The notes beneath the pieces are model-generated. The model had not been told where the DNA came from. It saw nothing but the letters and a program-made list of their open reading frames with translations, and did no database searches. This document shows, in pieces, positions 1 through 46,154 of a stretch of 46,154 nt of DNA (the first letter of the stretch is position 1; every line of letters begins with the position of its first letter). The translations under genes were made by a program, and so were the position numbers. Source of the stretch: Oscillospiraceae bacterium (lineage in GTDB: Bacteria; Bacillota; Clostridia; Oscillospirales; CAG-272); assembly GCA_015063525.1 (NCBI GenBank), contig SVTZ01000003.1, positions 1 to 46,154 on the forward strand, in the 5' to 3' direction.

Positions 1-333
1 TTATTTCTCCCCCTCGCTTTCGTTTGTTTTATTCTCACCGCGAAGTTCGGCCTGTTTTTTTGCTTTCGCCCTTTCTTCGGCGGATCTTTCCGCCTGATCC
101 TTTTCGAGGCGCTCAAGGTTTTTTGTCGCGGTAAGGATGAATTTTATCATTGAAAAAAGTCCGATGAAAACACCGATTATAAGAAGCAGTGCCCAGATCC
201 ACCTAGGGGCAGAGGCGTATTCGGTCAGTAAAAAAGCTGTGAGCGCTCCGATGCCGATTGGAAGGGCAAGGGTATAGAAGGCCTGGAAAATAATATTTAG
301 CAGGTAAACCGCACTAACAACCTTTCTGTACAT
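1..333 (-). CDS. Small two-TM membrane protein, AtpZ/AtpI (ATP synthase gene 1)-like
   Basis: Two hydrophobic helices (LALPIGIGALTAFLL; WIWALLLIIGVFIGLFSMIKF), charged tail, GGAGG RBS. The atp genes would lie outside the window, so the family is inferred. Confidence 0.55.
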   Translation of the reverse strand: MYRKVVSAVYLLNIIFQAFYTLALPIGIGALTAFLLTEYASAPRWIWALLLIIGVFIGLFSMIKFILTATKNLERLEKDQAERSAEERAKAKKQAELRGENKTNESEGEK

Positions 334-409
334 ATACCCTCCGTTTATTACTCCGGCCCAAGACTTTTGTTGTAATTAATTTACAAAAATTCCAAAATTC
401 CACAATATT

Positions 410-438
410 ATTTTAGCACGGTTTCCTATAAAAATCAA
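410..438 (-). promoter_or_regulatory. Sigma-A promoter for the AtpZ-like gene
   Basis: Minus strand TTGATT-17 nt-TAAAAT with extended -10 TG. Confidence 0.5.
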
Positions 439-650
439 GCGAAAAGACAAAAGTTAATATATTAACAAAAAAGTTTTAAAGCTTTTTTGCTGTTTTTATA
501 TTTTTAAAGAAAAGATAGACAAAAAAATTTTTGTGTCTTTGTTTATTTTGTACATTGAGCTAACGGTAAATTCAAAATCGCCTCATAAATCAATGAAAAA
601 AAGCCGGGACTACATGAGATGCAGTCCCAACAATAAAATCTAAATTTTGT

Positions 651-977
651 CTAACTCAAGCCTGCCGTCAGTTTTATCAGTAAATCGTTATCATCTGGTT
701 GATTTCCCTCGACGGCTGCCTTGTTACGTACGGTTTTGCCGCATTTATCGCATCGATGAATGATGATAAATCCCTTTTTGGGGTCCGGAAGAGTCTGAAT
801 AGGGCGGAGAATCCCGCCGCAGTCGTTAGCTCTGTCGCCGGGGTTAATATCTACGTGGAGCGAGCAAAGGCAGAATGGACAATGATTCCTAGACGTGTAG
901 CCGAGTGGAAGCACCTTGCGGCCGCAGTTTTTGCAGATAAAGCCCTCGTCGTTCTTCTTGAAACGCTTGTTTTCCAT
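651..977 (-). CDS. RNHCP domain protein (putative Zn-binding)
   Basis: CxxC, RNHCPFCLCSLHVD, PGDR and HRCxxCG motifs. Confidence 0.85.
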   Translation of the reverse strand: MENKRFKKNDEGFICKNCGRKVLPLGYTSRNHCPFCLCSLHVDINPGDRANDCGGILRPIQTLPDPKKGFIIIHRCDKCGKTVRNKAAVEGNQPDDNDLLIKLTAGLS

Positions 978-987
978 TTGCCTCTCC

Positions 988-2379
988 TTATTTGCCTACG
1001 CAGAATTTTGAGAATATATCATTAACGATTTCCTCGCTTACGGCGCGTCCGTCAAGCTCTGAAATTGCGCCGATAGCACGCTCAATATCGCTTGATGACG
1101 CGTCCTGGGAGAAGCCGTGCTCCAGGCTCTCTATTGCCACGGAGATAAAGTCAAGACATCTGTTAAGTGCGGCATACTGTCTTGCGGAGGAGATCACCGC
1201 ATCCGATCCGACAATGATTTTTTCATCGGTGAACAGACGGTTTACAAGCTCTGATAGTCTGATTATAGCGTCAGCTTCTTCATTCTTTGCGGATATTTCT
1301 ATAACTGCATCAAATCCTTGAAGCTGTTTTTTGTCAAATTTTGCATCAAGGTCGGTTTTGTTAAGCAAGGCGATCTTGGCAGCACTTGCCTCGCTCACAG
1401 CCTTAACTATTAGCTCGTCCTCCTCGTCGAAAGGCCTTGAAATATCGAAAATTGCAAACAAAAGCTCACTTTTTTTGATCATTTCGCGGCTTCTTTCTAT
1501 TCCTATGCGCTCGACGCCGTCCATATTTTTTCTCTCTCTTATACCTGCAGTGTCGGCTAGGTTAAGTATAACTCTGCCGAGGGGAATGCTGTGTGTAAGC
1601 ACGTCGCGGGTCGTACCCGGAATGTCGGTAACGATGGCCGCGTCAAAGCCGAGAAGAAGGTTGTAAAGTGAACTTTTACCAACATTTGGCTTGCCGCAGA
1701 TAACTGTGGAAACGCCTTCATTAATAGCCCGTCCGGTGCGGTAGGTAGAGAGAAGCTTTTGGGTTTCTTCCTTTATATTATAAAGCTGATCGAGAATTTC
1801 TCGGTCGGTAAAGTCGCCGAGATCCTCATCGGGATAGTCGATGCGAGCGTAGATAGAGCTCATCAGACTGACAAGCTTTGTGCGTATATTGACGAGAGCC
1901 TCGGTAAGTTTTGCTCTCGCGCTTCCGCCGGAAAGCCTTATCTGCTCGAGGCTTCTTGCCTCAAGCAGATCGGATATAGCCTCCGCCTCGGTAAGGCTGA
2001 GACGTCCGTTGATAAATGCCCGCTTGGTAAACTCGCCTGCCGCAGCAAGGACTGCGCCTGCGCGCAGGAGCGTCTCAAGCACCGTTCTCGTAACCAAAAT
2101 ACCGCCGTGACAGCCGATCTCCACAGTATCCTCTCCCGTGTAGGAATGAGGCGCAGGAAAGCGCGTGGCAAGCACGTCGTCTATTCTCTCGCCATCATCG
2201 ACGATGTGTCCGTAAACCTGTATTCTAGGGTCACAGTCGGAAAACTTCCTGCCCGAGACGGGAAGGAATACTCGATCGGCAATCTCAAAGGCACCATTGC
2301 CCGACATACGGATAATGGCAACCCCACCCTTGCCGGGTGGGGTAGAAACCGCCGCAATTACCTGCGTCAGATTGTTCAT
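988..2379 (-). CDS. mnmE: tRNA modification GTPase MnmE/TrmE
   Basis: GKPNVGKSS P-loop, GTTRD, DTAG, NKTD, C-terminal FCVGK. Confidence 0.97.
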   Translation of the reverse strand: MNNLTQVIAAVSTPPGKGGVAIIRMSGNGAFEIADRVFLPVSGRKFSDCDPRIQVYGHIVDDGERIDDVLATRFPAPHSYTGEDTVEIGCHGGILVTRTVLETLLRAGAVLAAAGEFTKRAFINGRLSLTEAEAISDLLEARSLEQIRLSGGSARAKLTEALVNIRTKLVSLMSSIYARIDYPDEDLGDFTDREILDQLYNIKEETQKLLSTYRTGRAINEGVSTVICGKPNVGKSSLYNLLLGFDAAIVTDIPGTTRDVLTHSIPLGRVILNLADTAGIRERKNMDGVERIGIERSREMIKKSELLFAIFDISRPFDEEDELIVKAVSEASAAKIALLNKTDLDAKFDKKQLQGFDAVIEISAKNEEADAIIRLSELVNRLFTDEKIIVGSDAVISSARQYAALNRCLDFISVAIESLEHGFSQDASSSDIERAIGAISELDGRAVSEEIVNDIFSKFCVGK

Positions 2380-3296
2380 TATGCCTCTTGGGTCTCCTCT
2401 GCCTTAACCTCTTCCGCCTCGTTATCCTCAAAGAGCTCCTTGGGCTTCTTGTCGGTAAGGAAGATTACGATCTTTCTGTTGTTGTCAGAGCCAATAGAGT
2501 TGGTGGAAACACCCTCGATGCCCTGGATTTCGGAGTGGATAATTCTTCTTTCGTAAGCGCTCATAGGCTCAAGCATAACGCTTCTCTTGTTGCGAAGTGC
2601 CTTCTGCGCCATTCTTCTTGCAAGAGCTCTGAGAGTTTCCTCTCTCTTCTTTCTGTAGCCCTCGATGTCAAGGGTAACTCGGCTCTTGTCTCTCTCACCT
2701 TTGCTATTCTTTCTTGCAGATGCAAGGTTAGCAAGATACTGAAGCGCGTCAAGTGTGTCGCCGTGGTGGCCGATAAGCGCAGATGCGTCGTCACCGACGA
2801 TGGTAATTCTTCTGGTACCGTCCTCGCAGGCGTAAAGCTCTGCCTCGGCGTTGAGTCCGATATCGGCGATAACCGTCTTAACGAAGTCGAAGGACATATC
2901 CTCGCCTTCTTCTACGAAGCGGCGCTCCATCTTAAGCTCTGCCTCAGGAATAACCTCGCTCTTGGGAGCAGACTTGGGAGACTCGGCCTTCTTCTCTACG
3001 GGCTTCTTAGCCTTCTGCTTCTGCTGACTCTCGCGTTTTTCGTTTCTCTTGTTCTCGCCACCCTTGTTTTCTTTCTTGGGGCGGTCGCTTCTGTGGCGCT
3101 TCTCGTGGGTGTCGGGAAGCTCGATGAAGGCTCTTACCTTGGCGGGTCTTACGCCGATAATGCCGAAAATACCCTTGCTTCCTGAATCAACTATTTCAAA
3201 CTGTACATCGTCAAGCTCGCCTGCGCCGAGCGCAACTCTGGCGTTTTCCTTAGCGTCAAGGATGTCCTTGCCGACTGCTGTTACTTCTTTAATCAT
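2379..3296 (-). CDS. jag: RNA-binding protein Jag/EloR/KhpB (Jag_N, KH, R3H)
   Basis: GIFGIIG Jag_N, LIGHHGDTLDALQYL KH, ERRIIH R3H. Start moved to ATG 3296 (GAGGA RBS). Confidence 0.93.
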   Translation of the reverse strand: MIKEVTAVGKDILDAKENARVALGAGELDDVQFEIVDSGSKGIFGIIGVRPAKVRAFIELPDTHEKRHRSDRPKKENKGGENKRNEKRESQQKQKAKKPVEKKAESPKSAPKSEVIPEAELKMERRFVEEGEDMSFDFVKTVIADIGLNAEAELYACEDGTRRITIVGDDASALIGHHGDTLDALQYLANLASARKNSKGERDKSRVTLDIEGYRKKREETLRALARRMAQKALRNKRSVMLEPMSAYERRIIHSEIQGIEGVSTNSIGSDNNRKIVIFLTDKKPKELFEDNEAEEVKAEETQEA

Positions 3297-3327
3297 TTTG
3301 TCTTTTTCCTCAATAAATAATGTATAT

Positions 3328-4368
3328 TTAGTCCTTGATTTCGGGGATATCCATATCGCCCGAAGCATTGCTGTTCTTTCCTTCTACCTTGAGCTCTGGA
3401 AGAGAGTCGTAATCCTCATCGTCAATGTAATGAAGAGAACGTACCTTGGGGGCGTTCTTTGCGGCGCTTCTTGCCGCCTTTTCGGCCTCCTTCTGCGCCT
3501 TCTTCATTTCCTTAAGCTCCTCCTCGCTGAACTTGGGAAGAGGCATAGCGCGGGAGATAATGAAGCTCTGAAGAATGCCGAGAGCCGACTGATAGATCCA
3601 GTAAATGCCCATCATTCCGGAGAAGGAGAAGGCCATCCAAAGGGTCATTGCAGGCATCATAATATCCATCATCTTCAAAGATGCATTAGCCTGCGCGTCC
3701 TGAGCCGCCGTAGCCGGGTTGGAGTTCCACTTACGAGTGAGGAACATAGAAAGCCAGGTCAGAGCTGCCGCAATGATAGGAACGAGCACAAGCCAGCTGA
3801 TGGTGGTAAGGCTGGGTGTTGCCGAAAGGTTGGTGCCAAACAGAGAGAAGTCGGGAAGTCTTGACAGGTCAAATTCTGCAAGAGCTGCCTGGCCGTTAGC
3901 TGCGATATAATTGTTGATTTCGCCTACCAGCTTGATCTGGTCGGTCTGGGTAGATCCAATGATAGTCTTGATGCTCTCAACAGCCGAGTCGTCAAGACCG
4001 CAGATGTAGGAAAGAGGTCCTCTGATAACGTTGTAAAGGAAGATGATGATAGGGAACTGAAGAAGCATGGGCAGACAACCCGAGAAGGGGCTGTAGCCCT
4101 CCTTCTGCTGAAGCTCCATGATCTCCTGCTGCTGCTTTTGAAGAGTAGGCTGATCGGTTCTTCCTTTGTATTTTGCTTTGATAAGCTCGATCTTGGGAGC
4201 AAGTCCCGCCATTTTAATCTGATTTTTCTGTTGCTTGATCGAGAAGGGAAGGAACAGAATCTTGAAAAGAAGGGCGTAAAGTAAAAGTCCGAAGACGTAT
4301 TTTCCGCCAAATAGGCTACTGAACCATGATAGCATGGTTCCGAGTAATTCGTAAAGCCAATCTAACAT
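3328..4368 (-). CDS. yidC: Membrane protein insertase YidC
   Basis: GCLPMLLQFPI, GIYWIYQS; canonical rnpA-yidD-yidC-jag order. Confidence 0.93.
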   Translation of the reverse strand: MLDWLYELLGTMLSWFSSLFGGKYVFGLLLYALLFKILFLPFSIKQQKNQIKMAGLAPKIELIKAKYKGRTDQPTLQKQQQEIMELQQKEGYSPFSGCLPMLLQFPIIIFLYNVIRGPLSYICGLDDSAVESIKTIIGSTQTDQIKLVGEINNYIAANGQAALAEFDLSRLPDFSLFGTNLSATPSLTTISWLVLVPIIAAALTWLSMFLTRKWNSNPATAAQDAQANASLKMMDIMMPAMTLWMAFSFSGMMGIYWIYQSALGILQSFIISRAMPLPKFSEEELKEMKKAQKEAEKAARSAAKNAPKVRSLHYIDDEDYDSLPELKVEGKNSNASGDMDIPEIKD

Positions 4369-4371
4369 TTT

Positions 4372-4671
4372 TTAGTTTTCCTTTTCTTTTTCGGTTATGT
4401 CGGTATGAGTATGTTTCTCACATTGGTTTTCCCTGCATTTTGAATAGCTTTTAAATCCTCTGTCCGGAACGGGATCGTAACCGCCTTTTCCAAAGGGGTT
4501 ACAGCGTAAAATCCGCCAGACGGTGAGAATCAAGCCTGCAAAAAAGCCGCGTTTCTGAAATGCCTCTATGGCATAGGCCGAACAGGTCGGTGTGAACCTG
4601 CAGCAGGGCGGTTTTAATGGTGAGATATATTTTCTGTAAAGGCGTACGAGCCATATCATTATATGCTTCAT
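4372..4671 (-). CDS. yidD: Membrane protein insertion efficiency factor YidD
   Basis: [11 protein letters not shown] and [14 protein letters not shown]. Confidence 0.95.
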
Positions 4672-5063
4672 TTTTTTTCGCCTTGTTCTTCGGTATACAT
4701 ACCGAGCTTTGTAAATGCCTGATCAAGCTGGCGCTTGATCTCTGTGCTTTTGAGCTTTACCGATGCACTGCGCGCTGCAATAACGATAAGAAAGCCAACC
4801 TTGAGAGTCTTTTCTTTCTCAAGTGCTCTGAGTCCTTCGCGCATTATGCGTCGGCAGCGGCTTCTTACTACCGCGCCTCCAAGCTTTGTTGATGTGGTAA
4901 GACCGATGCGGTTTACCACCTTTTTTTCGGGATGTGCTTTCGCGAGCCGCTTTGCGGCATAGTCGGGCAGAATGTAAACTGCGAGAGCCGACGTCACCGC
5001 TCTCTTGCCCTTTGAATACGCCTTGGAATACAGATGATTTTCGCATATTGCTCTGAACTTCAT
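4668..5063 (-). CDS. rnpA: Ribonuclease P protein component
   Basis: [25 protein letters not shown] (RNR-motif variant), located downstream of rpmH. Confidence 0.92.
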
Positions 5064-5101
5064 ATCTGTACCCTCTTTCTTAAAATAGCCTTGTATTATG
5101 C

Positions 5102-5147
5102 AAAATCCTCCGATAAATGTCTAAGAAGCACTTTATCGGAGGATTTT
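5102..5147 (-). terminator. Strong hairpin between rpmH and rnpA (partial terminator or stabiliser)
   Basis: Perfect 16-bp inverted repeat AAAATCCTCCGATAAA/TTTATCGGAGGATTTT. Confidence 0.55.
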
Positions 5148-5190
5148 CTGGCCGTCCGTGACGACCGAGTCGGTAGCAACCGACCTTCAA

Positions 5191-5325
5191 TTAATAGGTG
5201 AGCTTAGCTCTACCCTTGGCGCGTCTTCTCTTAAGAACTTTTCTGCCGTTAGCGGTAGCCATTCTCTTTCTGAAGCCATGTTCCTTTTTTCTCTGTCTCT
5301 TCTTGGGCTGGTATGTTCTCTTCAT
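5191..5325 (-). CDS. rpmH: 50S ribosomal protein L34 (not in the ORF track)
   Basis: Hand translation [54 protein letters not shown]. Confidence 0.98.
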
Positions 5326-5408
5326 GACTCGCACCTCCTTGTAAAATTAGATTAACGTCCGGAGCTTTTATGCTCCATATTTCGCGTGTTCATACGAAAG
5401 CAGAATAC

Positions 5409-5437
5409 ATTATAACGCAATTTAACTTTTTTGTCAA
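5409..5437 (-). promoter_or_regulatory. Sigma-A promoter of rpmH
   Basis: Perfect TTGACA-17 nt-TATAAT on the minus strand. Confidence 0.75.
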
Positions 5438-5529
5438 GGGATTTTTGAAAACTTTTAATATTTTAATGTTATTTATACACTGTTTTTTAAAGTTTTAGGA
5501 AAAATGACAAAGAAGAAATTCTCTTTCTA

Positions 5530-5558
5530 TTGACTTTTTTCCTTGTTTCTGCTAAAAT
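5530..5558 (+). promoter_or_regulatory. Sigma-A promoter of hpt
   Basis: TTGACT-17 nt-TAAAAT with TG extension. Confidence 0.6.
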
Positions 5559-5593
5559 ATACTGTATAAAATTAAAATGGGGAGTGTGTGTTT

Positions 5594-6154
5594 ATGACCA
5601 ATAGAGACATTCAGAAGATTCTCATTTCCGAAGATGAGCTTGACACGGTTGTTACTCGTCTTGCGGCAGAGATCGACCGCGATTATTCGGGCTCTGATAA
5701 AAGACTCGTGCTTCTTTGCATTCTTAAGGGATCTATAGTCTTTATGGGCGATCTTATGAAAAAGATCAACGTTCCTGTGGAGATCGACTGTATGAGAGTT
5801 TCTTCCTACGGCAACGGCACCTCCTCCGGCGGAAGCGTCAATATTATTCTTGACGTTATGCGCTCGGACATAAACACCTGCGATTTCCTCATTGTTGAAG
5901 ATATTATTGACAGCGGCAGAACGCTTGCGTATCTGACAGGTTACCTTATGAACAAGGGAGCAAGGAGTGTAAAAACCTGTACTCTGCTTGACAAGCCCTC
6001 TCGCCGTGCGGTTGATTTTACTCCCGATTATATTGGTATTGAAATTCCCGACGAGTTCGTTGTCGGATACGGCCTTGATTATGCGGAAAGATACCGCGAG
6101 CTTCCTTTTGTTGGAATATTGAAGCCGGAAGTATATAAGGACTCTGATGAGTAA
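5594..6154 (+). CDS. hpt: Hypoxanthine phosphoribosyltransferase
   Basis: ILKGS, LIVEDIIDSGRTL PRPP motif, FVVGYGLDY. ATG 5594 preferred over GTG 5588. Confidence 0.96.
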   Translation: MTNRDIQKILISEDELDTVVTRLAAEIDRDYSGSDKRLVLLCILKGSIVFMGDLMKKINVPVEIDCMRVSSYGNGTSSGGSVNIILDVMRSDINTCDFLIVEDIIDSGRTLAYLTGYLMNKGARSVKTCTLLDKPSRRAVDFTPDYIGIEIPDEFVVGYGLDYAERYRELPFVGILKPEVYKDSDE

Positions 6155-7478
6155 GGTCGGACTTTATACATTAGGCTGCAAGGTTTCGCTTTACGAGACC
6201 GAGGCTGTTGCCGAGTCATTCGCGGATGCAGGCTTTGAGGTCTGCTCATTCGACGAGGTTTGCGATGTGTACGTGATTAATACCTGCACGGTTACCGCAG
6301 AAAGCGATGCAAAGTCGAGAAAGTATATAAGACGCGCTATAAGAAAAAATCCGGAGGCTGTCGTTATCGTCATCGGCTGCTACAGCCAGCGTGAGCCTGA
6401 AGAGGTAGCGAGAATCGAGGGCGTCAGTGCTGTTATCGGCACGGCGGACAAGCTGAAATGTGTTGAAATTGCGGAGAAATTTCTTGATTCGAAATTTGAA
6501 ATTCGAAATTCGAAATTGATTAACGTGGCAAAACTTGATGATGCGAAATTCGAGCCAATGCGCGTAAAGACGGCGCCACGTACACGTGCTTATGTAAAAA
6601 TTGAGGACGGATGCGAGTGCAAATGTAGCTACTGCGCTATTTCGGGTGCTCGCGGACCTGTAAGGTCGAAGAAGCCGGAGGATGTTATTTCCGAGGTTGA
6701 GGGACTTTACAAAAACGGAACGCTCGAGGTCGTGCTTACCGGTATTGAGACCGGATCTTACGGTGCAGATTTTGAGGAAAAATACGACCTTGCCGACCTT
6801 ATCAACGAGCTTGACGTAAGGCATAGCTGCGAGAGAATAAGGCTTGGCTCAATGGCACCCGAGCTACTCTCGGCAAAATTCATAGAAAAAATTGCACCTT
6901 TAAAAATAATGGTGCCTCATTTCCATATATCAATGCAAAGCGGATCGGACAACGTTCTTAGGGCAATGAAGCGGAGATACAACCGTAAGATGGCGTTGGA
7001 TAATATAAGACGCATCCGAGAAATGATGCCAAATGCTATGTTGACTGCCGATCTTATGGTCGGCTTCCCCGGCGAGACCGAGGAGGATTTTCTTGATACG
7101 ATGCGCTTTGTTCGCGAGGCAAGACTTCTTGATGCTCACGTTTTCGCTTACTCAAAGCGAGAGGGAACGCCTGCGGCGAGCTATGAAGATCAGATTCCCG
7201 AGCAGATAAAAAGAGAGCGCAGCGCAAGGCTTATTAAAGAGTGCGAGGCTATGCGCGACGAAATCCTCTCCGAGACCGTCTCCTGCGGCAAGCCGCTTTC
7301 ATGCATATTTGAGAGTAGACAAGGGGAGTATTACACCGCCCATTCGGACTCATATATTGAGGTCAGGGTTAAGAGCGATCTAGACCTTTCAGGTAGATTG
7401 ATTTTTGTCAAGCCGCTTTATACAAATAATGGCGTGATTTACGGCGAAATCATACAAAATGACAACAATAGTTTATAA
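6147..7478 (+). CDS. mtaB: tRNA t6A37 methylthiotransferase MtaB
   Basis: TLGCK, INTCTVT, GCYSQ, radical SAM CECKCSYC, HVFAYSKREGTPAA. Confidence 0.92.
   Translation: MSKVGLYTLGCKVSLYETEAVAESFADAGFEVCSFDEVCDVYVINTCTVTAESDAKSRKYIRRAIRKNPEAVVIVIGCYSQREPEEVARIEGVSAVIGTADKLKCVEIAEKFLDSKFEIRNSKLINVAKLDDAKFEPMRVKTAPRTRAYVKIEDGCECKCSYCAISGARGPVRSKKPEDVISEVEGLYKNGTLEVVLTGIETGSYGADFEEKYDLADLINELDVRHSCERIRLGSMAPELLSAKFIEKIAPLKIMVPHFHISMQSGSDNVLRAMKRRYNRKMALDNIRRIREMMPNAMLTADLMVGFPGETEEDFLDTMRFVREARLLDAHVFAYSKREGTPAASYEDQIPEQIKRERSARLIKECEAMRDEILSETVSCGKPLSCIFESRQGEYYTAHSDSYIEVRVKSDLDLSGRLIFVKPLYTNNGVIYGEIIQNDNNSL
6487..6514 (+). repeat. Four tandem heptamers ATT(C/T)GAA inside mtaB
   Basis: attcgaa atttgaa attcgaa attcgaa. 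Confidence 0.75.
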
Positions 7479-7504
7479 TTTTTCACATCATAGAGGTATA
7501 AATA

Positions 7505-8896
7505 ATGGAAAACAGCAAAAAGACAATGGACAAAATTGTGGCTCTCTGCAAGAACAGAGGCTTTATCTTCCCCGGCAGTGAGATCTACGGCGGTCTTGCA
7601 AACTCCTGGGACTACGGTCCTCTCGGCGTTGAGTTCAAGAACAACGTAAAGCGTGCTTGGTGGAAGAAGTTCGTTCAGGAATCCCGCTACAACGTGGGTC
7701 TTGACGCAGCTATAATTATGAACCCCGAGACCTGGGTTGCTTCCGGTCACGTCGGCGGATTCTCCGACCCTCTTATGGACTGCAAGGGTTGTAAGGCTCG
7801 TCATAGAGCCGACAAGCTTATCGAGGACTATGCCTTCCAGAACGGCCTTAACGACAACCCCGCATCATGGTCATTTGAGCAGATGGCAGAGTACATTAAA
7901 GATAAGGGCATCGTTTGCCCCATTTGCGGCGGCAAGGATTTCGCCGACATCAAGAAGTTTAACCTTATGTTCAAGACCTTTATCGGTGTAACCGAGGAGT
8001 CCTCAAGCACGGTTTACCTTCGTCCCGAGACCGCTCAGGGTATTTTCGTTAACTTCCCCGCAGTACAGCGTTCCGCAAGAAAGAAGCTTCCCTTCGGTAT
8101 CTGCCAGATCGGTAAGTCCTTCCGTAACGAGATCACTCCCGGTAACTTCGTTTTCAGAACGCGTGAGTTCGAGCAGATGGAGCTTGAGTTCTTCTGCAAG
8201 CCCGGCACCGACCTTGAGTGGTTTGCATATTGGAAGAATTTCTGCCACCAGTGGCTTCTTAACCTTGGTATGAAGGACGAAAACCTTCGCCTTCGCGACC
8301 ACGATCCCGAGGAGCTTTGCTTCTACTCCAAGGCGACCACCGACTTTGAGTTCCTCTTCCCCTTCGGCTGGGGCGAGCTTTGGGGCATTGCTGACAGAAC
8401 AGATTACGACCTTACCCAGCACGGTAACCACTCCGGCAAGGATCTGACCTTCTTCGATCAGGAGACAGGCGAGCACTACGTTCCTTATGTTGTCGAGCCC
8501 TCGCTCGGCGCGGACAGAGTTGCTCTTGCATTCCTTGTTGACGCTTACGATGAGGAGGAGATCGCCGAGGGAGACGTTCGTACTGTTCTTCACCTTCATC
8601 CCGCCCTTGCACCCGTTAAGTGCGCGGTGCTTCCTCTCTCAAAGAAGCTTTCTGAAAAGGCTCTCGAGCTTTATGACGAGCTTGCGAAGGAGTTTAACAT
8701 TGAGTTCGACGAGACCGGCTCTATCGGTAAGAGATATCGCCGTCAGGACGAGATCGGTACTCCCTTCTGCATCACCTACGACTTCGATACCGAGAACGAC
8801 GGCTGCGTAACTGTTCGTGACAGAGATTCTATGGAGCAGGTGAGAATTCCTCTTGCGGAAGTGAAGAATTATATTGCTGAACGCATTAAGTTCTAA
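7505..8896 (+). CDS. glyQS: Glycine--tRNA ligase, dimeric alpha2 type
   Basis: [36 protein letters not shown]. Confidence 0.96.
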
Positions 8897-8927
8897 TTAC
8901 TCACCGTAGACAAATTAAACATAAAAT

Positions 8928-8951
8928 CGGACGAGCGATGCTCGCCCCTAC
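8928..8951 (-). repeat. GTAG-type REP-like palindrome, copy 1
   Basis: Minus strand GTAGGGGCGAGCATCGCTCGTCCG; 23/24 identical to 45977-46000. Confidence 0.75.
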
Positions 8952-9003
8952 AAAAATAAAAGGGCGTTTCCATTTGGTAACGCCCTAATTTAAAGGAAAA
9001 GCT

Positions 9004-9477
9004 ATGGAAAAAATACAGAAAATAGCCTCTTTTACAGTCGATCACGACCTGCTGAGCGAGGGCATTTACGTCTCTCGCATTGACGGCGACGTAACCACCT
9101 ACGACCTTCGTACCCGCGTGCCTAACGCGGGTGATTATATGGATAATCTGACTATGCACTCGGTGGAGCATATGTTTGCCACCTATGTCAGGGCGAGCGA
9201 GATCGGCGAGCGTGTGGTTTACTTCGGACCTATGGGCTGTCAGACCGGATTTTATCTTTTGGTGCGTAACGCCGTTAACGAAGAGGTCCTTGAGGTCGTA
9301 AAGAGGGTTCTTTCAAAAATTATTAATCATTCGGGTGAAATGTTTGGCGCGGTGAGGAAGGAATGCGGAAATTACAGAAATCTCGATCTTTCCTCGGCAA
9401 AGCGTGAGTGCGAAAGATACCTGAATATCCTTGAAAGCAAGGAAAATGATTTCCTCTACAAAGGAGAAAAAATATGA
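9004..9477 (+). CDS. luxS: S-ribosylhomocysteine lyase
   Basis: SFTVDH, HSVEH, GPMGCQTGFY, ECGNY. Confidence 0.95.
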   Translation: MEKIQKIASFTVDHDLLSEGIYVSRIDGDVTTYDLRTRVPNAGDYMDNLTMHSVEHMFATYVRASEIGERVVYFGPMGCQTGFYLLVRNAVNEEVLEVVKRVLSKIINHSGEMFGAVRKECGNYRNLDLSSAKRECERYLNILESKENDFLYKGEKI

Positions 9478-10169
9478 AGGTTGATATAGGAATAATCGGC
9501 GCTATGGAGCCCGAGGTTGAGTCATTGATCTCGGCACTTGAGGAAAGAGAGAGTGAGACTGTCAGCGGAATCACCTTCCATACAGGTAGGATAGGCGATA
9601 AAACTGTTGCGGTTGCGAAGTGCGGAATTGGTAAGGTTTTTGCTGCTATATGCACCGAGATAATGATACTTAAATATTCGCCGGAGCTGATAATAAACAC
9701 CGGTGTTGGCGGTGCATTGAGAAGCGGAATCACCACCGGTGATATCGTGGTTGCAGACACCCTTTGCCAGCACGATATGGACACCTCGGCTATCGGTGAC
9801 CCTAAGGGGCTTGTCTCGGGAATTAACGTTGTTTACTTTAATACCGATAAACGCGCTTGTAATATTCTTCTTGATTTGGCGAGTGAGCTCGGACTTAACG
9901 CCACTCTCGGCAGAATTGCCAGCGGCGACAGGTTCATCGCATCAAAGGAGGATAAAAGCAGAATTATCAGCGATTTTTCGGCTGACGCCTGCGAGATGGA
10001 GGGCTGCGCGGTTGCTCAGACGGCCTTTGTTAACGGTACCCCCTTTGCGGTAGTCCGTGCTATTTCCGACTCTGCCGACGGTGAAGCGACTATGGATTAT
10101 CCTACTTTCCTTTCGCTTGCCGCAAGAAACTCGACGAGCCTTACCTTAGCACTTGTTAAGGCATGGTGA
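9474..10169 (+). CDS. mtnN: MTA/SAH nucleosidase (Pfs)
   Basis: IGAMEPE, GIGKV, SGDRFI, EMEG, RAISD. Confidence 0.95.
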   Translation: MKVDIGIIGAMEPEVESLISALEERESETVSGITFHTGRIGDKTVAVAKCGIGKVFAAICTEIMILKYSPELIINTGVGGALRSGITTGDIVVADTLCQHDMDTSAIGDPKGLVSGINVVYFNTDKRACNILLDLASELGLNATLGRIASGDRFIASKEDKSRIISDFSADACEMEGCAVAQTAFVNGTPFAVVRAISDSADGEATMDYPTFLSLAARNSTSLTLALVKAW

Positions 10170-10216
10170 ATGCCGGGAATATCATAAAACAAAGAAAAAA
10201 TAGTATAATTATATAG

Positions 10217-10250
10217 AAAACAGCCGAATTTTTCAAACGGCTGTTTTTTG
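10217..10250 (+). terminator. Intrinsic terminator, probably bidirectional
   Basis: AAAACAGCCG...CGGCTGTTTTTT between convergent genes. Confidence 0.7.
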
Positions 10251-10275
10251 TTTGCGTTATTTCGGGAGATTGGAA

Positions 10276-10554
10276 TTAAGTAGTTTGCTCTTTAGTTGTT
10301 GCTTCCATCAGATATTCCGTAGCGAATTTTATCCCTTGAATAAAGGCGTCCCTGCGACAAATATAATTTAGTTCCGATAGGGAATCATTAAACTTGTTAA
10401 ATATTAACTTGTCCTCGTCGCTGAGAATCGTCGTTAGATTTTCCTCATATTTCACGACTATGCTTAAAAGCCGTTTTTCCTCCGCTGATGATAAGCTGTT
10501 TATCGAATCGTAATAATCCCAAATCTTATATAACAAATCATTTGCATTACACAT
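10276..10554 (-). CDS. Small helical hypothetical protein, DUF6809-like
   Basis: Pattern LxxxLSxExKxxFxKFxD...E...F.xG.K resembles DUF6809 (from memory). Start at ATG 10554 after GGAGA RBS. Confidence 0.6.
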   Translation of the reverse strand: MCNANDLLYKIWDYYDSINSLSSAEEKRLLSIVVKYEENLTTILSDEDKLIFNKFNDSLSELNYICRRDAFIQGIKFATEYLMEATTKEQTT

Positions 10555-10585
10555 AATTAAAAAATCTCCGTAATTTTTCATTTTT

Positions 10586-10649
10586 GTCTTATAATAGGAC
10601 AAATTTTATTTTAAAATAGTATATCATATACTTTGTCCTATGTCAAGAC
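10586..10649. promoter_or_regulatory. Two palindromic operator-like sites GTCYTA-N3-YARGAC in the divergent promoter
   Basis: GTCTTATAATAGGAC (10586-10600) and GTCCTATGTCAAGAC (10635-10649). Confidence 0.55.
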
Positions 10650-10674
10650 ATAAATTGTCAAAAGGAGAATTTAT

Positions 10675-10938
10675 ATGGCAAGAATTATTGAGCGAGAAAA
10701 GACAAACATCGTTGGAGAGATGGTTAAATATTACAGAAAAGAAAGAAGAATGAGTCAGCGAGCGCTGTCGGCTAAGCTAGAGCTGATGGGCGTTTACGTT
10801 TGCCGCGGTTCGATTTCCAGAATTGAAGACGGCTCGCGTACTGTTACGGATATTGAGATCTACGCATTGGCTAAGGCACTGGGTGTGTCCATAAACGATT
10901 TATTTTCAAACATTGACGGTTATATTGATTTGTTATAA
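10675..10938 (+). CDS. XRE-family helix-turn-helix regulator
   Basis: RKERRMSQRALS...ISRIEDGSR...LAKALGVSINDLF; AAGGAG RBS. Confidence 0.9.
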   Translation: MARIIEREKTNIVGEMVKYYRKERRMSQRALSAKLELMGVYVCRGSISRIEDGSRTVTDIEIYALAKALGVSINDLFSNIDGYIDLL

Positions 10939-10948
10939 TAAATATATT

Positions 10949-10978
10949 AGGGTGTCCTATCATAGGACACCCTCTTTT
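10949..10978 (+). terminator. Terminator-like hairpin containing a third copy of the operator palindrome
   Basis: AGGGTGTCCTATCATAGGACACCCT followed by CTTTT. Confidence 0.6.
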
Positions 10979-10982
10979 GTTT

Positions 10983-11498
10983 TTATTCTTTAATTTTGAC
11001 GACGAAGCGCCACTTTCTTTCTCGGTCGGCTTTATCTGCGTAATCGATGCCGACGCGGGGCAGGGCATAATACTCGGGCGCGTGCTTGCCGTCGTCCTCG
11101 ATCCAGATACGGCTTTTCTCCTCTAGGGGCAGGAAGTTGTCCTTCGTGGTTATCTTTAGATATTTAGTGGCGCGTCCCGGTCCCACCGCGCCTTCAACTC
11201 CTCTGATAAGAACTGCCTCGGGGTGGTCTTCCTCTCCTGTTACAATGTTCAGCATCGAGTGAATTCCGTAGCAGAGATAAACGTAGGTAATTCCGCCCGA
11301 CTCGTACATAGGTCTTGTGCGATCGGTTTTGCCCTTGTGCGCGTGGCAGGCGGTGTCATCCTCGCCAAAGTAGCACTCGGTTTCGATTATCCTTGCGCGG
11401 ATAACGCCGTCATCGGTTCGCCGACAAAGGATCTTACCTAATAGGTCGGGTGCAAGGTGAGTCGCAGGACCGTAAAAATATTCTCGCTTAAGTATCAT
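10983..11498 (-). CDS. DNA-3-methyladenine glycosylase (Aag/MPG family)
   Basis: LLGKIL, IIETECY, YVYLCYGIH, AVLIR, GPGR, PRVGI. Confidence 0.92.
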   Translation of the reverse strand: MILKREYFYGPATHLAPDLLGKILCRRTDDGVIRARIIETECYFGEDDTACHAHKGKTDRTRPMYESGGITYVYLCYGIHSMLNIVTGEEDHPEAVLIRGVEGAVGPGRATKYLKITTKDNFLPLEEKSRIWIEDDGKHAPEYYALPRVGIDYADKADRERKWRFVVKIKE

Positions 11499-12181
11499 TC
11501 CTTCACCTGCTTTGCGTCTTCAACACGCACTACCGTCAGGGTATCACCCGAAACTCTAAAGAATATCTCGTATGCCCCAAAGCACATACCGTACTCTCTC
11601 TCGGGATCGTTCTGATATGATGGTCTAGGGTCCTGTTCGAGTATTTTTATCAGCGCTTCACGCTTTGAAATCTCAATCTTTGACAATAATTCTTTACAAA
11701 AATCCACTTTCAAGCGATAATCACGCACAGGATCGGAAAATCCTGAGACCGCCTCGGGGTGGCAATCCGAATAGGCGATATAGGGCTTTATATCATAAAT
11801 CGGAGTGCCGGAGAGAAGGTCTGCACCGCTTACAATAAGCACAGTGCCCTCGCTTTCTGTCTGTTCAACTGCTTCAAGACGCACCGACGAGAGTCCGATG
11901 GGATTCGGTCTATAGGGCGATCTTGTGGCAAAGACGCCAACGCGTTTGTTTCCGCCGAGCCTCGGAGGTCTTACCGTAGGCGACCAATCCTCCCTTAGTG
12001 CCTCGGAGAATTGCCAGATAAGCCAAAGGTGGGAATAACCCTCAATACCGCGCAGGGCCTCGGGATTTCTGTACTCCGGCTCGAAAACTATTCGCGAGAG
12101 AAGACCGCCCGACAGTCCGCTTTGCCTTGGAATTCCAAATTTTTCTTTAAAGTCGTTATGTATTTTAGCGATTATTTTCAT
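11495..12181 (-). CDS. tsaA: tRNA m6t6A37 methyltransferase TrmO/TsaA
   Basis: PRQSG, GVFATRSPYRPNPIGLS, DLLSGTPIYDIKPY. Confidence 0.93.
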   Translation of the reverse strand: MKIIAKIHNDFKEKFGIPRQSGLSGGLLSRIVFEPEYRNPEALRGIEGYSHLWLIWQFSEALREDWSPTVRPPRLGGNKRVGVFATRSPYRPNPIGLSSVRLEAVEQTESEGTVLIVSGADLLSGTPIYDIKPYIAYSDCHPEAVSGFSDPVRDYRLKVDFCKELLSKIEISKREALIKILEQDPRPSYQNDPEREYGMCFGAYEIFFRVSGDTLTVVRVEDAKQVKE

Positions 12182-12312
12182 TTTTTCTTATCTTTCATTT
12201 TATTTCACATTTATTATATCATTAAACCATCCGCGTTTCAAGCAATAGATAAGAAAAAGCTTGAATATTTGATTTCCATTTTTCAAAAACTAAATAAAAA
12301 TCTTCCATAATC

Positions 12313-12341
12313 TTGACAAAATGCGACATAAGTGTTAAAAT
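12313..12341 (+). promoter_or_regulatory. Sigma-A promoter of the MATE gene
   Basis: TTGACA-17 nt-TAAAAT with TG extension. Confidence 0.6.
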
Positions 12342-12370
12342 TATTTGGTTAAAACGAAAAGGACATAAAA

Positions 12371-13771
12371 ATGGAAACAATGGATAATAAGAGAGAATTA
12401 TTTGAAAAAATGCCTGTTCCCAAGGCGTTGGCGACGCTGGCAATTCCTACGATAATCAGCCAGCTTATTACGATGATATATAACCTTGCCGATACCTTCT
12501 ATATAGGTATGGCAAACGATCCGTCGCAGACCGCAGCTTCATCGCTTGCCTTTACGTTGGTGTTTATGATGAACTGTCTGCCCAACCTCTTCGGCGTAGG
12601 CGGCGGAAGCCTTATTTCCCGTCTTATGGGCGAGAAAAAGGATGAGGATGCGGGAGGAGTTGCGTCCTTCTCCTTCTATGGCACTCTTGTAACCTCAGCG
12701 GCATACTCGCTTATCGTGCTTGCCTTTATGGATCCGTTGCTTTATTTCCTTGGTGCGACCGACAGCTCGATTGTCTATGCCCGCGAGTATGCATTTTGGG
12801 TAATAGTTATCGGCGCCGTTCCCGCAACGCTTGCGATGACTATGGCTCACCTTCTTCGCAGTGAGGGCTTTGCAAGCAGGGCAAGTGTCGGTCTCGGCCT
12901 CGGCGGTATTATCAATATTATTTTGGACCCCATCTTTATGTTCGTACTTCTTGAGCCCGGTAACGAGGTAAAGGGCGCGGCTATTGCTACTATGCTCTCA
13001 AACGTTGCGGTTCTCGTCTATTTCATTCTTATTTATCTTAAAATAAGGAAAAAAACGGTTCTTTCATTAAATCCGAGAAAGGTCATTTTGAAAAGGCATT
13101 ACGTAAGAGCTGTGTTTGCCGTTGGCGTTCCCTCAGCGCTCGGCTCGCTTTTAGCCTGCCTTTCCAATATCGTTATCAACAATCTTGCATCAAGCTACAG
13201 CGACGTTTACGGTGACGTGCCGGTTGCAGCCATCGGTATTGCAAAAAAAATAGATATGCTTCCGATGAACGTCGGTATGGGTCTTTGCCAGGGTATGATG
13301 CCTCTTGTTGCGTACAACTATGCCTCGGGCGACCATAAGCGTATGCGAGCGTTTTCGAGAGCCGCCCGTAATACGGGAATGGCATTTGCGGGACTTTGCA
13401 TTCTGTTGTTCCAGCTTTTCGCACCCTCTATTACCGGAATATTTAACGGCCACGCTCAGACGGTTGATATGGCAACCGATTTCCTTAGAATTCTTTGTAT
13501 TGCCGTGCCCTTTATGATCTTTAACCTGCAGATAAGCTTTAGCTTCCAGGCAATGGGTATGGGTAAGCAGTCGCTGATACTTTCCTCCCTCCGTCAGGGC
13601 GTTATAAATATACCTCTCCTCTTCCTTATGAATTATCTCTTCGGTCTTTACGGCATCGTATGGACACAGCTGATTTCTGACGTGATTACGGGGGTTATTT
13701 CCTACGCGGTTTACCGCCACTCGCTTAGAAAGCTTATGCGCGAGAGTAAGCCGGAGCTTAAGGAAGTATAA
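12371..13771 (+). CDS. MATE family efflux transporter (MepA-like)
   Basis: IYNLADTFYIG, INIILDPIF, GAAIAT; many hydrophobic helices. Confidence 0.92.
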   Translation: METMDNKRELFEKMPVPKALATLAIPTIISQLITMIYNLADTFYIGMANDPSQTAASSLAFTLVFMMNCLPNLFGVGGGSLISRLMGEKKDEDAGGVASFSFYGTLVTSAAYSLIVLAFMDPLLYFLGATDSSIVYAREYAFWVIVIGAVPATLAMTMAHLLRSEGFASRASVGLGLGGIINIILDPIFMFVLLEPGNEVKGAAIATMLSNVAVLVYFILIYLKIRKKTVLSLNPRKVILKRHYVRAVFAVGVPSALGSLLACLSNIVINNLASSYSDVYGDVPVAAIGIAKKIDMLPMNVGMGLCQGMMPLVAYNYASGDHKRMRAFSRAARNTGMAFAGLCILLFQLFAPSITGIFNGHAQTVDMATDFLRILCIAVPFMIFNLQISFSFQAMGMGKQSLILSSLRQGVINIPLLFLMNYLFGLYGIVWTQLISDVITGVISYAVYRHSLRKLMRESKPELKEV

Positions 13772-13778
13772 TATTAAT

Positions 13779-13831
13779 AAAACAGACCGATTCATCCTTC
13801 TCGATAAAGGGCGGACAGATCGGCCTGTTTT
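13779..13831. terminator. Bidirectional hairpin between MATE and eno
   Basis: AAAACAGACCGAT...ATCGGCCTGTTTT imperfect inverted repeat. Confidence 0.5.
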
Positions 13832-13838
13832 CTATTAA

Positions 13839-15071
13839 TTAGCTATTTATTTTTGCATATATTTCACTGAGGCGGTTGTATTTGGCAACCCGCTCGCCGC
13901 GGCAGGGTGCACCTGCCTTGATAAATTCGGCGTTTGTTGCTACGGCTATATCGGCTATGGCGGTGTCGGTGGTTTCGCCGGAGCGATGGGAAATTATAAA
14001 TTTATATCCCGACTCTCTCGCGAGTCTAATGACGTCGAGCGTCTCGCTGAGGCTTCCTATCTGATTTGGTTTGATAAGAATTGCGTTGGCTGCGCCAGCC
14101 GAAATTCCTGCTTTAAGTCTTGAGGAGTTGGTGACAAAGAGATCATCGCCCACGAGCATAATTTTGCTTCCGAGTGCATCGGTCAGCCTGCGCCAGCCGT
14201 CGAAGTCATCCTCTGCGAGTCCGTCCTCAATAGAGATTATTGGAAATCTCTTGCAAAGCTTCTTGTAATACTCAATAAGCTCGTCGCAATTCATAGTTTT
14301 TTTTCGCTTTGGCAGACGGTATTCTCCCTCTGAGAACCACTCGCTTGATGCAACGTCAAGGGCAATTCCGACCGTTTCAGTACTATATCCGCTGTCAAGG
14401 ATAGCCTTTTCTAAAAGCTCGATAGCCTCCTCGTCGGAGCTAAGATCGGGCGCGAATCCGCCCTCGTCTCCAACCGCAGTAGAAAGTCCGCGCTCTTTTA
14501 AAAGACGTCCAAGGGTGTGATATATCTCGCTTCCCGCGCGGATAGCATCGGGAAGGCAGAGGCCGTGGGGAACGACCATAAACTCCTGAATATCAATATT
14601 GTTGGCGGCGTGTGCGCCGCCGTTCAGAAGATTGAACATAGGCGTTGGCATTCCGCGGCCATCGCCGAGATACTCGTAAAGCTCGAGTTCCGCTGAATTG
14701 GCCGCCGCACGGGCGCAGGCAAGCGATACCGCAAGAATTGCGTTTGCGCCGAGCCTTGATTTGTTCTCGCTTCCGTCAATGGCGATCATCATCTCATCTG
14801 TTTTCTGACCGTTATTGGCGCTTTCTCCAATAAGGGCCGGGAATATCCGTAGGTTAATGTTTTCTACGGCCGACTGCACCCCTTTGCCTTTATATCGCGA
14901 TTTGTCTTTGTCACGAAGCTCGTGGGCCTCGTGAGCACCTGTGGACGCGCCCGATGGAACGCTTGCAATACCAACGGCTCCTCCCGTTAGGGTAACCTTT
15001 GCCTCTACGGTGGGGTTGCCTCTGGAATCCAGGATTTCTCTTGCCTCTACAAGCTTTATTTTTCCTTTCAT
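13839..15071 (-). CDS. eno: Enolase
   Basis: DSRGNPT, PSGASTG, GDEGGF, SIEDG, VGDDLFVTN, SHRSGET. Alternative GTG start at 15080. Confidence 0.93.
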   Translation of the reverse strand: MKGKIKLVEAREILDSRGNPTVEAKVTLTGGAVGIASVPSGASTGAHEAHELRDKDKSRYKGKGVQSAVENINLRIFPALIGESANNGQKTDEMMIAIDGSENKSRLGANAILAVSLACARAAANSAELELYEYLGDGRGMPTPMFNLLNGGAHAANNIDIQEFMVVPHGLCLPDAIRAGSEIYHTLGRLLKERGLSTAVGDEGGFAPDLSSDEEAIELLEKAILDSGYSTETVGIALDVASSEWFSEGEYRLPKRKKTMNCDELIEYYKKLCKRFPIISIEDGLAEDDFDGWRRLTDALGSKIMLVGDDLFVTNSSRLKAGISAGAANAILIKPNQIGSLSETLDVIRLARESGYKFIISHRSGETTDTAIADIAVATNAEFIKAGAPCRGERVAKYNRLSEIYAKINS

Positions 15072-15234
15072 AATTGCCACTTCCTTTTTGGTTTCTATAA
15101 ATATGTGACTAAATTTTAGACCAAAATTCCAATAATTAATACATATATAAAGTAATAGAGGGTTAATTCATAAACAAAATTGCTGCAAAAACAACTTGAA
15201 CAGATAAAAAAACTTTAAACCCCGTATTTTGGGT

Positions 15235-16497
15235 TTATATATGAGTGACGATATCGCAATAGGTATAAAGCGAGCCGAGACAGCAAAGCGCGGTGTTGTT
15301 TTCTTTAGCCTTCTCAATCCCAAGGGTTAGAGCCTCGCTAACCGATCCGCAGGGAAGGGAAGAGACTCCTTGCTCATCCAGCACCTTAGCATATTCACAA
15401 GACGAAAGAGCTCTCGGGTTGTCAGGAGTTATGGTATAGGCATATAGAGCCACCTCGGAGAGCGTTTTTGCGATAAGAGTATAGTCTTTGTCGCGAAGAA
15501 CGCCGGTAAGAACCACAACCTTTTTATCCCCAAAATATGTTTTGATGCTATCGACCGCAGCACGTATACCCTGGGCATTATGCGCTCCGTCAAAGATAAC
15601 GGTGGGATCGGAAGCTATAATTTCAAACCTTGCAGGCCAGCTTGCAGCCGAAAGTCCTGAGGCAATTGCTTCCTCGCTTATTTCAAATCCAAGGGAGGAA
15701 AGAATATCTACGGCGTCAAGGGCAAGTGCTGCATTTCGAGGTTGATATTCGCCAAGGAGAGCTATGCTGAGTCCCCTTCTTTCTTTATAATCAAAAGACG
15801 TTTTGCTTAACTCCAAAGAGTTGATTGTCAGCTTGGAATAGTCGGTTCTATAAAGTACACTTTCCATTTGCAATGCTTTTTCGGCAAATATGTGCTCTAC
15901 GTCAGAATTTGTTCCTCCGTAAATTGCGGGGCAGCGATGCTTGATTATTCCCGCCTTCTCTGCGGCAATTTTCTCTACCGTATCGCCGAGAAACGCGGTG
16001 TGATCAAGCGCAATTCCAGTTATGACCGAGAGCAGAGGAGAGTCAATAATATTGGTAGCGTCGAGCCTTCCGCCCATACCTACCTCAAGCACAACAATGT
16101 CACAGCACTCCCCCTTGAAGTATTCAAAGGCGATCGCACAAATAAGCTCAAACTCGGTAGGACTATCGGACATTTTGTCGGCAACGGTCTTTACCTTTGC
16201 GGTGATTTTTGCGAGGGTGTCGCATGGAATATTCCGGCCGTTCACTCTCATTCTCTCGTTGAACTCTCTGACATAGGGGGAGGTGAAAAGTCCCACCTTG
16301 TATCCTGCCGCGCGCAAAATTGAGTCGGTCATAGCGCAGAAGGAGCCTTTGCCGTTAGTACCGCCGACGTGTATAAATTTCAGTTCCTTTTGTGGATCTC
16401 CAAGACCGCGGCAAAGCTCTCTTATACGGTCAAGCCCCGGCTTGCAGAAGAAATTGCTGACGCTGTGAATATATTTTATCGCTTCGTCGTAAGTCAT
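15235..16497 (-). CDS. folC: Folylpolyglutamate synthase/dihydrofolate synthase
   Basis: GTNGKGS, FTSP, EVGMGGRLDATN, DGAHN, GSLY. Confidence 0.95.
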   Translation of the reverse strand: MTYDEAIKYIHSVSNFFCKPGLDRIRELCRGLGDPQKELKFIHVGGTNGKGSFCAMTDSILRAAGYKVGLFTSPYVREFNERMRVNGRNIPCDTLAKITAKVKTVADKMSDSPTEFELICAIAFEYFKGECCDIVVLEVGMGGRLDATNIIDSPLLSVITGIALDHTAFLGDTVEKIAAEKAGIIKHRCPAIYGGTNSDVEHIFAEKALQMESVLYRTDYSKLTINSLELSKTSFDYKERRGLSIALLGEYQPRNAALALDAVDILSSLGFEISEEAIASGLSAASWPARFEIIASDPTVIFDGAHNAQGIRAAVDSIKTYFGDKKVVVLTGVLRDKDYTLIAKTLSEVALYAYTITPDNPRALSSCEYAKVLDEQGVSSLPCGSVSEALTLGIEKAKENNTALCCLGSLYTYCDIVTHI

Positions 16498-17039
16498 AGA
16501 TTTTCCTTTCTGACTTCTTCAATCAGTCGTTTGAAGCCGCTTTTTTTATACAGCATACATATAATCAAAGTCTCTATAACGGCTATGACTATATAGGTGG
16601 GTATTCTGAACAGTACGCCCCACTGATAATAATCAAACAGACCGATCGACTTGATTATTACCGAGCCGATAAGATGGGAGGCAGATGTTGAAGCTATGAT
16701 CTGCAGATTGCCGTTATTTCTTATAATGTATTTTGACACTATTCCCGACACAAGTCCTATTATTCCTGCGCCGAGGGTGACAATTAGATTAATAGGATAA
16801 GTTTGAGGCGAAAGCAGGTAGCTTATTAAATCTGATGCAATACCTACAGCCGACCCTACTATCGGTCCGAACATTATTCCGGAAAGTATTATAGGTAGAT
16901 TTTCAAAGCTGATTCTAAACAAACCGTCGCCGAAGTTCATAAGACTTTTGCAAAATATACCGATAACCACACTCATTGCGGCTAAAAGAGAAGAGAGCGT
17001 AAGAGCCTTTACACTTTTAAAAAGCTTGTCATTTTTCAT
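16494..17039 (-). CDS. folT: Folate ECF transporter S component FolT
   Basis: Hydrophobic S-component with RISFENLPI and FGPIVG, downstream of a THF riboswitch and upstream of folC. Start at ATG 17039 (GGAGG RBS). Confidence 0.88.
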   Translation of the reverse strand: MKNDKLFKSVKALTLSSLLAAMSVVIGIFCKSLMNFGDGLFRISFENLPIILSGIMFGPIVGSAVGIASDLISYLLSPQTYPINLIVTLGAGIIGLVSGIVSKYIIRNNGNLQIIASTSASHLIGSVIIKSIGLFDYYQWGVLFRIPTYIVIAVIETLIICMLYKKSGFKRLIEEVRKENL

Positions 17040-17118
17040 AAAAAAACACCTCCGTGGCACAGATTTACATCTCAGTACCTCGAAGGCTCGGGCGAAAAGG
17101 GCGCAGATATCCTTTGGG

Positions 17119-17225
17119 TAACAGTGGGATGCGGAGGGTATACCGTTTCAGGAAAAATCCATCATTCGTCCAAGTGACAACTCCCCGTTCACTCAGCACT
17201 GAACGCATACCATCCTACTCTGTTA
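17119..17225 (-). ncRNA. THF riboswitch
   Basis: Minus strand ACAGAGUAG...GCGUUCAGUG...GGGGAGUUG...ACGAA...CCGCAUCCCACUGU matches the THF aptamer; upstream of folT-folC. Confidence 0.88.
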
Positions 17226-17359
17226 TTTAATGTATGTCAGTAGTATATCATATTTTATTGCTTTTTTCAATAGAGAAAAGAAAAACTGTACAAATATTAT
17301 TTGCTAAAATAAGATGAAATAAAAAAAGTGACGAAATTGATAAATTTTTAGCAAAGCTA

Positions 17360-17388
17360 TTGCATATTGCAAAAAAATGTGGTACAAT
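17360..17388 (+). promoter_or_regulatory. Sigma-A promoter of gap
   Basis: TTGCAT-17 nt-TACAAT with TG extension. Confidence 0.55.
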
Positions 17389-17464
17389 GTACGATGGTAT
17401 GGAAGGATACTTCTATATTTTATATGATTATTATTAAATTTTAATATTTTGGAGGATTAAACCA

Positions 17465-18493
17465 ATGGCAAACGTAAAGGTTGCAATTAACGGCTTTGGC
17501 CGTATCGGACGTCTTGCGTTCAGACAGATGTTCGGCGCTGAGGGTTACGAGATCGTAGCTATCAACGACCTCACCTCTCCTAAGATGCTCGCCCATCTTC
17601 TTAAGTATGACACCGCACAGGGTAATTACCTTGCAATGGGTCACACCGTTGAGTCTGACGACGAGGCAGGCACCATCACCGTTGACGGCAAGACCCTTAA
17701 GATCTATGCTGAGAAGGACGCTGCTAACTGCCCTTGGGGCGAGCTTGGCGTAGACGTTGTTCTCGAGTGCACCGGCTTCTACTGCTCTAAGGAGAAGTCT
17801 ATGGCTCACATCAACGCAGGCGCAAAGAAGGTTGTTATCTCTGCTCCCGCAGGCAACGACCTCAAGACCATCGTATATGGCACTAACCACGAGAACCTTA
17901 CCGCAGATGACCAGATCATCTCCGCAGCTTCCTGCACCACAAACTGTCTTGCTCCTATGGCAAAGGCTCTTAACGACTATGCTCCTATCCAGAGTGGTAT
18001 TATGACCACCGTTCACGCATACACCGGCGACCAGATGATTCTCGACGGTCCTCACAGAAAGGGTGACCTTCGCCGTGCTCGCGCAGGCGCACAGAACATC
18101 GTTCCCAACTCCACCGGCGCTGCAAAGGCTATCGGTCTCGTAATCCCCGAGCTCAACGGTAAGCTTATCGGCTCTGCTCAGAGAGTTCCCACCTGCACAG
18201 GCTCCACCACTATTCTTGTGGCAGTAGTTAAGGGCAAGGATATCACCAAGGACGGCATCAACGCTGCAATGAAGGCTGTTGCTAACGAGTCCTACGGTTA
18301 CAACGAGGATCAGATCGTTTCCTCCGACGTTATCGGTATGAGATTCGGTTCTCTCTTCGATTCCACCCAGACCATGGTTGCAAAGATCGACGATGATACC
18401 TATCAGGTACAGGTAGTTTCTTGGTACGATAACGAGAACTCCTACACCAGCCAGATGGTTCGTACCATTAAGTATTTCGCAGAGCTTGCGTAA
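17465..18493 (+). CDS. gap: Type I glyceraldehyde-3-phosphate dehydrogenase
   Basis: [24 protein letters not shown]; strongly biased codon usage. Confidence 0.98.
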
Positions 18494-18518
18494 AATAACG
18501 CTTGGATATTAGCACAGA

Positions 18519-18549
18519 AAAAAGGCTCACAGTAATGTGAGCCTTTTTT
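18519..18549 (+). terminator. gap intrinsic terminator
   Basis: AAAAAGGCTCAC-agtaat-GTGAGCCTTTTTT. Confidence 0.85.
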
Positions 18550-18890
18550 GATGGTAAACTGTAAACTATAGTTTACACAGATTTTTTTTGTGAAAAATGG
18601 TTCTTAAACGAAAAAAGTTTTGAAAAAAGCAAAAATATTTGAAAAAAGAGTAATAAAATTTGTTTTTTAAGTGAAAAAAGCTTAAAAAATCCGAAAATCA
18701 TTACTTTTTTAGAAATTAGGCCTAAAAAAACTGACTTTTTCTTTTGAAACGATTTATCTTGTCTTGAAAACCAAATTTCGTCTCTTATTGAATTATTTTT
18801 AAAAATATCCCGACTTTCTTGATGCATTTATAAAGAAAAAAGACCCCCGAGGAGTTGCTTTTACACAAACAACGGGAGTCTATTTTTTTA

Positions 18891-19316
18891 TTAATGAAGC
18901 TTTGCCTCGTCGAGAAGCTCGATACCGTTTTCGGTAAGGATCTTGTCGGTCTCGGCGGTGTCACCGGTTCTCATTACCGAGTAAGCCTTTCCGTCCTCGG
19001 TGGTAATGAGGGCGTACATATATTCTATATTTACTCCACAGCCCTCAAGAAGACTGAGCACCTTGGAAAGTCCTCCGGGCTGATCGGGAACTGCAAAGGC
19101 GTTTACAAGTCTGACGTTTGCGGCGTGGCCGTCCTTATCGAGGAGTGCCTTTGCTTTTTCCGGATCGTCGGCGATAATGCGTACTATGCCGTAGTTGCTG
19201 GTATCTGCAACACACATAGAGCGAAGGTTTATATTTGCTTTCGCAAGGGCATCGGTGATATCGTGAAGTGATCCCTGCTTGTTCTCAACAAAAACTGATA
19301 ACTGTTTGATAGCCAT
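18891..19316 (-). CDS. Tandem ACT domain protein
   Basis: QLSVFVENKQG and VPDQPGGL ACT motifs; a usual neighbour of paaK. Confidence 0.9.
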   Translation of the reverse strand: MAIKQLSVFVENKQGSLHDITDALAKANINLRSMCVADTSNYGIVRIIADDPEKAKALLDKDGHAANVRLVNAFAVPDQPGGLSKVLSLLEGCGVNIEYMYALITTEDGKAYSVMRTGDTAETDKILTENGIELLDEAKLH

Positions 19317-19328
19317 TTTGTTTCCTCC

Positions 19329-20642
19329 TTAGTCGTGAAGATTTCTTTCGTCAATAACCCTCTTTGCCTTGCCCTCGCTTCTCTGTATGGTCTTGGGAGC
19401 AACAAGGTGAACCGAGGGGCCGATGCCTATCATATTACGCATAGCGGACGCAAGGGATTTTTCCATTGCGGTAATATTCTTTACCGAGTCGTCAAACTGT
19501 TCGGGACGAAGCTCCACGTAAACGTCGAAGGTATCGCTGTTGTTTTCTCTGCCGAGCTTTATGAGATAGTTCTCCGAGAAGCCCTCGGCGAGAAGCACTG
19601 CCTCGATCTGTGAGGGGAATACGTTCACACCGCGGATAATCATCATATCGTCGCTTCTGCCCATGGGCTTTGCCATACGGACGTGAGTTCTGCCGCAAGG
19701 GCATTTCTCACGGGTAAGAACGCAGATATCCCGCGTTCTGTAACGTAGCAGAGGGAATGCCTCCTTGTCAAGACAAGTGAAAACAAGCTCGCCCTTCGTT
19801 CCCTCGGGAAGCGGCTCACCGGTCTCGGGATTGATAATCTCTGCTAAAAAGTGGTCCTCGTTTATATGCATACCGCCCTGAGCCGAGCATTCGAAGGAGA
19901 CACCGGGGCCGCTTATCTCGGTAAGGCCGTAGATGTCGTAGGCTTTGATGCCCAGAGTGCTTTCAATGTTACGCCTCATCTCCTGCGTCCAGGGCTCTGC
20001 GCCGAAGATGCCCGCCTTAAGGGGTATCTGATCGGGAGTGTATCCCTGTTCCTTCAGGCTCTCGCCGAGGTATGCGGCGTAAGAAGGAGTACAGCAAAGA
20101 ACAGTAGCCTTCATATCCAGCATAAATTGAAGCTGACGCTCGGTGTTGCCTGACGACATAGGAAGCGTAAGCGAGCCAACCTTGTGAGATCCGCCGTTAA
20201 GACCGGGTCCTCCTGTAAAAAGACCGTAGCCGTAGCTTACCTGAACCACGTCCTCGCGGTCGGCACCTGCTGCGATAAGCGCTCTCGCACAGCACTCTTC
20301 CCAAAGGTCGATATCGTGCTGAGTATAGTATGCAATAACTCGTCTGCCGGTAGTGCCGGATGTAGATTGGATACGCACGCAATCCGCAAGCGGAACTGCA
20401 AGCATACCGTAAGGGTAGGTCTCACGCAGGTCGCTCTTTTCGATAAAGGGAAGCTTGTGAAGATCTTCTATTCCGTGAATATCCTCGGGTTTTACCCCTT
20501 TTTTGTCCATAAGATCGCGGTAGTAGGGAACGTTCTTGTAAACGTGAGCTACCTGACGAACCAGCTTTTCGGATTGGAGCTTTTTAATATTCTCCGTGGG
20601 CATGGTCTCGATCTCTTCCTGATAATACTTTCTCTTTTCCAT
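19329..20642 (-). CDS. paaK: Phenylacetate--CoA ligase
   Basis: STSGTTG, YGYGLFTGG, DIYGLTE, RYRTRD, GRSDDM, RSEGKAKR. Start at ATG 20642. Confidence 0.92.
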   Translation of the reverse strand: MEKRKYYQEEIETMPTENIKKLQSEKLVRQVAHVYKNVPYYRDLMDKKGVKPEDIHGIEDLHKLPFIEKSDLRETYPYGMLAVPLADCVRIQSTSGTTGRRVIAYYTQHDIDLWEECCARALIAAGADREDVVQVSYGYGLFTGGPGLNGGSHKVGSLTLPMSSGNTERQLQFMLDMKATVLCCTPSYAAYLGESLKEQGYTPDQIPLKAGIFGAEPWTQEMRRNIESTLGIKAYDIYGLTEISGPGVSFECSAQGGMHINEDHFLAEIINPETGEPLPEGTKGELVFTCLDKEAFPLLRYRTRDICVLTREKCPCGRTHVRMAKPMGRSDDMMIIRGVNVFPSQIEAVLLAEGFSENYLIKLGRENNSDTFDVYVELRPEQFDDSVKNITAMEKSLASAMRNMIGIGPSVHLVAPKTIQRSEGKAKRVIDERNLHD

Positions 20643-20670
20643 TGCTATGTACTTCCTATGTATATTAAAA

Positions 20671-21240
20671 TCACTTTCTTCCAAGCGCAAAGGCACGAAG
20701 GTTCATATCAACGAATTTCGGCGCAACGCTCTTTTGAATAGCCGCGGTCCACTTCTCCTCCGGAATATCCATATATTTTGACAGCCTGCCCATAAGGACG
20801 ATATTTACAGCTTTGGGACTTCCTGCCTCTGTGGCAGGAGTAAGCGCGTCAATAGCATCTATCGAAAGGCCAAGGGAGGAAAGAGACTCGAGCGCGTTGT
20901 GAGGATATTCTGCCGCACCCGTAATTACGGGCATCGGATCAATTTCTTGAGTATTTACGATGATTTTACCTCCGACTTTCAGATACGACGCGTATCTTGC
21001 CGCTTCTATCTTCTCAAAGGCAACGATAAAGTCGGCCTCGCCCTTGTCTATGATGGGTGAATAAACCTTCTCGCCAAATCTTACGTAGGTAACGACGCTT
21101 CCGCCCCTCTGACTCATTCCGTGAACCTCGGATACCTTAACGTCGTATCCCTCATCTTCAAGCAGATTTCCCAGCAGCTTGCTTGCAAGCAGCGAGCCCT
21201 GACCGCCCACGCCTACTATCATAATATTTGTGGTTTTCAT
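20671..21240 (-). CDS. iorB: Indolepyruvate:ferredoxin oxidoreductase beta subunit
   Basis: GVGGQG, SEVHGMSQRGGSV, NLRAF. Confidence 0.93.
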   Translation of the reverse strand: MKTTNIMIVGVGGQGSLLASKLLGNLLEDEGYDVKVSEVHGMSQRGGSVVTYVRFGEKVYSPIIDKGEADFIVAFEKIEAARYASYLKVGGKIIVNTQEIDPMPVITGAAEYPHNALESLSSLGLSIDAIDALTPATEAGSPKAVNIVLMGRLSKYMDIPEEKWTAAIQKSVAPKFVDMNLRAFALGRK

Positions 21241-22976
21241 TACTCGTCACCTCCCACAATGGCATTAAAGGAGCAGAGCTGCTTGCAAACCTCGCATCCA
21301 ACGCAGAGGGTTGCATCAATTCTTGCCTTGCCGTCCTTCATACTTATAGCAGGACAGCCTATTTTCATACACATTTTGCAGCTGCGGCATTTTTCATTGT
21401 CGACCGTAAGTGAGGGCTTCGCCTTAACGTATTTCAGCAGGGCACAGGGACGCCTGGAAATGATTACCGACGGCTCGTTTACAGAAATCTCCTCGGTAAC
21501 AGCCGCTTCGGTCGCCTTCAGATCATAAGGATCAACGACTCTTACGCGATTGATTCCAAGAGCGCGGCAGAGAGCCTCAAGATCGATTTTCGTTGCAGGA
21601 TCTCCTTTGATATTGTAGCCGGTAGTTGGGTTTTGCTGATGGCCGGTCATACCGGTTATGGAGTTGTCAACTATAATAACGGTGGAGTTAGTGCCGTTGT
21701 AGGCGATGTTTGCAAGGCCGGTCATACCTGAGTGCATAAAGGTGGAGTCACCGATGACCGCAACCGTCTTATTTTCACTCTTCTCGCCAAGAGCTTTGTT
21801 AAAGCCGTGAATTCCCGAAACCGACGCACCCATACAGAGTACCGAGTCAATGGCGTTCAGTGGTGCAGCCGAGCCGAGAGTGTAACAGCCGATGTCGCCG
21901 AGGACGGTCAGCTTTTTCTTCGCAAGAACGTAGAACAGTCCTCTGTGGGGACAGCCGGCACACATTACGGGAGGACGTACTGGAACGGGGTTGATCGCAA
22001 CAAATTCCGACGTATCCTTACTGAGAGCCGAGGCGATTATCCTCTGCGAGAACTCACCGCAGATGGGGAAGATATTCTTTCCGTCTACCTTAAGTCCGAG
22101 TGATTTGCAGTAATTTTCAATATAAGGATCAAGCTCCTCGATAACCACGAGTCTCTCAACTCGTGATGCGAATTCAAGAATAAGCTTCGTTGGCAGGGGG
22201 TTGACTAAGCCAATCTTCAGCACCGAAACCGACTCGCCAAACACCTCCTTGACGTAGTCGTAGCAGGTACCCGAGGTTATAATACCTAGCGAGTTTTCAG
22301 ACGAGTATTCCGCGCGGTTTAGAGGACAAGTCTCGGCGTAAGCCGAAAGGGTTTTGTGTCTTTCCTCCACCACGGGGTGACGCTTTATGGCGTTAGCAGG
22401 AGCCATTATGTATTTCTGAGGATTTTTTACGTATTCCTTGATAGGCGTATCAAGTCTTTCCTCTAGCTCAACAGAGCATTGAGAGTGTGCAATTCTCGTG
22501 CAGGTTCGAAGCAGTACGGGAGTGTCGTACTTTTCAGAAAGCTCAAAGGCGATTTTTGCAAATTCCTTTGCCTCGCGGGAGTCGCTTGGCTCAAGCATAG
22601 GCAGCTTCGCCGCCTCGGCATAGTGACGCGAGTCCTGCTCGTTTTGCGATGAGTGCATTCCGGGATCGTCGGCTACGCATATTACAAGGCCGCCGTTCAC
22701 TCCGGTGTAGGACATTGTGAAAAGGGGATCTGCCGCTACGTTAAGTCCAACGTGCTTCATACAACAGGCGGCTCTCGCTCCTGCAAGCGACGCGCCGAAG
22801 GCGACCTCAAGGGCAACCTTTTCATTGGGTGCCCACTCGCAGTAGATCTCATCGTATTTTGCCGCATATTCGGTAATTTCTGTAGAGGGAGTGCCGGGAT
22901 AGCTGGATACAACTCTGCATCCCGCCTCGTAAAGTCCACGGGCTGTCGCCTCGTTTCCAAGCATTAGTTTTTTCAT
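21240..22976 (-). CDS. iorA: Indolepyruvate:ferredoxin oxidoreductase alpha subunit
   Basis: YPGTPSTE, KHVGLNVAAD, SSQNEQD, CAGCPHR, GDSTF TPP motif, C-terminal 2x[4Fe-4S] Cys motifs. Confidence 0.95.
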   Translation of the reverse strand: MKKLMLGNEATARGLYEAGCRVVSSYPGTPSTEITEYAAKYDEIYCEWAPNEKVALEVAFGASLAGARAACCMKHVGLNVAADPLFTMSYTGVNGGLVICVADDPGMHSSQNEQDSRHYAEAAKLPMLEPSDSREAKEFAKIAFELSEKYDTPVLLRTCTRIAHSQCSVELEERLDTPIKEYVKNPQKYIMAPANAIKRHPVVEERHKTLSAYAETCPLNRAEYSSENSLGIITSGTCYDYVKEVFGESVSVLKIGLVNPLPTKLILEFASRVERLVVIEELDPYIENYCKSLGLKVDGKNIFPICGEFSQRIIASALSKDTSEFVAINPVPVRPPVMCAGCPHRGLFYVLAKKKLTVLGDIGCYTLGSAAPLNAIDSVLCMGASVSGIHGFNKALGEKSENKTVAVIGDSTFMHSGMTGLANIAYNGTNSTVIIVDNSITGMTGHQQNPTTGYNIKGDPATKIDLEALCRALGINRVRVVDPYDLKATEAAVTEEISVNEPSVIISRRPCALLKYVKAKPSLTVDNEKCRSCKMCMKIGCPAISMKDGKARIDATLCVGCEVCKQLCSFNAIVGGDE

Positions 22977-22992
22977 ATGTTTTCTCCTGTTA

Positions 22993-24636
22993 TTAGCTCT
23001 GAGTCTGCACTTCTACAAGGCTCACGCCGCAGTATCTCTCACGGAGCAGAGGCTTTTCGATCTTTCCTGTGGGATTTCTCGGTACTTCGGCAAAAATGGT
23101 TTTTCTCGGTCTTTTGTATTTCGGAAGTCCCAGGCAGAACTCATCAATATCGGCTTCGCTCAGGCTTTCGCCCTCCTTTAGCTCAATGATTGCCGCGGTG
23201 ATCTCGCCGAGACGCTTGTCGGGGAGACCGATAACGCCCACGTCCTTAATGGATGGGTGAGCTCTTAAAAAGTCCTCGATCTGAACGGGGTAAATGTTCT
23301 CGCCTCCCGAGATGATAACGTCCTTCTTTCTGTCAACAAGATAAATAAAGCCTTCCTCGTCCTCCCTTGCCATATCTCCGGTAAGAAGCCAGCCGTCACG
23401 AAGGACCTCGGTGGTAGCCTCGGGGTTCTTGTAATAGCATTTCATAACGCCGTCGCCCTTTACCGCGAGCTCTCCAACCTTGCCCGATTGAACGGGTACG
23501 CCTGCCTCGTCAAAAATAGCGGTTTCCCAGCCGTAGCCTGCCTTGCCGATAGCGCCGACCTTATGAATGTTTTCAATTCCAAGATGCACGCATCCGGGGC
23601 CGATTGACTCGGAAAGACCGTAGTTGGTGTCGTAGTCGTGATTGTTAAACTGTGATTTCCATCTCTTGATAAGTGACGGAGGCACCGGCTGAGCGCCGAC
23701 GTGCATAAGCCTCCATTGATCGAGTCTGTATTCGGACAGATTTATGTCACGACGGTCAATGGCATCGAGAATATCCTGCGCCCACGGCACGAGAAGCCAT
23801 ACGATGGTTGCCTTCTCGTCCGAAACCGTCTGAAGCACCCACTCGGGGCTTACGCCGCGAAGAAGAACGGATTTGCCTCCGGTCAGCAGAGAGCCAAACC
23901 AGTGCATCTTAGCGCCGGTATGATAGAGGGGGGGAATGCAGAGAAAGACGTCGTCCTTGGTCTGACCGTGGTGCTTTTGCTCGACATAGCAGGAGTGAAC
24001 CAGGGCGCGGTGTCTGTGTAAAATCGCCTTCGGGAAGCCGGTCGTGCCTGAGGAAAAGTATATTGCTCCATCGTCTTCGTCGCTGATTTCAACCGGCGGT
24101 ACGGTAGATGAGCAGTAGTAGACCATCTCTGCATAATTATCGGCGTAATGCGGGGTTTCCGAGTGCTTTCCTACGAAGAAAAGGTTGTCAATAAGCGGCA
24201 TTTTACCCTCAAGGGTGTTAATTCGCTCGATAAATTCAGGACCGAACACAAGCATTCTTACGTCAGCAAGCTCAAGGCAGTATTTTATCTCCTCGGAGGA
24301 ATATCTGTAATTCATCGGCACTGCGATAGCTCCAGTTTTGAGAATGCCGAAATAAATAGGAAGCCATTCAAGACAGTTCATAAGAAGAATTGCGATTTTG
24401 TCCCCCTTTTTGACGCCTCTGGTAAATAGAAGGTTGGCAAATCGGTTTGCCTTGACGTCAAAGTCACGCCAGGTGATCTCTCGGCGGTATTTGTCTCCTT
24501 CCGCTGCCGTCTCAATAAGGCTGTATTCTCGCCAGGTAAGGTCTTTGTCAGGCTGACGCTCGGGGTTTATCTCCACAAGAGCCACGTCGTTTGGATATAT
24601 CTTGGCGTTTCTTTCAAGAAAGTCTGTTATAGGCAT
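22993..24636 (-). CDS. Acyl-CoA synthetase (AMP-forming, class I adenylate-forming)
   Basis: FSSGTTGFPK, YGLSE, TGD, DRKKDVIISGGEN, PTGK. Confidence 0.92.
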   Translation of the reverse strand: MPITDFLERNAKIYPNDVALVEINPERQPDKDLTWREYSLIETAAEGDKYRREITWRDFDVKANRFANLLFTRGVKKGDKIAILLMNCLEWLPIYFGILKTGAIAVPMNYRYSSEEIKYCLELADVRMLVFGPEFIERINTLEGKMPLIDNLFFVGKHSETPHYADNYAEMVYYCSSTVPPVEISDEDDGAIYFSSGTTGFPKAILHRHRALVHSCYVEQKHHGQTKDDVFLCIPPLYHTGAKMHWFGSLLTGGKSVLLRGVSPEWVLQTVSDEKATIVWLLVPWAQDILDAIDRRDINLSEYRLDQWRLMHVGAQPVPPSLIKRWKSQFNNHDYDTNYGLSESIGPGCVHLGIENIHKVGAIGKAGYGWETAIFDEAGVPVQSGKVGELAVKGDGVMKCYYKNPEATTEVLRDGWLLTGDMAREDEEGFIYLVDRKKDVIISGGENIYPVQIEDFLRAHPSIKDVGVIGLPDKRLGEITAAIIELKEGESLSEADIDEFCLGLPKYKRPRKTIFAEVPRNPTGKIEKPLLRERYCGVSLVEVQTQS

Positions 24637-24654
24637 AAAAATCTCCTTTAGAAA

Positions 24655-24930
24655 TAAAAAAACCTGCGTTCAAAAAATGAACGCAGGGACGTAAAAACAA
24701 AATTACGCGGTACCACTCTGCTTTATCAACGCCCCGCGGGGAATTGACCTTAGGGAGCTAAGCTCCTGCGATGTAACGGTCGCCCCCGGTATTGCCTACT
24801 TTTTCGGTCTGCCGATTTTCAGCAAACGGCTAACGGAGCGAATTCACATTCCGAGGATCTCCGTCTTCCACCCACCGACGGCTCTCTGCGCACCCAAAGG
24901 AATGATACTACTCTCCGATCAAACGCCTTT
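24655..24930 (-). ncRNA. T-box riboswitch, specifier probably UUC (Phe), with terminator
   Basis: Minus strand: Stem I AGUA bulge, AGAGA and GGUGGAA motifs, specifier loop GUGAA-UUC-GCUCCG (24840-24842), T-box AGAGUGGUACCGCG (24706-24719), terminator CCUGCGUUCA...UGAACGCAGG plus U tract. Confidence 0.92.
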
Positions 24931-24950
24931 GTTTAATAAAACATATAAAT

Positions 24951-24979
24951 ATTTTAGCAAAAAGGATTATATTTGTCAA
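24951..24979 (-). promoter_or_regulatory. Sigma-A promoter upstream of the T-box
   Basis: TTGACA-17 nt-TAAAAT with TG extension. Confidence 0.65.
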
Positions 24980-25004
24980 GAGTTAAATAACAATTTATGA
25001 CATT

Positions 25005-25754
25005 TTACCTCTCGAAAGCAAGAATATTTCTTAAGATTTCCTCTCCGCGTAGGAAGGCTTCTTTGCTTTCTGACTTGTTAAGTGCGCTCGAAACCTCGCT
25101 CAACGCTCTGAGGCAAACTACAGTATCGCTCGGTAGATCACATATTCCGGGCAGTGAATACAAGTCGAGAGAGCCGAGATATACTCCGTTTTCGCTTGCA
25201 AGATCATAATTCTTGCCTTCGCTCATATAATCGGCTACGGCTTTGAACATAGCTCCGCTATATCTCTCCTCGTATTCGAAAAACAACCTCTCAGAAAGGA
25301 AGCAAACGTAGTAATCTCCGTATAACATAGACTGACCGAGCATCTCGGCGTCCTCCTGAACTAGGGTGGTGTTTATGCTATAACCGGGCTCAAGGTCGTA
25401 AAGCTGATCGGCCTCCTCTTCGTTGATTACAAAGAGGTTTTGTAAAGTTACATTTACATTTCCGTCGTTATTAAAATCAGAACAAACCTTTTTGAGGCTT
25501 GAAAGAGTTGTGGAATAGGGGGCGACATCGCCGTTTTCCGAGGTCTTTTTAATCTCATATGGGCCTGCGTAGAGTATGTATCCGTCGTAGCTAACTCGTG
25601 AGCAGGTCTGCAGCGTCAGTACCAAAATAATGATAACAACCGCCACCGCCGCTATAGTATGCCATTTGTAGTGATACCAAAAGTTTTCAAGCTTTTTTAA
25701 GAAGGGGGAGCCTAGCTTTACCTCGCCCTCGATTTTTTCTCTTTTTTCTTCCAT
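25005..25754 (-). CDS. Membrane-anchored hypothetical protein
   Basis: LENFWYHYKWH followed by one TM helix and a soluble domain. Confidence 0.75.
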   Translation of the reverse strand: MEEKREKIEGEVKLGSPFLKKLENFWYHYKWHTIAAVAVVIIILVLTLQTCSRVSYDGYILYAGPYEIKKTSENGDVAPYSTTLSSLKKVCSDFNNDGNVNVTLQNLFVINEEEADQLYDLEPGYSINTTLVQEDAEMLGQSMLYGDYYVCFLSERLFFEYEERYSGAMFKAVADYMSEGKNYDLASENGVYLGSLDLYSLPGICDLPSDTVVCLRALSEVSSALNKSESKEAFLRGEEILRNILAFER

Positions 25755-25929
25755 TTAATCAATAATACCTTTTGATTTTATTTTAATCTATCAATCAGTT
25801 GTCAAAATAAAAAATTCATTCCGATTCCGTTATTGGTGCCTACTGCCATATTGGGGTTTATCTTTTATTGCGCAGAAGGCGCAATCGATTCTATTATATC
25901 GATTAGTATAATGCTTTTTCTAAAACTTC

Positions 25930-27282
25930 TTATTTACCTATTTTCCGCGCGTATGCCAGGGTTTGCTTCAGCGCAGAATTCTTTTCTATTCCCGCAAGGC
26001 GAAGCTTGTGGGCATATTCAAGGTATTCGGAGAAGTGCTTGCTCGGCTTAAGGCCGGAATCAATAAGATCCTGCCCCATTACGTGGGGACGCGACATATA
26101 TTCGCGGTAGGTTTTAAGTCTCTCCTCGAAGAAGGCGTCGTAGGAAATATATTCTCTCGGCGAGGTTTTTCCAAGGCCGTCTGCAATAGCAAGGCAGACA
26201 AGACCTGCAGGGTCAACCGACATATCGAACATTTTGTTGGTGGATTTTACAGATGCTTTAGCCGCCGCCAGAACGTTAGGCTTCATATGAAGCTCGACCA
26301 TATTAAGCACGTATTTCATCAGGCTGTGCTCGTTAGTCAGCCTGCGTATAAAGGCCTCTGCCAGAGGAAGGCCTGCGGTTTCGTGGCCGTAGCAGTGTAT
26401 CTCGCCGTCAATAAGCTCGGTGCTTACCGCCTTTCCAAAATCGTGAGTCAGGGCAGAGAGCATAAAGCCGATTCTGTCGCTTGCATAATGAGAAAGGCGC
26501 GCCGCCTCGTCAAGAACCATCATCGTATGAACCCAAACGTCACCTTCGGAGTGATAAAGTGGATTTTGCTTTATACCGATAAGCGCCTCGAGCTCGGGGA
26601 ACCATACCGAAAGCTGATCGATTTCTCTCAGCACCTCAAAGAATATTGAAGGACGCTTAGCTTTCAGCAAGGCCTTTTGTGCTTCGCCCATAATTCTTTC
26701 CTTCGGGAGAGCCGAGACGTCCATTTTGCGGCATAGATTTTTTGTCTCTTCGGCAATTTTAAATTCAAATCGCGCGGCAAATTGCGCTCCGCGCAGAACC
26801 CGCAGAGGATCTTCGGCAAAGGAACTGCCGTCAACGTGACGGATAATACCACGTTTAAGGTACTCTTGCCCACCAAAATGGTCGATTATCTCGCCGGTCA
26901 GAACGTTCTGCATCATAGCGTTGATGGTGAAATCTCGTCTCCTCGCCGCCCCGAGAGTGCCGATATGAGGGTCAACGAAAATATCGAAATCACGGTGTCC
27001 TGCGCCGCGACAGATTTCCTTCCTCGGCATAGCGATATCAAGCGAGTAGCCCTTTAGCCCGAAGATTCCGAAGCTCTCGCCGATATCCATACGCTCGCCG
27101 AGCGAGTCGAGTATAGACTTCAGCTCATCGGGTGTTATTCCGTGAACCTCTATATCAATGTCCTTGCCGGGATTTCCGCATAACAGATCTCTCACGTAGC
27201 CGCCTACGAAATAGGTGCTTCCGCCAAGTCTATCTACCGCCTCGGCTATTTTTCTAGCCATATCGGCGTCTGATATGTGCAT
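25930..27282 (-). CDS. cca: Class II tRNA nucleotidyltransferase (CCA-type) with HD domain
   Basis: VGGYVRD, DIDIEV, RRDFTIN, EDPLRVLR, HSEGDVWVHT, LTHDFGK. Start at ATG 27282 (AAGGAGG RBS). Confidence 0.85.
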   Translation of the reverse strand: MHISDADMARKIAEAVDRLGGSTYFVGGYVRDLLCGNPGKDIDIEVHGITPDELKSILDSLGERMDIGESFGIFGLKGYSLDIAMPRKEICRGAGHRDFDIFVDPHIGTLGAARRRDFTINAMMQNVLTGEIIDHFGGQEYLKRGIIRHVDGSSFAEDPLRVLRGAQFAARFEFKIAEETKNLCRKMDVSALPKERIMGEAQKALLKAKRPSIFFEVLREIDQLSVWFPELEALIGIKQNPLYHSEGDVWVHTMMVLDEAARLSHYASDRIGFMLSALTHDFGKAVSTELIDGEIHCYGHETAGLPLAEAFIRRLTNEHSLMKYVLNMVELHMKPNVLAAAKASVKSTNKMFDMSVDPAGLVCLAIADGLGKTSPREYISYDAFFEERLKTYREYMSRPHVMGQDLIDSGLKPSKHFSEYLEYAHKLRLAGIEKNSALKQTLAYARKIGK

Positions 27283-27449
27283 AGATTGACCCTCCTTTCT
27301 TTTTCTTACAAAGATAATTATAACACAAAAACGACAGAAGCGCAATACCTCTGCCGTTTTGTTTTATCATTTTGTTTTGTGATGTATATCGGTTTACGGG
27401 GTGATATACCGTGAAGAAGCTTTTGCTTTTACTTTACATTCATACTAAT

Positions 27450-28046
27450 TTATGGCGTATAATTTGTATTGTATCCTGGATTTTCCTCGGGACGGAGGGC
27501 ATTAGGAAATTCAATATCTGTCTGTATATCCATAATGATCCTTTGAATGTCGTTGTATACCTGATTTGCGTTTTCCAGATCTTCAAATGCAAAAACACTT
27601 TCTTTTGAACCGGAATTTCCGTTAAATCGAACATCTCCGGTGTGAAAGAGCTTGTCGATAAACCCGATATGAAGCTGAGTGTTTTGCAGATCCTTGTAAA
27701 ACAGCGAGGCCTCGTTCACAGCAAAAAATCCGCCCTGAATAACAATACGTTTGTTTGTAATAAAGTAACAGGTATTCTTCCAGCGTCGGTTAGCGGTGAG
27801 TACATTAGCAAGCCATATCTATACCGGCATAAGATGCAAGGCAAAAAATGGAATAATAAACCATAAAAATTCGCCGTCCTCAAAGGAGGTTAAAATAAAT
27901 TGCGAGTCAATAATTAACCAAATAATGGCGATGGGCAGCATTGTCAATGACTTTGTAGCAACGAATGCACTTCTTTTAGGTTTTCCTCTCCAGATCGTTT
28001 TTTCGCCTGCGCTTAAAATAATGTCGTTTTTTTCGTTTGTTGTCAT
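27450..28046 (-). pseudogene. Membrane protein with a bacterial PH-like domain, interrupted by one in-frame TAG
   Basis: ORFs 27819-28046 and 27450-27719 share a frame: ...LMPV*IWLANVLTANRRWKNTCYFITNKRIVIQGG... ; TAG at 27819-27821. Confidence 0.8.
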
Positions 28047-28058
28047 GATACGGTGTTT

Positions 28059-28085
28059 TTAGGTTTCGGGTTTCATAGGGGTGAA
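28059..28085 (-). repeat. Diverged duplicate of the last 27 nt of lysS (att-like)
   Basis: TTC ACC CCT ATG AAA CCC GAA ACC TAA versus lysS TTC CCC ACT ATG AAG CCG GAG ACA TAA; 21/27 identical. Confidence 0.75.
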
Positions 28086-28208
28086 CGAACAAAAACGATT
28101 ATGTATCGTTTTTGCGAAGTGATGGGCCTAAAGCAAGGAGAAATGAAAAGGGACTTGCCCTGCGCACATTTCGACTATGCGACGGCTCGGGTCATTCATT
28201 GTTGCTGT

Positions 28209-29717
28209 TTATGTCTCCGGCTTCATAGTGGGGAAGAGCAATACGTCTCTGATAGAAGCCGAGTCGGTAAGAAGCATTACAAGTCTGTCAACGCCGAATC
28301 CAAGTCCGCCTGTGGGAGGCATACCGTACTCAAGGGCGGTAACGTAATCGTAGTCAACCTCTGCGGGTGAGTCGGGATCCTCTGCCTTCTTCTTGGCAAC
28401 CTGGTTTTCGAATCTCTCGCGCTGGTCGATGGGGTCGTTAAGCTCGGAGAAGGCGTTGCCGTACTCGGTGCAGTTGATAAAGTATTCAAAACGCTCGGTG
28501 AAAGCGGGATCAGTAGGCTTTCTCTTTGCAAGAGGAGAATTCTCAACGGGGTAGTCGTATATAAAGGTAGGCTGGATCAGCTTATCCTCAACGAATGCGT
28601 CGAAGAACTCAACCAGAACGGTACCCTTTGTAGCATCGGCAGGAACCTCAACGTGATGCTTCTTTGCATCAGCTCTTGCATCCTCGTCGCTCTGCCAAGC
28701 GTGGTAGTCAACGCCTGCATACTTCTTAACCGCGTCAACCATGGTAAGTCTTTCCCAGTTGCCGAGGTCTATTTCAATGCCCTGATAGGTGATCTTGGTG
28801 TCTCCGCAGATCTCCTTTGCGAGCAGCTTGTAAAGCTCCTCAACTAGATCCATCATGCCGTAATAATCGGTGAATGCCTCGTAAAGCTCGATGGTGGTGA
28901 ACTCGGGATTGTGCTTGGGGTCCATACCCTCATTTCTGAAGATACGGCCAACCTCGTAAACCTTGTGCATACCGCCGACAATAAGACGCTTTAAGTAGAG
29001 CTCGGTCTCAATACGGAGGTACATAGGAATGTCAAGGGTATTGTGATGTGTCTTGAATGAACGGGCAGATGCGCCGATCTCAATTGGAAGCAAAATCGGT
29101 GTGTCTACCTCAAGGTATCCCTTAGAGTCAAGGTAGCTTCTGATAAGAGAGAGGATCCTTGATCTCTTAACGAAGGTGTCCTTAACCTCGGGATTTACGA
29201 TAAGGTCAACGTATCTCTGTCTGTATCTCTGCTCAAGATTTGTAAGACCGTGGAACTTCTCGGGAAGGGGAAGGAGCGACTTTGCAAGAAGGGTGATGCC
29301 GGTAGCATGAACCGAGATCTCGCCGGTTCTGGTGCGGAAGAGGTGGCCTTCAACGCCGATAATATCGCCAACATCCCACTTCTTGAATGCTGCGTAAACC
29401 TCTTCGCCTACACCGTCTCGTGCAATGTAAAGCTGGATCTTGCCCTTTCCGTCAAGCATATGAGCGAAGGATGCTTTACCCATAATTCTGCGGCTGACAA
29501 GACGTCCTGCAAGGCGTACGTTTATAGTCTCGCCTTCGGCAAGAGAAGCCTCGCGCTCCTCGTAAAGAGCGATAGCATCGGGTGCTTCGTGGGTGGTTTC
29601 ATACTTTGTTATCTCAAAGGGATTGTTACCCGACTCGTAAAGTGAATTGAGCTTTTCGCGGCGTACCGCAAGCTCGCTTGTGCTGTTCGGGGCCTGGTTT
29701 ATATTTTCGTTTGCCAT
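28209..29717 (-). CDS. lysS: Lysine--tRNA ligase, class II
   Basis: MGKASF, LPEKFHGL, YRQRYVDL, FRNEG, HNPEFT, YGMPPTGG, VLLFPTMK. Confidence 0.98.
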   Translation of the reverse strand: MANENINQAPNSTSELAVRREKLNSLYESGNNPFEITKYETTHEAPDAIALYEEREASLAEGETINVRLAGRLVSRRIMGKASFAHMLDGKGKIQLYIARDGVGEEVYAAFKKWDVGDIIGVEGHLFRTRTGEISVHATGITLLAKSLLPLPEKFHGLTNLEQRYRQRYVDLIVNPEVKDTFVKRSRILSLIRSYLDSKGYLEVDTPILLPIEIGASARSFKTHHNTLDIPMYLRIETELYLKRLIVGGMHKVYEVGRIFRNEGMDPKHNPEFTTIELYEAFTDYYGMMDLVEELYKLLAKEICGDTKITYQGIEIDLGNWERLTMVDAVKKYAGVDYHAWQSDEDARADAKKHHVEVPADATKGTVLVEFFDAFVEDKLIQPTFIYDYPVENSPLAKRKPTDPAFTERFEYFINCTEYGNAFSELNDPIDQRERFENQVAKKKAEDPDSPAEVDYDYVTALEYGMPPTGGLGFGVDRLVMLLTDSASIRDVLLFPTMKPET

Positions 29718-29741
29718 TTTTACGTCCTTTCTGAAAAGAAT

Positions 29742-30224
29742 TTACGCTTCCCTTGCTCTGGTTACGCTGAGTACCTTAAGATGCTGTTCTCTCGCACCTG
29801 CTACAACGACCTCGTCTCCGGCTCTTGCGCCGAGAAGGGCGATGCCTACGGGAGATGAGTCGGAGATCTTGCCGTTCTTGGGATCGGTCTCGTAAGAGCC
29901 AACGATGTGGTAGGTTATCTCCTTATCTCTTTCAACGTTGTAAAGCACAACGATAGAGCCTACGCTGATTGCTTTTTCATCTATCTGTGACTCGTCAACG
30001 ATCTTTGCGTGAGCGATCATCTCGCGAAGCTCGTCGATGCGGGCGTGGATCTTGCCCTGCTCCTGCTTTGCCTCATCGTACTCCGAGTTTTCGGAAAGGT
30101 CGCCGAATGCACGGGCGGTGGAGATCTCCTTCTTGTTTTCCTCAACGCGTACGTTTACGAGGTAATCGAGCTCGTCTTGCAGAGCCTTAAAGCCTGCTTG
30201 AGTGTAAGTCTTCTGTTCTGACAT
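29742..30224 (-). CDS. greA: Transcription elongation factor GreA
   Basis: ARAFGDLSENSEY, ISDSSPVG; upstream of lysS. Alternative TTG start at 30230. Confidence 0.95.
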   Translation of the reverse strand: MSEQKTYTQAGFKALQDELDYLVNVRVEENKKEISTARAFGDLSENSEYDEAKQEQGKIHARIDELREMIAHAKIVDESQIDEKAISVGSIVVLYNVERDKEITYHIVGSYETDPKNGKISDSSPVGIALLGARAGDEVVVAGAREQHLKVLSVTRAREA

Positions 30225-30273
30225 TTTCAAATGTTCTCCTAAAATTCTGTATATTTATGTGATTTTATAAGCC

Positions 30274-31644
30274 TTAGTTAGCATTTATCAGCTCTATCAT
30301 CTCATCAAAGGCAACTTTGAGCTGAATATCGTCGTTATCGGTGTTCTCAACCGTGATGTCGGGAATAACACCCTTGCCGTGGTAATTCTCTCCGCACGGG
30401 GGATTGTAGTAAGCAACGGTCATAGTGACGGTGGATTCGTCAAAATAATAATAGGTGTTCTGCATAATGCCCTTTTTATAGGTCGTAGTACCTACTATAG
30501 TAGCGTCAAGCAGGCCGTCGTTTCGGTAATCGCGAAGTGCGGCAGTAAAAATTTCTCCCGCAGAAGCGGTATATTGGTTACAGATAACAACGAAGGGAAG
30601 GTCGACAACATGGTCGCCGTCGTCGCTGTCGTTGGAGCTTTTAAGCTCGATCATCTCGCGCCCCTTGTATTGATAGGTCACGATTGTGTGTCCATTAGGG
30701 ATAAGGTAGGAAATAACGTCGCAAACGCTGTCAAGATAACCTCCTGGGTTTCCGCGGAGATCGAATACGATGCCTTTGGCTTCCGCTGCTTCTATGGCTT
30801 CGATCGCGTCAACAAACTGTGAATAGGTATTTTTCTTGAACTGTACGATCTGAACATAGCCGATGTCGGTATCGGTGTCGATCTCGTAGGCGACGTTGAT
30901 CTCCTCAACCTCGGCGCGAATAGCGGTAACGGTCACGTATTCGCCGTTGCGTATCAATGTAAGCTCGACCGGAGTGCCTATCTCTCCTCTGACGTGATTG
31001 ACGGCGTTATTGTAGCCAAGCTCGTTTACCGTTTTACCATCAACAGCGTAGATATAGTCACCGACCTTTACCCCTGCCTTCTCTGCGGGAGAGTCAAGGT
31101 AAACGGTGTTTATCATTATACTTTCCTCGTCGTCGTTATACTCGACCATAACGCCGATGCCTCCGAATTTACCACTCATATCGGTCATATATTCATCGGT
31201 CTCTACCGGAGGACGGTAGGCCGAATAGGGGTCGTCAAGAGCTGAAACGTAGCAGTAGAGAAGCGCGTCGGTAACCTTGGTCTTGTTGTCAAGATCCAGG
31301 GCGTCGTAGTAATATTCGAGGAACAGATCTGCGGTCTCCTTTGCGTGGGAGAGGGTTTCGGGCATTCCGTCCGAGTAATTGTATAGTTGATTAAAGTGGG
31401 CTTCAAAGTATTTGAACTTTATAGTATCGAAAATAGGCATGCCCCAGTCACGAAGATACTCGCTGACGTAGTTGTGGCTTGAGGTGCCGTCGGAGGTTGA
31501 CTGATTGATGTTGCTGCTTATCTCGTCCTTATTGCCTGCAACGTAAGAAAACAGATCGCAGGAGGTAATGGATGAGAGAATAAGTGAAAGTGTAATCAAC
31601 AAAAGTATCAGTCTGCCGCCTGCTTTTTTTAGGGAATTATACAT
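30274..31644 (-). CDS. S41 C-terminal processing peptidase with PDZ domain, probable lipoprotein
   Basis: LDDPYS, FGGIG, DLRGNPGG, TASAGEI, GVIPD; ITSC lipobox-like motif. Confidence 0.92.
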   Translation of the reverse strand: MYNSLKKAGGRLILLLITLSLILSSITSCDLFSYVAGNKDEISSNINQSTSDGTSSHNYVSEYLRDWGMPIFDTIKFKYFEAHFNQLYNYSDGMPETLSHAKETADLFLEYYYDALDLDNKTKVTDALLYCYVSALDDPYSAYRPPVETDEYMTDMSGKFGGIGVMVEYNDDEESIMINTVYLDSPAEKAGVKVGDYIYAVDGKTVNELGYNNAVNHVRGEIGTPVELTLIRNGEYVTVTAIRAEVEEINVAYEIDTDTDIGYVQIVQFKKNTYSQFVDAIEAIEAAEAKGIVFDLRGNPGGYLDSVCDVISYLIPNGHTIVTYQYKGREMIELKSSNDSDDGDHVVDLPFVVICNQYTASAGEIFTAALRDYRNDGLLDATIVGTTTYKKGIMQNTYYYFDESTVTMTVAYYNPPCGENYHGKGVIPDITVENTDNDDIQLKVAFDEMIELINAN

Positions 31645-31778
31645 TAATTTTTGACCTCAACGTATGGATTTACATATTTCGGGGTTGTCTGCACCAAGCG
31701 GTGCGGCAACCCCAGAAGCTATTGTTTATATTTTTTCACGTCTGCCCGAAATAATTCTTGTCGGGTATCAAAAGGTCA

Positions 31779-32864
31779 TTAATATTTTGTAGGCTTGTTA
31801 GAGAGATACTTCTTAACCATAAGAGCAACCTTGAAGGTTACAGCGTGATCGAATTCGCGAAGGTCGAGACCGGAGAGCTTTCTGATCTTCTCAAGTCTGT
31901 ATACGAGGGTGTTACGGTGTACAAACAGCTTTCTCGAGGTCTCGGAGACATTAAGATTGTTCTCAAAGAAGCTTTGTACGGTCATAAGAGTTTCGCGGTC
32001 GAGCGACTCAAGGGAGCCCTTCTTGAATACCTCGGAGAGGAACATCTCGCAAAGAGTGGTGGGAAGCTGATAAATAAGTCTGCCGATGCCGAGATTTTCG
32101 TAAGAAATAACGGGCTTCTCAATATCAAACACCTTACCTACCTCAAACGCAATTCTCGCTTCCTTATAAGCTCTGGCAAGGTCCTTGAGATTATCAACTA
32201 TGGAGGAAATGCCGATAAGCGCCTTAAGGCCGTGCTTTGCGGCAAGGGTGTCAATAATCGAGCGCGCGTAGCTCTCCATATCCTTGCTGTCTGTGTCCGA
32301 GGCAACCTCTCTTACGATTACAACGTCCTGCTCGCTGATATTGATGACGTAATCCTTATCGCTGCTGCCGATTATCTCCTGAATCAGCTCGTAGGGAGGA
32401 ATTCCGGAGACGGACTGGAATTTTATAACGAAAACAATGCGATGCTCGTCGTTAGAGAAGTGGAGCTCATTAGATTTTATGTATATATCGCTGGGCAATA
32501 TGTTATCAAGAAGAATACTCTTGATAAACGAACCCTTGTCATACTTCTCATCGTAAAGGCTCTTCATATTTCCGAGGAAGATGGCGAGAAGCTCGGCCAT
32601 GCTGCCGGCGTGTGAATCGCCGCCCTCAACGAAGCAGATGCAATCGTTCTTTTCGGATGCATTGATGTATCGGTAGGTATAGCCCTCGTAGATAACGGCG
32701 TCGGCGGAGTATGAGAGCTCCTCCCTGATTCTCTGCTTGGATTCTCCGATCTTGGAAAGCTCGCTGCATGCGATAATTATTCCGTTCTCGTCGATAATAC
32801 CAATGGTACGGCCGATAACGTCCTTCATCTGATGAAGCACGGTCTGGTACAAACGGTTAGACAT
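31779..32864 (-). CDS. CdaR/PucR-family transcriptional regulator
   Basis: C-terminal NLNVSETSRKLFVHRNTLVYRLEKI HTH; N-terminal sensor GIIDENGIIIA. Confidence 0.9.
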   Translation of the reverse strand: MSNRLYQTVLHQMKDVIGRTIGIIDENGIIIACSELSKIGESKQRIREELSYSADAVIYEGYTYRYINASEKNDCICFVEGGDSHAGSMAELLAIFLGNMKSLYDEKYDKGSFIKSILLDNILPSDIYIKSNELHFSNDEHRIVFVIKFQSVSGIPPYELIQEIIGSSDKDYVINISEQDVVIVREVASDTDSKDMESYARSIIDTLAAKHGLKALIGISSIVDNLKDLARAYKEARIAFEVGKVFDIEKPVISYENLGIGRLIYQLPTTLCEMFLSEVFKKGSLESLDRETLMTVQSFFENNLNVSETSRKLFVHRNTLVYRLEKIRKLSGLDLREFDHAVTFKVALMVKKYLSNKPTKY

Positions 32865-33084
32865 ATTTTAGCGGTCCTTTCTTTTATGAAACGTTCGTCT
32901 TGTGCTTTTTAAACAAAAAATACCCCGAAAGACTTTTTGGGATAAGCTTCTGCAGGTAGTTTTTGTGTATACTGTACTATATTCTAACTCATTTTTGGAT
33001 AATTTTCAATAGTTTTTTGAAAAAAAATGAAAAAATCAACAAAAAAAGCTTATTTTCTTTGTAAGAAATCACGATGGGGGTAGT

Positions 33085-33822
33085 TTACCTCAGTTCGTAC
33101 TCATAAGAAATGGCCGCAAGAGCGTAAAGCGGTGCTGTCTCGCAACGCAATATGCGGTTGCCGAGGGACACAGAAATACAGCCCTTTTCTATGGCCAACG
33201 CTACTTCCTCGGGAGAAAAACCGCCCTCAGCGCCGACTATTACAGATATACTCTCCGGCAGACTTCTCCCTGACAGCGCACCCTTGACGGTAAGACCGTC
33301 CTCGTTTTCATAGCAAAGGAGAGAGAGGGAGGCTAAAGCCGCTTCGTCAAGCATCTGTTTATAGGACATAGGCTGGGTAACAAAGGGAATGACGGCTCTG
33401 CCGCACTGTTTTGCCGCCTCCTCGGCTATCCTTTCAAGACGCGCGGTTTGCTTTTCAGCCTTCTCGGCCTTAGGACGCTTTATGCATCTTGACGACTCGA
33501 AGGGAATAATGCGGCTTGCGCCAAGCTCCACAGCCTTCTGAATTACTGTCTCAAGCTTATCTCCCTTTGGGTAGGCCATACAGAGCGTAATGCTGACGGG
33601 AGCTTCAGCGGAGGATACGGTTTCCTCTATAATGCTTGCAATGCATTCCTCGTCGCGGATACGGCTGAGGGTACAGCGGTATTCCTTGCCAAGTCTGTCG
33701 CAGACCGTAATCTCGTCGCCCTCTGCCATTCTCAGTGATCGTGCGATATGATGGGCATCTGCATCGGTTATATGTATGATATTTTCTTCGATCCTGTCCT
33801 TGGTAACAAAAAATCTCGGCAT
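33085..33822 (-). CDS. rsmE: 16S rRNA m3U1498 methyltransferase
   Basis: HHIARSLR, QKAVELG, EAAKQCGR, GAEGGF, RILRCETA. Confidence 0.96.
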   Translation of the reverse strand: MPRFFVTKDRIEENIIHITDADAHHIARSLRMAEGDEITVCDRLGKEYRCTLSRIRDEECIASIIEETVSSAEAPVSITLCMAYPKGDKLETVIQKAVELGASRIIPFESSRCIKRPKAEKAEKQTARLERIAEEAAKQCGRAVIPFVTQPMSYKQMLDEAALASLSLLCYENEDGLTVKGALSGRSLPESISVIVGAEGGFSPEEVALAIEKGCISVSLGNRILRCETAPLYALAAISYEYELR

Positions 33823-33854
33823 AATAAGCCATTCCTTTCGGATATCTAAGGCGG

Positions 33855-34769
33855 TTATACTCTTACGAGCATACCTACCCAGTCGTTTTCATTTATCTCT
33901 TTCTCAACGTTAAAGCCGTTTTTGGTAACGGCGGCACGAACCTCCTCGGCGCGATCACCGATAATTCCCGATAAAATCAGGGGAGAGCCTGCCTTAAGAT
34001 AGCTCTTTATGTCGGGAAGCATTCTGATTATAATATCTGCAACTATGTTTGCAACGCAGAAATCGTACTTTCCTCCCGACAGATCAACTCCGCGCAGAAG
34101 GTCGGAAACTCCGACGGTAATATTGGTACAGCCGTCAGCCTCGGCATTTTCTCTTGCCACCTTTACGGCAACGGGGTCGATATCGTATGCGTTGCAGGAC
34201 TTTGCGCCAAGCTTCGATGCGCAGATCGAGAGTATGCCCGAGCCGGTTCCAACGTCAAGAAGCCTCTCCCCGCCGCGAAGCTCGTCCTGCATAAGACGGA
34301 TAACAAGTCGGGTGGTCTCGTGAGTTCCGGTGCCGAAGGCCATTCCGGGATCCATTCTGATGATAACCTCGCCGTCCTTTGCCTCGTATTTTTCCCAAGC
34401 GGGCACTATGGTTACCTTACCGAGAGGTACGGGCTTGTAATATTGCTTCCAGCTTTCCGCCCAGTCGTCCTCGTTCATTCCTTCAAGGCTGATATCGCCC
34501 TTAACGCCCAGCGCGGGCAGTCTTGTTTCAAGGAATTCCTTGTATTCCAGAGGATTTCTCTCCTCAGGAACGAAAAGCGAAACCTTAACTGTTTCGCGGT
34601 CGGCGTTGAGAATAGATTCGTCAACCAGCTCGCCGTACATTCCGTTAAGCGAAAAGTCGCTGTAGTCCTCTATCATAAGTCCGTTATCAAGCATGCTCAT
34701 TACCGCTACAATATCGTCAAGGTCCTTCACGTTGCCGGTAACGGTTATTTTAGTCCAAGATCCTGCCAT
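33855..34769 (-). CDS. prmA: Ribosomal protein L11 methyltransferase
   Basis: DWAESWK, DPGMAFGTGTHETT, DVGTGSGIL, ANIVA. Confidence 0.96.
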   Translation of the reverse strand: MAGSWTKITVTGNVKDLDDIVAVMSMLDNGLMIEDYSDFSLNGMYGELVDESILNADRETVKVSLFVPEERNPLEYKEFLETRLPALGVKGDISLEGMNEDDWAESWKQYYKPVPLGKVTIVPAWEKYEAKDGEVIIRMDPGMAFGTGTHETTRLVIRLMQDELRGGERLLDVGTGSGILSICASKLGAKSCNAYDIDPVAVKVARENAEADGCTNITVGVSDLLRGVDLSGGKYDFCVANIVADIIIRMLPDIKSYLKAGSPLILSGIIGDRAEEVRAAVTKNGFNVEKEINENDWVGMLVRV

Positions 34770-35686
34770 TTTATATCTCCATTTTCTTTAATTGCTGTGT
34801 CTTTGTCAATATTTATTTGCATTTTCAGCTCATCTACCGATAAAAATGCCTTTTCGTCTCTTAAAAAATCGAGAAGAAACACTTTAAGCTCTTTGTCGTA
34901 AAGGTCGCCCTCGTATCCGATGATGTGGGTCTCAAGATGCACCGCCCTCTCTTCAAAGGTGGGGCAAGAGCCGATGTTAGTCACTCCGGGGAATATACGT
35001 CCGTCAATGGGAACGGCCGATCGGTAAACACCTAGACGGGGAATTATCCGTCCCTTATCGATCTGAATGTTCACTGTAGGGAACCCTATATCCCGTCCTA
35101 TTCTTCTTCCGTGCAAAACTCTTCCTTTTATATAATAAGGAGAGCCGAGGATATCGTTTGCTTTTTTTATCTCACCTGAGAGAATAAGATCGCGTACAAG
35201 CGTTGCCGAAAGGGTTTCGCCGTCCTCGCCCTTGATCTCCCGGCGTATTACCGCCTCACCGCCGGTTTCTGTCATAAGCGATCGCAGTTCACTCTCTCCT
35301 GCCGCAGCGCCCTTGCCGAATCGGAAATTAAAGCCTGCAACGCAAACCCGGCAGTTAAGCTCACCAACAAGGATTTTTGTAACAAAATCCTCAGGGCTTT
35401 GACCGGATATAGACGGAAAATCAGCAAAAACCGTGAAATCGGCGCCCAGCTGATCAAAGATCTCGGCTTTTTCCTCGTCTCCGTAAAGGCGAACAGAGCT
35501 TCCCTTGATATTTCCGGACGCCCCAAAGGTGAAGATGCCTAATTTAATCTCTCGCTCATCCGCTATACGCCTTGCGGTTGATATAAGATCTCGGTGGGCG
35601 ATATGCACTCCGTCAAAGAAGCCGAGAGCCAGCACACATTCAGGTATATTTTGTTTTTTCTCGAAGGGATATTCGTAAATGACCAT
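34745..35686 (-). CDS. ribF: Bifunctional riboflavin kinase/FAD synthetase
   Basis: GFFDGVH, GFNFRFGKG, GFPTVN, ETHI, FLRDEKAF. Confidence 0.9.
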   Translation of the reverse strand: MVIYEYPFEKKQNIPECVLALGFFDGVHIAHRDLISTARRIADEREIKLGIFTFGASGNIKGSSVRLYGDEEKAEIFDQLGADFTVFADFPSISGQSPEDFVTKILVGELNCRVCVAGFNFRFGKGAAAGESELRSLMTETGGEAVIRREIKGEDGETLSATLVRDLILSGEIKKANDILGSPYYIKGRVLHGRRIGRDIGFPTVNIQIDKGRIIPRLGVYRSAVPIDGRIFPGVTNIGSCPTFEERAVHLETHIIGYEGDLYDKELKVFLLDFLRDEKAFLSVDELKMQINIDKDTAIKENGDIKWQDLGLK

Positions 35687-35703
35687 CAGCTTCTCCTTTC
35701 ATT

Positions 35704-37623
35704 TTACATTACTAATTCGTATAGGCCGAGCAGCTCTTCTTCGATCTCGCTCTTTCGCGTCTCAATCTCGGCAGCTCTTATATAATCGCTTGCTGCCTCG
35801 CCGAAAAGCTCCTCCTCAAGCGACTCAAGCTCTAATTCGAGCTCTGCGATTTTCTTTTCTGCTCTTTCTCGCGCCTTTTCTTCGCTCCTCGCCTTGGCTT
35901 TCTGACGTTTTTTCTCTTCGTAGTCTGCCTTTGCATCGGTAACTGACGCCTGCTTTTTCACGCTTGCAAGCATAAGATTTCTCGTTTCTCTTATGCGCAT
36001 ATACTCGGTGAAGGCGTCGTCGTAGCTTTCAAGAGGATAATCTATCATTCCGTTGTCTCTCTCGGGCGCAAGCTCGATAATTCTCGTCGCTATTCTGTTT
36101 ATAAAATATCTGTCGTGAGACACCGCCACTATCGTGCCGTCAAAGGCAAGCAGAGCGTTTTCAAGCGCCTCACAGGAGCCGATGTCAAGATGGTTCGTCG
36201 GCTCGTCCATTACCAGAAGATTTACCTTTTTAAGTATTAGCTTCGCCAGCGTCAGCCTTGCTCTCTCACCGCCCGAAAGTGTTGAAACCGACCGCTGTAT
36301 GTCGTCCGCATCAAATAGGAACAGTGCAAGGGTTGAGCGAAGCTCAAGATCGGTCTTGTCGGGATAAGCCTCGCGAAGCTCGCCAAACACCGTGTTCGTG
36401 TCGGTAAGACCTCGGTTTTCCTGGTCGTAATATCCGATCTTTACGTTATATCCAAGAGTAATTTTTCCTCCCGTAGGTACAAGAAGCGAGTTTATCAGCT
36501 TCATCAGCGTTGATTTTCCCGTTCCGTTTGCGCCGAGAAACATCACTCTCTCATATCTTCTTATTAGGAAGGAAAGATTTTTGATAAGCTTCCTTTCGCC
36601 GTAGGAAAAGCAAAGATCCTTTGCTTCCATAACGTTTCCTGCCGATTCCTCTTCAGTGGCAAAGCGCAGGCGTATGTTCTTCTCGTCCTTCGGCGCAAGC
36701 TCGACCTTTTCCATTCTCGCAAGCTGCTTTTCCTTTGCCCTTATGGTAACGTAGTTATGCTCCTGGTTGCATCTGCGCTGGAACTCGATATTCGCCTGAA
36801 TTCTGGCGATTTCCTTCTGCTGCTCTTTGTATCTTTTTTCAAGGGACGCAGCCTCGGCCTCGCTCTGCGCCTTGCACCTCGAGTAGCTGCCGTTATACAG
36901 CCTTGCCTTGCCGTATCGAAGCCAAAGGGTCTTGTTTGTCGTTCTGTCGAGGAAATAACGGTCGTGGGAAATTATGATAACAGTTTTTTTGTAATTTGCT
37001 AGGAAGGCTTCAAGCCACGCGAGGGCATCAATATCAAGATGGTTCGTTGGCTCGTCAAGCATAAGTATGTCCGGCTCGGTTGCCAGAAGTCTCGCAAGAG
37101 CGAGACGTGTGTATTGTCCTCCTGAAAGGGTTCTTATCTTCCTTGTTATAAGCTCCTCGTCAAAGCCGAGACGAAGCAGCATTCCTCGGCATCTGGATCT
37201 AAATTCAAGTCCTCCCTCCGACGCAAAGCGGTTGTTCTGCTCGTTGAGCCTTGCAGTCAGCGAAAGAATTTCGTCTCCCGAAGCATTAGCAAGAGCCGCT
37301 TCAGTCCGTTCGATCTCCCTTTCAAGAGAGAGAAGGGCGGGGTAGGCGGTGAACATATATTCAAGGCAGGTGACCTCTCCGGGAAGGGAGCTGAGATCGG
37401 CATTCTGCTCAAGAACGCCCACAGTGTGACCCTTTTGGATATATACCGCGCCCGAATCTGGAGAATACTGTCCGGTAATTATTTTAAAAAGCGATGTCTT
37501 GCCCGCGCCGTTGACGCCGATAACGCCAAGCCTGTCGCCGTCATTTATAGCAAAGGAAATATCCTTTAATATAACGTCTGTGCCAAAAGAGAGATTGATC
37601 TCCGAGGCTGATAAAGCTATCAT
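35704..37623 (-). CDS. ABC-F family ATPase
   Basis: Two NBDs (GVNGAGKT/LSGGQ/DEPTNHLD; GANGTGKST/LSGGE/DEPTNHLD), no TM helices, coiled-coil tail. Start uncertain (37623, 37656 or 37680). Confidence 0.92.
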   Translation of the reverse strand: MIALSASEINLSFGTDVILKDISFAINDGDRLGVIGVNGAGKTSLFKIITGQYSPDSGAVYIQKGHTVGVLEQNADLSSLPGEVTCLEYMFTAYPALLSLEREIERTEAALANASGDEILSLTARLNEQNNRFASEGGLEFRSRCRGMLLRLGFDEELITRKIRTLSGGQYTRLALARLLATEPDILMLDEPTNHLDIDALAWLEAFLANYKKTVIIISHDRYFLDRTTNKTLWLRYGKARLYNGSYSRCKAQSEAEAASLEKRYKEQQKEIARIQANIEFQRRCNQEHNYVTIRAKEKQLARMEKVELAPKDEKNIRLRFATEEESAGNVMEAKDLCFSYGERKLIKNLSFLIRRYERVMFLGANGTGKSTLMKLINSLLVPTGGKITLGYNVKIGYYDQENRGLTDTNTVFGELREAYPDKTDLELRSTLALFLFDADDIQRSVSTLSGGERARLTLAKLILKKVNLLVMDEPTNHLDIGSCEALENALLAFDGTIVAVSHDRYFINRIATRIIELAPERDNGMIDYPLESYDDAFTEYMRIRETRNLMLASVKKQASVTDAKADYEEKKRQKAKARSEEKARERAEKKIAELELELESLEEELFGEAASDYIRAAEIETRKSEIEEELLGLYELVM

Positions 37624-37770
37624 TATATTATAATAACCCGGTCGGGCTCCCTTCATAATTTTGTGACACTCACCACCCAAGATATAAACAATATATCAAA
37701 TCCTGAAAGGGCGCAAATCTTCACAATACTATTTTACCACAAGACAAAGAAAAAATCAATATGCGACCAA

Positions 37771-37874
37771 AATGAATAAATATGCAGAATAAAACCTGCG
37801 TATTCGCAGAAAAATATGGTAAAAAGGAAAAAATGTCGAATAAAAATACAAAAAATATTGAATTTTTTTGCAAA
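37771..37874 (+). promoter_or_regulatory. Three ArgR/AhrC (ARG box)-like sites
   Basis: 14-bp cores TGAATAAATATGCA (37773), CGAATAAAAATACA (37837) and TGAATTTTTTTGCA (37859) versus consensus TG(A/C)ATWWWWAT(T/G)CA. Confidence 0.5.
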
Positions 37875-37880
37875 AGCCTA

Positions 37881-37909
37881 TTGACAAATGCATTTTATGG
37901 GTGTATAAT
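37881..37909 (+). promoter_or_regulatory. Sigma-A promoter of the amino-acid ABC operon
   Basis: Perfect TTGACA-17 nt-TATAAT. Confidence 0.75.
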
Positions 37910-37962
37910 AGCCACGTCAAAACAAATCGGGCACAGCCCATAACAGAAAGAAGGACAAAACA

Positions 37963-38841
37963 ATGAAAAAAATTATCTCACTTATTCTTGCACTTACAAT
38001 GCTCCTCGGCGCGACCTTCGCGCTCTCTTCCTGCAATCTTTTCGGCAGTGGGGACACCGGTAATGACGCTCTTGTGAAGGTCGTTGACGTTAAGCTTACT
38101 GACGAGCAGTATGCTTTTGTTGCAAAGAAGGATAACACCGCGCTTGTAAACGACTTCAACGCTTTCCTTGCAACTATTAAGGAAAACGGCACCTTCGACG
38201 CTCTCGTTGCGAAGTATTTTGAGGGCAAGGGAGAGAAGGTTGGCTATGACGTAACTACTACCGACGTTCAGAACAGTGATTCTAACCTTATCGTAGTAAC
38301 TAACTGCCCCTTCGAGCCTTTTGAGTACATAGGCGATGATGGCAAGATCTACGGTCTTGATATAGAAATCGCGGCAGCTTATGCTGAGTACAAGGATCTT
38401 GAACTCGTAATCAAGAACATTGGCTTTGACGATATCTTTACTCAGGTTGATGCAGGCTATGCGGATATTGGTATGGCAGGTATCACCGTAAGCGAGGATC
38501 GTGTAGCTCTTTACGACTTCACCACCACTTATTTCAATGCTTCTCAGAAGCTTATCGTTGCAGCAGACAATACCGATTTTGACAACTGCAAGACACTCGA
38601 GGACGTTGAGGCCGTTATCTCTGCCCTTGAAGGCAAAAAGATCGGCTATCAGACAGGTACGACCGGTGGTATGTATATCAACGGTGACGAGGACTGGGGA
38701 TACGTTGGCTTTGCAAACATTGAGGGCAAGGGCTATACAAGTGCTCAGGAAGCGGTTACCGATCTTGTCAACGGCAATATCTATGCTGTTGTTGTCGACG
38801 AGGCACCTGCTAATGCTATCGTTGCAGCGGTTAATAAATAA
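37963..38841 (+). CDS. Polar amino-acid ABC substrate-binding lipoprotein (family 3), apparently circularly permuted
   Basis: LSSC lipobox; PFEPFEY, GLDIEI, AGITVSEDR, GTTG, VVVDEAPA. The usual C-terminal segment is at the N-terminus. Confidence 0.9.
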   Translation: MKKIISLILALTMLLGATFALSSCNLFGSGDTGNDALVKVVDVKLTDEQYAFVAKKDNTALVNDFNAFLATIKENGTFDALVAKYFEGKGEKVGYDVTTTDVQNSDSNLIVVTNCPFEPFEYIGDDGKIYGLDIEIAAAYAEYKDLELVIKNIGFDDIFTQVDAGYADIGMAGITVSEDRVALYDFTTTYFNASQKLIVAADNTDFDNCKTLEDVEAVISALEGKKIGYQTGTTGGMYINGDEDWGYVGFANIEGKGYTSAQEAVTDLVNGNIYAVVVDEAPANAIVAAVNK

Positions 38842-38859
38842 TTAATCTACAAAACAAAT

Positions 38860-38894
38860 TAAAAGCCCCGCAGCTTCTGTTGCGGGAGCTTTTT
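38860..38894 (+). terminator. Intercistronic hairpin after the substrate-binding gene
   Basis: AAAAGCCCCGCAGC...GTTGCGGGAGCTTTT. Confidence 0.55.
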
Positions 38895-38920
38895 CGCGAA
38901 TAAGTTCAGAAAGGATAAAT

Positions 38921-39661
38921 ATGAACTGGAGTGTAAAATGGGAAAAATTCCTTTCCACAATGGAAAGCGAATACTTTAGACAGCTTCTTGTTGATGGTCT
39001 TGCCAATACTGTTAGCGTGGCGGTGCTCGGATTGCTGATAGGTATAGTTATAGGTAGCGTTATAGCCGTCGTTAAGGTGGCACCCAAATATAACTTGATA
39101 AACAGAATTCTCGATAAGATATGCAACGTATACGTTGCCATTTTTCGCGGAACTCCGATAGTGGTTCAGCTCTCGCTTGCGTACTACGTTCTTCTGCCCA
39201 GCCTTGGTGTAAAGGACGTTGACTCTCTGATCGTCGGTATAATTGTTTTCGGTATGAACAGCGGTGCTTACGTTTCGGAGATTATGCGCGGCGGTCTTAA
39301 CTCTGTTGACTCCGGACAGATGGAGGCGGGACGTGCGGTCGGCTTAAGTTATAGCACTACGATGATCAAAATAGTAATCCCGCAGGCGGTGAAAAATATC
39401 CTGCCCACACTCGGAAACGAGTTTATTACTCTTATCAAGGAAACCTCGGTGCTTAGCTTTATAACCGTTTATGACCTGTATACCGCGCTTATTGATACTA
39501 TAGGCGCTAAAAATTATGAAAAAATGGTGCCTTACCTGGTGCTTGCTATGATTTATATCGTTCTCGTTCTTCTTATCACTCTTCTTGTAAAGGTGTTAGA
39601 GAACATTTTTGCAAAGAGCGATAAAAAAAGAACGCAACCGAGAAAGGCAAAGGCGGTGTAA
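38921..39661 (+). CDS. Polar amino-acid ABC permease (HisM/GlnP type)
   Basis: FRGTPIVVQL, SGAYVSEIMRGG, GQMEAG, NEFITLIKETS. Confidence 0.95.
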   Translation: MNWSVKWEKFLSTMESEYFRQLLVDGLANTVSVAVLGLLIGIVIGSVIAVVKVAPKYNLINRILDKICNVYVAIFRGTPIVVQLSLAYYVLLPSLGVKDVDSLIVGIIVFGMNSGAYVSEIMRGGLNSVDSGQMEAGRAVGLSYSTTMIKIVIPQAVKNILPTLGNEFITLIKETSVLSFITVYDLYTALIDTIGAKNYEKMVPYLVLAMIYIVLVLLITLLVKVLENIFAKSDKKRTQPRKAKAV

Positions 39662-39664
39662 ATA

Positions 39665-40486
39665 ATGGTAGAAAAGAATGTAATTATTAAGGTAGAGGGG
39701 CTTGAAAAGACCTTTGAGGATGGAAAAACCGTGTTAAACGGTATTGATCTTGTGGTCAATCAGGGTGAGAAGGTGGTTATCCTCGGTGCATCCGGATCGG
39801 GCAAATCAACCTTGCTAAGATGCCTTAATTGTATGGAGGATCCTACGGGCGGATCTATATTCTTTGATGGCGTTGACCTTGCCGATATGAGCGTTGATAT
39901 TAACGTTCGCCGTGAGCATATCGGTATGGTTTTCCAGCAGTTCAACCTCTTTAACAACAAGACCGTAATTGAAAATATTATGCTTGCGCCTGTGCACATC
40001 GCTTTCAGAAATATGCGCAAGGAGAAGATAAAGCGTTTCTTCGACAAGATCGATGAAAACGCCGAGCCTCTTAAGAGCAAAAAGGAAATAATTGCTGAGA
40101 AGAAGGCTCACGCTATGGAGCTTCTTCGTCGCATAGGTCTTGAGGAGAAGGCAAACGTTTATCCCTCAACTCTTTCAGGCGGACAGAAGCAGAGAATTGC
40201 TATTGTTCGTGCCCTTGCAATGAATCCTGACGTTATGCTCTTTGACGAGCCTACGTCGGCGCTCGACCCTGAGATGGTAGGCGAGGTACTCGACCTTATG
40301 AAGCAGCTTGCCGCCGAGGGAATGACTATGGTAATCGTAACTCACGAGATGGGATTTGCCCGCGAGGTGGCAGACAAGATCATCTTTATCGACGAGGGCA
40401 AAATCAAGGAGGAGGGAACTCCCGGTGAGGTCTTTGGCAACCCCAAAGATGCAAGACTTAAGGATTTTCTCTCGAAGGTACTTTAA
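39665..40486 (+). CDS. Polar amino-acid ABC ATPase (GlnQ type)
   Basis: [43 protein letters not shown]. Confidence 0.95.
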
Positions 40487-40488
40487 TA

Positions 40489-40521
40489 AAATTCTCCGCA
40501 CCCGAAAGAGTGCGGAGTTTT
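40489..40521. terminator. Bidirectional terminator
   Basis: CTCCGCAC-ccgaaaga-GTGCGGAG followed by TTTT. Confidence 0.65.
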
Positions 40522-40522
40522 C

Positions 40523-42199
40523 TTATATTCTTGCTTTAATCATAGAGTTGATTCGTTCTCTGACGCGAAGCATCTCGTCAGCCGAGTGGGCGCATCTATC
40601 AAAGGTTAGCTCACAGCCAAGCTCTTCCTCAATTGCCGCCACTACCTCTTCCTTTGAGTAAAGGCTCTCGCACAGGCGCATAGCGCTAATATCCTCTATA
40701 GCGTCGTGAAATACCATTGTGCGCAGCGACTCAAGCGCTGAGCCGTCACGTGCGGGGTAGACCGAGAAAGCGTCACCTGCCGAAACCCAGGCATCACCGC
40801 CCTGCTCAACGTAAGGATTGATGCAGTCTACCGAGTGCTCATTTTTGTAGAAATTGAAGCCCCAGTGTAGGAAACCGACGATGTCGTACTTATACATCTG
40901 CATACCTATGGAGCGATTTCTCCAAGACGGCATAGCGATAAAGCGGTTTGAAACCTTAACTCTCTGCCCACCGCAGTAGTAGGCCCAAAGTCCCTTGACA
41001 CCTCCGTCGATAAAGCTCTGGATGTGATCGCTTGCAGGGATAGGCGTCTTAACCACACCCTTTTTATAAAACTCGTAGCTCGAAAGCGCGTCCATAATAA
41101 CGTAATTTTTGAGCAGTCCCTCAACTATTTTCTTTGACCTTTTGTAGTCCTCGAGTTGCTCCTTGCTCGGCTCGTCGGACACGTGGAAGTAGCAACGGTG
41201 GTCGTCTCCACGCTTTTTCATATAATTAAGGAAGGATTTGATAAAGGAGTGGAGGAATTTCTTGTACTCCTCGCCGTGCGCGTCGGTATCCCAGCCGAAA
41301 ATTCGCTTGTACTCGCCGTCAACTGTTGCCATAATCTTCGGCGCGTGCGTAGCACCCCACTGCGTGAAGAAGTGTGAAATTTCAAAATACTTGATTCCCA
41401 CTCTGTCGCACATAGCTATCCATCTGTCAAGCAATTTATAATCAAAGGTATAGCGTCTGCCCGTCTTCTTAACCCCGACGAGCTGCGTCGTGAGTCTCTC
41501 TCCGCCGATTTTCGTATCAAGGGGTGGCGTGAAAACGGGGGTTAATAGCATATTTATGCCCGTCTTTTTTGCGGTGCGAGCGAAATTCTCAATAATCTCC
41601 CAGTGCCTATCTGACCACACGGGAACGTTATAGTATTCAGCTAGGCAGTCGCAGTATAGCCACTGTGTGAAAATAAGCCTCTGCTCGGGTAGGCTCGCGT
41701 CGATTACCTCAATGTTTACCGAGTCGCTGGCAAGAGCCTTTCCGCTTTCCTCTTCGTAAAGGGTTATGTCGAGGCTGTTTGTTCCGCACTTTGCATCAGC
41801 GGGCACCGAAATCTCTAGCCACACGCTGGTCGGAACGTTTTCCGTAGCAGGATTTCCAATAACTATTTTACCGCCGTAACGTAGTGGCTCGAGCAGGTCG
41901 GGATAGAGCCCCGGCGTGGTACGCAGATACTGCTCGTCATGGAAGAATTTTTCGGCAGGATAGGATACGGGAATGTCGCTGACCTTGTATAGCGTCACGT
42001 ATTCCGAAAGTGTGCCCGAGATTTTAGGCGTAAGTCTGCGTCTTTTTGGCTCGTCATACTTGTTTTCATATGCCACGAGCAGCTGCATACGTATGAGCTC
42101 GCCCTTAAGTGCCGATATGTAGGAGAGCCTGTCAAAGTCCTCTATTCTCTGGTCAGAGAACACCTTTTCTAAAGAAGAAATTATTTTGGTTTTTAACAT
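40523..42199 (-). CDS. DUF4091/GH123-like glycoside hydrolase
   Basis: HFFTQWG, HVSDEP, WAYYC, GFLHWGFN, GDAFSVYP, ESLR; no signal peptide. Confidence 0.7.
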   Translation of the reverse strand: MLKTKIISSLEKVFSDQRIEDFDRLSYISALKGELIRMQLLVAYENKYDEPKRRRLTPKISGTLSEYVTLYKVSDIPVSYPAEKFFHDEQYLRTTPGLYPDLLEPLRYGGKIVIGNPATENVPTSVWLEISVPADAKCGTNSLDITLYEEESGKALASDSVNIEVIDASLPEQRLIFTQWLYCDCLAEYYNVPVWSDRHWEIIENFARTAKKTGINMLLTPVFTPPLDTKIGGERLTTQLVGVKKTGRRYTFDYKLLDRWIAMCDRVGIKYFEISHFFTQWGATHAPKIMATVDGEYKRIFGWDTDAHGEEYKKFLHSFIKSFLNYMKKRGDDHRCYFHVSDEPSKEQLEDYKRSKKIVEGLLKNYVIMDALSSYEFYKKGVVKTPIPASDHIQSFIDGGVKGLWAYYCGGQRVKVSNRFIAMPSWRNRSIGMQMYKYDIVGFLHWGFNFYKNEHSVDCINPYVEQGGDAWVSAGDAFSVYPARDGSALESLRTMVFHDAIEDISAMRLCESLYSKEEVVAAIEEELGCELTFDRCAHSADEMLRVRERINSMIKARI

Positions 42200-42251
42200 A
42201 AAACAATTACCTATAAAAAATATCCGAATATTGCTACGTATAGTTTAGATT

Positions 42252-43193
42252 TTAGTCATTTTGCTCTTTCTTGAGAATTTCAAGCGCACGCTTGAACTCG
42301 CTTGGAAGCTCGCACTCAAAGCTCATTCGCTCTCCCGTTTTTGGGTGAGTTAGCGTCAGCTTTTTTGCGTGGAGAGCCTGTCCCTTAAAGAGCGCAGGAT
42401 GCTTTTTCTCAAACAGAGTTTTGTTCTTCGCATATACCTCGTCACCGAGAAGCGGATGGCCGATGTACGACATATGAACTCTTATCTGATGCGTCCTTCC
42501 GGTCTCAAGCTTTAGGGCAAGGTAGGAGACGGCACCGAATCTTTCAAGAACCTCATAGTGAGTAACCGCCTCGCGGGCGGTGTGGTCGCCGTTTAATAAA
42601 ACTGCCTGCTTTTTACGGTCGATGGGATGGCGGCCGATAGGATAATTCACTGTTCCCAGGTCCTCCTTAAAGCCGCCGACCACAAGTGCGCGGTATTCAC
42701 GCTCAATTCCGTGGTACTTAAGCTCCTCTGAGAGGGCTGTGTGGGCCTCGTCGTTCTTCGCTACGACAAGAAGACCGGAGGTGTCCTTATCAATTCTGTG
42801 AACAATTCCCGGGCGCATAACACCGCCTATGCCCGAAAGCGAGTCGCGGCAGTGGTAGAGTAGGGCATTTACAAGCGTTCCGGAATAATTTCCGGGCGCA
42901 GGATGTACTACCATACCTTTAGGCTTGTTGATAACGATTATGTATTCGTCCTCATATACGACGTCGAGTGGAATGTTTTCGGGCAGGGCCTCGCATTCTT
43001 TGCTTTCAGGCAGAATAATCTCAATTTCATCGCCGGATTTTACGGCGTATTTTTTCGGCTGTTTCTTGCCGCAAACGGTAATCGAGCCTTCCTCGATAAG
43101 CCTTGCCGCTGCTGATCTCGTAATTCCCGCGGAATCTGCCGCAAATGCGTCAAGCCGCTTGCCTATATCGGCTTCGCCTACTGTGTATATCAT
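42252..43193 (-). CDS. rluD: RluA/RluD family 23S rRNA pseudouridine synthase
   Basis: S4 domain, NKPKGMVVHP, HRIDKDTSG, GRTHQIRVH. Confidence 0.93.
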   Translation of the reverse strand: MIYTVGEADIGKRLDAFAADSAGITRSAAARLIEEGSITVCGKKQPKKYAVKSGDEIEIILPESKECEALPENIPLDVVYEDEYIIVINKPKGMVVHPAPGNYSGTLVNALLYHCRDSLSGIGGVMRPGIVHRIDKDTSGLLVVAKNDEAHTALSEELKYHGIEREYRALVVGGFKEDLGTVNYPIGRHPIDRKKQAVLLNGDHTAREAVTHYEVLERFGAVSYLALKLETGRTHQIRVHMSYIGHPLLGDEVYAKNKTLFEKKHPALFKGQALHAKKLTLTHPKTGERMSFECELPSEFKRALEILKKEQND

Positions 43194-43777
43194 TCCGCCT
43201 TTTCGTCCTTTTCGCCTTCGACGGTCTTCTTTTTTTTCTCGGCCTTGTATTCCTTAATAATGTCAAGTATAAGCGCGAGTATTAGCAGCCCTGCACCGAC
43301 ACAAACGAAGGAGTCCGCGCCGTTAAATATTGCATTCCAGATTCCGCAGAAGTCGATAAAGTCGATAACCTCTCCCATACCGTCGGGATTAACGTAAAAG
43401 CCGAGACCGAAGCGGTCGATCATATTTCCGATACCGCCCGAAACGACCATAGAAAGCGCTACACCGTAAAGCATATTGTCGGCGTGACCGAGATAGAGAT
43501 ACGCCGCAAAAGCGAGTATTGCAACTGTGGAAACGGATAAAAAGATCCAACGCTGGTCGCTGCCGTCCATCATTCCAAAGGCGGCTCCGTCATTGGTGGT
43601 ATAAGTGAGGTGAAGAAAATCCTTGATCAGGGGAATGGACTGATTAAGTGTCATATATTTTGTGACGAGGAACTTCGTCAATTGGTCGAGTATAATGCCG
43701 ACCATAATTATCACCGAATAGATAACATATTCCTTCGGCGTTTTTTTCTTGAATAAAGTCATTTCTTGTTTCTCCAA
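43190..43777 (-). CDS. lspA: Lipoprotein signal peptidase II
   Basis: DQLTK, NDGAAFG, GGIGNMIDR, VIDFI, FNGAD. Confidence 0.94.
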   Translation of the reverse strand: MEKQEMTLFKKKTPKEYVIYSVIIMVGIILDQLTKFLVTKYMTLNQSIPLIKDFLHLTYTTNDGAAFGMMDGSDQRWIFLSVSTVAILAFAAYLYLGHADNMLYGVALSMVVSGGIGNMIDRFGLGFYVNPDGMGEVIDFIDFCGIWNAIFNGADSFVCVGAGLLILALILDIIKEYKAEKKKKTVEGEKDEKAE

Positions 43778-43778
43778 A

Positions 43779-44054
43779 TCAGATTGCAGGAAGCAATGCC
43801 CCGAGCAACAAAATTATAATGTATGTGATTGAGAATGCCCAGTCAATGGGCGAATCCTGCCCTATATTAAGCCTGATCATTATCCCTCTTACGGGAGCGA
43901 TAAAGGGCTCGGTCAGATAGCATGCTATTCCGTAGGCACGGCTTTCCATCGGGTCAACGAAAAAGGGAAGCAGAGCCCGCGCAAGCATTGCAAAGGTGAC
44001 CACATCCAAAACGATAGACACGGTCTTGGCTAAGATGAAAAATAATTCTTCCAC
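43779..44054 (-). CDS. YggT/YlmG family membrane protein
   Basis: LTEPFIAPVR and PIDW motifs, downstream of sepF. Start at GTG 44054. Confidence 0.85.
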   Translation of the reverse strand: MEELFFILAKTVSIVLDVVTFAMLARALLPFFVDPMESRAYGIACYLTEPFIAPVRGIMIRLNIGQDSPIDWAFSITYIIILLLGALLPAI

Positions 44055-44067
44055 ATTTATATCCTTT

Positions 44068-44110
44068 TTTAAAAAAGATAGGCTGTCGCAAATACGCATT
44101 TGCGACAGCC
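44068..44110 (-). terminator. Terminator between sepF and yggT
   Basis: Perfect 13-bp stem GGCTGTCGCAAAT/ATTTGCGACAGCC followed by TATCTTTTTT. Confidence 0.65.
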
Positions 44111-44227
44111 CTTTGAGGCATATCGACCTTACGTGTCTTGCCTAAAGGCATTAGCCTCGTTGATGGTTTTTGTTAGACGGCGTATGTAAAAATACATAGC
44201 GTTTCTTTAATAACTGACGAACGAAAA

Positions 44228-44638
44228 TCAGTTGTCGTCGGATACGTCTACGTTATGGGGAGTGATAATGTAAGTATTGGTAGATACGTTCTTGATCTCT
44301 CCGTCGTTTGAGTAGGTAACTCCGTTGAGGAAATCGAGCATACGTACGGTCTGTACGCCGTCAAGAAGCTCAAGGTTAAGCACTACGGTACAGCCATCGA
44401 TAAGATAATCGGCTATCTCGCTTACCTCCTCAAAGGATGTGGGGCGAACAACCTTAAGCTCAATGTTGCTGTCAGCATCGCCTGTGTTTGCTACTATGGG
44501 AGTAGCGGGTCTTCTGATCTCTTCATGTCTTTCGATGTTCATAGGTGTAACCTCCTCATATGCGGGGAATGACGGAATATCGGTGTCCTCGTCAGCGCCA
44601 ACCCCTTTTCTTAATTTTTTAATGAAATCCTCAAACAT
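44228..44638 (-). CDS. sepF: Cell division protein SepF
   Basis: PTSFEE, VVLNLE, RMLDFLNG, YIITP. Confidence 0.92.
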   Translation of the reverse strand: MFEDFIKKLRKGVGADEDTDIPSFPAYEEVTPMNIERHEEIRRPATPIVANTGDADSNIELKVVRPTSFEEVSEIADYLIDGCTVVLNLELLDGVQTVRMLDFLNGVTYSNDGEIKNVSTNTYIITPHNVDVSDDN

Positions 44639-44661
44639 TTGCGGTTTCCTTTCTTTTTTTG

Positions 44662-45345
44662 TTATCTATTAAAAAGCTTCCGTCCGACCCTGACCAGCGT
44701 TGCACCCTCCTCGATGGCGACTGCATAACTGTCGCTCATACCCATAGAGAGGATGCCGCCCTCAAAGCCGTGGTTTCTGTTTAATCTATCGAAAAGCTCC
44801 TTCGTTTCCCTAAAGTAAGGGCGCATTTCTTCAGCGTTCTCGCAGACCGGTCCCATGGTCATAAGGCCTGCTACCTGTATAGCCGAAAAATGCTTTAGCT
44901 CAAGCAGGAAATCCTCTGCCTCCTCGGGCAGAATTCCGCCCTTCTGCTCCTCTCTTGCCGAGTTGATCTCGATAAGCACGGGGACGGTTCTGCCGACCTT
45001 TTTCGCCTGTTTATCAATTTCGGCCGCAAGAGCAAGGCTGTCAAGCGAATGTATGAGCGATACGCTTTCAATTATAAGCTTGACCTTGTTTCTCTGAAGG
45101 TTGCCAATCTCGTGCAATTTTGGGGTAAAACCCCTGTCGCTTAGCAGATCACCGCGACGTCTGAGTTCACCCGGACGGTTCTCGCCAATATCACCTATTC
45201 CGGCCTCGGCAAGGGCTAAAAGCTCCTCGTCACTTCCGCTTTTCGTAACCGCAACAAGGGTTATATCTCTGCCTACTTTACTTGAAAGCTCTTTTATCTC
45301 ACGGACGAGGCCGTCATAATTGCTTTTGACGTACTCAAAGCTCAT
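44662..45345 (-). CDS. yggS: PLP homeostasis protein YggS/YlmE
   Basis: VAVTK, IGENR, IGNLQRNK, GLMTM, LSMGMS, GATLVRVG. Start at ATG 45345. Confidence 0.93.
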   Translation of the reverse strand: MSFEYVKSNYDGLVREIKELSSKVGRDITLVAVTKSGSDEELLALAEAGIGDIGENRPGELRRRGDLLSDRGFTPKLHEIGNLQRNKVKLIIESVSLIHSLDSLALAAEIDKQAKKVGRTVPVLIEINSAREEQKGGILPEEAEDFLLELKHFSAIQVAGLMTMGPVCENAEEMRPYFRETKELFDRLNRNHGFEGGILSMGMSDSYAVAIEEGATLVRVGRKLFNR

Positions 45346-45585
45346 TTTTTGCCGCCTCCGTATGGGATTTTTAAAATTTGCGCGAAAATTGCACATTAAT
45401 ATATTTTATTATAACATAAAGGTTTTCCATTTGCAAGAGCAATCTTTAATTTTTTTAAGAAAAATATTATATTTATAGGCTATTGATTTTATGTAAATTT
45501 TGTGATACAATGTATTTGTGAAAAAATGACTCTTCGCTAAATTTTGAAAATAAAAGCGGGCAGAAGAGAAAAAAGGAGACGGCAA

Positions 45586-45972
45586 ATGCACGACGGACTT
45601 ATCGGAGCAGCCCTGCCAAGCGTGGCGGCTCTTGCATATCTTGGCGATGCGCGCCACGCGCTTTTTGTCAGACGTATGCTTATAGAAAAGGGAATATGTA
45701 AATCCGGTGAGCTGAACGAGGCGGCGCTGTCCTTCGTCACTGCTGAGGCGCAGGCAAGGATGATGCGTAGGATTGAGCATCTTTTGCTTGACGATGAGCG
45801 CGACGTTTATAAGCGCGCGGCAAATTCGGGCCACCTTAACAGACCGAGGCACGCCTCTGCCGCAGATTACCGCGCCGCAACCGGATTTGAGGCGGTTATC
45901 GGTATGCTTGAATGGGTCGGCGATGAGGAGAGACTTGAGATGCTTCTCCACACCGCGCACGAAGAAGGGTGA
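45586..45972 (+). CDS. mrnC: Mini-ribonuclease III
   Basis: LAYLGDA, VTAEAQA, YRAATGFEAVIG; AAGGAG RBS before ATG 45586. Confidence 0.88.
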   Translation: MHDGLIGAALPSVAALAYLGDARHALFVRRMLIEKGICKSGELNEAALSFVTAEAQARMMRRIEHLLLDDERDVYKRAANSGHLNRPRHASAADYRAATGFEAVIGMLEWVGDEERLEMLLHTAHEEG

Positions 45973-45976
45973 CGTT

Positions 45977-46000
45977 GTAGGGGCGAGCATAGCTCGTCCG
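45977..46000 (+). repeat. GTAG-type REP-like palindrome, copy 2
   Basis: GTAGGGGCGAGCATAGCTCGTCCG. Confidence 0.75.
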
Positions 46001-46058
46001 TGATATGTTGCCTTGCGGCAACGTGAGGAATGATAATAAATTTTAGGAGATAAATAAA

Positions 46059-46154
46059 ATGATTCAGAAGATTAAAGGAACGATGGATATTCTTCCGGAG
46101 GAGACTCCCCTCTGGAGACATATAGAAAAGGTTATGCGCGAGGAGGCCGAGAAG
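46059..46154 (+). CDS. hisS: Histidine--tRNA ligase N-terminus (truncated by the window end)
   Basis: MIQKIKGTMDILPEETPLWRHIEKVMREEAEK after an AGGAG RBS. Only 32 codons are visible. Confidence 0.75.
   Translation, partial: MIQKIKGTMDILPEETPLWRHIEKVMREEAEK

Follow-up and report, generated by a model that had tools for sequence, protein, structure and literature searches.

Natural, apparently functional circular permutation of a family-3 substrate-binding lipoprotein in an ABC importer operon of an Oscillospiraceae bacterium

The window, i.e. the whole analysed stretch of 46,154 nucleotides of contig SVTZ01000003.1 (assembly GCA_015063525.1), carries a gene for a family-3 substrate-binding lipoprotein on the forward strand at 37963..38841. 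Its open reading frame is intact and encodes 292 amino acids plus stop; the product matched SBP_bac_3 (PF00497) with 100.5 bits. The strong promoter named in the first-pass annotation was found again at 37881..37909 (+) as a sigma-70-like TTGACA-17-TATAAT with 12 of 12 consensus positions, which is a pattern match only. A Shine-Dalgarno-like GAAGGA (37950..37955, +), read from the sequence, lies 7 nt before the ATG. Directly downstream, on the same strand, the genes of an ABC importer permease (38921..39661, 246 aa, BPD_transp_1 95.5 bits) and of an ABC importer ATPase (39665..40486, 273 aa, ABC_tran 126.2 bits) follow as described before. The binding-protein and permease genes are separated by a terminator-like hairpin (38867..38896, +) with an 8-pair stem, six of the pairs being G-C, and a T-run, AGCTTTTTCG; judged from its sequence, this hairpin is a possible candidate for an attenuator. 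The operon is closed by a hairpin at 40494..40517, terminator-like on both strands.

Hints on the substrate were sought in RNA elements and in family models. The Rfam scan of positions 37400-39000 at E <= 1 gave three sub-threshold chance matches, and neither a riboswitch nor a T-box was detected in this range. All NCBIfam equivalog cut-offs were missed: the best score was 99.8 for TIGR01096 (cut-off 256.35), with 74 for GlnH (cut-off 303) and 60.9 for ArtJ (cut-off 510). Since collinear models are penalised by a permutation, these scores do not allow the assignment of a substrate either way.

The chain begins with a lipoprotein signal peptide (residues 1-24; 37963..38034, +) ending in the lipobox L-S-S-C, with Cys24 as predicted lipidation site. 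This cysteine is invariant in both homologue alignments, A1 and A2, and lipidation is predicted from the signal peptide and the lipobox; Pfam LPAM_1 scored 13.6 bits on the signal peptide, below its cut-off of 20. A flexible tether of 12 residues (25-36; 38035..38070, +), variable in length and sequence across homologues and modelled with a pLDDT below 50 at residues 28-32, leads from the lipid anchor to the fold. The relocated block follows, residues 37-88 (about 36-88; 38071..38226, +), with two strands and two helices. It corresponds to the canonical C-terminal part of lobe 1. The linker from the old C-terminus to the old N-terminus (residues about 87/89-107; 38227..38283, +) measures 19-22 amino acids, a length that is conserved in the alignment of homologues, and in its first part it shows homology to the tail at the C-terminus of the canonical-order relative P0122. 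Alignments to solved proteins place the canonical N-terminal part of lobe 1 at residues 108-193 (38284..38541, +), which contain Thr175 and Arg180 and end in the sole remaining crossover between the lobes. Lobe 2 with Thr234 and Asp279 runs contiguously from residue 194 to the C-terminus at 292 (38542..38838, +), 10 residues past the motif VVVDEAPA. Lipobox, tether, linker and chain end are hence placed as first described.

The swapped order of the parts was observed with several references. SBP_bac_3 matched the protein in two stretches (cut-off 26.4 bits, E 8.2e-29). On DNA level, a family profile search of the bacterium's own genome aligned 38287-38607 with profile positions 1-109 and the upstream DNA 37780-38223 with positions 97-131; the halves are exchanged, as had been expected for such a search. 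Among solved chains, residues 109-287 aligned with 12-175 of 4zv1 and residues 35-86 with 180-231, and the same swapped pattern was obtained with 6svf. For a reading in canonical order an HMM of 252 positions (h) was built from 19 canonical relatives. It reads the protein as residues 36-88 = h198-250 followed by residues 103-291 = h10-197, so that every part occurs once in the intact frame, as the first-pass annotation had stated. The cut point lies at about 175/180 of 4zv1 and at h197/198. Furthermore, BLASTP of residues 38-99 against the C-terminus of P0122 gave 68% identity with E 3e-23, which shows that the match of the relocated block is not due to chance. P0122 is 68% identical to the window protein in both pieces. 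The earlier description of a terminal block moved behind the lipobox and joined by a linker to the normal start was thus confirmed by all of these comparisons.

In the canonical order both termini lie on lobe 1 and two crossovers connect the lobes. The window protein departs from it: each lobe is one contiguous stretch, one covalent crossover instead of two joins them, the N-terminus is found on lobe 1, at its hinge end, and the C-terminus on lobe 2. The chain terminates together with lobe 2, precisely at the point from which the second hinge connection would lead on. With one hinge connection open, a linker between the former ends and the new ends on different lobes, the protein has the layout of a hinge-cut permutant. 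It had been proposed that the lipid anchor is moved to the other lobe. This part did not stand: the relocated block and the canonical N-terminus are both part of lobe 1, so the anchor keeps to this lobe and shifts to its hinge-proximal end, and it is the C-terminus that goes to lobe 2.

The AlphaFold2 model is a confident, closed two-lobe structure (pLDDT 93.1, pTM 0.82) with values of 97-98 for the relocated block and 93-96 for the linker. Foldseek assigned the type II binding fold with a probability of 1.00. Residues 105-292 of the model superimposed on liganded canonical proteins with VIA-align Z scores of 15-17.4 and an rmsd of 1.6-1.8 over about 170 residues; holo forms were matched more closely (rmsd 2.0-2.6) than apo forms (5.9-7.8). 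Domain 2 of TmArgBP on its own (6gpm) fitted residues 194-291 of the model with Z 11.1 and an rmsd of 1.4 over 80 residues. Model confidence, matching secondary structure and sequence homology together suggest that the relocated block occupies its canonical place in lobe 1. No solved structure collinear over residues 35-292 was found among 93 PDB sequence matches, among the Foldseek matches or among the top 50 VIA-align results from 48,161 PDB representatives.

Residues from all three pieces of the fold are conserved. In 41 class A sequences (class A denoting the hinge-cut order of the window protein), down to 33% identity, Glu48 and Tyr50 of the relocated block and Asp279 of lobe 2 are invariant; Thr175 and Arg180 of lobe 1 and Thr234 of lobe 2 are conserved to at least 90% in the same set. 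The Thr, Arg and Asp positions align with the same motifs in 4zv1 and 6svf. From GlnBP and LAO structures we presume that Ser/Thr and Arg of lobe 1 and Asp of lobe 2 are the binding residues. On this basis Thr175, Arg180 and Asp279 probably represent the conserved positions for binding of an alpha-amino acid.

The same chain order was observed well beyond the window. The homologue search gave 1581 proteins at E <= 1e-5, and all 120 homologues listed showed class A order and a lipobox (counted with a permissive pattern). In a second sub-clade 118 of 119 relatives belong to class A, and so do 36 of the 66 classified locus ORFs; the latter derive from gut and rumen MAGs labelled Clostridia, Eubacteriales, Lachnospiraceae, Christensenellaceae and Bacilli. 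The operon is retained in 10 ORF-verified genomes of the genus. The relocated block is under purifying selection: median dN/dS was 0.15 for the block (8 of 15 pairs), 0.06 for the body and 0.81 for the tether (3 of 15 pairs), values that are rough since dS was saturated in most pairs and only those with defined dS (3-8 of 15) were used.

A local misassembly of the metagenome-derived genome is conceivable, as the genome is split into 111 contigs (76.5% complete) and assemblers can be misled by repeated binding domains. Yet in three other studies (runs X2, X4 and X6) contigs read across all junctions with 0-2 differences, from the signal peptide into the block, from the block over the linker into the body, and from the end of the body through the stop into the permease gene, and the same order recurs in the 36 locus ORFs from many MAGs and in the 120 listed protein clusters. 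Hence, the chance that the order is an assembly error is practically negligible, and the artefact considered in the first-pass annotation did not materialise. A contig of run X1 spans 37963-39100 as well; X1 is possibly the source sample of the window itself. Four joints seen in contigs, with sides of 21-34 letters and 90% likeness, were read as pieces from related organisms and not used. Another explanation regards the gene as the decaying remnant of a tandem two-domain gene, composed of the end of domain 1 and most of domain 2, whose product no longer binds. Residues 49-281 indeed align collinearly with residues 186-395 of the GlnP tandem chain 6h30, across the junction between the end of SBD1 and the start of SBD2, and tandem relatives exist. 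A remnant is nevertheless very improbable: the protein holds exactly one full complement of the fold (h10-250 once), all 120 listed homologues start after the lipobox and share the same end, block and body are both under purifying selection, the binding residues persist down to 33% identity, the model is compact and confident, and the operon was kept in the ten genomes of the genus.

Slightly less improbable, though still very unlikely, is a fold that forms only by domain swapping in a dimer or oligomer, where lobe 1 of a chain would be completed by the N-terminal block of a partner chain and the modelled monomer would not be the functional unit. One covalent hinge connection is lost through the cut, the block is left hanging on the linker, and the related TmArgBP is a protein that swaps its C-terminal helix between subunits; according to their titles, the matched TmArgBP structures are truncated and mutant forms only. 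Against a swap, the monomer model reached the pTM and the block and linker confidence given above, and a linker of 19-22 amino acids with conserved length suffices to bridge the termini of a single chain. About as improbable as the remnant is a role as sensor- or adhesin-type binding module instead of receptor of the adjacent importer. Domains of family 3 are also present in sensor kinases and MltF (matches to 3h7m, 5aa1 and BvgS), and the relative P0213 carries a class A domain behind fn3 repeats without a permease part. In the window, however, the permease and ATPase genes follow directly, this gene arrangement is kept across genomes, and in 7 related class A loci binding domain and permease form one ORF, i.e. 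a single polypeptide.

Order, conservation, predicted structure, contig bridging and selection together support that this family-3 binding protein is truly circularly permuted and that the permutation is conserved and apparently functional, as the first-pass annotation had suggested. With a probability of roughly 0.88 the gene encodes a natural circular permutant that serves as working lipid-anchored binding protein of a three-gene ABC importer of the polar-amino-acid type. For such a protein the chain would run from lipidated Cys24 through the 12-residue tether into the last part of lobe 1, across the linker into the canonical N-terminal part of lobe 1, and over the first hinge strand into lobe 2. 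The linker would combine the former C-terminal tail with the former N-terminal leader. The cleft would be built from all three pieces, with Tyr50/Glu48, Thr175/Arg180 and Thr234/Asp279, and an alpha-amino acid would be bound by Venus-flytrap closure and then passed to the permease and ATPase encoded downstream.

The permuted gene probably arose by head-to-tail duplication or fusion of binding domains and subsequent trimming of both ends. An origin from a trimmed tandem, proposed before, fits the homology of the linker to the P0122 tail, the full tandems among the relatives (P0164, P0188 and P0239) and a 1.5-domain form (P0235). In one genus the locus ABC-F / SBP-permease-ATPase / RluD is occupied by class A, by a further permuted order whose cut lies inside lobe 2 (class C) or by the canonical order. 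All chain orders were found among relatives of 45-70% identity, three of them at this one syntenic locus. Class C also occurs in arrays of 3-7 units fused to the permease. Class A permease fusions (P0139, P0143, P0173, P0214 and the 7 loci) enter the membrane domain from lobe 2, as do 36 arrays in class C register; canonical tandem-permease fusions are represented by P0132, P0147, P0180 and P0204. Rarer orders have cuts inside lobe 1. Class E (P0136 and P0257, cut at h31-33) comprises two clusters with three sequences in total, of which one comes from an NCBI MAG, and no full-length match was detected in 401 genomes; the class looks genuine, though it is rare. Class D (P0236, cut at h69/71) is unconfirmed, with one sequence on one contig of 2650 nt; among the 120 listed of 1181 matches only the query itself covered the full length, and no full-length match was detected in 401 genomes of the order. 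For the outlying class A trio L021, L022 and L061 an independent origin was not shown, as joining to the main clade was not rejected on the permease tree (p-AU 0.34). Duplication and trimming may have run repeatedly in this lineage and yielded the other orders. We lean slightly towards regarding this gut-Clostridia clade as a natural hot-spot of permutation, in which the same transporter gene was re-cut repeatedly via tandem and array intermediates, and the class A topology (contiguous lobes, a single covalent hinge, fused forms entering the membrane domain from lobe 2) as one without collinear match in the PDB sets searched.

The window protein shares family, fold and operon partners with the canonical SBP_bac_3 proteins of type II cluster F (GlnH, ArtJ, LAO/HisJ, TmArgBP, SBD1 and SBD2 of GlnP, AncQR). 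It differs from them in a chain that starts at h198 and ends at h197, in one crossover instead of two and in a C-terminus on lobe 2. In the tandem GlnPQ (6h30), domains of canonical order enter the membrane domain from lobe 1, whereas the class A fusions enter it from lobe 2. The same design is known from a man-made protein. According to PMC5087393, the native termini of a cluster F binding protein both lie on the N-terminal domain, and in cpLAO-BP (after Okada et al. 2009), also of type II cluster F, one inter-domain connection was removed and the old termini were joined by a linker, with the result that each lobe bears one of the new termini. The earlier remark on relevance for biosensors is therefore apt. 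The engineered protein carries a (GGS)4 linker and is part of a FRET fusion, whereas the window protein is natural, has a linker apparently recycled from tail and leader, and is predicted to be lipid-anchored and linked to a transporter. Measured in the FRET fusion, the affinity of cpLAO-BP for lysine is about 36-fold below that of the native protein (PMC5087393), thus a cost in affinity is possible for the permutation in the window as well.

Natural permutation of binding proteins has already been published for other families. TpMglB-2 (Tp0684) of Treponema pallidum, classified as Type Ic / Cluster Bc, is naturally permuted and has homologues in Gram-positive gut bacteria; its authors raised tethering as a possible reason for the permutation (PMC4990184). 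The protein has a sugar-binding fold of type I / cluster B with a permuted N-lobe and an added fourth crossover, whereas the window protein, an SBP_bac_3 member with type II fold, lies outside that class and has lost a crossover. The permuted part of TpMglB-2 is poorly similar in sequence to canonical relatives (PMC4990184), in contrast to the 68% canonical relative in both pieces described here. Within the type II fold, CPSARST detected permutation among glycine-betaine-binding proteins (2B4L versus 1R9L/1SW1), molybdate-binding proteins and CysB; these cases are deep, structure-only relations below 24% identity between functionally different groups (PMC2395249). In the family of the window, permuted and canonical forms are close relatives, share a locus in one genus and are accompanied by known intermediates. 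The literature search, in which subscription journals were thinly covered, returned TpMglB-2, the glycine-betaine case of CPSARST and engineered permutants, and no natural permutation in an amino-acid-binding SBP_bac_3 protein was found.

Class A represents a large natural family in which one hinge connection is cut and each lobe is contiguous. As the missed equivalog cut-offs indicate, collinear family models undercall or mis-score its members. Binding proteins set specificity and rate of ABC importers, and the way in which they close and dock to the membrane domain is believed to depend on their hinge connectivity and on the point of tethering. Ready controls exist in canonical relatives at 68% identity, in sister species with another permuted order at the same locus and in fused and unfused forms. 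The family would thereby open to study the share of the second hinge strand in affinity and kinetics, the effect of the tethering lobe and the stepwise rise of a permutation, and it may be a source of linkers and cut sites, optimised by nature, for building amino-acid sensors on permuted scaffolds. Should the orders prove to differ in how they close or dock, nature would have run the experiment that sensor engineers carry out by hand.

The ORF at 37963-38841 (+), described as intact in the first-pass annotation, was confirmed by sequence reading and encodes 292 residues. Its product begins with a lipoprotein signal peptide with the lipobox L-S-S-C (Cys24). Pfam SBP_bac_3 matched the protein with 100.5 bits (cut-off 26.4), split in two stretches. 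A profile search of the genome gave the swapped order that had been predicted, positions 1-109 at 38287-38607 and positions 97-131 in the upstream DNA 37780-38223. In the solved chain 4zv1, residues 12-175 align with query residues 109-287 and residues 180-231 with 35-86; 6svf gave the same pattern. With the tandem GlnP chain 6h30 the protein is collinear across the junction of SBD1 end and SBD2 start. On an HMM of canonical order (19 canonical relatives, 252 positions, here numbered h), residues 36-88 match h198-250 and residues 103-291 match h10-197. Hence, as had been claimed, the C-terminal block follows the lipobox ahead of the normal start, and every part is present once. The canonical-order relative P0122 matched in the same way, its residues 35-218 with the body (106-289, 68% identity, E 9e-89) and 222-283 with the moved block and linker start (38-99, 68% identity, E 3e-23). 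Four independent lines of sequence comparison thus show the permuted order. The second family-3 gene of this genome (G000:C80:13728-14387) has the canonical order, with profile positions 4-130 in one piece.

Local misassembly, which the annotation had named among the findings that would refute it, was ruled out by Logan contigs from four studies mapped to 37800-39100. The junction of signal peptide and moved block was bridged by contigs of the sequencing runs X2, X4 and X6, block, linker and body by X2 (38204-38456) and X4 (37980-38425), and body end, stop codon and permease start by X4 (38674-39100). The bridging pieces have the same order with 0-2 differences. A contig of X1, possibly the source sample, covers 37963-39100.

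The search for homologues with this order gave 1581 proteins at E <= 1e-5, and all 120 of the matches listed showed the order (class A) with a lipobox by a permissive pattern. Across 41 class A sequences, with identities reaching down to 33%, Cys24, Glu48, Tyr50 and Asp279 never vary, and conservation of Thr175, Arg180 and Thr234 is 90% or higher. In structures of GlnBP and LAO a Thr/Arg pair and an Asp bind the carboxylate and amino groups of the ligand, and the pocket wall includes a Tyr from the C-terminal block. Given the conservation of Tyr50, the moved block would still provide a pocket residue. The permuted gene appears to be under selection: in comparison with 15 orthologues, median dN/dS was 0.15 for the moved block (8 pairs with defined dS), 0.24 for the linker (7), 0.06 for the body (5) and 0.81 for the tether, residues 25-36 (3), values which are rough because dS was saturated in most pairs.

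An AlphaFold2 model from a 41-sequence alignment reached pLDDT 93.1 and pTM 0.82, with 97-98 in the moved block, 93-96 in the linker and values below 50 only at residues 28-32. Sequential structure aligners placed the body alone, residues 105-292 on chain positions ~1-175 of liganded amino-acid binding proteins (Z 15-17.4, rmsd 1.6-1.8); for the moved block we infer the position in the fold. Foldseek rmsd was 2.0-2.6 to holo and 5.9-7.8 to apo forms, thus the model represents the closed state. The isolated domain 2 of TmArgBP (6gpm) aligned structurally with residues 194-291, so the chain ends exactly at the end of lobe 2. In the model, lobe 1 (~37-193) and lobe 2 (194-292) are each contiguous in sequence, leaving a single covalent crossover, with the N-terminus where lobe 1 meets the hinge and the C-terminus on lobe 2. 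The proposed shift of the lipid anchor to the other lobe was therefore not upheld.

A 12/12 consensus match at 37881-37909 bears out the strong promoter as far as a pattern match can; no known RNA element was found upstream of the gene. Downstream lie the permease (BPD_transp_1) and ATPase (ABC_tran) genes, as had been stated. A terminator-like hairpin (38867-38886; 38867-38896 with its T-run) lies in the 79-nt gap before the permease gene and may yield binding protein in excess over the membrane components. The operon is neighboured by genes for RibF, an ABC-F ATPase, a GH123 glycosidase and a RluD-type synthase. The GH123 gene (40523-42199 (-), 365.8 bits) separates ATPase and RluD genes. 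Since RluD directly follows the ATPase gene at L008, L017 and L023, three loci of relatives, the GH123 gene seems to have been inserted in the window's lineage.

Chain orders were compared in 101 rows: the window protein, 23 genome loci and 77 single-domain proteins from the best 150 representatives at 50% identity, with 73 long arrays and fragments (HMM coverage <215 or >262 positions) left out. Order A (cut h197/198) was found in 52 rows, canonical order B without cut in 33, C (cut h125-131, inside lobe 2) in 12, E (h31-33) in two and D (h69/71) in one; one row was unclassified. All representatives listed for A to E carry a lipobox. Each of the 25 genomes of the genus has a match, and the order was read in 23 of them: class A by ORF in 10, one of them a permease fusion, and from coordinates only in an eleventh, class C in 5 and canonical order in 7. 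Class C chains begin after the lipobox in mid-lobe 2 (h125-131) and stop at h125-129. They occur in the genus at L007 (5925-6797), L008 (5916-6743), L009, L010 and L023, and also at L018 and L060. A class C protein of the genus was modelled with pLDDT 89.4 and pTM 0.82 (12-sequence input). Class C of sister species occupies the same ABC-F/RluD locus as the window gene; one or both neighbours are common to A (window, L004, L020), C (L008, L010, L023) and canonical loci (L013, L014, L017). Orders D (P0236, one sequence on one contig) and E (P0136 and P0257, three sequences in two clusters) are weakly supported. These lipoproteins have single-domain length and exactly complementary start and end points; no full-length match to either class was found in 401 genomes of the order. 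The contig with L044, a class A gene of 47% identity, bears the label Candidatus Avigastranaerophilus, a name from outside Bacillota, which could reflect transfer or a binning error.

In a quick tree of the re-ordered sequences with SH-aLRT support only, the orders were intermixed, and the starred branches require a minimum of 10 changes in A, 9 in B and 4 in C. The 11-row clade of the window protein (support 99) holds nine A, one C and one B. Class C formed one clade (support 95) in a permease tree of 60 rows, which is independent of the first. AU tests on the permease tree, with groups named after it was seen, rejected a split of all permuted from all canonical rows (delta lnL 75.8, p-AU 1.6e-5) and class A alone as one clade (p-AU 1.3e-5). 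One clade of class A together with L045/L046, a canonical pair, and the outlying class A trio L021/L022/L061 was not rejected (p-AU 0.34). Thus nesting of the canonical pair is supported, but an independent origin of the trio is not. L045/L046 (B), P0122 (B), P0126 (C), P0136 (E) and P0236 (D) all have class A proteins as their closest relatives, with 53-70% identity in two swapped segments. The suggested trimming of a tandem ancestor fits these sequences: duplication or fusion with later trimming at both ends agrees with the full tandems P0164, P0188 and P0239, with the 1.5-domain form P0235 (387 aa; signal peptide, h117-250, then h9-237), which has the appearance of a tandem shortened on one side, and with the homology of the linker to the C-terminal tail of P0122.

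The binding domain is fused to the permease in 7 of 36 class A locus ORFs (L004, 760-2352 (-); L030, L032, L035, L038, L039, L040; one ORF of 515-537 aa each), also in a genome of the window's genus. Such ORFs represent a fusion or fission of the operon's first two genes. Of the 59 long relatives, all of at least 440 aa, 36 are permease fusions with 4-8 HMM segments, whose arrays begin no earlier than h105 and stop no later than h140, a register resembling that of class C; four are canonical arrays, four single class A fusions, three ambiguous and 12 without permease part. In the 36 (P0124, P0138, P0151 and 33 others) the arrays begin mid-domain after the signal peptide and end mid-domain before the membrane part, which implies 3-7 class C-type units per chain. 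The class A form of the window gene is of a different register from these arrays. P0207 (716 aa) joins a class C domain to a PnrA/Bmp-like binding domain; P0213 (553 aa) has fn3 repeats before a class A domain and lacks a permease part.

The window protein is a real and conserved circular permutant and is probably functional. Former studies describe natural permutation for the type I protein TpMglB-2 (PMC4990184) and also among glycine-betaine binding proteins, molybdate-binding proteins and CysB, where identities are <24% (PMC2395249). LAO-BP was engineered with the same hinge-cut design as found here; its FRET fusion has a lysine Kd of 107 uM versus 3 uM for the native protein (PMC5087393). 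No report on natural permutation in amino-acid family-3 proteins was found in a literature search that covered a minority of subscription journals. Natural permutation of binding proteins being known in other families, the window protein adds another variant; its added interest lies in the presence at one locus of near relatives with the canonical order or with other cuts.
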